Shown here: positions 1 to 36,825 of the stretch, piece after piece | Position numbering within the stretch: position 1 is the stretch's first letter | Layout of the letters: every line of letters starts with the position of its first letter | Assembly (NCBI GenBank): GCA_019057795.1 | Contig: JAHLWS010000047.1 | Span: 1 to 36,825 of the forward strand | Source of the DNA: Promethearchaeota archaeon | GTDB lineage: Archaea; Asgardarchaeota; Lokiarchaeia; Sigyniarchaeales; SOKP01 | Length of the DNA: 36,825 bases | Direction: 5' to 3' | Translations under genes and position numbers: made by a program | The notes under the pieces: model-generated | Told to the model about the DNA's origin: nothing | The model's database searches: none | Seen by the model: only the letters and a program-made list of their open reading frames with translations

Positions 1-2
1 AC

Positions 3-233
3 CTTGTAGATAAAAAGAAGCCAACTACTAAAAACTTAACACCATTAAATTTGGAAGCTAAAATCTATAAAAAATTGACAGGGAAGAATCTTATATATGG
101 TGGGAGAATAACTAAGGCTTTTGAAAATTGGAAATTAAAAACAAATAAAGAATTTCAACAAAAAGTAGGGGGGAAGCCTTATTATAAAGGAGCTCTTACC
201 CAAAAGTATAAAATATATTTAAGTTCTCTTTAA
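3..233 (+). CDS. 3' part of a hypothetical protein (5'-truncated by the window edge) ending in two copies of a ~24-aa motif
   Basis: The frame is open from position 3 (LVDKKKPTTKNLTPLNLEAKIY...) to the stop at 233, so the TTG at 51 is probably internal. It contains YKKLTGKNLIYGGRITKAFENW and FQQKVGGKPYYKGALTQKYKIY. Confidence 0.7.
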   Translation, partial: LVDKKKPTTKNLTPLNLEAKIYKKLTGKNLIYGGRITKAFENWKLKTNKEFQQKVGGKPYYKGALTQKYKIYLSSL

Positions 234-501
234 AATGAATTAAAAGAAACTCGATAAAATATCAAACCTTTTATCCTTTATTTAAATTGTTTAACCACAG
301 CAAATTATTCTCTGTTTAATAATGTTGCGTCCTTAAGGAATTTTGTCGGACATCTAAATAATTATTAGTCTTAATACATATTAGATATTCTGAAGATAAT
401 ATCTACGTATTACTTATAATTAAGATTATTATTCATATCTGTTTAAATAAGATTTATATAATACAAATGGGATATATTTAATTAAAACTAAATGTGATTT
501 T

Positions 502-870
502 ATGTCATTTGGAGATAAAAATTTATCTGAATTAACCCAAAAGGTTTTTTCTGAGAAATATGAATTTATTAATGGACCGCAAAAATTTAAAGGACTATCC
601 GGTAAACACTGGACATTTAACGCGGTTATTAATAACGGAAAGCATGGTAGATATGGCGTATTTATTCGAGATTGGAAAAGAGAAATATCTATTACACAAT
701 TAAGACAACTACATAAAGCATGTGTTGATATCCCCGACATAGAAGGGGGGATTATGATTTGTAATATTGCCACAGATTTTTCGCGTGATTATAGCAAGCA
801 ATTTGGAATTCAGCTCCTATCAAGAGGGCATTTAGTCTCCAAATTGAGGAATAGAGAGTTCCAATTTTAA
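502..870 (+). CDS. Mrr-like restriction-endonuclease-fold (PD-(D/E)xK) protein, probably inactive
   Basis: The GLSGKHWTFNAV ... GVFIRDWKREISITQL ... GGIMIC ... YSKQFGIQLLS pattern matches the Mrr catalytic domain layout. The catalytic D and E/Q-x-K positions read N and F-I-R. Confidence 0.65.
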   Translation: MSFGDKNLSELTQKVFSEKYEFINGPQKFKGLSGKHWTFNAVINNGKHGRYGVFIRDWKREISITQLRQLHKACVDIPDIEGGIMICNIATDFSRDYSKQFGIQLLSRGHLVSKLRNREFQF

Positions 871-991
871 AATTTTTTGTTTTTTTATATCTATTAGGCA
901 CATTCTCAAGAAAGTAAATTTATTTAATTCTCATTTTATTTACTTAAGTGTATTATATTAATTAATTATTAAATGTACAAAGTGGAATGTT

Positions 992-2176
992 TTGCTTACA
1001 AATAGAGTAAAAAGCGTTGAATATGCGATAAGAGAAATAGCTGCTGTTGCCCATGAAGTAGCTAAAAGTGGTAAAAAAGTTTATCATTTAAATATTGGAG
1101 ATCCAGTTGCCTACGACTTTCCTACTCCAGAATTTATTTCAGAGGCTTTATTCAATGCTAGTCGCGAGGGTAAAAATAATTACGTCAATTCACTAGGTGT
1201 TATTGAGCTACGAGAAGAAATTAGTAGAATTCTTAATGAAAAACAAAACCTCAAAATTGGAATCGATGATATTCTGGTTACTTCAGGAGTTACTGAAGGA
1301 ATATATTTTATTGTAGCGGGATTAATCGAAAATGGTAAAGAATTACTTATACCAGGTCCATCGTATCCATTATATATTAATTATGCTAAATTTTTTGATG
1401 GAAAACCAGTTGAATATGCGCTTAACGAGGATGATGATTGGGAGCCTGATATTGAAGATTTGAGGAAAAAAATTACTAATAAAACTCAAGCAATATTAAT
1501 ATGCTCTCCAAATAATCCAACTGGGGCCATGTACGGAGAGAAAAAGATTAAGGAAATAATAAATTTAGCTGGAGAATATAATTTACCTATTTTATCTGAT
1601 GAGATTTACGATCAAATTACATATGATAAACCGTATGTCTGTCCCGCCTCCTTAACAAAAGATGTCCCCTTTATTGGCTTAAACGGTTTTTCAAAAACGC
1701 ATTTAGTAACTGGGTGGAGGCTCGGATATCTTTATTACCACGATCCTGAAAACAAACTCGACGAATTAAAGAATGGCATAAAAAAAATGGCGAGGGCGCG
1801 CTTATCTGCTAATTCTGTTGCTCAGTTCGCGGCAATAAAGATTTTAAGAACATCAAGCAATCACACCATAGAAATGGTACAAAAATTAAAAGAACGACGG
1901 GATTACTCGTACAATAGATTGCGAAAAATTGAGGGAATTAGTTGCGTTAAACCTAATGGTGCGTTTTACCTCTTCCCAAAATTAGATCTTAAAGAATTAG
2001 GAAAATGGAAAGACGATAAGGAGTTAGTAGTAGGTTTGCTTAAAGAGACGGGGGTCTGTACCGTTTATGGCTCTGGTTTTGGAGATTATGGAAAAGGACA
2101 TATGCGAATAACTTTTTTACCAAAAGTAGAAATCCTTGAAAAAGTATATAACCTAATTGAAGAATACTTAAAGTAA
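992..2176 (+). CDS. PLP-dependent class I/II aminotransferase (AlaA-like alanine/aspartate aminotransferase)
   Basis: Motifs YAIRE, LNIGDP, SPNNPTG, SDEIYD, the PLP-lysine motif NGFSKTHLVTGWRLG and P-x-GAFYLF. TTG start. Confidence 0.92.
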   Translation: MLTNRVKSVEYAIREIAAVAHEVAKSGKKVYHLNIGDPVAYDFPTPEFISEALFNASREGKNNYVNSLGVIELREEISRILNEKQNLKIGIDDILVTSGVTEGIYFIVAGLIENGKELLIPGPSYPLYINYAKFFDGKPVEYALNEDDDWEPDIEDLRKKITNKTQAILICSPNNPTGAMYGEKKIKEIINLAGEYNLPILSDEIYDQITYDKPYVCPASLTKDVPFIGLNGFSKTHLVTGWRLGYLYYHDPENKLDELKNGIKKMARARLSANSVAQFAAIKILRTSSNHTIEMVQKLKERRDYSYNRLRKIEGISCVKPNGAFYLFPKLDLKELGKWKDDKELVVGLLKETGVCTVYGSGFGDYGKGHMRITFLPKVEILEKVYNLIEEYLK

Positions 2177-2414
2177 AGATTAAATCTAACAAAATTTTTG
2201 GTTTTTCACTAACTTTTATTAATTTCATATTAGCCACTTAACATCTGTTCTAAAAACTATTAAATTTTAAAAGTCCTTGAAGTTTAAAAATGGTGAAGGC
2301 TAATAATTTTAAAAGAACAAATAATCTCTTAGCCAAGGAATAATACAATTTTTTATTTATATTGATAAAATAATTAATATATTAATTAAAAATGAAATGT
2401 AATGGTTTTATGCT

Positions 2415-4163
2415 ATGATTATTAAAATCAATTCGTTAGAGAGTACAATTGAAATTTTTTATGAAAATTACATACATCTTCACGGCTTTTTAAAATTAAA
2501 AGCAAAAGATGAAAAAAATAACAAAGAGTATGTTATTATCGTTCAGATCCTTAATGAACAAACAATTATGGATTACGTATTAACGCGTCAAAAATTAAGA
2601 AATGTAAAAATGACAGATTATATTAAATCAGAATTAGAAATGGAATTGCAATATGTCATTCAAGGTCGTCCTATTATTTTAATAGAGAAAGATAAAAAAT
2701 CTAAAAAAGAGATTCCCCATACCATAAATGTCTTTTTTGAAATTGAAGATTTAATGGAAAGTAAAGTACTGACACCTCATTCCATGGAAATTCCAGAAGA
2801 TCAGAGTGATGTTCACGAATACTTAAAACATATTTTCCCACCCGACGGAATTTTTATGGGATATTTAGCATCTGAAAAAAAAGTGGCGGTATATTTTCCT
2901 TTTAAGTATTTAATGTATCATTTTTTTATAGCAGGTGCTACGGGAATGGGAAAATCAAACTTAAACCAGGTGTTTATCGATGGATTACTCCAACATAATG
3001 CTCAAATAATACTTGGTGGCAAAGGAAATAAAATATCAATGCTATCAATAGATATGCACGACGAATATGCTTTAGGCTGTATTAAATATGGCGTAAACGA
3101 TATTTGCAAAGCCGTAAATTACAATAAAGAGTTGATAGGGTCGTGGTTTTACCTCTATCCAAATAAAGGCATACCGCCAACAGAATTAAGAAGCGTTGCA
3201 GAGCCTTGTCTGATAAATTACCAAGAAATAAAGCCCGAAGATCTTTTTGCAACGGGTACATTCAATGATTTACAAGTAGGAGCTATTTTTTCAGCCTATA
3301 GGAGCGATCAGGAAGATTATATTGAAAATCTATTGACAGACGGATATCGCCCTCCTGGCGGCCACGATGATAAAACAATGGCTGCAATAAGGAGAAGAAT
3401 GCATTGGTTAGAATATTCGGAGATGTTTCAATCTAATGCTGCAAGCAAATTACCAGAAATCGTAAAAAAATTGGAAACAGGAGGATTAATTATTTTTAAC
3501 GCGTCGATGATTTCAGATTTAGAACAATTTCTTTTTAACAGCGTTTTGGCTAGAACATTGTTTGATTTGCGCAAATCGCTCAAATCTTCATCAGATTTAG
3601 CTACGCTAGAAAAAAAATTAGACCAAACATTACCTAAGAATTTTTATCAAAATTATAAAAACAATCTAAAGGACTTATACATCAAAACTGGAACAATGGT
3701 TAAAGATCCATCAGAAATGCCAATTATAATCTTTACAATTGAGGAAGCTCCTAGCATATTGCGCCCGGAAATGATGAGATATAATAATGTATTTAAAGAT
3801 ATTTCACGTCAAGGAAGAAAGTTCAATTTGGGATTAGAAGTAATATCTCAACAGTATTCCCCCATAGATGATACTATTTTATCAAATATGAACACAGTAA
3901 TTAACTTACCTTTAAGGTCTGAAAAAGAAAAAGCAGTAGCTGCTAAGACCTTAGGAGGGGGAATTCAACATAGCGATTTGGAATCATTAACTGGAACGAG
4001 AGGTATCGCGCTAATATCTGGAATTTGGCTAACTAACTTTCAAAAATTAAAAATACCGTTATACGATGAATACTTTGAGAGTCATTCAAAAAAGTTTTAC
4101 GAAGATTTCTCGAAAAAAATAGCGTCTTTAGGGATATCTCCTCCCCCCACTGCGCTTCCATAA
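2415..4163 (+). CDS. herA: HerA DNA translocase/helicase (FtsK-HerA ATPase)
   Basis: Walker A GATGMGKS, IDMHDEY, Walker B TIEEAP and Arg finger SRQGRKFNLGLEVISQ. It is the first gene of the nurA/mre11/rad50 cluster. Confidence 0.9.
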   Translation: MIIKINSLESTIEIFYENYIHLHGFLKLKAKDEKNNKEYVIIVQILNEQTIMDYVLTRQKLRNVKMTDYIKSELEMELQYVIQGRPIILIEKDKKSKKEIPHTINVFFEIEDLMESKVLTPHSMEIPEDQSDVHEYLKHIFPPDGIFMGYLASEKKVAVYFPFKYLMYHFFIAGATGMGKSNLNQVFIDGLLQHNAQIILGGKGNKISMLSIDMHDEYALGCIKYGVNDICKAVNYNKELIGSWFYLYPNKGIPPTELRSVAEPCLINYQEIKPEDLFATGTFNDLQVGAIFSAYRSDQEDYIENLLTDGYRPPGGHDDKTMAAIRRRMHWLEYSEMFQSNAASKLPEIVKKLETGGLIIFNASMISDLEQFLFNSVLARTLFDLRKSLKSSSDLATLEKKLDQTLPKNFYQNYKNNLKDLYIKTGTMVKDPSEMPIIIFTIEEAPSILRPEMMRYNNVFKDISRQGRKFNLGLEVISQQYSPIDDTILSNMNTVINLPLRSEKEKAVAAKTLGGGIQHSDLESLTGTRGIALISGIWLTNFQKLKIPLYDEYFESHSKKFYEDFSKKIASLGISPPPTALP

Positions 4164-4194
4164 TAATAAAATTAAAATTTTTAGGTGGATAATA

Positions 4195-5391
4195 ATTTCT
4201 TTTAATTTCGAATTAATCTCGTTAGAAAAATCTTTTGAAAAAAGACCAGAAATATCTATTGATGAAGATGTTAAAAAATTTAAAGAATTCATTCAAGCAA
4301 GAAGAGCTAAATGGACTGAAGAAGAAAAGATCGAACTTGAAACAGACAAATTTGATAATGACGAGAGTTTAAGAAACACAAATTCATTATTTAGTGAGAT
4401 GAATCATCGACCAATAAAGGGCGAATTGTTCGATTATATAAATAACGATTATAAAATAATTGGTTTTGATGAGAGTTCAAATACACTCAGTGGAACTTAT
4501 GCTAAATTAGCTTCTTTTAAATTTGGAGAATGTCAAGTAACTTTTAAAGATGGAAAATATCACAAAGAAAAGATTATGTATAAACCTATTACGACCTACA
4601 TAGAAGATAACGAACATAAGCTTGTTATATATAAGACTGTAATTGAAAATTTCGTAAAAACAATTAAACGAGATTTTTATAAAAGTAATTTGAAAGATAA
4701 AGTTGATAAATTAGAAGAATGGTACGAGTCCACATATAAAAAAAAGATTGAAGAGCATATCAGTGCACACGCTTATTATTACCCAACAATGGGACATGTA
4801 GTAGATAGAATAAGAACTGCTGATGAAATCCTTAAATCTTTAGTTAGAATTAAAGAAGAAAGTAATTGGGGGAAAAATAAAAATGTTGTATTTCTTGGAG
4901 ATGGCATTCAAATGTTTCGCCAACATATTTTTCCTCCTGTCGCATTCACGGAATTCTTTTATAGGTTCATTCAATTGTATGATATAAAATATTATAGTTT
5001 TTCGAAGACGTGTCGCTTAAGAGATGCTCAAGGAAATTTTTTATTGCCAATATGGTCAGAGATATATGAGGATAACTTCTTAGTTGAATTACCAGATCTT
5101 TCTAAATATACTAAAAGTAAAGCATATCTTACGAGGTTACAAAAAGATAGCTCCGCTCTTAGATTTGATATCTGCGATGATTTAGATACAAAAGACGCAG
5201 TGAATATTCTTAAGAATTTGATTCCATATTCTCCACAAGGTTATCCCCTTAGTTTGGTGGGAGCACACGAAGCAAGCACTTTATTAGTATCGGAATATAA
5301 TAAGTTTGATGCGGCATTTCAGGAACTTCAATACGATAAAAAAACAAAAAAATACGCACAAAAATGGAGACAAAAAGTATTAGGAAAATAA
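4195..5391 (+). CDS. nurA: NurA 5'-3' nuclease (probably starts at ATA/ATT near 4192-4195, not at ATG 4399)
   Basis: Motifs IIGFDESS, VFLGDG and GYPLSLVGAHEAS. The frame stays open with coding-like sequence (SFNFELISLEKSFEKRPEISIDEDVKKF...) back to an SD-like AGGTGG at 4183-4188. Confidence 0.82.
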   Translation: MSFNFELISLEKSFEKRPEISIDEDVKKFKEFIQARRAKWTEEEKIELETDKFDNDESLRNTNSLFSEMNHRPIKGELFDYINNDYKIIGFDESSNTLSGTYAKLASFKFGECQVTFKDGKYHKEKIMYKPITTYIEDNEHKLVIYKTVIENFVKTIKRDFYKSNLKDKVDKLEEWYESTYKKKIEEHISAHAYYYPTMGHVVDRIRTADEILKSLVRIKEESNWGKNKNVVFLGDGIQMFRQHIFPPVAFTEFFYRFIQLYDIKYYSFSKTCRLRDAQGNFLLPIWSEIYEDNFLVELPDLSKYTKSKAYLTRLQKDSSALRFDICDDLDTKDAVNILKNLIPYSPQGYPLSLVGAHEASTLLVSEYNKFDAAFQELQYDKKTKKYAQKWRQKVLGK

Positions 5392-5430
5392 ATGTTTTTA
5401 ATTTAAATGATTTTAGGATAAGGGATTTAA

Positions 5431-6735
5431 ATGATTAAAATTGTACACATATCTGATTCTCATCTAGGTTATAGAACAAGAAGAGGTACAACAAATAAAT
5501 GGGCAGTCCAAAATTATTCTAAACCTTACGAGCAAGAAATCTATGATTTATTTCTAAAGGTTATGGAAGATATTTCTAAGATTAAAGATTTGGACTTTTT
5601 AATACATTGCGGTGACATGTTCCACAATCCTTCTTTACATAGTTCATATCCTCCACCAGAGCCTGCAAGAAGATTTTTAAAAGAGGGTTTAGACATTTTT
5701 TTTAAAAACACAAAAAATCAAACACATTTCATTTATATTGAGGGGAACCATGGTGTCTTTAGAGGATATGAGTATACGCCATTTGAATCCCACATACAAA
5801 AAGATGAATACCCAAATCTTCATTATTTTAAAGGACGAGATTTGACTAATGCCATCAATAATAACCAACCCTTAAATTTAGAATTTCCCTCAAAGAAAGT
5901 GAGATTTTACTTGTTCCCTTTTTTTGAATTTAAAAACTTTGAGATATATGAAGCAGCATACGATAAATGGGTAGAACTACAGCGGCCAAATAAAAATGAC
6001 GATTTTATCAATATTGCGGTTGCGCACGGTTCAATTGCCGACGGCACTTTACATAGAAAAGTCAATTCTGATGATTTTGGTTATGATTATGTAGCTCTGG
6101 GGCATGAACACGGATTGAAAAAGGTTTCCAAGAATCACTATTATTCAGGAAGCTTGCTCCCAATGAATTTTAAAGAAGCTTACGAAAAACAAGGGTATCT
6201 AAAGGTAGAAATAGATAATAAAATCTTAAATATTGAAGAAATTTATACAAATGAGTTACTCAAAAGAACTTTTGAAATTATCCCCATTGATGCTAGCCCT
6301 CAACACACTTCCGCAGATTTAGAAGCTCTTATCAGAAATGAATTGAAACCGTTTATCTCTGACGAAGGCTTTGACCCCAAAACTGCTGCTAGACTTAAAT
6401 TCAACTTTAAAGGGGAAATAACTTTTAAAAAAAATTGGCAAATTAACGATTTAATGGCGAAAATCCGGAGCGATTCTTTTTCTCAATCTGATAAGTTTAA
6501 TATTCTTCAAATAATCTGGAAGATTTTCGATAGATCTGAGGATGCTGAGAACGACATTAGCACTGGTTTAATTCAAGATTATATATTAGAACACCCTGAC
6601 GAAGAGTTTAAGTCTTTTGTTAAAGAAAAATTAACTGAGGAAAAATCCCAGTTTGATGTAGACAAACTAACTCAATTCGGTATGAATGCTTTAAAAAACG
6701 CGTTAAAATTCATGGAAAGAGAAAAAGAGGTGTAA
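5431..6735 (+). CDS. mre11: Mre11 metallophosphoesterase nuclease
   Basis: Five phosphoesterase motifs: HISDSHLG, GDMFH, EGNHG, AHG and LGHEH. Also YSGS. Directly upstream of rad50. Confidence 0.93.
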   Translation: MIKIVHISDSHLGYRTRRGTTNKWAVQNYSKPYEQEIYDLFLKVMEDISKIKDLDFLIHCGDMFHNPSLHSSYPPPEPARRFLKEGLDIFFKNTKNQTHFIYIEGNHGVFRGYEYTPFESHIQKDEYPNLHYFKGRDLTNAINNNQPLNLEFPSKKVRFYLFPFFEFKNFEIYEAAYDKWVELQRPNKNDDFINIAVAHGSIADGTLHRKVNSDDFGYDYVALGHEHGLKKVSKNHYYSGSLLPMNFKEAYEKQGYLKVEIDNKILNIEEIYTNELLKRTFEIIPIDASPQHTSADLEALIRNELKPFISDEGFDPKTAARLKFNFKGEITFKKNWQINDLMAKIRSDSFSQSDKFNILQIIWKIFDRSEDAENDISTGLIQDYILEHPDEEFKSFVKEKLTEEKSQFDVDKLTQFGMNALKNALKFMEREKEV

Positions 6736-6738
6736 AAG

Positions 6739-8832
6739 ATGTACATTACAAAGCTTACATTTAAGAATTTCATGGGATATAAACAATTGAGTCTTCCTAA
6801 AGGCACTAAAGAATTTCCTAAGGGGCTAATACTCGTTTGTGGTAAAAATTCCTACGGTAAATCGACCATTTTCGAAGGAATTGTGTTTGCCTTCTTTGGA
6901 CCTAAAATATTTAAAGGTCGAAATGCCGCTTCCTTTATTACTTATGGGGAATCTAAAGCGGAACTTACAATATTTTTTACTTTAGACAACAAAAAATATA
7001 ATATTTTTCGTAGATGGGGCAGAACCGGAGCAACAACTACAAAATTGTTTGAATGGGACAAAACTACCTACCGCGAAATAAAAAATTTTAACATTGAAAA
7101 GTTTTTTGAAATTTCTTCAGAGCAAGCGTTAAGTACAGTATTTGTAAGGCAAGGAGAAGTGGAAGAATTGGCAAATAAAAAAGGTGCCGATTTAAGGGAA
7201 ATGATAATTGACCTTTTTAGGTTGGATATCATAGATGATGCTCTAAATTTCCTGGATGTCGAATCTAAAAAGAGAAAGTTCAGTAAGGAAAATTTAGAAA
7301 GGAACAAAGTTCCAATTGAGCGAATTGAAGAAGATATTAATCGTATTACTCTTGAAAATGCGAACTTTGAAAAGATTGTTAAGGAAAAAAAGAAAAAAGA
7401 AGAAGAATATGGAAAAAAAATTAAAAACTATCCCTCAGATGAATTAATAACAAATTTGGAAAAGCTGTACAGTCAAAAAAATATTGTTAACGATAAGTTT
7501 CTTTCGAATAAAAAGGATTTCGAAGAAAAGATAAAAAGTACAGAATTAAAAATTGATGATTTTAAACATGTAAAAAAAATAGTAGATAAAATTGAGGATA
7601 CTCTAAAAGAAAAGAAAAAATTAACCCAAATAAAAGAACTTATAGAAAAAAGAAGAGAAGCTACTATTAGGGGTCTAGGAAAAACAAAAGGAAAAATTGA
7701 AGATAGTAAAAGGAAAATAAAAAAAATGGAAGATAGCTTAAAATTTACAACAAGAGAAGGGGGATTAGAAAGCGCTCAATGCCCCACTTGCCAAAATGAA
7801 TTAACAAAAGAGCATTTTGACGAGATGATACTGGAGTTTAATACGGATCTAAAGATAAATAATGAAAAAGTTAAATCTATTACAAAAATAATAGATAATT
7901 TTGATGTGAAAATTAATTCGTGTCAAAACAAATTAGAAAAAATTAATGAAAGTGTTATAAGAATACAAGGTTTAAAGGACGACTTTGAAAATTACCAGAA
8001 ATACGAAGCAGAATTAAGGAAAGTTCAAGAAGAATTAGATGGTTTCCTTACGAAATATCAGTCAAAATTCGCTGATACTAAACCAGAAAAAATTAAATTA
8101 CTCTCTATCGAAAAAGAAAAGCTTTACATCGAATCAAAAGCAATTACACTGGAAATTAAAGAAAAACAGAATAATATTAAGAATAACATCGATAGAATTG
8201 TAGATTTACGCAATGAGATTAAGCATATGAAGAAACTGGAAAAAGAAATTGGAGAATTTGAAATTGATATTGATCACATTAGTAAAGCAAAAGAATTCGT
8301 AAGGAGGTTTGTCACCGAATATATGGTTGTAAAACGATTAGTAAAAAATATCGCATCAACAACTAATAAATATATTAAAGATTTTACTTCAGGTCAATAT
8401 AGCGATCTAACTATTGACTTGTTCGGTACAAAAAAGACGGGATTATCGCTAAAAATCATGGATAATTTCAATGGCGTTCCTGAATCAATAGAAGTCCTCT
8501 CTGGAGGTGATAAAACCGCTTTGGGAATGGCCTTACGATTAGCAATATCAGAATTAATGAGTAAAATTCGGCCTACGAAGGAATCACCAAAAAAAAACCC
8601 TAAGATTGACATTTTACTTTTGGACGAACCTTTAGCTGCGCTCGACGAAACCAGAAGAGAGCGAATTCTTAAACACCTCGTAAAATCAAAAACATTTTCA
8701 CAAATTTTCCTTATTACACATACAGCTATCCCATCAGATTTCAATACACATAAAATTATAGTTAATAAAGATCATTCTACGGGCATAAGCACTGCAAGAT
8801 TCGAGGGAGAGACTTCCCAAATTCTTTATTAA
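6739..8832 (+). CDS. rad50: Rad50 SMC-like ATPase
   Basis: Walker A GKNSYGKST, Q-loop VRQGE, coiled coil with central Zn-hook CPTC, signature LSGG, Walker B/D-loop LLLDEPLAALD and H-loop ITH. SD GAGGTG overlaps the end of mre11. Confidence 0.94.
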   Translation: MYITKLTFKNFMGYKQLSLPKGTKEFPKGLILVCGKNSYGKSTIFEGIVFAFFGPKIFKGRNAASFITYGESKAELTIFFTLDNKKYNIFRRWGRTGATTTKLFEWDKTTYREIKNFNIEKFFEISSEQALSTVFVRQGEVEELANKKGADLREMIIDLFRLDIIDDALNFLDVESKKRKFSKENLERNKVPIERIEEDINRITLENANFEKIVKEKKKKEEEYGKKIKNYPSDELITNLEKLYSQKNIVNDKFLSNKKDFEEKIKSTELKIDDFKHVKKIVDKIEDTLKEKKKLTQIKELIEKRREATIRGLGKTKGKIEDSKRKIKKMEDSLKFTTREGGLESAQCPTCQNELTKEHFDEMILEFNTDLKINNEKVKSITKIIDNFDVKINSCQNKLEKINESVIRIQGLKDDFENYQKYEAELRKVQEELDGFLTKYQSKFADTKPEKIKLLSIEKEKLYIESKAITLEIKEKQNNIKNNIDRIVDLRNEIKHMKKLEKEIGEFEIDIDHISKAKEFVRRFVTEYMVVKRLVKNIASTTNKYIKDFTSGQYSDLTIDLFGTKKTGLSLKIMDNFNGVPESIEVLSGGDKTALGMALRLAISELMSKIRPTKESPKKNPKIDILLLDEPLAALDETRRERILKHLVKSKTFSQIFLITHTAIPSDFNTHKIIVNKDHSTGISTARFEGETSQILY

Positions 8833-8957
8833 TCTCTAATTCCGATTATAATGGAAAATCGTCTGATATTTGTTAAAATTCTAATTTTTTAAATATATTA
8901 ACATAAACATCAATGAATAATAAAAAAAAGAAAAGTGGAAATTTAATATAAATTTGT

Positions 8958-9146
8958 TTATAAATCTCGTGCTTTAACGGTTTTTCTTCCATTTGCTTTA
9001 GCGCGCCGAATGGCATTGTCAAGTATCTTGATTATTATGCCATTAAATGTATCTCCATCAAGCACACCTGAGCTTGTGTTACATTCGTTTGCTTTTATAT
9101 ACTCTCGAACTTTTGATTTTACATATAGGGGTTCTACCTTAGCCAT
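8958..9146 (-). CDS. Small histone-fold protein (non-HMf type, with truncated alpha3)
   Basis: 62-aa basic protein with N-terminal LYVKSKVREYIK and the C-terminal histone signature AIRRAKANGRKTVKARDL. SD-like GAGG upstream. Confidence 0.85.
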   Translation of the reverse strand: MAKVEPLYVKSKVREYIKANECNTSSGVLDGDTFNGIIIKILDNAIRRAKANGRKTVKARDL

Positions 9147-9479
9147 TTTTTTTCTTCCTCTTCTTATAATTCTTATAAAGTATTAAAAAATCAGATTATA
9201 ATTGATTTTTTATTAATATTAATTTTACCATCTGAGTTTTTAAATGTTTTGGCATATCTTAATAATCTTCCAAATAATTTTCCAAATACTATATTATTTG
9301 AAGCACTATGGAACTTAAGAAATTAAACATAAATGTGCTATTTAATTGAGGCAGAATAAAAAAAATGAAATCCTATTAACAATTCATAACATTACTATAG
9401 AACTAAGAGGGGTAAATTAAGAAAAAAAAGAGTGGTTTTATGTTATTTTGTTTTAGCGAAGAGAAATTTAGTTTTTTCT

Positions 9480-9821
9480 CTATTTTGGAGGAGCAAGCAC
9501 AATTTCAATGCTTGAAACGTTGTTAGTCTGCCCGTTTTCTCCTTCGAGTTGCTCGGTACTGAGGGTAATTCCTTTGTATTCAGTTCCTTTTAAGAATCTA
9601 TTTCTTAAAATCTCACATACATCAACCGCATGGGAAATAGCTCTACCTCTGGCCTTAACTGTGCAATCTACTCCTTTATTGAGGATCATCATAGTGGCCA
9701 TAACATAATTCATAGTAGGTCTACGCCCAACAAAGACCGAATTTTCTTCTTTTCGAGGCATTCGCTTTTTTACTTCCTTTACTTCCTTTACTTCCTTTAC
9801 TTCCGTATTTTCTTCAGGCAT
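9480..9821 (-). CDS. albA: DNA/RNA-binding protein Alba with a charged N-terminal extension
   Basis: Motifs VFVGRRPTMNYV, VKARGRAISHAVDV and NVSSIEIVL. ATG at 9821 is preferred because the GTG at 9833 lies within the SD-like AGTGA. Confidence 0.93.
   Translation of the reverse strand: MPEENTEVKEVKEVKEVKKRMPRKEENSVFVGRRPTMNYVMATMMILNKGVDCTVKARGRAISHAVDVCEILRNRFLKGTEYKGITLSTEQLEGENGQTNNVSSIEIVLAPPK
9769..9804 (-). repeat. Perfect 9-bp tandem repeat x4 encoding (EVK)4 in the Alba tail
   Basis: The plus strand reads TTTACTTCC four times, at 9769, 9778, 9787 and 9796. Confidence 0.95.
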
Positions 9822-10077
9822 TTTTTTTTTCACTTTTTTGTTTTGTGTTTTTTTGTATACTGTATCGTTGTTATCTCGTAATTTTTTTATTATGATTTTT
9901 AAACTATATTTTTTAAAATATTTTTCTTCATAAAAATTTTATTATCTTACTAATAATGTGATTTAATATTCTATACTCAAAGCAATTAAAGGTGTTTTAG
10001 CAATCTACTTCTTTAAAACATTTTTAAAGAAGGTTTATAAATTAAACATAACTTTTGGAAAATCTTAAAAAAAAATA

Positions 10078-11895
10078 TGAGGTTGCAAATTAATCTTAGT
10101 CTTCGTTCTGTGACATCAAGATAGGCGACAAAATTAACGAAAAGTTGAAATATGACGATGATCTATTATATATTAATGAATCGAAAAACTTATTCGGAAG
10201 ATTACGATACGATAAGGATTTCTTATCCACCAGGTCTCAATAACAAGTGTATAACATGCGGAAATGATGTTTCTTACTGCTATTCAGACAATGGCAAGCT
10301 CGTCCATACCTTAGAGGGGGATATTTATCAAGTTGTCAATTATTATTCTTGTGCTAATAGAGACTGCGAGATGAGCAAGATCGTGTTCAATCCAAGCCCA
10401 CGCTATGATTATAGCGGTCGTCATTTTGGAGCTGATGTTTTTAGATTTTTCTCAAGAGAATTTTTACTTTTCGACTCAAAACCAAGTCAGATTCTCAAAC
10501 GTTTAAAATATGAACATCATTTGGATATTTCTGGTGATACAGTACGACATATTTATGAAGACGTGTTGAAATTAAAATCCTTAAAAATCGACGAAAAAAC
10601 CAAGGAGATCATCCAAGAACAAGGATTCATCTTGCTTGGGTTAGATGGTCAAGACCCTGGAGGCGATGCTCCGTCCATTTGGTGCTTCATGGACTTGTTA
10701 AGCAATCGAATCCTCGCAACTCGCAAGTTTGACTCGTTGGATTATAAAACATTACGAAAAACCATCGAAGAAATCGAAAAACTCTACGATGTTAAGATTA
10801 TCGGTTGGGTTAGCGATAAACAGAGCGTGATCACTAAATGCCACGACGAATATTACTCCGATATACCTCACCAATACTGCCAATTCCATTTTCTCAGAAA
10901 CACGTGGCGGCACTTGTCGGCTTTAGATAGCAGGGTGTACATACCACTGAAAAAAGCAATTAACGAACTTTATATTCACAATGCATCGCCAAATTCCAAG
11001 GTACATTTTGAAAACGTAGGAAAAGTTTCTGTCCGTGAAGCTTTTGAAAATACGGATAAGGATCTCCAGACGATGCTCAAGGTCAAGAATAAAACGTTAA
11101 AAGAGTTACGGGGCACATGGCTGTATGAAACGGTTGAAAAATACGCGAATGACATGGATTCGGTAAGGATATCTCTTGATCCGACCTATCGCTTCACTAA
11201 GATCATGAGCAAGACAATAACATCGTTGAAAGAGCCCCTTGATGAAGTCAAGCAACTTTACGAGGATGTGAAATCATTATTCGTGCGTTTCCAAGAGATT
11301 CGAGCGATATTTGGAGACGAATCATTGTCTCGAAACGCTAAAGTTAAGAAGCTTGACCGTGCTTACGAGAAAATTCTTGCAACCGTTAAAGAGAGGGACT
11401 CCACAACAAATTGGGAGGAAAGTAGATCGTTCTTGCCCAGCAAGAAAAAATCAGCCATGGAGATCATGGGCGAATGGTGTCGTCTGTGGAGGTCGTATCT
11501 CCCAGGTCTCTTTCAGTATTACAACTTTCCAAGAGCCGTTAAAACGAACATGGACTTGGAGAAAGGATTTAGCGTGCAGAAACAAGCAATTTTTAACCGA
11601 GTAGCGAAAGCAAATGTCTGGCGCATGGTTGCCACTCGAGGAGAAGATTACTTGCGGATAAAACATTGTGAATTGGACGAACTGGCATCTGACATCGTTT
11701 TGCAATATTCTGAAGAAGTGGTGAAGCAATTACGAGCAGAACTAAGCTCTAGCATCAAGGAAATATCTGCCATGGGTCGTGCGAGAAGTAAGCGTTATGA
11801 ACGATTTGATGTAGATGTAATTCACTACTATCGACAAAATAAGAAAAAAAAGGAGGCAGCAATTTAGTCGGAGGTGAGATTAATTTGCGACCTCA
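10078..11895 (+). mobile_element. Complete 1818-bp insertion sequence, Mutator/IS256-like DDE superfamily
   Basis: 19-bp TIRs matching 18/19: TGAGGTTGCAAATTAATCT at 10078-10096 and AGATTAATTTGCGACCTCA at 11877-11895. Flanked by the direct repeat TAAAAAAAAATA at 10066-10077 and 11896-11907. Single transposase ORF, visibly higher GC than the flanks. Confidence 0.92.
10152..11867 (+). CDS. DDE transposase (Mutator-like CxxH) with N-terminal Zn ribbon
   Basis: Catalytic triad candidates LGLDG, WVSDKQ and TNMDLEKGF, plus HQYCQFHFLRN (CxxH). N-terminal CITC ... CANRDC. Confidence 0.88.
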   Translation: MTMIYYILMNRKTYSEDYDTIRISYPPGLNNKCITCGNDVSYCYSDNGKLVHTLEGDIYQVVNYYSCANRDCEMSKIVFNPSPRYDYSGRHFGADVFRFFSREFLLFDSKPSQILKRLKYEHHLDISGDTVRHIYEDVLKLKSLKIDEKTKEIIQEQGFILLGLDGQDPGGDAPSIWCFMDLLSNRILATRKFDSLDYKTLRKTIEEIEKLYDVKIIGWVSDKQSVITKCHDEYYSDIPHQYCQFHFLRNTWRHLSALDSRVYIPLKKAINELYIHNASPNSKVHFENVGKVSVREAFENTDKDLQTMLKVKNKTLKELRGTWLYETVEKYANDMDSVRISLDPTYRFTKIMSKTITSLKEPLDEVKQLYEDVKSLFVRFQEIRAIFGDESLSRNAKVKKLDRAYEKILATVKERDSTTNWEESRSFLPSKKKSAMEIMGEWCRLWRSYLPGLFQYYNFPRAVKTNMDLEKGFSVQKQAIFNRVAKANVWRMVATRGEDYLRIKHCELDELASDIVLQYSEEVVKQLRAELSSSIKEISAMGRARSKRYERFDVDVIHYYRQNKKKKEAAI

Positions 11896-11918
11896 TAAAA
11901 AAAAATAAAAAAAAAAAA
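11896..11918 (-). terminator. Oligo-T archaeal-type terminator of the small membrane protein gene, also the IS target site
   Basis: The plus-strand A-runs at 11897-11918 form a T-tract about 12 nt after the stop at 11930 on the minus strand. Confidence 0.5.
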
Positions 11919-11929
11919 GATATAAATAA

Positions 11930-12154
11930 TTATAAACCTTTCATCTTCACTCCAAGAAACATCAGAAACCATGCGAGAAAAACTAGGACCATCGCAATCA
12001 TACCCCATACTTCAGCGGAGCTGAATGCTCCAAGAGCCAAAGCTGGAAGTACATTGGTATATCCTAATAATAATTCACTTAATACAAACAATCCTCCTGC
12101 TAATACGAGGAACGATATAATTACAGTTATTTTTGTTGGTGGTGTCCAAGCCAT
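11930..12154 (-). CDS. Small two-TM membrane protein of unknown function
   Basis: 74 aa with two hydrophobic stretches, starting MAWTPPT and ending KMKGL. SD-like AGGCGA upstream and a T-rich tract downstream on the minus strand. Confidence 0.75.
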   Translation of the reverse strand: MAWTPPTKITVIISFLVLAGGLFVLSELLLGYTNVLPALALGAFSSAEVWGMIAMVLVFLAWFLMFLGVKMKGL

Positions 12155-12272
12155 TTAATATCGCCTAATTTATGAAAATAAATTGTGTAATTAATATTTA
12201 ATAATTATTGATATATAAGTTTAATTTACATAAACAAGAAGTAAATATTTGATTTCATTTGATTTAATTTAA

Positions 12273-12941
12273 TTAATTTGTTTTTGGGGGTTGCTTCTCA
12301 AAATATTCTTGGTTTTTTTCATTAATTTTCTTTTGATCTTCATCTTCATCTTCACCTTGAAAAATATCCCAAATTATGCTTATTACGAGGAACCCTGATA
12401 CTATGATTAGTAAAGGAATTAATAACCCAGACTCTGTTAAAAGAATCTTTACCCATCCAATATATGGTATCCCCCCAATTACTACACCTATTATACAAGA
12501 CTCTGGGACAGGTGCTCGATCAGGTAGCGAGTTAGCGTCCCCTTTTGTCCTAAAATACCATGTATCCCCTACTAAATACTTATCAACGACACGATGGACA
12601 ATAGGTTCTTCAGGAGCACCTATCCATAATCCGCGAGCGTCAAATACTATAACATCTCCATTTTTATCTTCAGCTGTACCATTTTTTATATCTTCAGGAT
12701 TGGCGCCCATTACAAATAATAAGTCTCCTTCGCGAATACTGGGCTCCATAGAGCCAGAAACTACGATAACTATAGGAGCTTCAGTATTAAGAGCAACTTG
12801 TAAACCAAAATAGACTACAAAGGAGCCGAAGAACGCAATACATATCATTACAGCAGCAATAATTATTTTTTTGTGAGATATGGGCTTTTTTTCTTTTTCC
12901 TTTTCTTCTTCTTTTGAGTTCTTCAAATTATTCGTATACAT
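12273..12941 (-). CDS. sec11: Signal peptidase I, archaeal/ER type (S26B, Sec11)
   Basis: N-terminal TM, VVSGSMEP (catalytic Ser), GDL, IVHRV (catalytic His), TKGDAN-x-x-x-D and a C-terminal TM. Confidence 0.92.
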   Translation of the reverse strand: MYTNNLKNSKEEEKEKEKKPISHKKIIIAAVMICIAFFGSFVVYFGLQVALNTEAPIVIVVSGSMEPSIREGDLLFVMGANPEDIKNGTAEDKNGDVIVFDARGLWIGAPEEPIVHRVVDKYLVGDTWYFRTKGDANSLPDRAPVPESCIIGVVIGGIPYIGWVKILLTESGLLIPLLIIVSGFLVISIIWDIFQGEDEDEDQKKINEKNQEYFEKQPPKTN

Positions 12942-13178
12942 CTTTTTAAAAATCTCCTTTCTCTTGTCTAAATAAATAAAGATGGTAATATATATTTTGT
13001 TCTAACTCTAATATAAGATTCAAAATATCGAATAGAGTTATTTTATACGCTTTTTGACCTTTTGATATAGAAATGGTTCTATAGATAGTATTTTATATAA
13101 TAGCATCTTAAAATATTTGTATTAAACTAATTAAAACATAAAACATCTTAAAAACTCATAAGGTTGAGGATTTATTAC

Positions 13179-13694
13179 ATGTTTTTAGAAGATCCAGTCA
13201 TAAAAGAATATATTATTGAAGATATTGTAAGAGAAGTTAATCAAAAAGGACTTAATATCGATAAAATTTATGTCGAAAGTTTTATTGACAATTTTCTTGA
13301 CGAATACGAACGATTACCAAAAAAAAGTGAAATTAATCCTATTGTTTCAAGTTATATTAAAATGATCGAAGAGAGTGCACCAATAATTGAAATATCTCAA
13401 AATTCTGGTGAATTTGATTCAAATATAGATGTGATTGAACCCGTAGTTAAAAGTTTTCTTCAGAAAAAAAACTTAATTAACTCAATTAAAAGTGAAGGGC
13501 TTTTCTGTCGCACAGGAGAAATGCTAGTTATTCCAAAACCAGAGGGGCGCAGATTATGTCCAATATGCGATAATGTAAACTTGTACAAAATCCATGAAAC
13601 AATCGATCGGACAGATATTATTTGCGATTATCCTAAAATTTACGGAAAGAAATATACATGTAGCGGTTGTGGAACTGTTTGGAAGGAAAAGTAA
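13179..13694 (+). CDS. Hypothetical protein with a C-terminal Zn ribbon
   Basis: RRLCPIC ... YPKIYGKKYTCSGCGTVW. ATG at 13179 follows an SD-like GAGG, so it is preferred over the TTG at 13164. Confidence 0.75.
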   Translation: MFLEDPVIKEYIIEDIVREVNQKGLNIDKIYVESFIDNFLDEYERLPKKSEINPIVSSYIKMIEESAPIIEISQNSGEFDSNIDVIEPVVKSFLQKKNLINSIKSEGLFCRTGEMLVIPKPEGRRLCPICDNVNLYKIHETIDRTDIICDYPKIYGKKYTCSGCGTVWKEK

Positions 13695-13891
13695 ATTTTG
13701 TAAGATAACGTTACAAGTCTTAATGATTAAGCTAAGTTGCGTTCCTTTCCCTCAATAAAGCGATCAATTTTTAGAAAAATCTGATTATATTTCTTAAATT
13801 TTAAAACTATAAATTTTAAATAGTTCAATGTTTAAAATTAAATTAAAATAAAAAATTGAGTTTCTTTTATTAAAAATTAAAAGTGTTAATT

Positions 13892-14851
13892 ATGGAAGCA
13901 GATTATGCAATAATTTATAATCCTGTTGCTGGAAAACCAGAACAGACCAAGAAAGATGTAGAATATGCAAAAAAGTGTTTAGATGATTTTAAAATTTCTT
14001 ACAAGTTATTCAAAACAGAATTTGCAGGACATGCTATAAGTCTGGCTAACCAGTTAGCAAAAGAAGGATATCGTGTCATCGGAGCTGGCGGAGATGGAAC
14101 TTGTAATGAAGTTTTTCACGGCGTTATTAGCTCTAATTCAGGGGCTTTATGTGGATTTATACCAATGGGTTCTGGAAACGACATCCCTGCGGCAATTGGA
14201 ATCACAGCTGACATTAAAAGAGCATGCGAAATTATAGCAGAAAATCATACTAGTAAGTCAGATATTGGGTTCGCCAAAACGGACGAAGGAGTGGAGCGGT
14301 ACTTTCTGGGCATTGGAAGTCAGGGATTTGACGGTGAGGTGGCTAGAAGATCAAATGAAAATAAAGATAAAAATTATAATGCGATTATTCTAAAAACATT
14401 ATTCTCGTGGAAAAGTAGAGAGATAAGGGTCACAATGGATAACGATACTTACGAAGGCATGGCAAACTTGGCTGCAGTAGGTAATGGAGGAGCTTATGGG
14501 GGAGGGATGTATGTATGTCAAAGAGCAAAAGTTGATGATGGGTTATTTGATATAAGTGTAGTAAATATTGGAAAAGTTAAACTTCTTTTTCAATTTAAAA
14601 GGATGTATAACGCATCGCTTTTGCCCCATCCTGATATTTCTGAATATCAAAGCAAAAAAGTGAGAATTGAAATGAAAAATCCTGAAGATGAGCCTTACGT
14701 GTGTCAAGTTGACGGCGAGGTTTTAGGAACCCTTCCAATTACATATGAAAGTATTAAAGACGGCTATGAATTTATTCGTCCCAAAATAAACGAAGTCGCA
14801 GAAGCATTTAAAGAGAAGTATGGAAGATACTTCTATATATATGAACATTAA
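13892..14851 (+). CDS. Diacylglycerol kinase family lipid kinase (YegS/DagK-like)
   Basis: Motifs IYNPVAG, GAGGDGT-x-NEV, IPMGSGND, YGGGM, DDGLFD and QVDGE. Confidence 0.92.
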   Translation: MEADYAIIYNPVAGKPEQTKKDVEYAKKCLDDFKISYKLFKTEFAGHAISLANQLAKEGYRVIGAGGDGTCNEVFHGVISSNSGALCGFIPMGSGNDIPAAIGITADIKRACEIIAENHTSKSDIGFAKTDEGVERYFLGIGSQGFDGEVARRSNENKDKNYNAIILKTLFSWKSREIRVTMDNDTYEGMANLAAVGNGGAYGGGMYVCQRAKVDDGLFDISVVNIGKVKLLFQFKRMYNASLLPHPDISEYQSKKVRIEMKNPEDEPYVCQVDGEVLGTLPITYESIKDGYEFIRPKINEVAEAFKEKYGRYFYIYEH

Positions 14852-14897
14852 ATAATATTTTATTTTCTTTTGAGAATTTAATTACCTAAGTATTGAT

Positions 14898-15518
14898 ATG
14901 CCTGACTGGGACGATATATTCACAAAACGAGGTAAAGTCTTTACAAATCCACATCAAGATATGGAAAGATTAACCAGAATCTTTAAGGATAGTGGCGTTC
15001 AGCGGGTTTTAGACTTAGGGTGTGGAACCGGCCGGCATCTATTGTTTTTCTCAAAGAAAGGGTTTGACGTTTATGGTTTAGATGGATCGCTAAAAGGTTT
15101 AGAGATTGCTAAAAATTGGTTAGATGAAGAAAATTTATCAGCAAAACTAACTCATCAGAGAATTGATCAAAAATTTCCTTATGAAAATGATTTTTTTGAT
15201 GTCGTTATCTCAATTCAAGTAATTCATCATAATTTAATGAAAGAAATACTCTTTTCCGTTAAAGAAATTGAGCGAGTCTTAAAACCAAAAGGATTTATTT
15301 TTATCACAGTTCCTTTTCTTCAAGCTTTTAACGTAAATAAGTGGGAATTAAAAAAAGTCGAAAAAAGAACCTATATTCCTCAATCAGGTCCAGAGGAGGG
15401 GCTTCCTCATCATTTTTTTACAATAGCAGAACTAAAACGTGTTTTTAGCGCTTTTGAATTGTTAGAAATATATATAGACAAAACTAATCATCGTGCAATC
15501 TTAGGAACAAAGAAATAA
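14898..15518 (+). CDS. Class I SAM-dependent methyltransferase
   Basis: Motifs VLDLGCGTGRH, GLD, FPY-x-x-x-FFDVV, VIHH and RVLKPKG. Confidence 0.9.
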   Translation: MPDWDDIFTKRGKVFTNPHQDMERLTRIFKDSGVQRVLDLGCGTGRHLLFFSKKGFDVYGLDGSLKGLEIAKNWLDEENLSAKLTHQRIDQKFPYENDFFDVVISIQVIHHNLMKEILFSVKEIERVLKPKGFIFITVPFLQAFNVNKWELKKVEKRTYIPQSGPEEGLPHHFFTIAELKRVFSAFELLEIYIDKTNHRAILGTKK

Positions 15519-15532
15519 AATGCAATATTCAT

Positions 15533-16687
15533 TTAGACTGAATTTTTAAGTTTGATTAACCTTGAACGAATGATTAATAAAACTGATGCTATACCGATGA
15601 TTGGTAAAAAAATCATAATTAAAGTCAATAAATCAGAATCAGGAAGGTTAAAATCGTCGTTCCACGGAAAATCACCTTGAAATTGGTTGTTGGTTTCTAA
15701 GTAATTATTATAAATAAATTGCTCTACTGTTTTTCCCGTTACTTCGAGACTATAATTTGAAATATGAGATAAATTATCTTCGGTCGTGTGATGGTAAGGC
15801 CAATCGGGGTTATCCCAAAAGTTAATGATTAAATCTGCTGAGGGAATTCCATAATTTACAAATGGCAAGTGGTCATCAGTAATGGAATTGATTATTGGAT
15901 CAGAAGGAAATTGGTAAGTATATCCTAATTCTCTACCGGTCTCAAATAATTCGTTCAATAATGAGGAGGTTGAATGTTGTTCGCTAATAAATTTTAAATT
16001 TGCTCCTCCAACCATATCTAATAATAACATCGCATCAAAATGCTCCTCAGAAGAATTATAAAAGTTTTCAATGTCTTGTACAAATTTTATAGAACCTTCG
16101 CGCCAGTTCCAACCTAATATTCCATGGCTATTATCAACACCTTGATCTTCCGCATCAAAAAATAAAAACCAAATTTGTACAGACAGATTTTGTCTTCTGT
16201 TATATAAAACTTTAGCAAGTTCTATTAAAACAGCGCTACCACTTGCACCATCGTTGGCCCCTGGAACGGGTGAGTTCTGATTTACGCTATCTTTCGTGGC
16301 TCTCGCCCTTGAGTCGTAATGGGCGCCTAAAATTAAAATATTAGTAAAGTTTTCGTTCATTTTAAACAACACATTTTGACAGTCAACCGAATGAATTGTA
16401 AAGTTATGAAGAGTGTAGTTGATCGAAGGATCGATATCTTGAAATTTTGAGACGAAATATTTCGCACAATCTTCTCTACCTTGAGTTCCAGGTGTTCTAT
16501 AATGAGTTGTATTGATGTTAATTTGGTCAGCTATATAATTATAGGCATTGTCGCCATTAAATTGTAATTCAATGTCAATATTTGTGAAGTTATCATTATT
16601 GAATAAAAGGAATATTGGAAAAATAATGGGAATAACTACTATTAACGAAATTAAAAAGATTAGAATTAATTTAAAAGTTTTTTTTAT
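15533..16687 (-). CDS. Exported, membrane-anchored M28 metallopeptidase / glutaminyl-cyclase-like protein (probable ATA start)
   Basis: Motifs GAHYDSR, PGANDGASG, FFDAED, LLDMVG, DDH and YHHT, plus a C-terminal TM. The frame continues 105 codons upstream of GTG 16372, through RTPGTQG to a signal-like KKTFKLILIFLISLIVVIPIIF. It is bounded by an in-frame TGA inside the SD GGTGA at 16694-16698. Confidence 0.88.
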   Translation of the reverse strand: MKKTFKLILIFLISLIVVIPIIFPIFLLFNNDNFTNIDIELQFNGDNAYNYIADQININTTHYRTPGTQGREDCAKYFVSKFQDIDPSINYTLHNFTIHSVDCQNVLFKMNENFTNILILGAHYDSRARATKDSVNQNSPVPGANDGASGSAVLIELAKVLYNRRQNLSVQIWFLFFDAEDQGVDNSHGILGWNWREGSIKFVQDIENFYNSSEEHFDAMLLLDMVGGANLKFISEQHSTSSLLNELFETGRELGYTYQFPSDPIINSITDDHLPFVNYGIPSADLIINFWDNPDWPYHHTTEDNLSHISNYSLEVTGKTVEQFIYNNYLETNNQFQGDFPWNDDFNLPDSDLLTLIMIFLPIIGIASVLLIIRSRLIKLKNSV

Positions 16688-16774
16688 TAAAAATCACCAG
16701 TATGATATTGCTTGAAATTACTAAATATTATCTTACAAAATTAAAATAAAAAATAAATAATAAAAAATTTGTGT

Positions 16775-17197
16775 TTAGGCTGGTTCAAAACCTAAATCTA
16801 TTTTTGTTTCACCTTTTAATTCTGTCTCTAAAAATATAGATTTTACTGGCATACCTACGCTAATTGTTTCTGGTTTACTTTCATCTACACCTACTAATTG
16901 ACCACTAACCATTGGTCCTTCGTCAAGCTTAATAACCGAGAAACAATATGGTTTATTTCTATCGTATCCTTTCTCTACAAAAAAAGGTGTACCTACAGTA
17001 ATGCATGTAAAGGCAGCAATTTTGCCTTTTCCTGACATCTCAACCCATTTCATATTAGTTGAATTACATTTTGTGCATAATCTTCTAACAGGTACATATT
17101 GTTCGCCACAATCTTTGCATTTTGAACCCATCAATTTTTTATTACGAATATAATCCAAATAACTTTCTATTGTAAACTCTTTATCTGCTTCTGTCAT
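16775..17197 (-). CDS. DUF35 Zn-ribbon/OB-fold protein (thiolase partner)
   Basis: CKDC ... CTKC, G-x-G-x-I-x-x-FT, KLDEGP and VGMPV. Follows the thiolase directly. ATG at 17197 sits after SD GAGGTG. Confidence 0.9.
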   Translation of the reverse strand: MTEADKEFTIESYLDYIRNKKLMGSKCKDCGEQYVPVRRLCTKCNSTNMKWVEMSGKGKIAAFTCITVGTPFFVEKGYDRNKPYCFSVIKLDEGPMVSGQLVGVDESKPETISVGMPVKSIFLETELKGETKIDLGFEPA

Positions 17198-17211
17198 TTT
17201 TCTTTTCACCT

Positions 17212-18471
17212 CTATTTTTCATAAATATGAACCACGCATGTACCACCAGAGCCACCTAAATTATGTGTCATAGCTCTTTCAACGTCAAATTTTACTTGTC
17301 TGTTTCTCTCAGCAATACCTCGCATCTGTTTAAAAGTTTCTACAGCATGAGCTGCCCCTGTAGCTCCTACTGGATGGCCTTTTGACTTAAGTCCACCAGA
17401 AGTGTTAATTGGGAGACTTCCATCTAGTTTAGTTTCTCCATTTTTTATAGCTTCAACAGCTTTACCTTTCTCGTAAAAACCTAGGTCTTCAATAGCAACA
17501 ATTTCAGCTATAGTAAAACAATCATGTACCTCACAGATTTGAATATCTTTTGGTTTCAGACCGGACATTTCGTACGCTTGCCTTGCTGCTTCTCTTGTAG
17601 CTATAAAACTCGTTAGATTATCTCTATCATGTAATGATAAAGCGGCACTTCCTTGACCAGTACCTGTTATCCAAATTGGAGTATCAGTAAATTTCTTTGC
17701 TACATCGCCAGCCGCTAAAAATAGACATGCTGCGCCATCTGTAATCAAAGAACAATCAAATAATCTTAAAGGAGATGCTATCATTGGGTTCGAAGAACTT
17801 TTAAGAAAGTCAAATTCATCTTTCCAATCGGGAATATCTCTACCTTGTTCTTTATATCTAACTATTTTACTGGCCATCATTTCTTTTATCGATTGTTGCA
17901 TTTGAGCAAAGGGATTTTCTTTCCCATTTTCATGGTTTTTTATTCCAACTCTCATCAAATCTTCCGCTGTAGTCCCATATTTATGGAAATGAGCCGAAGC
18001 AATTGCCGCATAAAGCCCTGGAAATGTTGCCCCTGCGGGATATTCGAAAATGGAGTCGGAGGCTGTAGCTAAAGTGTCGGTGACTAAAGTTGTTGATACT
18101 TCCGTCATACATTCCACTCCGCTTACTGCAATTACATCATGTATGCCTGAGGCAATAGCAATAACCGCTTGTCTTAAGGCAATGCCACTGCTAGCACACG
18201 CACCTTCAAATCTAGAAGCGGGTTTAGGAGTTAATCCAACCAAATTTGCCATCTGAGGGCCTAAATGTCCTTGATGGTTAAATAAATCTGAAGAATAATT
18301 ACCGACATAACACGCGTCAATATCTTTAGGTTCAATACCATTATCTACTGTCTTGACAGCATTTAGCCACGCTTCAACCCACATATCGGGATTTCGTTTA
18401 AGTGGGAAATTTCTTCCAAACTTACACATTCCTGCTCCAACTAAAGCGACTTTTCTCGCTAATTTATTCAT
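17212..18471 (-). CDS. SCP2-type thiolase (acetyl-CoA C-acyltransferase)
   Basis: Motifs EGACASSG, DCSLITDGAA, EVHDCF, KGHPVGATG and HNLGG. Confidence 0.93.
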   Translation of the reverse strand: MNKLARKVALVGAGMCKFGRNFPLKRNPDMWVEAWLNAVKTVDNGIEPKDIDACYVGNYSSDLFNHQGHLGPQMANLVGLTPKPASRFEGACASSGIALRQAVIAIASGIHDVIAVSGVECMTEVSTTLVTDTLATASDSIFEYPAGATFPGLYAAIASAHFHKYGTTAEDLMRVGIKNHENGKENPFAQMQQSIKEMMASKIVRYKEQGRDIPDWKDEFDFLKSSSNPMIASPLRLFDCSLITDGAACLFLAAGDVAKKFTDTPIWITGTGQGSAALSLHDRDNLTSFIATREAARQAYEMSGLKPKDIQICEVHDCFTIAEIVAIEDLGFYEKGKAVEAIKNGETKLDGSLPINTSGGLKSKGHPVGATGAAHAVETFKQMRGIAERNRQVKFDVERAMTHNLGGSGGTCVVHIYEK

Positions 18472-18598
18472 TTTTTTTTTTCACTTTTTTTATTATTAGC
18501 AATTTTATATTAAATTGAATTATTAAGGAATTAAATTTTTCATTCCTATAAAATTGGAACATTAATGTTTTTATCTACTTTTTCATTAATTTATAATT

Positions 18599-19042
18599 AT
18601 GAGTAATTCAAAATTAGAACCAGTTAAATTTGATGATTATAAGGTTGGGGATTCTGCGAAATTCACAAAAACGATCACTGAAGAAGATGTTATGAAATTT
18701 GCAGAGGTTTCTGGTGATTACAACCCTATACATGTGAATCCAGAATATGCAAAAACTCAAATGTTTGGGAAACAAGTTGCTCACGGAGTTATTAGCGTTG
18801 GTTTAATTTCAGCATCGCTAGGCGTAGAGTTATTTGGTCCAGGTATACTTTATGGTGAACAAACCGTTAGATTCATTAAACCCGTATTTTTTGGCGATAA
18901 ATTAACTGCCGTGGCTACAGTCAAGGAAAAATTTACTAAAAAAGACGGAAAGCTGAAGTTCATTAGATGTGATACCAAAGTTTATAATCAAAACGAAGAT
19001 CTTGTCACCGATGGTGAAGCTGTCGTTTTACTATTAAATTAA
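18599..19042 (+). CDS. MaoC family (R)-specific enoyl-CoA hydratase
   Basis: Hydratase motif FAEVSGDYNPIH, plus AHG and F-x-KPVFFGD. Confidence 0.92.
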   Translation: MSNSKLEPVKFDDYKVGDSAKFTKTITEEDVMKFAEVSGDYNPIHVNPEYAKTQMFGKQVAHGVISVGLISASLGVELFGPGILYGEQTVRFIKPVFFGDKLTAVATVKEKFTKKDGKLKFIRCDTKVYNQNEDLVTDGEAVVLLLN

Positions 19043-19118
19043 CAATAAATTTTTAATTTCTACTAAATCTTTATTTTTTTTTCATATTTTTAAGGTTTTG
19101 TATTGCTTTATCTCAAAT

Positions 19119-20279
19119 CTATATCCTTTTCCAGTAAGAATTAATAGAAAGACTATTATCTATTTGGATTTCTATTTCAGCAGTCCATTTATAAGTTTTA
19201 AGCCACAATTTTCCTGGAAACGGTTGCCATCCTTTTATTGGTTGAATGCTAAATGAAATTATATCGCCTACACGGCTAATATAGAATTCTCCGGCAAATA
19301 TACCCTTTCTATCGCCAATACAACAAGAGAATTTACCTTTAATATTCGCATTACTTTTGAGGGTAATTAAATTAGGGATTGCGGGAGAAAATTCAAAAGA
19401 AATAATATGACCAACCTCATCTTCTCCTGAAATCATTTTTATTTCGTAATAACCACCATTGTTTAAAACTTTGTATGATAAATTCTCTTTTTTTACATCC
19501 ATATTAGCGGGATCTATTAATATTGAATTTAAACGCCCACTATAGGTATTATTCCAATTTCCAATAATCGGTTCTAAGGAGTAGTGTACTAAATAAACAT
19601 ACATACCGTTCATTCGAACTGGCATTTCAACTGGTTTCCTTAAAAATCCATGAATTTTTATAAAAATTTCCGTATCTTTTTTGAATACCATACCAAATTC
19701 GTTGAGATATACTATTGGAAAATACTGTGGCTTTTTGCTAGCGACACCGATGGGAGTTAACATCGCAGCTAATTCTCTTCCAGGCATATTTTCCTTAATT
19801 TTAAATTCGATGTCTTTTTCTAACTTGTCTTTCAAAAATAGATAAGTGTTTAAACCCATATCGTCTGTTTGAAATCTAAAATCAATTTCTTCAAGCTGAT
19901 TAAACGAAACATTAGTCGATAAATCCTCAATCAATTTCTTTCTATGTTCGATAATTGCTTCATTGGTATAATAAATGTCCATCAAGTCATCTTTTCTATA
20001 CATAATTACCATAGGCAATTTTTCACCAGCTATACGAAAAATTTGGAGTTCAATTGCGTAGTAAATAGGATCATCTTCGAAATTAATTAGCATTAAACGA
20101 TCTATATAATCAGTAGTTATGTTAAATGGTGAGAAAATCATATTTTTAGGCGAAGATTCGTAAATTTTTAACGAATTATTTCTTTTACCCAGATATTTGT
20201 GATGATCTACAACGACATCTTTTATCTTTACATTATACCGATTTAAAAACGCTGACGATAATTTCTTTATAACGCCCAT
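19119..20279 (-). CDS. Hypothetical protein, probably co-transcribed with cobO
   Basis: 386-aa ORF starting 20 nt after the cobO stop. No motif recognised. Confidence 0.8.
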   Translation of the reverse strand: MGVIKKLSSAFLNRYNVKIKDVVVDHHKYLGKRNNSLKIYESSPKNMIFSPFNITTDYIDRLMLINFEDDPIYYAIELQIFRIAGEKLPMVIMYRKDDLMDIYYTNEAIIEHRKKLIEDLSTNVSFNQLEEIDFRFQTDDMGLNTYLFLKDKLEKDIEFKIKENMPGRELAAMLTPIGVASKKPQYFPIVYLNEFGMVFKKDTEIFIKIHGFLRKPVEMPVRMNGMYVYLVHYSLEPIIGNWNNTYSGRLNSILIDPANMDVKKENLSYKVLNNGGYYEIKMISGEDEVGHIISFEFSPAIPNLITLKSNANIKGKFSCCIGDRKGIFAGEFYISRVGDIISFSIQPIKGWQPFPGKLWLKTYKWTAEIEIQIDNSLSINSYWKRI

Positions 20280-20299
20280 TATTAATTCTTCTTCTTTTC

Positions 20300-20868
20300 T
20301 TAATATTCAACGCCAAGACGAGCTTTAATCCCTTTTGAAGAATAATAATGCTTGATCATTCTCATCTCAGTGAGCAAATCTGCACGCTCTTTAATTTTAG
20401 GATGCATCTTAGGTCCACCAGTCATAATTAATTCAACTTTTTCAGGTTTATTATCAATCAATTTTAATACATCGTCAACATTTACAATTCCATATTCGAT
20501 AGCAACACCAACTTCGTCAAGAATAACGACATCGTAATCGTCGCTCATAATCACCTTCTCAGCAAACGCCATTCCTTTTTTTCCTTCTTCAAAGTCAATT
20601 TCTCCGGGAGTTGCGATTAAATCTGGCGTTCCAAACTGTTTTAATTCGAAATTTGGAATTCCTTTTACAGCCGTTACTTCCCCATATTGAGGGTATCCTT
20701 TCATAAATTGAATCATATATACTTTAAATCCATGACCTGTAGCCCGAAGGCCTTGTCCTAAAGCCGCAGTGGTCTTGCCTATAGGCATTACTATTGATTT
20801 ATAGCAATTTTACCCCGACCAAAATAAACTTGTACAAGACCAACATTTAATCTTTTTCTTTCGACCAT
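20300..20868 (-). CDS. cobO: Cob(I)alamin adenosyltransferase (CobA/CobO/BtuR), split: exon 1 20868-20810, exon 2 20780-20300 (179 aa joined)
   Basis: Exon 1 encodes MVERKRLNVGLVQVYFGRG(K). Exon 2 encodes GKTTAALG ... IQFMKG ... VILDE ... ELIMTG ... ADLLTEM ... H ... G-x-x-AR-x-GVEY. Joining them gives the family P-loop VYFGRGKGKTTAALG. Confidence 0.92.
20781..20809 (-). other. Candidate 29-nt bulge-helix-bulge (tRNA-endonuclease type) intron in the cobO mRNA
   Basis: The mRNA reads GGGU-AA^A-AUUGCUAU-AAAUCA-AUAGUAAU-GCCU-AU^A-GGC. That gives an 8-bp inner stem, a 4-bp central helix GGGU/GCCU and two 3-nt bulges. Removing the insert restores the frame, and the insert carries in-frame TAG TAA. 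Confidence 0.8.
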
Positions 20869-21012
20869 AATTATCAAGTTCCTTTAATTAATCTATAAAA
20901 ATAAACTTGCACAAATCCTTACTTTAATCTTTTTCGAATAATAAACAACCTTTTATTTTTTACATTCGGATATATTTTATATCATTAAGATAAAAATAAA
21001 AAAATTAAAGGA

Positions 21013-22143
21013 ATGATTATGAGTTTAAACAACGAAAACATAGCCCCGTATCGAAAATTACAAGAGCATCTTGATAAAATGCCATTAGGATTTCCTTCAA
21101 CAAAATCAGGGTCCGATATTAAGTTATTGAAGCGTCTATTCGCGCCCCAAGAAGCGAAAATCGCTTTGTTTTTAAAATTTGGATGGGAGAGAGACCTTGA
21201 ACCTTTGAATACCATTTACGAACGTGCGAAAGAGACTGCAATTTCAAAAGAAGAATTAGAACAAGCTTTAGATAAAATGGTTCAAAAAGGACTTCTTATG
21301 TTTAAAAGGGAGGCAGAAAAGAAATATTACGGGAATGCCTTACTCATGATTGGAATGTTTGAGTTCCAAGTTAACAAGCTCACAAAGGAATTTATAGAAG
21401 ATTTTCACGATTATTTTGGTAAAAAATGGCTTGCAGAAGCTATAAAAGTGAAGGGTGCTCAATTACGGGTAGTTCCAGTGGAGCAGAGTATAGAGTCTGG
21501 TCATGTTATTAGTAATTACGATGATATCATAAAACTCCTTGATACAACTGATGGACCATATATGGTAACTAATTGTCTTTGTAGGCAAATAAAGGACATC
21601 TTAGAACAACCATGTAAAGCGACTTCTCGGAGAGAATTATGTTTAGCTTTTGGATTTGCAGCAGAACTATATATAGAGCAAGGATGGGGCCGTTCTATAA
21701 GTAAAGAGGAAGTTCTTGAAATTCTACGGAAAAATGAGGAAGAAGGACTAGTACTTCAACCTGATAACTCACAAAATTTAACAATTATTTGTAGTTGCTG
21801 TAGTTGTTGTTGTGAAGGCTTATCAAATCTTAAATTATTCCCAAATCCAGGAGATCTCACAATAACTAATTTTTACGCTGATGTGGAATCTGATTTATGC
21901 TCAGGTTGTGGAACTTGCATTGAGATCTGCCCAATGGAGGCAATAACGCTCATTGATGATATATCCTCCATCAAACGGAAACGTTGTATAGGATGTGGAA
22001 ATTGTGTTATTAAATGTCCCTCTGAAGCAATTAAACTTTATGAAAGAGAAAGACAATTCATTCCTTATCCAACAATGGATGACCTATACGATAAAATAAT
22101 GGAAAGAAAAGTAAGACTTAAAGAAAAAGCTTTAGAAAGATAA
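21013..22143 (+). CDS. 4Fe-4S dicluster protein with an N-terminal helical/wHTH-like region and a Cys-rich middle
   Basis: CLCR ... C ... C and CSCCSCCC, plus two ferredoxin motifs, CSGCGTCIEICP and CIGCGNCVIKCP. Confidence 0.88.
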   Translation: MIMSLNNENIAPYRKLQEHLDKMPLGFPSTKSGSDIKLLKRLFAPQEAKIALFLKFGWERDLEPLNTIYERAKETAISKEELEQALDKMVQKGLLMFKREAEKKYYGNALLMIGMFEFQVNKLTKEFIEDFHDYFGKKWLAEAIKVKGAQLRVVPVEQSIESGHVISNYDDIIKLLDTTDGPYMVTNCLCRQIKDILEQPCKATSRRELCLAFGFAAELYIEQGWGRSISKEEVLEILRKNEEEGLVLQPDNSQNLTIICSCCSCCCEGLSNLKLFPNPGDLTITNFYADVESDLCSGCGTCIEICPMEAITLIDDISSIKRKRCIGCGNCVIKCPSEAIKLYERERQFIPYPTMDDLYDKIMERKVRLKEKALER

Positions 22144-22260
22144 GAAATTTTATACAAAATGAAATTTTTACTTATTCTTAAATATGAGAATAAAAGTTTT
22201 AAAACAGTCAAGTTCAATTATTGTTTGTATTTGTAATCCAAATTTTAATGTGATATTAAC

Positions 22261-23400
22261 ATGTATTCAAAACCAAAAAAAATAGGTTCAATAGAGATTA
22301 AAAATCGATTTATAAGATCGGCAACATTTGAAGGAATGGCAACTGAAGAAGGTTATGTTACTGATCAGCACGTCGAACTTTATAAAACTTTAGCTAAAGG
22401 AGGAGTAGGTTTAATAATTACGGGTTATTCTTATGTCCAAGAAAGTGGAAAGGCTTTTGACAAACAAATGGGCGTTTATAAAGATGATTACATCCCAGGA
22501 TTAAGTAGAATTGCTGAAACAGTTCATAAAAATGGAGATAATTGTAAGGTTGCTTTACAAATTGCACATTGTGGGCGTCAATCTCGTCATCTTGATAATA
22601 CAATAGCTCCTTCTGCTCTGGAGGAAAAGTTAACCAGAAAAATACCATGTGAAATGACTATAGAAGTAATACAAGATACTATTGATGCTTTCTCCCAAGC
22701 GATCAGAAGAGCAAAAGAAGCTGGTTTCGACGCTGTGCAGTTACATGGAGCTCATGGATATATCATAACTCAATTTCTTTCTCCTTCTATAAACATAAGA
22801 ACGGATGATTATGGGGGAAGCATAGAGAATAGAACTAGGTTCCTTGAAGAAATTTATAATAAAAGTGTTGAGTTGGTTGGAAAAGAATTTCCAATCTTTA
22901 TAAAAATGAATGGTGTTGATTTTATAGAGGGAGGAACTACTATAAGTGAATCTACTGAAGTTGCCAAAAGGTTAGAAAAAATAGGGTATGCCGCAATTGA
23001 AGTTAGTGGAGGAATATGGGAAGTTGCAAAATTAAAAAAGAAAGATCTTGGTTGGAAACCAACCTTTTTACCAGAAAGTCGAATCTTTATTGGAACGATG
23101 AATGAACCTGCTTATAATCTAGCTTATGCAAAAGAATTCAAAAAAGTTCTTGATATACCCGTTATTCTAATTGGAGGTATTAACTCCCTCGATCTAGTAG
23201 AACAAATATTAACTAATGAAAGTGCTGACTTCGTGTCATTTTCTAGACCCTTAATCCGAGAACCAGATCTTCCTAATAGATGGATGAGGGGTACTGGAAA
23301 CCAAAAAGTCGATTGCATATTCTGCAATGGTTGTTTAGCTACGGTAATTACTCCAGGCTTACGATGTGCTAAATTACATGAGTCTAGTGCAGGTAATTAA
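22261..23400 (+). CDS. NADH:flavin oxidoreductase (Old Yellow Enzyme family)
   Basis: Motifs KNRFIRSAT, GGVGLIITG, QIAHCGR, GFDAVQLHGAHGY, N-x-RTD-x-YGGS-x-ENR and RPLIREP, with C-terminal CIFCNGC...C. Confidence 0.92.
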   Translation: MYSKPKKIGSIEIKNRFIRSATFEGMATEEGYVTDQHVELYKTLAKGGVGLIITGYSYVQESGKAFDKQMGVYKDDYIPGLSRIAETVHKNGDNCKVALQIAHCGRQSRHLDNTIAPSALEEKLTRKIPCEMTIEVIQDTIDAFSQAIRRAKEAGFDAVQLHGAHGYIITQFLSPSINIRTDDYGGSIENRTRFLEEIYNKSVELVGKEFPIFIKMNGVDFIEGGTTISESTEVAKRLEKIGYAAIEVSGGIWEVAKLKKKDLGWKPTFLPESRIFIGTMNEPAYNLAYAKEFKKVLDIPVILIGGINSLDLVEQILTNESADFVSFSRPLIREPDLPNRWMRGTGNQKVDCIFCNGCLATVITPGLRCAKLHESSAGN

Positions 23401-23429
23401 TTAAAATTCATAAAAATGGTAAATTAAAT

Positions 23430-24197
23430 ATGGGTAAATACGAAAAAACAGATGATAAACTAAATAAATATCTTCGGTTAGCTACTTTCACCGTTGCTGT
23501 AAAACTACTTGAAAATCCTGAAGAATTAAATAATATTAAATTTTTAAAAAAAACAGAAAAATAAATAGCGCTTTGTCAAATTTTCAGCTATGCAAGGTAT
23601 TATGGATGGACTATGGGTTGCGTAAAGGAGGATAATTTATGCCCGCTAGCCGAAATAAGTCTCGGATTTGAAAAATCTCATAAACTTTTCGAAGAGGGCG
23701 CTTTTTTTGTAGGAAGATACAATGAGACAAAAGAAGCAGCAAAGAAAACCACTGCCACGATGCCTAAATTACCATTCGGACAATATTCTGCGATTGTTTC
23801 TGGCGCTTTAAGTCGGGTTGATTTTGATCCCGATTTGATTCTAATTTGGGGTAATTCTGCTCAGATTATGAGAATAATCCAGGGTTCTTTATGGAAAAAA
23901 GGAGGGAGAGTTTCAATGTCAACTTTTTGTGATGGAGTTTGTGCCGATACTATTTCAAATGCCATTCTTACGGGTGAACTACAGATTGCGTTTCCATGTC
24001 TTGGCGATCGCCGTTTTGGCATGGCAACTGATACGGATTTAATTGCCTCAATACCTATGGGAATTATTGACGAAATAATAGAAGGTATGGAAAAAACTCA
24101 CAGAGCTGGAACTAGGTACCCTATACCATATCAAATGTCGACTCCAGAATTCTTTGTAAAATTAAAGAAACAATTAGAAAAAGCAAAGAAGAACTAA
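23430..24197 (+). pseudogene. DUF169 family gene interrupted by an in-frame TAA at 23562-23564
   Basis: ATG 23430 reads MGKYEK...LRLATFTVAVKLL...KKTEK*IALCQIFSYARYYGWT and continues in the same frame into ORF 23613-24197, which has the DUF169-like CP, PDL, C-x-D and PCLGDR motifs. Confidence 0.75.
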
Positions 24198-24316
24198 TAT
24201 TTATTTCTTATATTGTTTTTAGCATTATTTCTATGTAGTTTAATTTTATCGAATTTAATCATGAATCTTATATTTCTATTAGTGAAAAAAAACAAAGTAC
24301 AAGAAAAATAAAAATG

Positions 24317-25190
24317 TTAACTAATTTCTTGAAAGGATATTGCTACTTTTTTTGTAATTCCAAATTTTTCTGCCCATTTTCTTATATACCTATTTCTGTG
24401 TTCTTTAGTGAGATCTAAAAGAATAAATGCAGGAATTGCCGAAATTGATATAAGAAACATCATTGGTAAAAATAAAATTAGATTTGGAATTAACATCGGC
24501 CCACTCATTTCATTTAGGAATTTAGTAATTAATTGGTAATATGAAAATATTACTGCTATTCCAGCATAACCCTTTCATTAGATTCATATACCATCCTCCG
24601 ACAGATCGTCCTATAATTGGTTTTTCTAATTGTTTTTTTCTAACCTTTTCTTGATTGCTATATACGATTCCAGCATCATTTAGGAACCAAACAGGTGAAA
24701 ATAATCCCATTGCTATAATTATAGTGATTGATAAAATAATTAAAAAAGCAATAATATTGACTGTACTTGGCATATTACTAATGTCACCGATATTATATAC
24801 AACCTCATCAGCTATATTATTATCTAAAGCGAACATCAGTGAAAAATTAATAGCCAATAATGCTGGAAAAATTCCCTTATACATACTTTTAAATTTCTGC
24901 GATTTTAGATTTTCTTGAATTCCATAATCCATCGTAAAACCAATTGTTTTCTTATGAATAAATAAAAACAATGGCGATAATATATATCCAAAAAGAACCC
25001 CACCAATTATAGCACCAATAGGCCAAATGAAAATAAAAAGAAGTGTGGTTTCTATGAATCCTTTACCAGGAATTAATTGTGAAAAATCTTGATCTCCTCG
25101 AATAGGTTCTAAAAATAGAAATATTACGATAATAAGTGCGATTAATACTCCATCAAGAAACAGAGATTTTTTATATTTTGAGATTCCCAT
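24317..25190 (-). pseudogene. Multi-TM membrane protein gene with a 1-nt frameshift near 24570-24572
   Basis: Removing one G from AAA GGG TTA TGC gives KGYAGIAVIFSYYQLITKFLNE. This runs in frame into ORF 24317-24508 (MSGPML...) and joins the two ORFs. Confidence 0.72.
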
Positions 25191-25445
25191 AATATTATAT
25201 CTTATAAGTTAAATTCAAATTGATTTATAATACGTATATAATGAATAATAATTATTAATATCTTTAAAATTATATCAAAAATCCATAAGACAGGTATGAG
25301 AAATCCCGTTCTTTTTCAATTATTTACTCAGAATTTTTCCTTAAATTGAAAATGCAATAAAAAAGAATAAATAAATAAGTTTTTAAATAAAACAAAAATT
25401 GTTTCTAAATATTGTTTTAATATCGAAAAGTCAATATTCTATGAA

Positions 25446-26321
25446 GTGAGGAGATCAAAAATTCGAAAAAGTAAATTAATGACATTAGACGATGCAATTT
25501 CTACTTATGTTCAAAATGGTGATCTAGTTGGTTTTGGGGGACTTTCGTTTTGGAGAAAACCGATAGAAGCATGTAGAGAGATAATTAGACAAGAGAAAAA
25601 GGACTTATCTCTTTGCACTTTTGTTGGAGGGATTGAAATTGATATGCTTGTAGCTGCAGGTTGTGCGTCTCAAGTGAGAGCCAGTTTCGTAGGAATGGAA
25701 ATTTTTGGTATGGCTCCAAATTATAGGAAAGCTGTTGAGTCCAGAGCGATAAAAATTTCTGAAGAAAGTGAAGCTTCTATCGCTTTAGGATTAAGAGCAT
25801 CCTATTTGAAAGTGCCTTTCATGCCTTTAAAAGGTATTATAGGAACTGATATGCCAAAAGTAAGAAATGATATTAAACAATTTAAAGATCCCTTGGGCTC
25901 AGATACTGAGCTAATGGCATTGCCTAAAATAGATTTGGATGTGGCTATCTTACATGTTCCTTATGCAGATGAATATGGAAATGGAAATATTGCTGGAGCT
26001 GTTTGGATGGATGACGATATGGCAAAAACCGCTAAAAAAACGATTATAATAACGGAAAAATTAGTCGAAACAGAGGATATTAGGTATTTACCAGGGAAAG
26101 CGCAATTACCAATGCAAACAACAACCGCGGTAGTTAAGATCCCTTTCGGAGCACACCCTACAAGTTGTTACCCCTTCTATACATTCGATCCCCTTCATAT
26201 TCAAGCATATATAAAAACAGATTTTAAAAATTATAAAGAGAAATATATTACTGGAAAAAATTCAGCTCAATATTTAGAGGAAGCTGGAGGAGTTCAAACT
26301 ATTTTAAATATAATATTATAG
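25446..26321 (+). CDS. CoA-transferase-fold alpha subunit (GctA/AibA/IpdA-like)
   Basis: Motifs SKLMTLDDAI, GD-x-V-x-FGG, IDMLVAAG, VPFMP-x-x-G-x-x-GTD, DVAILH-x-x-x-AD-x-x-GN and PFGAHPTSC. The start is uncertain (GTG 25446, ATT 25461 or ATG 25479). Confidence 0.88.
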   Translation: MRRSKIRKSKLMTLDDAISTYVQNGDLVGFGGLSFWRKPIEACREIIRQEKKDLSLCTFVGGIEIDMLVAAGCASQVRASFVGMEIFGMAPNYRKAVESRAIKISEESEASIALGLRASYLKVPFMPLKGIIGTDMPKVRNDIKQFKDPLGSDTELMALPKIDLDVAILHVPYADEYGNGNIAGAVWMDDDMAKTAKKTIIITEKLVETEDIRYLPGKAQLPMQTTTAVVKIPFGAHPTSCYPFYTFDPLHIQAYIKTDFKNYKEKYITGKNSAQYLEEAGGVQTILNIIL

Positions 26322-26332
26322 GAGGTAAAAGT

Positions 26333-27214
26333 ATGACTGAGTTTTCAAAAGATTACACAATTGATGAAATGATGACCGTTCTAATGGCAAGGGAAGTTCA
26401 AAATGATGATGTTATGATCGTAGGGGTGGCAACACCAATGGTCTGGGCAGCTTTTACTCTAGCTAAATTAACACATGCCCCTGATGCAATTTATCATTAC
26501 ATTATGGGAAATACTTTTGTTATTGAACCACGACAGGTTTCTCTTCTTTATTTAGAAATGAATACAGCACGAGCGTATAGATTCCAAAATTCTGTTGAAT
26601 GTACCTTGGAGTCGCTTCCTTCCGAAAAATTGACAACCATAGAATTTTTTCGACCCGCTCAAATAGATCAATTTGGAAATACTAATAACGTGTGTATAGG
26701 AGATTGGAAAAGTCCAAAAATAAGGCTACCTGGAGCCGCAGGAATTTTAGATTTTAGTATGTTCTATAAAAGAGGATCCTTTTTATATACCCCCCGACAT
26801 GATTCAAGAACTTTTGTATCAACAGAAAAACTCTTCTTCATCTCCGGAGCAGGATTCCCTGAAGGAAAACCATCAATATGTGGAGGGTCTGGTCCTCAAT
26901 GTGTCATAACTAATCTAGCACATTTAGATTTTGATGGAAAAAGCAAAAGAATGAGGTTGGCATCAATTCATCCAGGTGTCGATATAGATACCATTAAAGA
27001 ATCAACAGGATTTGATTTGATTATTCCGAACGATTTAAAAGAAACTAAACCACCTACCGTTAAAGAAATAGACCTATTAAGAGAGAAGGTTGATCCTTTA
27101 AAGATAAGAAAATTAGAAGTTCTTTCAGGTAATGAACGAGAAGAGCTATTAGATGATATAATTCAAAAAGAATTAGCAAAGCAAAATAAATTTCCAAAAT
27201 TACTTATTAGTTAA
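26333..27214 (+). CDS. CoA-transferase-fold beta subunit (GctB/AibB-like) lacking the canonical catalytic Glu
   Basis: Motifs THAPD, AQIDQFGNTN, RLPGAAG, VITNL, L-x-SIHPGV, TGF-x-L, PPT and VDP. SD GGAGGT upstream. Confidence 0.88.
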   Translation: MTEFSKDYTIDEMMTVLMAREVQNDDVMIVGVATPMVWAAFTLAKLTHAPDAIYHYIMGNTFVIEPRQVSLLYLEMNTARAYRFQNSVECTLESLPSEKLTTIEFFRPAQIDQFGNTNNVCIGDWKSPKIRLPGAAGILDFSMFYKRGSFLYTPRHDSRTFVSTEKLFFISGAGFPEGKPSICGGSGPQCVITNLAHLDFDGKSKRMRLASIHPGVDIDTIKESTGFDLIIPNDLKETKPPTVKEIDLLREKVDPLKIRKLEVLSGNEREELLDDIIQKELAKQNKFPKLLIS

Positions 27215-27255
27215 TTATAATATCTCCACTATTTATGTATTAATGTGAATTTCTT

Positions 27256-28044
27256 ATGGATGAAAAAAATCAAAATAATCAAACTATAGAGTTAATTAAG
27301 AATAGGAGAACAATTCGTACATATGATCCAAAAGCATTAACTCAAGACGAGATTGATGCAATCGTTCAAGGCGCAATGAGGGCACCTACGGCAGGAAACA
27401 TGATGTTTTATTCCATCATACAAGTAACCGACCAAAAATTAAAGGATAGATTAGTAGTAACCTGTGATAACCAACCGCATATTGCGAAAGCGCCGCTAGT
27501 TCTATTGTTTTTAGCAGATATGCAACGCTGGTGGGATTATTTTAAGGTTTGCAAAGTAGAAGAAATGTGCCAAGAAAGGAGTAAAGATTTTCAAACACCA
27601 CAAGAATCTGACTTGCTTCTTGCTAGTTGCGACGCATTGATCGCGGCCCAAAACGCAGTTATTGCTGCTGAGGCTTTAGGTATTGGTTCGTGTTATATCG
27701 GAGATATTATGGAAAACTATGAAATTCATAGAGAGATGTTCGATCTTCCCAGATGGGCATTTCCCATAACATTATTGTGTTTTGGTCATCCAAAAGGAGA
27801 TAAAAATAAAATACCGCTTACATCACGCTTTCCTCAAAAATTTATCCATTTTACCAACAAGTATACAAGGCTAAGCGAACAGAATTTTACTGAAATGCTT
27901 AAAAATGATAGAAGAGGGATGCGTATAAAAGATGCGCAAAATATAGGGCAAAATCTTTATCTATCTAAGCTAGGAGCAGACTATTCATTAGAAATGCGTC
28001 GTTCTGTCAAGGTTGCGATTAAAGAATGGATTAAAAAAGAATAA
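27256..28044 (+). CDS. Nitroreductase family flavoprotein (NfsA/Frp-like)
   Basis: Motifs RRTIR-x-Y, APTAGN, NQ-x-x-I-x-x-AP, DALIAAQN and AAEALGIGSCYIG. Confidence 0.9.
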   Translation: MDEKNQNNQTIELIKNRRTIRTYDPKALTQDEIDAIVQGAMRAPTAGNMMFYSIIQVTDQKLKDRLVVTCDNQPHIAKAPLVLLFLADMQRWWDYFKVCKVEEMCQERSKDFQTPQESDLLLASCDALIAAQNAVIAAEALGIGSCYIGDIMENYEIHREMFDLPRWAFPITLLCFGHPKGDKNKIPLTSRFPQKFIHFTNKYTRLSEQNFTEMLKNDRRGMRIKDAQNIGQNLYLSKLGADYSLEMRRSVKVAIKEWIKKE

Positions 28045-28087
28045 AATTATATAAATTCTTAAAAAAAAAGTTAGATATCTAAATTCA

Positions 28088-29587
28088 TTAAGTAATACCA
28101 TCCCATGCGGCTCGTTCTTTATCGAGAAATTTTTCTACTACTTTAAATTCCTTACCGACTAACATTGTCGATCTCTTCTCAATATCGTAAGAGGGCCATT
28201 TAGGAATGCCATCGTGGTTAGGATTTCCAGTACGAGCAAATGCAATCCAAGCATCCATTATTTTATTGCTAATGGCTTCAGTTTCAGGATTTTTACCGGC
28301 AAAATCCGCCATTCCAGGAACATCAAGCGTATTAAAAACGAATGGTAATTCGAGAGCGTGACAGGCTCCTAACTTTCCATCGAATGCAGGGGATGGCCAA
28401 GTAAATAAGTAATTGTATGTATTGACCTGATGTGTACTCTGAGCTTCAAGCAATTGTATCGTTGAAATGCGAAAAATGTAATCTGTGATAAGAGCGTTCA
28501 TTATCTCTTTGGGTTCTGTGGAAAATTTTCCTTCCCTTGCTTTTTTGTAAGTATCGATCATTTCTTTGCTCTTGCTTATATCAATACCTAATCTGCCTAA
28601 ATATCCGATTAAGAGTTTTTCTCCGTCAATATCACCCATTCTGCTCATTTCCGGATCAAGAGCTGTAAACAACTTAGCCTCTTCTAGATTAGTGCCTATC
28701 ATAAATTCAATATTCCCAAAATTACCGTTTTGAAACGCTTTTAATGGGTGTATAGGTAGCGTATCACCATCAATTAAAGGTCGAAAAGCAAGGAGATTTG
28801 TAGGGTCTTCTGCGATAAGTTTGTTTTGTGCTTCAATAATTTTTTCGGGTGATATTTCACGCAACGCATTAAGATCACCCTTTTGAATTCCTAATATACG
28901 CATCAGTCGTTTTGTAGGTTTCTTGGTTACCTTTGGATCAATAACAGGGGCACTTTGAGCAATAACGCGGCGAAAAAGTCCTTTAGCAGCGGGCATTGCG
29001 GGTAATGAAACAACAGCATAACCTCCAGCAGATTCACCAAAAATCGTAACTTTCGTGGGATCACCACCAAATAATTCAATATTCTCCTTAACCCATTCTA
29101 GAGCTAATATTTGATCTAGTTGTCCTACATTAGCAGTAACGCCAGGAATATATAGATAACCTAAAGCTCCTAACCGATAATTAATAGTAACCACTACATT
29201 ATCCCCACGCTGTGCTAAATTTGAACCATTATACATAGGGTCTATCCCACCTCCCATAATAAAAGCACCACCATGTATCCAGAACATTACTGGGCGTTTA
29301 TTATCATCTGCGGCGGGCGTCCAAATATTAAGCGTTAAGCAATCCTCACTTTCTGGTTTAAGTTTGCCCGTAATTTCTTCGAGCTGAGTATATCCTTGGT
29401 ACGCACAATGTCCATATTCAGTAGCATCTAATACATCATCCCATTGTTTTTTCACAACGGGAGGAGAAAATCGCAAATCATCTATCGGAGGTTCTGCATA
29501 AGGAATCCCTTTAAATATTTCTAATCCATTTTCCTTATATCCTTGTATTTTTCCAGACTTGGTTTCAATAATGACCGTTTTATTCAT
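28088..29587 (-). CDS. Type-B carboxylesterase/lipase (PnbA-like)
   Basis: Motifs FKGIPYA-x-PP, SEDCL-x-LN, WIHGGAF, NYRLG, GESAG (Ser), NLEE (Glu) and GACHALE (His). Confidence 0.94.
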   Translation of the reverse strand: MNKTVIIETKSGKIQGYKENGLEIFKGIPYAEPPIDDLRFSPPVVKKQWDDVLDATEYGHCAYQGYTQLEEITGKLKPESEDCLTLNIWTPAADDNKRPVMFWIHGGAFIMGGGIDPMYNGSNLAQRGDNVVVTINYRLGALGYLYIPGVTANVGQLDQILALEWVKENIELFGGDPTKVTIFGESAGGYAVVSLPAMPAAKGLFRRVIAQSAPVIDPKVTKKPTKRLMRILGIQKGDLNALREISPEKIIEAQNKLIAEDPTNLLAFRPLIDGDTLPIHPLKAFQNGNFGNIEFMIGTNLEEAKLFTALDPEMSRMGDIDGEKLLIGYLGRLGIDISKSKEMIDTYKKAREGKFSTEPKEIMNALITDYIFRISTIQLLEAQSTHQVNTYNYLFTWPSPAFDGKLGACHALELPFVFNTLDVPGMADFAGKNPETEAISNKIMDAWIAFARTGNPNHDGIPKWPSYDIEKRSTMLVGKEFKVVEKFLDKERAAWDGIT

Positions 29588-29739
29588 TTTCTTTCATTTT
29601 TTTTACTATAATTATTTGATATTAGTTGTTATACTATAAAAGCGTTTTTTTCTATCAAAAAACAGGGAGATTGTCTTCTACAACTGAAAAGAAGTATTAA
29701 AATTGTAGAAATAAAAAAAAATATATTAAATTGGTTTAA

Positions 29740-29853
29740 TTATAGACCTATTTCTTTTAGCTTCTCTTTAATTTCTTTAACTTTATTAGTTGTCAACTTG
29801 AAAAATTTCCAGAGAATTATAAACCCCGCAGATATCGAAAAACAAAAAACTCT
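29740..29853 (-). pseudogene. Probable relic: 3' end of an MFS/GPH-type transporter gene
   Basis: The minus strand reads RVFCFSISAGFIILWKFFKLTTNKVKEIKEKLKEIGL*. This is a last TM helix, a F/Y-x-L-T motif and a charged amphipathic tail, with no start codon or room for the rest of the gene. The 5' boundary is approximate. Confidence 0.5.
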
Positions 29854-29914
29854 AATATAAATATATTCAATAAAATTTAAGTATTTTAATATTTAATCAA
29901 TTTATTAGTTATCA

Positions 29915-32404
29915 ATGAAGGATATTAAATTAAATGTAAATTCAGATGATGTTTTAGCGTTAATCAAGGTTATTGATTTAATTGAAGAATTTATAGGAAA
30001 GAATATAATTAAAAAGTACAAAGTTAACTTTAGTGAGATTAAGAGAAAAGCAATTTCTTTAAAATCTTTAGGAATTGGAGATAATGAGAAGAAAAGAAAA
30101 CAATATCATAGAATTTTAAAAAAGTTAAGTTTACTATTAAAACGCGAGCACCGTATCAATACTTTTTTTATTACAGGAGTTCATGGCGGAGTAATTATTA
30201 ATGATATTGGGTTCTGTGAATTTGATTCTCCAGATTATGCTATAGATATTCTATTAAAGAAAATGCAATTAGCTATCGAAACAAATATGCCTTATAACCT
30301 TGAAATTGCTATATGTTGTTTGGAGTGGCTAAGTCGAAACTCTTCTGATAAATTTTCTGAATTTTTAAGGTTATTCAATCTTGGGAAATTTGAAATAATA
30401 AATCCTACATATTCTCAACCTTATAATTTAATTATAGGTTCTGAATCTAATATCAAACAATTTGAGTATGGATTGAAGAATTTAAAGAAGTTAGGGTTAA
30501 GTTCAAACATTTACTATTGCTCAGAAAGCTCAATTCACCCCCAAATACCTCAAATCTTAAGAAGGTTTAATATTATGTGGGGTTCATTAAGAACTCGGCT
30601 AATGGGTGTAAATCCCACCTCTAATTCGGCAAGTATTAGTTGGGTAGGTTTAGATAATACAAAAATCGATGCGATGATAGAACAATCTGGAGTTTTTAAT
30701 GGAGAATATTGGCATGGCACATTTTTTAAAGAGATACCAAATCTATTATTTCAAGCTGTTGCTCGTCCTTTTATGGATTATATTGTGTATTCTTCTCTTG
30801 AAGATCTTGTTATGTCTCAACCAAATCATGAAGAAATCTGGCGAGTCTCTCAATTTTCAGAAATTTTTGGGAAATTTTTACTATGTTCGGAATTTTTCAA
30901 GCTAATCGATAAAGATGGCGAATTTAAATATCAACGGGACGATTTTCGAATTGGAGATATAATTTTTCTTCCTACTAAATTGTTTCTTCAAAACAAAAAT
31001 TCTGAAATAAGTATTCTATCAGCAGAAATATTAAATTGCATTTTAGGATTTATCAATATAAAATCTAATGATTCGTTTTTAGAGGAGTTATGGAAAAAGT
31101 TATTATTAACTCAAGCTCATGACTGCTACGCTGTACCTTTTATACGATCAGGTGATTATTCTCAAGTACAATTAAATAAAGCCGAATTTAATAAGTTAGA
31201 AATCAATGAAACAAATATATCTATTTCTGAATTATGTATCCAAATACACGAAGAAATTCAGAATAAATGTAATGAGTTTATTAAAAAATCACTTATACAC
31301 TTGTCAGAAGGATTATGTAAAGATAAAAACAATTTAAATGAAGTTTCAAAAAGTCTATTAGTTTTCAATCCAACTCCTTATTCAAGACAAGATTTAGTTT
31401 CAATACAACTAAATTTAGATACCCGAACAAATAGAGATCTCTTTGAACAAGAAAAAAGAATTAATTATCAATATCATGATTCAACTTTAAAATTTATTTC
31501 AGATATCCCTGGATTTGGATATAAAATCTATACCTTTACAGAAAAAAATATCGAAAAACCAATAATTGAGCCTTTTTTCCCATATGAATTAAAGATTTTA
31601 GACGACTTTAAAACAATTGAAGTTAAATTTAAGAATAGTATAGTTTATGAACTAAAATTTCAAGCTGGTCTTAATTATGAATTACACTTAAAAGAAGAAT
31701 ATATCGATAATGTGGAAAAACGGTATATAATAATAGGAAAGACTACGAATTACACATTCAAAATTAAAATAATTCAATATAATGGAGTGAATAGACTTGA
31801 GTTTTTTATTGATACTAATTCGTTAAAAGAAGTCATTCTCAGGCCAAAACTTAAAATTGAAAGATCTCTTATTAACTACCCTTTTGGAATTGAAGAGACG
31901 AAAAGATCGAGAATCCAGACTTTAGATTTCTTGTGGTTAAAAGGATACAAGCAAGGAATAATATATATTCAGAAAAATAGTCAAAAATTTATTATAAATC
32001 GAAAGAATTTTGAAACTCGGAACTTATTATTTACAAAAGGAAAATTTGAATTCGCAATATCTATTACAGATGAAACTGGTTCAATATCTCCCTTGTTTTA
32101 TGTGAATTCGTTTTATTTTAAATTATCGGGAATTGTTTTTGATGGAAAATTTGAATTAAATAAAATTAGTGATTCATTCCTTTCTGTTAAGCCTCCTATA
32201 TCTGTTATAAATTTATGGCGCCGTGAAAATAGCTCATATTTAAGACTCTTTAATCCAAGTAATAAAGAAGTAAATATCCAATTAGACGGAGAATTAATAA
32301 AAAATCAATTAAAAGAACTTGATTTTAATTATAATGAAATTTCATTATTAGAGTCTAATGAACTAAGAATTAGACCTTGGAAAATTAAAATGTTTAAACT
32401 GTAA
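29915..32404 (+). CDS. GH38 (alpha-mannosidase)-like protein, divergent
   Basis: GH38-type landmarks in order: GKFEII, ESNIKQF-x-x-G, PQIPQIL, WVGLDNT, LLTQAHD, LVFNP-x-x-x-x-R, IPGFGYK and LRLFNP. Confidence 0.7.
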   Translation: MKDIKLNVNSDDVLALIKVIDLIEEFIGKNIIKKYKVNFSEIKRKAISLKSLGIGDNEKKRKQYHRILKKLSLLLKREHRINTFFITGVHGGVIINDIGFCEFDSPDYAIDILLKKMQLAIETNMPYNLEIAICCLEWLSRNSSDKFSEFLRLFNLGKFEIINPTYSQPYNLIIGSESNIKQFEYGLKNLKKLGLSSNIYYCSESSIHPQIPQILRRFNIMWGSLRTRLMGVNPTSNSASISWVGLDNTKIDAMIEQSGVFNGEYWHGTFFKEIPNLLFQAVARPFMDYIVYSSLEDLVMSQPNHEEIWRVSQFSEIFGKFLLCSEFFKLIDKDGEFKYQRDDFRIGDIIFLPTKLFLQNKNSEISILSAEILNCILGFINIKSNDSFLEELWKKLLLTQAHDCYAVPFIRSGDYSQVQLNKAEFNKLEINETNISISELCIQIHEEIQNKCNEFIKKSLIHLSEGLCKDKNNLNEVSKSLLVFNPTPYSRQDLVSIQLNLDTRTNRDLFEQEKRINYQYHDSTLKFISDIPGFGYKIYTFTEKNIEKPIIEPFFPYELKILDDFKTIEVKFKNSIVYELKFQAGLNYELHLKEEYIDNVEKRYIIIGKTTNYTFKIKIIQYNGVNRLEFFIDTNSLKEVILRPKLKIERSLINYPFGIEETKRSRIQTLDFLWLKGYKQGIIYIQKNSQKFIINRKNFETRNLLFTKGKFEFAISITDETGSISPLFYVNSFYFKLSGIVFDGKFELNKISDSFLSVKPPISVINLWRRENSSYLRLFNPSNKEVNIQLDGELIKNQLKELDFNYNEISLLESNELRIRPWKIKMFKL

Positions 32405-32423
32405 TTTAAAAAACAAGTTAATA

Positions 32424-33401
32424 TTAACTATTTTTTTTTATTTCTAAGGTTATTTTATCAAAAATTTTATGAATAGAGCTATAGATATTGAATTTACCGT
32501 CTTCCAAAGCGTGTTTTACAATATTATTTACTTCGTTTTCGTCTACAAAATTTTCCATGATAAGCTTTTCGACTTTAGTAAAAAGAAGTTCCTTAATTTT
32601 GTAAGAAAATCGACTTTTTTTCTTTTCGTTAATACTACCTGAAAGTTCAACATGTTCTTTATGATCCCAAATACTTTGGAGAAGTTCGTCTATACCCTCA
32701 CCATTGATTGCATCAGTCAATACAACTGGGGGGCGATACCCGCTCTGAAATATTGTATCGTCGAGCATCATTTCAATTTGTACGGCTATGTCTTCTCCGC
32801 CTAAATCTTTTTTGTTAACATCGTAAATATCTCCTATTTCAATAATCCCTGCTTTTTGCATTTGAATAACATCTCCGTAGCCAGGAACCAAAATTACAAC
32901 AACAGTATAAACTAAATTATACACATCGAATTCAGCTTGTCCGACGCCAACAGTTTCAATAATGATTATATCCATGCCAAATGCTTCGTATAGCATGGTA
33001 ATGTCAAAAACTGCTCTTGAAATTCCTCCTTTATACCCTCTTGATGCAAGGCTACGCATAAAAACGTTAGGGTGTAAGCAGATATTAGTCATTCTAACTC
33101 TATCCCCTAAAAAAGCACCTCCACTAAAAGGAGACGTTGGATCTACAGAAATAATACCTACAGTTTTTCCTTCGTCTAACATCTTTTGAGCTATGACACC
33201 GGTTAAAGTGCTTTTTCCAACGCCAGGAGAACCTGTAAGTCCAATAATATAAGAGTCGTGTTTTATATTTTCAAAATGCTTGAAAATCTTAGAAGCCTTC
33301 TCAGGTTCGTTTTCAACAATAGTTATTAATCTAGCTAAAGCAATTTTATCTTTCTTTTTAACTCTGTTAGCTAAAGATTCTATAATGTCATCATTCGTCA
33401 A
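32424..33401 (-). CDS. meaB: MeaB/ArgK GTPase chaperone of B12-dependent mutases
   Basis: Motifs LARLIT-x-VE, GLTGSPGVGKST, VDPTSPFSGGA-x-LGDRVRM, ETVGVGQAE, Q-x-x-KAG-x-x-E and NK-x-D. TTG start after GAGG. Confidence 0.94.
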   Translation of the reverse strand: MTNDDIIESLANRVKKKDKIALARLITIVENEPEKASKIFKHFENIKHDSYIIGLTGSPGVGKSTLTGVIAQKMLDEGKTVGIISVDPTSPFSGGAFLGDRVRMTNICLHPNVFMRSLASRGYKGGISRAVFDITMLYEAFGMDIIIIETVGVGQAEFDVYNLVYTVVVILVPGYGDVIQMQKAGIIEIGDIYDVNKKDLGGEDIAVQIEMMLDDTIFQSGYRPPVVLTDAINGEGIDELLQSIWDHKEHVELSGSINEKKKSRFSYKIKELLFTKVEKLIMENFVDENEVNNIVKHALEDGKFNIYSSIHKIFDKITLEIKKNS

Positions 33402-33469
33402 TAAGATACATCCTCAAATAAATTTTAGATATGAAATATTAATTAAATAAAAAATAAAACATGTTTTTT

Positions 33470-33868
33470 TTATTTTTTGAGATGAGTTTTAATAAACTCA
33501 ACAATGTCATTTGTCATCGATCCAGGTCCATAAATGTTAGCTACACCCATCTCTTTTAATTTTGGAAAATCTTGAGCGGGAATAACGCCTCCTACTAAGA
33601 TGAGAATGTCGTTGAACACTCCCTTTTCCTTTAAAAGATCAATCACCTGTTTTGTATATGCGAAATGAGCTCCGCTGTGTATGGATAAACCAAGAACATC
33701 AACATCCTCCTGAATTGCTGTTTCTACGATCTGTTTTGCATTCTGAAAACCTCCGAAAATGAGTTCCATGCCTGCATCTCTTATAGCTCTTGATACTACG
33801 ATTCCCCCCCGCCAGTGTCCATCAATTCCTGGTTTAGACATTAATACTCTAATCTTTTTCTCACTCAT
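33470..33868 (-). CDS. Acyl-CoA mutase small (cobalamin-binding) subunit
   Basis: KPGIDGHWRG (DxHxxG), AIQEDVDVLGLS, SGAH, VGGVIP and GPG. The real start is likely ATG 33868 after SD AAGGTG. Confidence 0.93.
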   Translation of the reverse strand: MSEKKIRVLMSKPGIDGHWRGGIVVSRAIRDAGMELIFGGFQNAKQIVETAIQEDVDVLGLSIHSGAHFAYTKQVIDLLKEKGVFNDILILVGGVIPAQDFPKLKEMGVANIYGPGSMTNDIVEFIKTHLKK

Positions 33869-33882
33869 ATTTAACACCTTAG

Positions 33883-35556
33883 TTAAATTGCTAATGGGGG
33901 TTCCCAAATTCCCCATATTTCTCGATAAATATCACATATTTCACCTACTGTTGCCCCCTCTTTTGTAGCTTCCATTATTATAGGCATCACATTTTCTTCT
34001 TTTTCGCAGACATTTCTTAGTTTGTCTAAAATCTTCTCTAACTTGGCGTTGTCTCTCCTTGCTTTTAACTTGTTAATCCGATTAACTTCAATATCTATGG
34101 CTGTTTGCGATGTTCTGAAGACATCTGTGACTGTGTCGTAAGGAACTTTATATTTATTGATACCTAACATGATTTCTTCCCCTTTTTCAAGGCGTACCCT
34201 TCTCTTATGGAATGCGTCTCTCATTTCTTTGTAGAGCCAACCCGTAGATAAAGCTTTATCTATGGAACCAACCTTTTGAATTTTGTCCATATATTTCCAT
34301 ACTCTTTCTTCAACCTCGTCAGTTAACCACTCTACGTAATAACTCCCTGCTAATGGATCTATTGTGTTAGTTATTCTAGTTTCATCTGCGATTACTTGTT
34401 GAGTTCTTAACGCAACCAAGGCGGCTTCTTCTGAAGGCAAACAAATAGCCTCATCGTAAGAATTTGTATGGAGCGATTGACATCCACCTAAACTAGCCTC
34501 TAAGCCTTGTATCGCTGTACGAACGATATTAATCATAGGTAATTGGGCAGTTAAAGAGCTTCCCGCGGTTTGTACGTGAAACCTAAAACCAAGATTTTTG
34601 GGATTTTTCACTTCGTATTTATCCTTCATGAGCTTATACCATATCCTTCGAGCTGCACGGTATTTTGCTATTTCCTCAAAGAAATCCTTATGAGCTGCTA
34701 AATGAAAAGCTAGTCTACCTACAAAGTCATCAGCTTTCCAACCCCTCTCAATTAAGTTGTCAATATGAGAACAAGCGCTCGCAAAAACAAATCCAAGTTC
34801 TTGAATTGCGTCTATGCCACCTTCGCGGTAGTTATAACCCGTAAAATTAATAGGATGCCATTTTGGAACGTTCTTTTGAGCTACTGTCCATTCAATAAAA
34901 TCGCACGCCACTCGTAACAAATGATTTGGTGGACTGTTTTTATAAGGGATATAGCCAACTGTCATCGTTAGGATATCGTTTTGTGTAGTACCCATTAAAT
35001 CTTTTAAGTCATACCCGCGCATTTTTGCCATGTTAAAATACATTGCACACACAGGAGCACACGTAAAGGGTTCTACAACTAAAGCTACACTAATTTTATC
35101 TATGGGTATGTCTTCTGTAAGCGCAAAAAGGCTGTCAATGCAATAAAGCGGTACACCAGATGTACCAACCTCTGGCGCGGCATCGGGATTTGTAGGGTCA
35201 ATTCCGTTAAAAGTAAGAGCGTCAACGGCAGCACTGAACCCTGTTTCACCGTTCTCGTATAAATACTTCCATCGTAAATTAGTCTCTTCTGGAGTTCCGT
35301 GACCTGAAAATAACCTCATAGTCCATAATCTTCCACGATACATGGTAGGATAAACCCCTCTTGTATAAGGTTCTTGACCGGGAAAGTTTACAGTTTCTAA
35401 ATAATCTCCTTTTACATCTAATGGAGTGTATAGCTTTTTTATCGGAATCTCAGAATCGGTTACGAATTTGGCATCGCGTTCTTTTGATTCTTTTAACTTT
35501 TCTTCCCATTTCTCTTTTTCTAATTTAATTTTTTCCAAATAATCTTTATCAAACAT
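33883..35556 (-). CDS. AdoCbl-dependent acyl-CoA mutase large subunit (methylmalonyl-CoA mutase family, non-MCM specificity residues)
   Basis: Motifs PG-x-x-PYTRGVY-x-x-MYRGRLWTMR, GTTQND, FFEEIAKYRAARR-x-W, QTAG-x-SL, QSLHTNSYDEA, DPLAGSYYVE and ATVGEI. ATG at 35556 is preferred. Confidence 0.94.
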   Translation of the reverse strand: MFDKDYLEKIKLEKEKWEEKLKESKERDAKFVTDSEIPIKKLYTPLDVKGDYLETVNFPGQEPYTRGVYPTMYRGRLWTMRLFSGHGTPEETNLRWKYLYENGETGFSAAVDALTFNGIDPTNPDAAPEVGTSGVPLYCIDSLFALTEDIPIDKISVALVVEPFTCAPVCAMYFNMAKMRGYDLKDLMGTTQNDILTMTVGYIPYKNSPPNHLLRVACDFIEWTVAQKNVPKWHPINFTGYNYREGGIDAIQELGFVFASACSHIDNLIERGWKADDFVGRLAFHLAAHKDFFEEIAKYRAARRIWYKLMKDKYEVKNPKNLGFRFHVQTAGSSLTAQLPMINIVRTAIQGLEASLGGCQSLHTNSYDEAICLPSEEAALVALRTQQVIADETRITNTIDPLAGSYYVEWLTDEVEERVWKYMDKIQKVGSIDKALSTGWLYKEMRDAFHKRRVRLEKGEEIMLGINKYKVPYDTVTDVFRTSQTAIDIEVNRINKLKARRDNAKLEKILDKLRNVCEKEENVMPIIMEATKEGATVGEICDIYREIWGIWEPPLAI

Positions 35557-35754
35557 ACTTAATATCACGTTTTATTTAGCTATGTAATGTTAAACTTTCA
35601 TTCAATTTAAAATAAATTTTTGGACCAAAAAAATTTTGATTATAAAATATTTGTATAAAAGTTTGATGACTTTTTTCTGCATTTTATAAATAGGCTTTAT
35701 CTATAAAGCAAAAAATATAATCCTCTAAGAAAATTATTTTTGAATACAGGTTTC

Positions 35755-36363
35755 TTAAGCTCTTTCTTTAAGGGGACCCTTATAATATCTACATGTCGGA
35801 CATCCAAAACATCTTTCTTGTTTAAACGCTCCGCAATTCTTACAGTCAGCCCCACACGGAGGTTTATCAGCATCTTGATTAATTAATGAAAAATTGAAAG
35901 GTAAAAAAAGATCTTCAGAAGGCTCTCTACAAATCAAAATATTTGTTTTATGAATTCCCGGCAGTGAATATAACATACACGATTTAAGTATTGTTTCAAA
36001 TGTCTTTTCATTTTCTCCAAAAAACAGTAGTGCAAGGTTGTATTGACCCATCAGTTCATAGTAATAAATTACTCTTGGACATTTTTTATATACCTTTATA
36101 AGCGTTTCTAAAGCGTTAAAATCTACTTCTAATAATATAAATCCTAGCTTAAACTGTAGCTTTGTAAAATTAAGTAATACACTTAATTTAATTAATTTCT
36201 TGTTTAACAAATTTTCAAATCTATTCTTAATAGCAACATGGGATAATCCAAGCTTTTTTCCTAATTTTGAGTAATTAATTTTACTATCTTCTTTTATAGA
36301 ATTTAAAATAGCTAAATTAACTTTATCAAGTTTAAATTTCTTCATTTCGCAATATTTAATCAT
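35755..36363 (-). CDS. Lrp/AsnC family transcriptional regulator with a Cys-rich C-terminal tail
   Basis: N-terminal HTH (LDKVN-x-x-IL ... LGLSHVAIKNR), a RAM-like domain (CPRV ... GQYNL) and the tail PCGADCKNC ... CFGCPTC. The start may be the second ATG (MKKFKLD). Confidence 0.85.
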   Translation of the reverse strand: MIKYCEMKKFKLDKVNLAILNSIKEDSKINYSKLGKKLGLSHVAIKNRFENLLNKKLIKLSVLLNFTKLQFKLGFILLEVDFNALETLIKVYKKCPRVIYYYELMGQYNLALLFFGENEKTFETILKSCMLYSLPGIHKTNILICREPSEDLFLPFNFSLINQDADKPPCGADCKNCGAFKQERCFGCPTCRYYKGPLKERA

Positions 36364-36468
36364 AGAGTTTTAAATCTTAAAAATTTAATTCCTATAATAT
36401 GTTATTATAAATTAAAATTAATTGAAAATCAAATTAAAAAAAAAAATTGGTTAGAAGTTGATTTATTA

Positions 36469-36768
36469 TTACATATTAACAATGGTGTCATTCTCAAAAA
36501 TTAAATCGACTACTTCATCGTAAGCAATTAATTTAATTTTATCAGAAATAAAGTTTTTAATTCCACGTACTTCTATGTCTTCTTTATTTGCAACAATAGT
36601 TACGTTTTTATCAAGAGCCTTTGAAACCATTTTATTAGTTTTGTTTGCAAAATAGACAGCGTTCTGAAGCAAAAGAATTGTTACTGCGTCCTCTTCAGTG
36701 TGTTCTGAAGCAAGCTCTACACCAGTAATATCTTCACTTGTAAGAAAATACAACACTTTTTTACCCAT
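36469..36768 (-). CDS. DsrH/TusB family sulfur-relay protein
   Basis: Motifs ILLLQNAVY, EDIEVRGI and I-x-YDEVVDLI. SD GGAGGA upstream. Confidence 0.85.
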   Translation of the reverse strand: MGKKVLYFLTSEDITGVELASEHTEEDAVTILLLQNAVYFANKTNKMVSKALDKNVTIVANKEDIEVRGIKNFISDKIKLIAYDEVVDLIFENDTIVNM

Positions 36769-36783
36769 CTTTTTTCAATCCTC

Positions 36784-36825
36784 CTAAAATGGTATGGTTA
36801 CGGTTGAATCCGCAATCATTTTTAA
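36784..36825 (-). CDS. C-terminal fragment of an upstream gene, possibly DsrE/DsrF family
   Basis: Reads LKMIADSTVTIPF* and ends just before the dsrH-like SD. The family call is inferred from context and the terminal strand ending in F. Confidence 0.5.
   Translation of the reverse strand, partial: LKMIADSTVTIPF

What the first reader, a model, noticed from the sequence alone, without database searches (positions are those of the whole stretch)
20781..20809. Candidate tRNA-endonuclease-type (BHB/BHL) intron inside a protein-coding gene, splitting the ATP-binding P-loop of cobO
Seen in sequence: on the minus strand, ATG 20868 reads MVERKRLNVGLVQVYFGRGK, then 29 extra nt with in-frame TAG TAA, then GKTTAALG and an otherwise intact CobO/BtuR. 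The RNA is GGUCG GGGU AAA AUUGCUAU AAAUCA AUAGUAAU GCCU AUA GGCAAGACC. It has an 8-bp inner stem (one G-U) with a 6-nt loop and a 4-bp central helix GGGU/GCCU (two G-U), each strand followed by a 3-nt bulge (AAA, AUA). The outer exon-exon helix is imperfect (GUC/GGC or GGUC/GACC), so this is a relaxed BHB/BHL. Established knowledge: archaeal EndA cuts after the second nt of each bulge. Applying that rule gives GGU AA + A GGC AAG, i.e. G-K-G-K, restoring both the frame and the G-x-G-K-G-K-T-T motif (179 aa). The best-known archaeal mRNA intron, in crenarchaeal cbf5, also sits at a catalytic motif. Inference: this is a spliced mRNA intron in a metabolic gene of a probable Asgard archaeon. I know of no such case in cobO. 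Gene callers miss it because an ATG inside the insert gives a truncated ORF.
Basis: partly seen in the sequence, partly recalled or inferred. Interest (0 to 1): 0.95.

Follow-up and report, generated by a model that had tools for sequence, protein, structure and literature searches.

The report
tRNA-type intron splitting Asgard cobO
The only vitamin-B12 adenosyltransferase gene (cobO) found in this Loki-type Asgard archaeon is cut in two by a 29-base insert shaped like a tRNA intron; comparison with over 100 related loci indicates that it is cut out of the messenger RNA, which in print is known for only two other archaeal genes.

Summary
On the minus strand, cobO (PF02572) is interrupted at 20781-20809, between the K and the G of its P-loop GRGK|GKTT. 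The insert is 29 nt and carries in-frame TAG and TAA.

- Same-site inserts of 29-33 nt occur in 18 of 81 related species genomes and in 31 metagenome contigs. All are Promethearchaeota.
- Intron-less alleles read exactly the predicted junction.
- One allele (AAU...AGA) restores the lysine codon only if each 3-nt bulge is cut after its second base.
- In 34 distinct alleles the central 4-bp helix is 98.5% paired and the 8-bp intron stem 95% paired. Four pairs show compensatory changes; shifted controls pair 31-48%.
- Both exons are under the same purifying selection as in intron-less genes (exon 1 pN/pS 0.16 against 0.13).
- The genome encodes an alpha/beta EndA pair with a crenarchaeal-type loop, and RtcB.

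The 3' site has only a weak outer helix, so this is the relaxed HBh' form.

The intron's distribution is patchy. Its sequence type conflicts with the gene tree, and in some relatives a free-standing LAGLIDADG gene sits next to intron-bearing cobO, which hints at mobility.

I read similar inserts in nadE, elf1, acs, a chelatase gene and rpl11 of the same genome. This scan has reported such mRNA introns before on other DNA.

The parts
20810..20868 (-). cobO exon 1: ATG 20868 through the first two bases of the Lys codon. It encodes MVERKRLNVGLVQVYFGRG plus AA of K.
   Evidence: Exon 1 pN/pS is 0.16 in intron-bearing alleles and 0.13 in intron-less ones.
20781..20809 (-). 29-nt BHB-type intron, with in-frame TAG and TAA.
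   Evidence: Intron-less alleles read GGN AAR GGN AAR at this point. Allele L107 fixes the cuts at AA|N and NN|A.
20300..20780 (-). cobO exon 2: the last base of the Lys codon, then GKTTAALG... to the stop at 20300-20302.
   Evidence: Pfam PF02572 positions 14-172 of 172. pN/pS 0.21.
20812..20815 (-). Central helix H, 5' strand GGGU. It is exonic: third base of the Arg codon, then GG and the third base of the Gly codon.
   Evidence: 98.5% of cells paired with 20783-20786 across 34 alleles. RNAalifold predicts the same helix.
20809..20811 (-). 5' bulge AAA. The cut is inferred after 20810.
   Evidence: The bulge is 3 nt in all 34 alleles. The junction is fixed by L107.
20801..20808 (-). Intron stem h', 5' strand AUUGCUAU.
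   Evidence: 95.2% paired; 4 pairs have compensatory double changes.
20795..20800 (-). Intron loop AAAUCA. Its length varies from 6 to 10 nt among alleles.
20787..20794 (-). Intron stem h', 3' strand AUAGUAAU. It contains the in-frame UAG UAA.
20783..20786 (-). Central helix H, 3' strand GCCU (intronic).
20780..20782 (-). 3' bulge AUA. The cut is inferred after 20781; A 20780 completes the Lys codon.
20817..20819 (-). Weak outer exon helix h, 5' strand GUC. It pairs with GGC at 20777-20779 and leaves G 20816 unpaired.
   Evidence: 85% of cells paired and no double changes. RNAalifold prefers an alternative, UUUUG with YAARA.
20777..20779 (-). Weak outer exon helix h, 3' strand GGC (the Gly codon of exon 2).

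Best explanation
The 29 nt at 20781-20809 are a bulge-helix-bulge (BHB) intron of the relaxed HBh' type inside the cobO pre-mRNA.

The 5' exon bases GGGU pair with GCCU at the 3' end of the intron to form the 4-bp central helix. An 8-bp intron hairpin closes the 5' bulge (AAA). The 3' bulge (AUA) is closed only by a weak exon-exon helix.

The organism's heteromeric (alpha-beta)2 splicing endonuclease cuts after the second base of each bulge. RtcB then joins GGU AA to A GGC AAG. This restores the Lys codon, the reading frame and the Walker-A loop GRGKGKTT of a 179-aa ATP:corrinoid adenosyltransferase.

Shown here: the anatomy, its conservation and covariation, the exact junction (from intron-less alleles and from one diagnostic allele), selection on both exons, and the presence of the enzymes.

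Inferred: that cutting and ligation happen in the cell, and that EndA and RtcB are the agents.

The intron itself probably does nothing for the cell. It looks like a tolerated, sometimes laterally moving element that persists because this lineage splices such inserts efficiently.
For: 1. Recurrence at one site. Inserts of 29, 30, 31, 32 or 33 nt sit at the same position in:
- 9 of 21 same-genus genomes;
- 18 of 81 species genomes;
- 31 metagenome contigs.
These come from many independent assemblies.

2. Junction. All 63 intron-less alleles read GGN-AAR-GGN-AAR at the site. Allele L107 has AAU before the insert and AGA at its end, so it yields Lys only if cut as AA|U ... AG|A.

3. Structure. 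On 34 distinct alleles 94.1% of cells are paired (H 98.5%, h' 95.2%). Four pairs and 24 cells show changes on both sides. None of 500 shuffles reaches the observed covariation score, and slid controls pair 31-48% (for the first 17 alleles). RNAalifold finds the same H and h' without being told.

4. Length classes. The lengths fall in all three classes modulo 3, and every allele carries an in-frame stop. No single frameshift or read-through would work for all of them, whereas excision would.

5. Selection. pN/pS is 0.16 for exon 1 and 0.21 for exon 2 in intron-bearing alleles, against 0.13 and 0.24 in intron-less ones. None has an internal stop.

6. Exon synonymous sites that form H are restricted in intron-bearing alleles. 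The Arg third base is G or A in 9 of 9, and the Gly third base is U or C in 9 of 9. In 60 intron-less alleles these positions are mixed.

7. Machinery. There are two EndA paralogues. One resembles the A. pernix catalytic subunit 3P1Z_B (E 4e-34), keeps Tyr/His/Lys and aligns without a gap through the crenarchaeal loop (KPR). The other lacks the catalytic His and is the likely structural subunit. RtcB is present. Asgard EndA has been described as (alpha-beta)2 with the L1 loop that allows relaxed motifs (PMC5829648).

8. Need for the gene. cobO is single-copy and no PduO-type adenosyltransferase (PF01923) was found, in a genome scored 100% complete.

9. Same genome, other genes. nadE is split at NAD_synthase profile position 145 by a 30-nt insert that my own scan picked up as fitting the hBHBh' geometry (outer helix 3 bp or more, 4-bp central helix, two 3-nt bulges, inner stem 4 bp or more). 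Its second piece has no start codon nearby. elf1 has a 32-nt canonical insert whose removal restores CPNCG. acs, a ChlI/ChlD-type chelatase gene and rpl11 are also interrupted.
Against: - No RNA evidence. The four runs laid on the region have no contig across the junction and no joint.
- The single-sequence fold is not significant, and the minimum-energy fold uses a competing GCC/GGC hairpin 3.1 kcal/mol below the BHB conformer.
- The 3' bulge lacks a convincing outer helix: 85% paired, no covariation, and one extra unpaired G.
- The alleles are related, so the pairing statistics overstate independence.
- An in-frame NUG start lies three codons before exon 2 in all alleles, so independent translation of the second piece cannot be excluded from sequence alone.
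Confidence: 0.85

Rival explanations
1. Split gene. The insert is never removed. A peptide of about 25 aa (strand beta-1 plus GRGK) and a 162-aa protein starting at the NUG inside the insert are translated separately, by stop-start coupling at TAATG, and they assemble into an active enzyme.
For: TAA overlaps ATG in this window. An in-frame ATG, GTG or TTG lies three codons before exon 2 in all 34 alleles. Purifying selection on exon 1 would fit this reading too.
Against: - The NUG follows from the structure: U46 and G47 are paired bases.
- This reading gives no role to the conserved exon-intron helix, the two 3-nt bulges or the compensatory changes.
- The P-loop would be severed between K and G.
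- The read-through tail of the first peptide is not conserved.
- In nadE of the same genome the downstream piece has no start codon near the insert.
Confidence: 0.04
2. Translational recoding. The ribosome hops from GGY before the insert to GGY after it (as in T4 gene 60), or it frameshifts or reads through the stop.
For: Gly GGY codons flank the insert in all alleles, and a hairpin and a stop lie in the gap.
Against: - A GGY-to-GGY hop would delete K-G from a motif that is GRGKGKTT in all 63 intron-less alleles.
- The stop is not adjacent to the take-off codon.
- Insert lengths of 29 to 33 nt fall in all three frames, so no frameshift fits all alleles.
- A -1 shift would insert about 10 residues into the P-loop.
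- Allele L107 needs the AA|A junction to encode Lys.
Confidence: 0.03
3. Disabling insertion. cobO is a pseudogene in these lineages, or is on its way to becoming one.
For: The gene as written cannot make a full-length protein. The distribution of the insert is patchy.
Against: - pN/pS of both exons equals that of intron-less genes, and none of the 18 alleles has a further lesion.
- The insert persists across CobO divergence of up to about 29% with its structure conserved.
- No alternative adenosyltransferase was found in the genome.
Confidence: 0.03
4. EndA cuts the site but the exons are not rejoined productively. The BHB would then be an mRNA-decay or off-switch element rather than an intron.
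For: Yeast TSEN cleaves mRNAs for decay (PMC10485636). A competing hairpin could modulate BHB formation.
Against: With a single cobO copy, selection on exon 1 equal to that in intron-less genes requires a full-length product. The cut positions are placed exactly where ligation restores the codon. RtcB is present.
Confidence: 0.04
5. Assembly or sequencing artefact.
For: None was found.
Against: The insert is present, with lineage-specific variants, in dozens of independent assemblies from different studies.
Confidence: 0.005

Closest known systems
BHB intron of the cbf5 pre-mRNA in Desulfurococcales and Sulfolobales (Watanabe 2002; Yoshinari 2006; Yokobori 2009, PMC2738675)
   Same: A short intron inside a coding sequence, with a relaxed BHB. 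The host has an (alpha-beta)2 EndA. Distribution is patchy, with inferred lineage-specific loss. Gene callers miss it.
   Different: - A different gene (a metabolic P-loop enzyme) and a different phylum (Asgard/Promethearchaeota).
- Splicing of cbf5 was shown experimentally; here it is inferred.
- Here the intron type conflicts with the gene tree, and a free-standing LAGLIDADG gene is linked to it in some relatives.
- Several other genes of the same genome carry such inserts.
EndA-processed intron in the HVO_1309 mRNA of Haloferax volcanii (PMC7714728, as summarised in PMC10485636)
   Same: An archaeal mRNA cut by the tRNA splicing endonuclease at a BHB, with the spliced RNA the major product.
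   Different: I did not read the primary paper for the position of that intron in the mRNA. That host has an alpha2-type EndA with strict BHB requirements.
tRNA introns of Asgard archaea (bioRxiv 10.64898/2026.10.13.758758; PMC5829648)
   Same: The same presumed enzymes and the same BHB logic. Those introns also show many gains and a patchy distribution.
   Different: The substrate is an mRNA, and the exon half of the motif is made of codons. Codon third positions are constrained by pairing.
Unconventional HAC1/XBP1 mRNA splicing in eukaryotes (IRE1 cut, RtcB or Trl1 ligation); from my own knowledge and PMC8718801
   Same: It works alike: structure-defined endonucleolytic cuts in an mRNA, then ligation by a tRNA ligase that changes the reading frame.
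   Different: The nuclease (IRE1) and the motif (twin stem-loops) differ. That system is a regulated stress response; no regulation is shown here.
Collaborative homing of a free-standing homing endonuclease with an endonuclease-less intron in phages
   Same: In some relatives a LAGLIDADG gene lies about 140-220 bp from the intron insertion site, and it was seen only next to intron-bearing cobO.
   Different: Those introns are self-splicing group I introns. Here the intron is a 29-33 nt BHB intron. The target of the endonuclease is unknown, and this window has no such gene.

Membership tests
Archaeal BHB intron (spliced by EndA and RtcB) | A 4-bp central helix formed between one exon and the far end of the intron | tested here: met
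   GGGU pairs with GCCU. 98.5% of cells are paired in 34 alleles, with G-U to G-C or A-U changes. RNAalifold predicts it.
Archaeal BHB intron (spliced by EndA and RtcB) | A 3-nt bulge at the 5' splice site, closed by H and an intron helix h' | tested here: met
   The bulge is AAA (AAU in one allele) in all alleles. h' has 8 bp, is 95.2% paired, and 4 of its pairs show compensatory changes.
Archaeal BHB intron (spliced by EndA and RtcB) | A 3-nt bulge at the 3' splice site, closed by an exon-exon helix h (strict hBHBh') | tested here: inconclusive
   The bulge is 3 nt only if GUC/GGC forms with an extra unpaired G. That helix is 85% paired with no covariation. RNAalifold instead gives a 4x5 internal loop. 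This fits the relaxed HBh' class, not the strict one.
Archaeal BHB intron (spliced by EndA and RtcB) | Cutting after the second base of each bulge gives a functional, in-frame junction | tested here: met
   The result is GRGKGKTT, identical to all 63 intron-less alleles. L107 requires exactly these cuts. The motif aligns with the GNGKGKTT of solved CobA structures 4HUT and 1G5R.
Archaeal BHB intron (spliced by EndA and RtcB) | The host encodes a splicing endonuclease able to accept relaxed motifs, and an RtcB ligase | tested here: met
   A catalytic EndA with the crenarchaeal-type loop, a His-less paralogue, and RtcB. The link between loop and specificity comes from PMC5829648 and PMC3241643.
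Archaeal BHB intron (spliced by EndA and RtcB) | Spliced mRNA and excised (circular) intron observed | not testable with these tools
   One search for runs and one laying of reads were allowed. No contig crosses the junction.
Programmed ribosomal frameshift | A constant frame relation between the two ORFs and a slippery site | tested here: not met
   Insert lengths of 29, 30, 31, 32 and 33 nt give all three frame relations. There is no X XXY YYZ heptamer.
Translational bypass (T4 gene 60 type) | Matched take-off and landing codons, with a stop directly after take-off, giving the conserved protein | tested here: not met
   GGY codons flank the gap, but a hop would delete K-G from an invariant motif, and the next codon is AAA, not a stop.
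Pseudogene | Relaxed selection and further lesions | tested here: not met
   pN/pS is 0.16 and 0.21, against 0.13 and 0.24 in intact genes, and there are no extra stops.
Homing-endonuclease-assisted mobile intron | An endonuclease gene inside or beside the intron, and co-conversion of the flanks | tested here: inconclusive
   This window has none: the upstream gene encodes a 4Fe-4S protein.

A LAGLIDADG gene (PF14528) lies beside cobO in 2 of 18 intron-bearing and 0 of 63 intron-less genome loci. It also lies beside cobO in 10 of 31 intron-bearing metagenome contigs. All 3 family genomes that hold the orthologue have it next to an intron-bearing cobO.

Cleavage specificity is untested.

The most novel reading that the evidence does not exclude
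The cobO intron is one member of a population of mobile BHB mini-introns that have colonised protein-coding genes of Promethearchaeota. I read such inserts in rpl11, elf1, nadE, acs and a chelatase gene of this genome alone. Messenger-RNA splicing by the tRNA endonuclease would then be a routine and essential step of gene expression in these close relatives of eukaryotes. The cobO intron would spread between lineages by recombination, helped by a free-standing LAGLIDADG endonuclease that cuts intron-less P-loop alleles (collaborative homing), which has not been described for archaea or for BHB introns.
Probability: 0.3. Interest if true: 0.92.

Novelty: new member of a known kind. Interest (0 to 1): 0.85.

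Why it matters
In the papers I could search, EndA-dependent splicing of an archaeal mRNA is documented for cbf5 and HVO_1309 only. A 2023 review notes that more such cases probably remain to be discovered (PMC10485636).

A conserved, covarying intron in a metabolic gene of an Asgard archaeon extends the phenomenon to a new phylum and a new class of gene. Similar inserts in an essential ribosomal protein gene and in other genes of the same genome add to this.

Practical consequences:
- Gene callers truncate or split such genes, so metabolic reconstructions of Asgard genomes (here, B12 activation) are systematically wrong at these loci.
- Comparative pipelines could recover these genes with a BHB-aware step.

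Conceptually, it shows protein genes in pieces, dependent on RNA cutting and rejoining before translation, in the prokaryotic lineage closest to eukaryotes. It also offers a tractable case, with intron-plus and intron-minus alleles and a linked endonuclease gene, for studying how such introns spread.

Tried and rejected
- RNA evidence. Six runs held small shares of a 10-kb stretch around cobO. In the four I laid, only a probable DNA run touches cobO, and its contig stops at 20789. There were no joints and no cover of the junction, so nothing follows either way.
- Single-sequence folding. It is not significant.
- Genome-wide scans for further mRNA introns. BHB geometry plus joinable ORFs gave no enrichment over random positions.
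  - Adding a codon-usage filter left many false positives from antisense shadow frames.
  - After correcting for those, there is an excess: 5777 against 5051 expected, or 402 against 333 for strict motifs. It could reflect composition at gene junctions.
  - A paralogue-spanning test passed random joins as often as BHB joins, 0.62% each.
  - The scans recovered cobO as a positive control and found nadE, but they cannot give a count.
- hppA lead. The H_PPase match found lies in an uninterrupted 738-aa frame.
- rpl11. I could read the two interruptions but could not fit the first one to canonical BHB geometry by hand.
- Co-conversion. Between sister alleles L085 (intron) and L108 (none), six differences cluster within -10 to +12 of the site, against about 2 expected. 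The pair is 10% diverged overall, so this is only suggestive.
- LAGLIDADG in the genus. A genus-level search found only 31-41% identical paralogues elsewhere in the genomes.
- The tree is the quick search, not the finished careful one.

Full report
**What is in the sequence.**
On the minus strand an ORF starts at ATG 20868 and reads MVERKRLNVGLVQVYFGRGK. It then runs into IAINQ, TAG, TAA. A second ORF starts at an ATG inside the insert (20788). Its 162 residues match the ATP:corrinoid adenosyltransferase family PF02572 from profile position 14 to the end (E 2.9e-47).

An intron-less relative matches the family from position 2. It aligns with solved Salmonella CobA so that GRGKGKTT lies on the enzyme's GNGKGKTT loop. 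The window's gene is therefore broken between the K and the G of GRGK|GKTT by 29 nt, at 20781-20809.

Each 3-nt bulge lies 3' of its strand of the 4-bp helix, which is the polarity of a canonical archaeal tRNA intron (established knowledge).

**Is it more than chance?**
Not on this sequence alone. The fold has a z-score of -1.28. The minimum-energy structure (-14.3 kcal/mol) uses a competing GCC/GGC hairpin, while the BHB conformer scores -11.2 kcal/mol. The case rests on relatives.

**Relatives.**
The window is contig C47 of a 4.95-Mb genome scored 100% complete. Titles of related records call these organisms Promethearchaeota, the Loki-type Asgard archaea.
- Among same-genus genomes with a full cobO match, 9 of 21 carry an insert at the same site.
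- Among 81 species-level loci, 18 do.
- A pattern scan of metagenome contigs added 31 more.

Insert lengths are 29, 30, 31, 32 and 33 nt, and every insert has an in-frame stop.

All 63 intron-less alleles read GGN AAR GGN AAR across the site, which is the junction the BHB rule predicts. One allele resolves the remaining one-base ambiguity. L107 has AAU before the insert and AGA at its end, so a lysine codon arises only from AA|U ... AG|A, a cut after the second base of each bulge.

**Structure.**
- In 34 distinct alleles 94.1% of base-pair cells are standard pairs: central helix 98.5%, intron stem 95.2%.
- Four pairs show changes on both sides, in 24 cells.
- None of 500 column shuffles reaches the observed covariation score.
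- Sliding the partners by 1-3 columns drops pairing to 31-48% (for the first 17 alleles).
- RNAalifold recovers the same two helices on its own.

The outer exon helix is weak. GUC/GGC is 85% paired, shows no covariation and leaves an extra unpaired G. The motif is therefore the relaxed HBh' form. By the literature this form needs an (alpha-beta)2 or epsilon2 endonuclease with an extra loop (PMC5829648, PMC3241643).

**Selection.**
Exon 1 (17 codons) has pN/pS 0.16 in intron-bearing alleles and 0.13 in intron-less ones. Exon 2 has 0.21 and 0.24. No intron-bearing allele has another lesion.

Codon third positions that form the central helix are restricted in intron-bearing alleles. The Arg third base is G or A, and the Gly third base is U or C, in 9 of 9. 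In intron-less alleles they are free.

cobO is single-copy, and no PduO-type adenosyltransferase was found in the genome. These are working genes, and exon 1 is read in its frame.

**Machinery.**
The genome has two EndA paralogues.
- One (200 aa) resembles the Aeropyrum pernix subunit 3P1Z_B (E 4e-34). It keeps the catalytic Tyr, His and Lys, and aligns without a gap through the crenarchaeal loop with its KPR.
- The other (201 aa) has Ser in place of the catalytic His, as expected of a structural subunit.

RtcB is present. This matches the published description of Asgard EndA as (alpha-beta)2 with the L1 loop (PMC5829648; bioRxiv 10.64898/2026.10.13.758758).

**Rivals.**
- Frameshifting cannot serve inserts of all three length classes.
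- A gene-60-type hop between the flanking GGY codons would delete two residues of an invariant motif.
- A pseudogene is excluded by selection.
- An artefact is excluded by dozens of independent assemblies.
- The one rival that selection does not exclude is a split protein, translated from the NUG that lies three codons before exon 2 in every allele. That NUG is made of paired bases. The rival also leaves the conserved exon-intron helix, the bulges and the covariation unexplained, and it would sever the P-loop.

I put 0.85 on RNA-level excision by EndA and ligation by RtcB. The missing piece is RNA. The runs I could lay on the region do not cover the junction.

**History of the intron.**
On a quick CobO tree the intron label needs 10 changes, at least 5 of them forced by well-supported branches. 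It occurs on both sides of the deepest split.

All the introns are evidently homologous, but their sequence types do not follow the gene tree. The own-type stems (AUUGCUAU/AUAGUAAU, GCCU, AUA) recur unchanged in alleles whose CobO is only 71-77% identical. In those alleles the loop is longer, giving 33 nt. Closer relatives of the window carry diverged stems, and a sister of one 33-nt allele carries the other intron type. This points to lateral replacement or spread by recombination as well as to losses.

Its start lies about 140-220 bp from the insertion site.
- It is present in 2 of 18 intron-bearing and 0 of 63 intron-less genome loci.
- It is present in 10 of 31 intron-bearing metagenome contigs, which were ascertained on the intron.
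- In 135 genomes of the family the orthologue occurs in three, each time next to an intron-bearing cobO. Two of the three copies carry an internal stop.

This is suggestive of collaborative homing, not proof. The window itself has no such gene.

**The same genome has more such inserts.**
- My own scan found nadE. Its two pieces match NAD_synthase profile positions 4-145 and 145-242. They are separated by a 30-nt insert that met the scan's hBHBh' criteria. An in-frame stop precedes the second piece and no start codon lies near it.
- Testing earlier notes, I read a 32-nt canonical insert in elf1. Cutting it by the same rule restores the zinc-ribbon CPNCG.
- A 30-nt insert sits in the WQ-SETGG motif of acs.
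- A 32-nt insert splits a ChlI/ChlD-type chelatase gene.
- Two inserts flank a micro-exon in the GPPIGPAVGPTGIN region of the rpl11 gene; my single family search found only this one copy.
- An hppA note was not confirmed.

My genome-wide scans lacked the power to give a count.

**Novelty.**
The kind is known: cbf5 in Crenarchaeota (PMC2738675) and HVO_1309 in Haloferax (PMC10485636). I found no paper describing such introns in cobO, or in protein genes of Asgard archaea.

Earlier notes of this scan report the same cobO intron in other genomes, and BHB introns in other archaeal protein genes. Within the scan, therefore, this is a recurring discovery rather than a first.

Noticed in passing
G000 C69:3647-3676 (-), locus L117: nadE (NAD synthase) is split by a 30-nt in-frame insert with a stop. 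The insert met my scan's hBHBh' criteria. The two pieces match Pfam profile positions 4-145 and 145-242 of 242. The second piece has no nearby start codon.
   Followed up: yes
G000 C70:~101310-101440 (+), locus L120: elf1 carries a 32-nt insert with a canonical hBHBh' (CUUGC/GUGGG, CCAA/UUGG, bulges ACA and AUU). Cutting after the second bulge base restores F-T-C-P-N-C-G-E-K.
   Followed up: partly
G000 C75:~67845-67875, locus L119; G000 C46:54632-54675 (-), locus L118: Acetyl-CoA synthetase is split by a 30-nt in-frame insert with TAA in the WQ-SETGG motif. A ChlI/ChlD-type chelatase gene is split by a 32-nt frameshifting insert. The Pfam domains are divided between the pieces.
   Followed up: partly
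G000 C73:~108700-108960 (-), locus L116:1700-1980: The rpl11 gene is interrupted twice around a micro-exon of about 30 nt that encodes GPAVGPTGIN; my single family search found no other copy. I could not fit the first insert to canonical BHB geometry by hand.
   Followed up: partly
Loci L091, L107, L140, L157, L166, L179, L185, L200, L204, L209, L223, L231, L253-L255: A free-standing LAGLIDADG endonuclease gene of about 433 aa (PF14528) lies divergent from intron-bearing cobO, starting about 140-220 bp from the intron site. Copies are 52-93% identical to one another. Two of the three genome copies have an internal stop. Paralogues at about 35% identity occur elsewhere in G000 (C65, C78, C43, C54).
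   Followed up: partly
Loci L006, L010 (cobO start region): Some relatives have no ATG, GTG or TTG between the upstream in-frame TAA and the P-loop. The frame begins TGC ATC ATT AGA AAA AGA, so cobO there may start at ATT or ATC.
   Followed up: no
window 17100-18500 and 25400-26000: Metatranscriptome contigs at 90-99% identity and depth 25-60 cover these stretches in runs X3 and X4, whereas they do not cover cobO. Genes of this lineage are therefore present in RNA libraries of study P2.
   Followed up: no
window 19119-20279 (-): The 386-aa ORF directly downstream of cobO has no Pfam match at E 0.01.
   Followed up: no
alignment A2, columns 29-38: Every one of the 34 intron alleles has an in-frame stop within 6-8 codons of the 5' splice site, including the 30- and 33-nt alleles that would otherwise be readable through. 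This may be selected to prevent read-through products.
   Followed up: no
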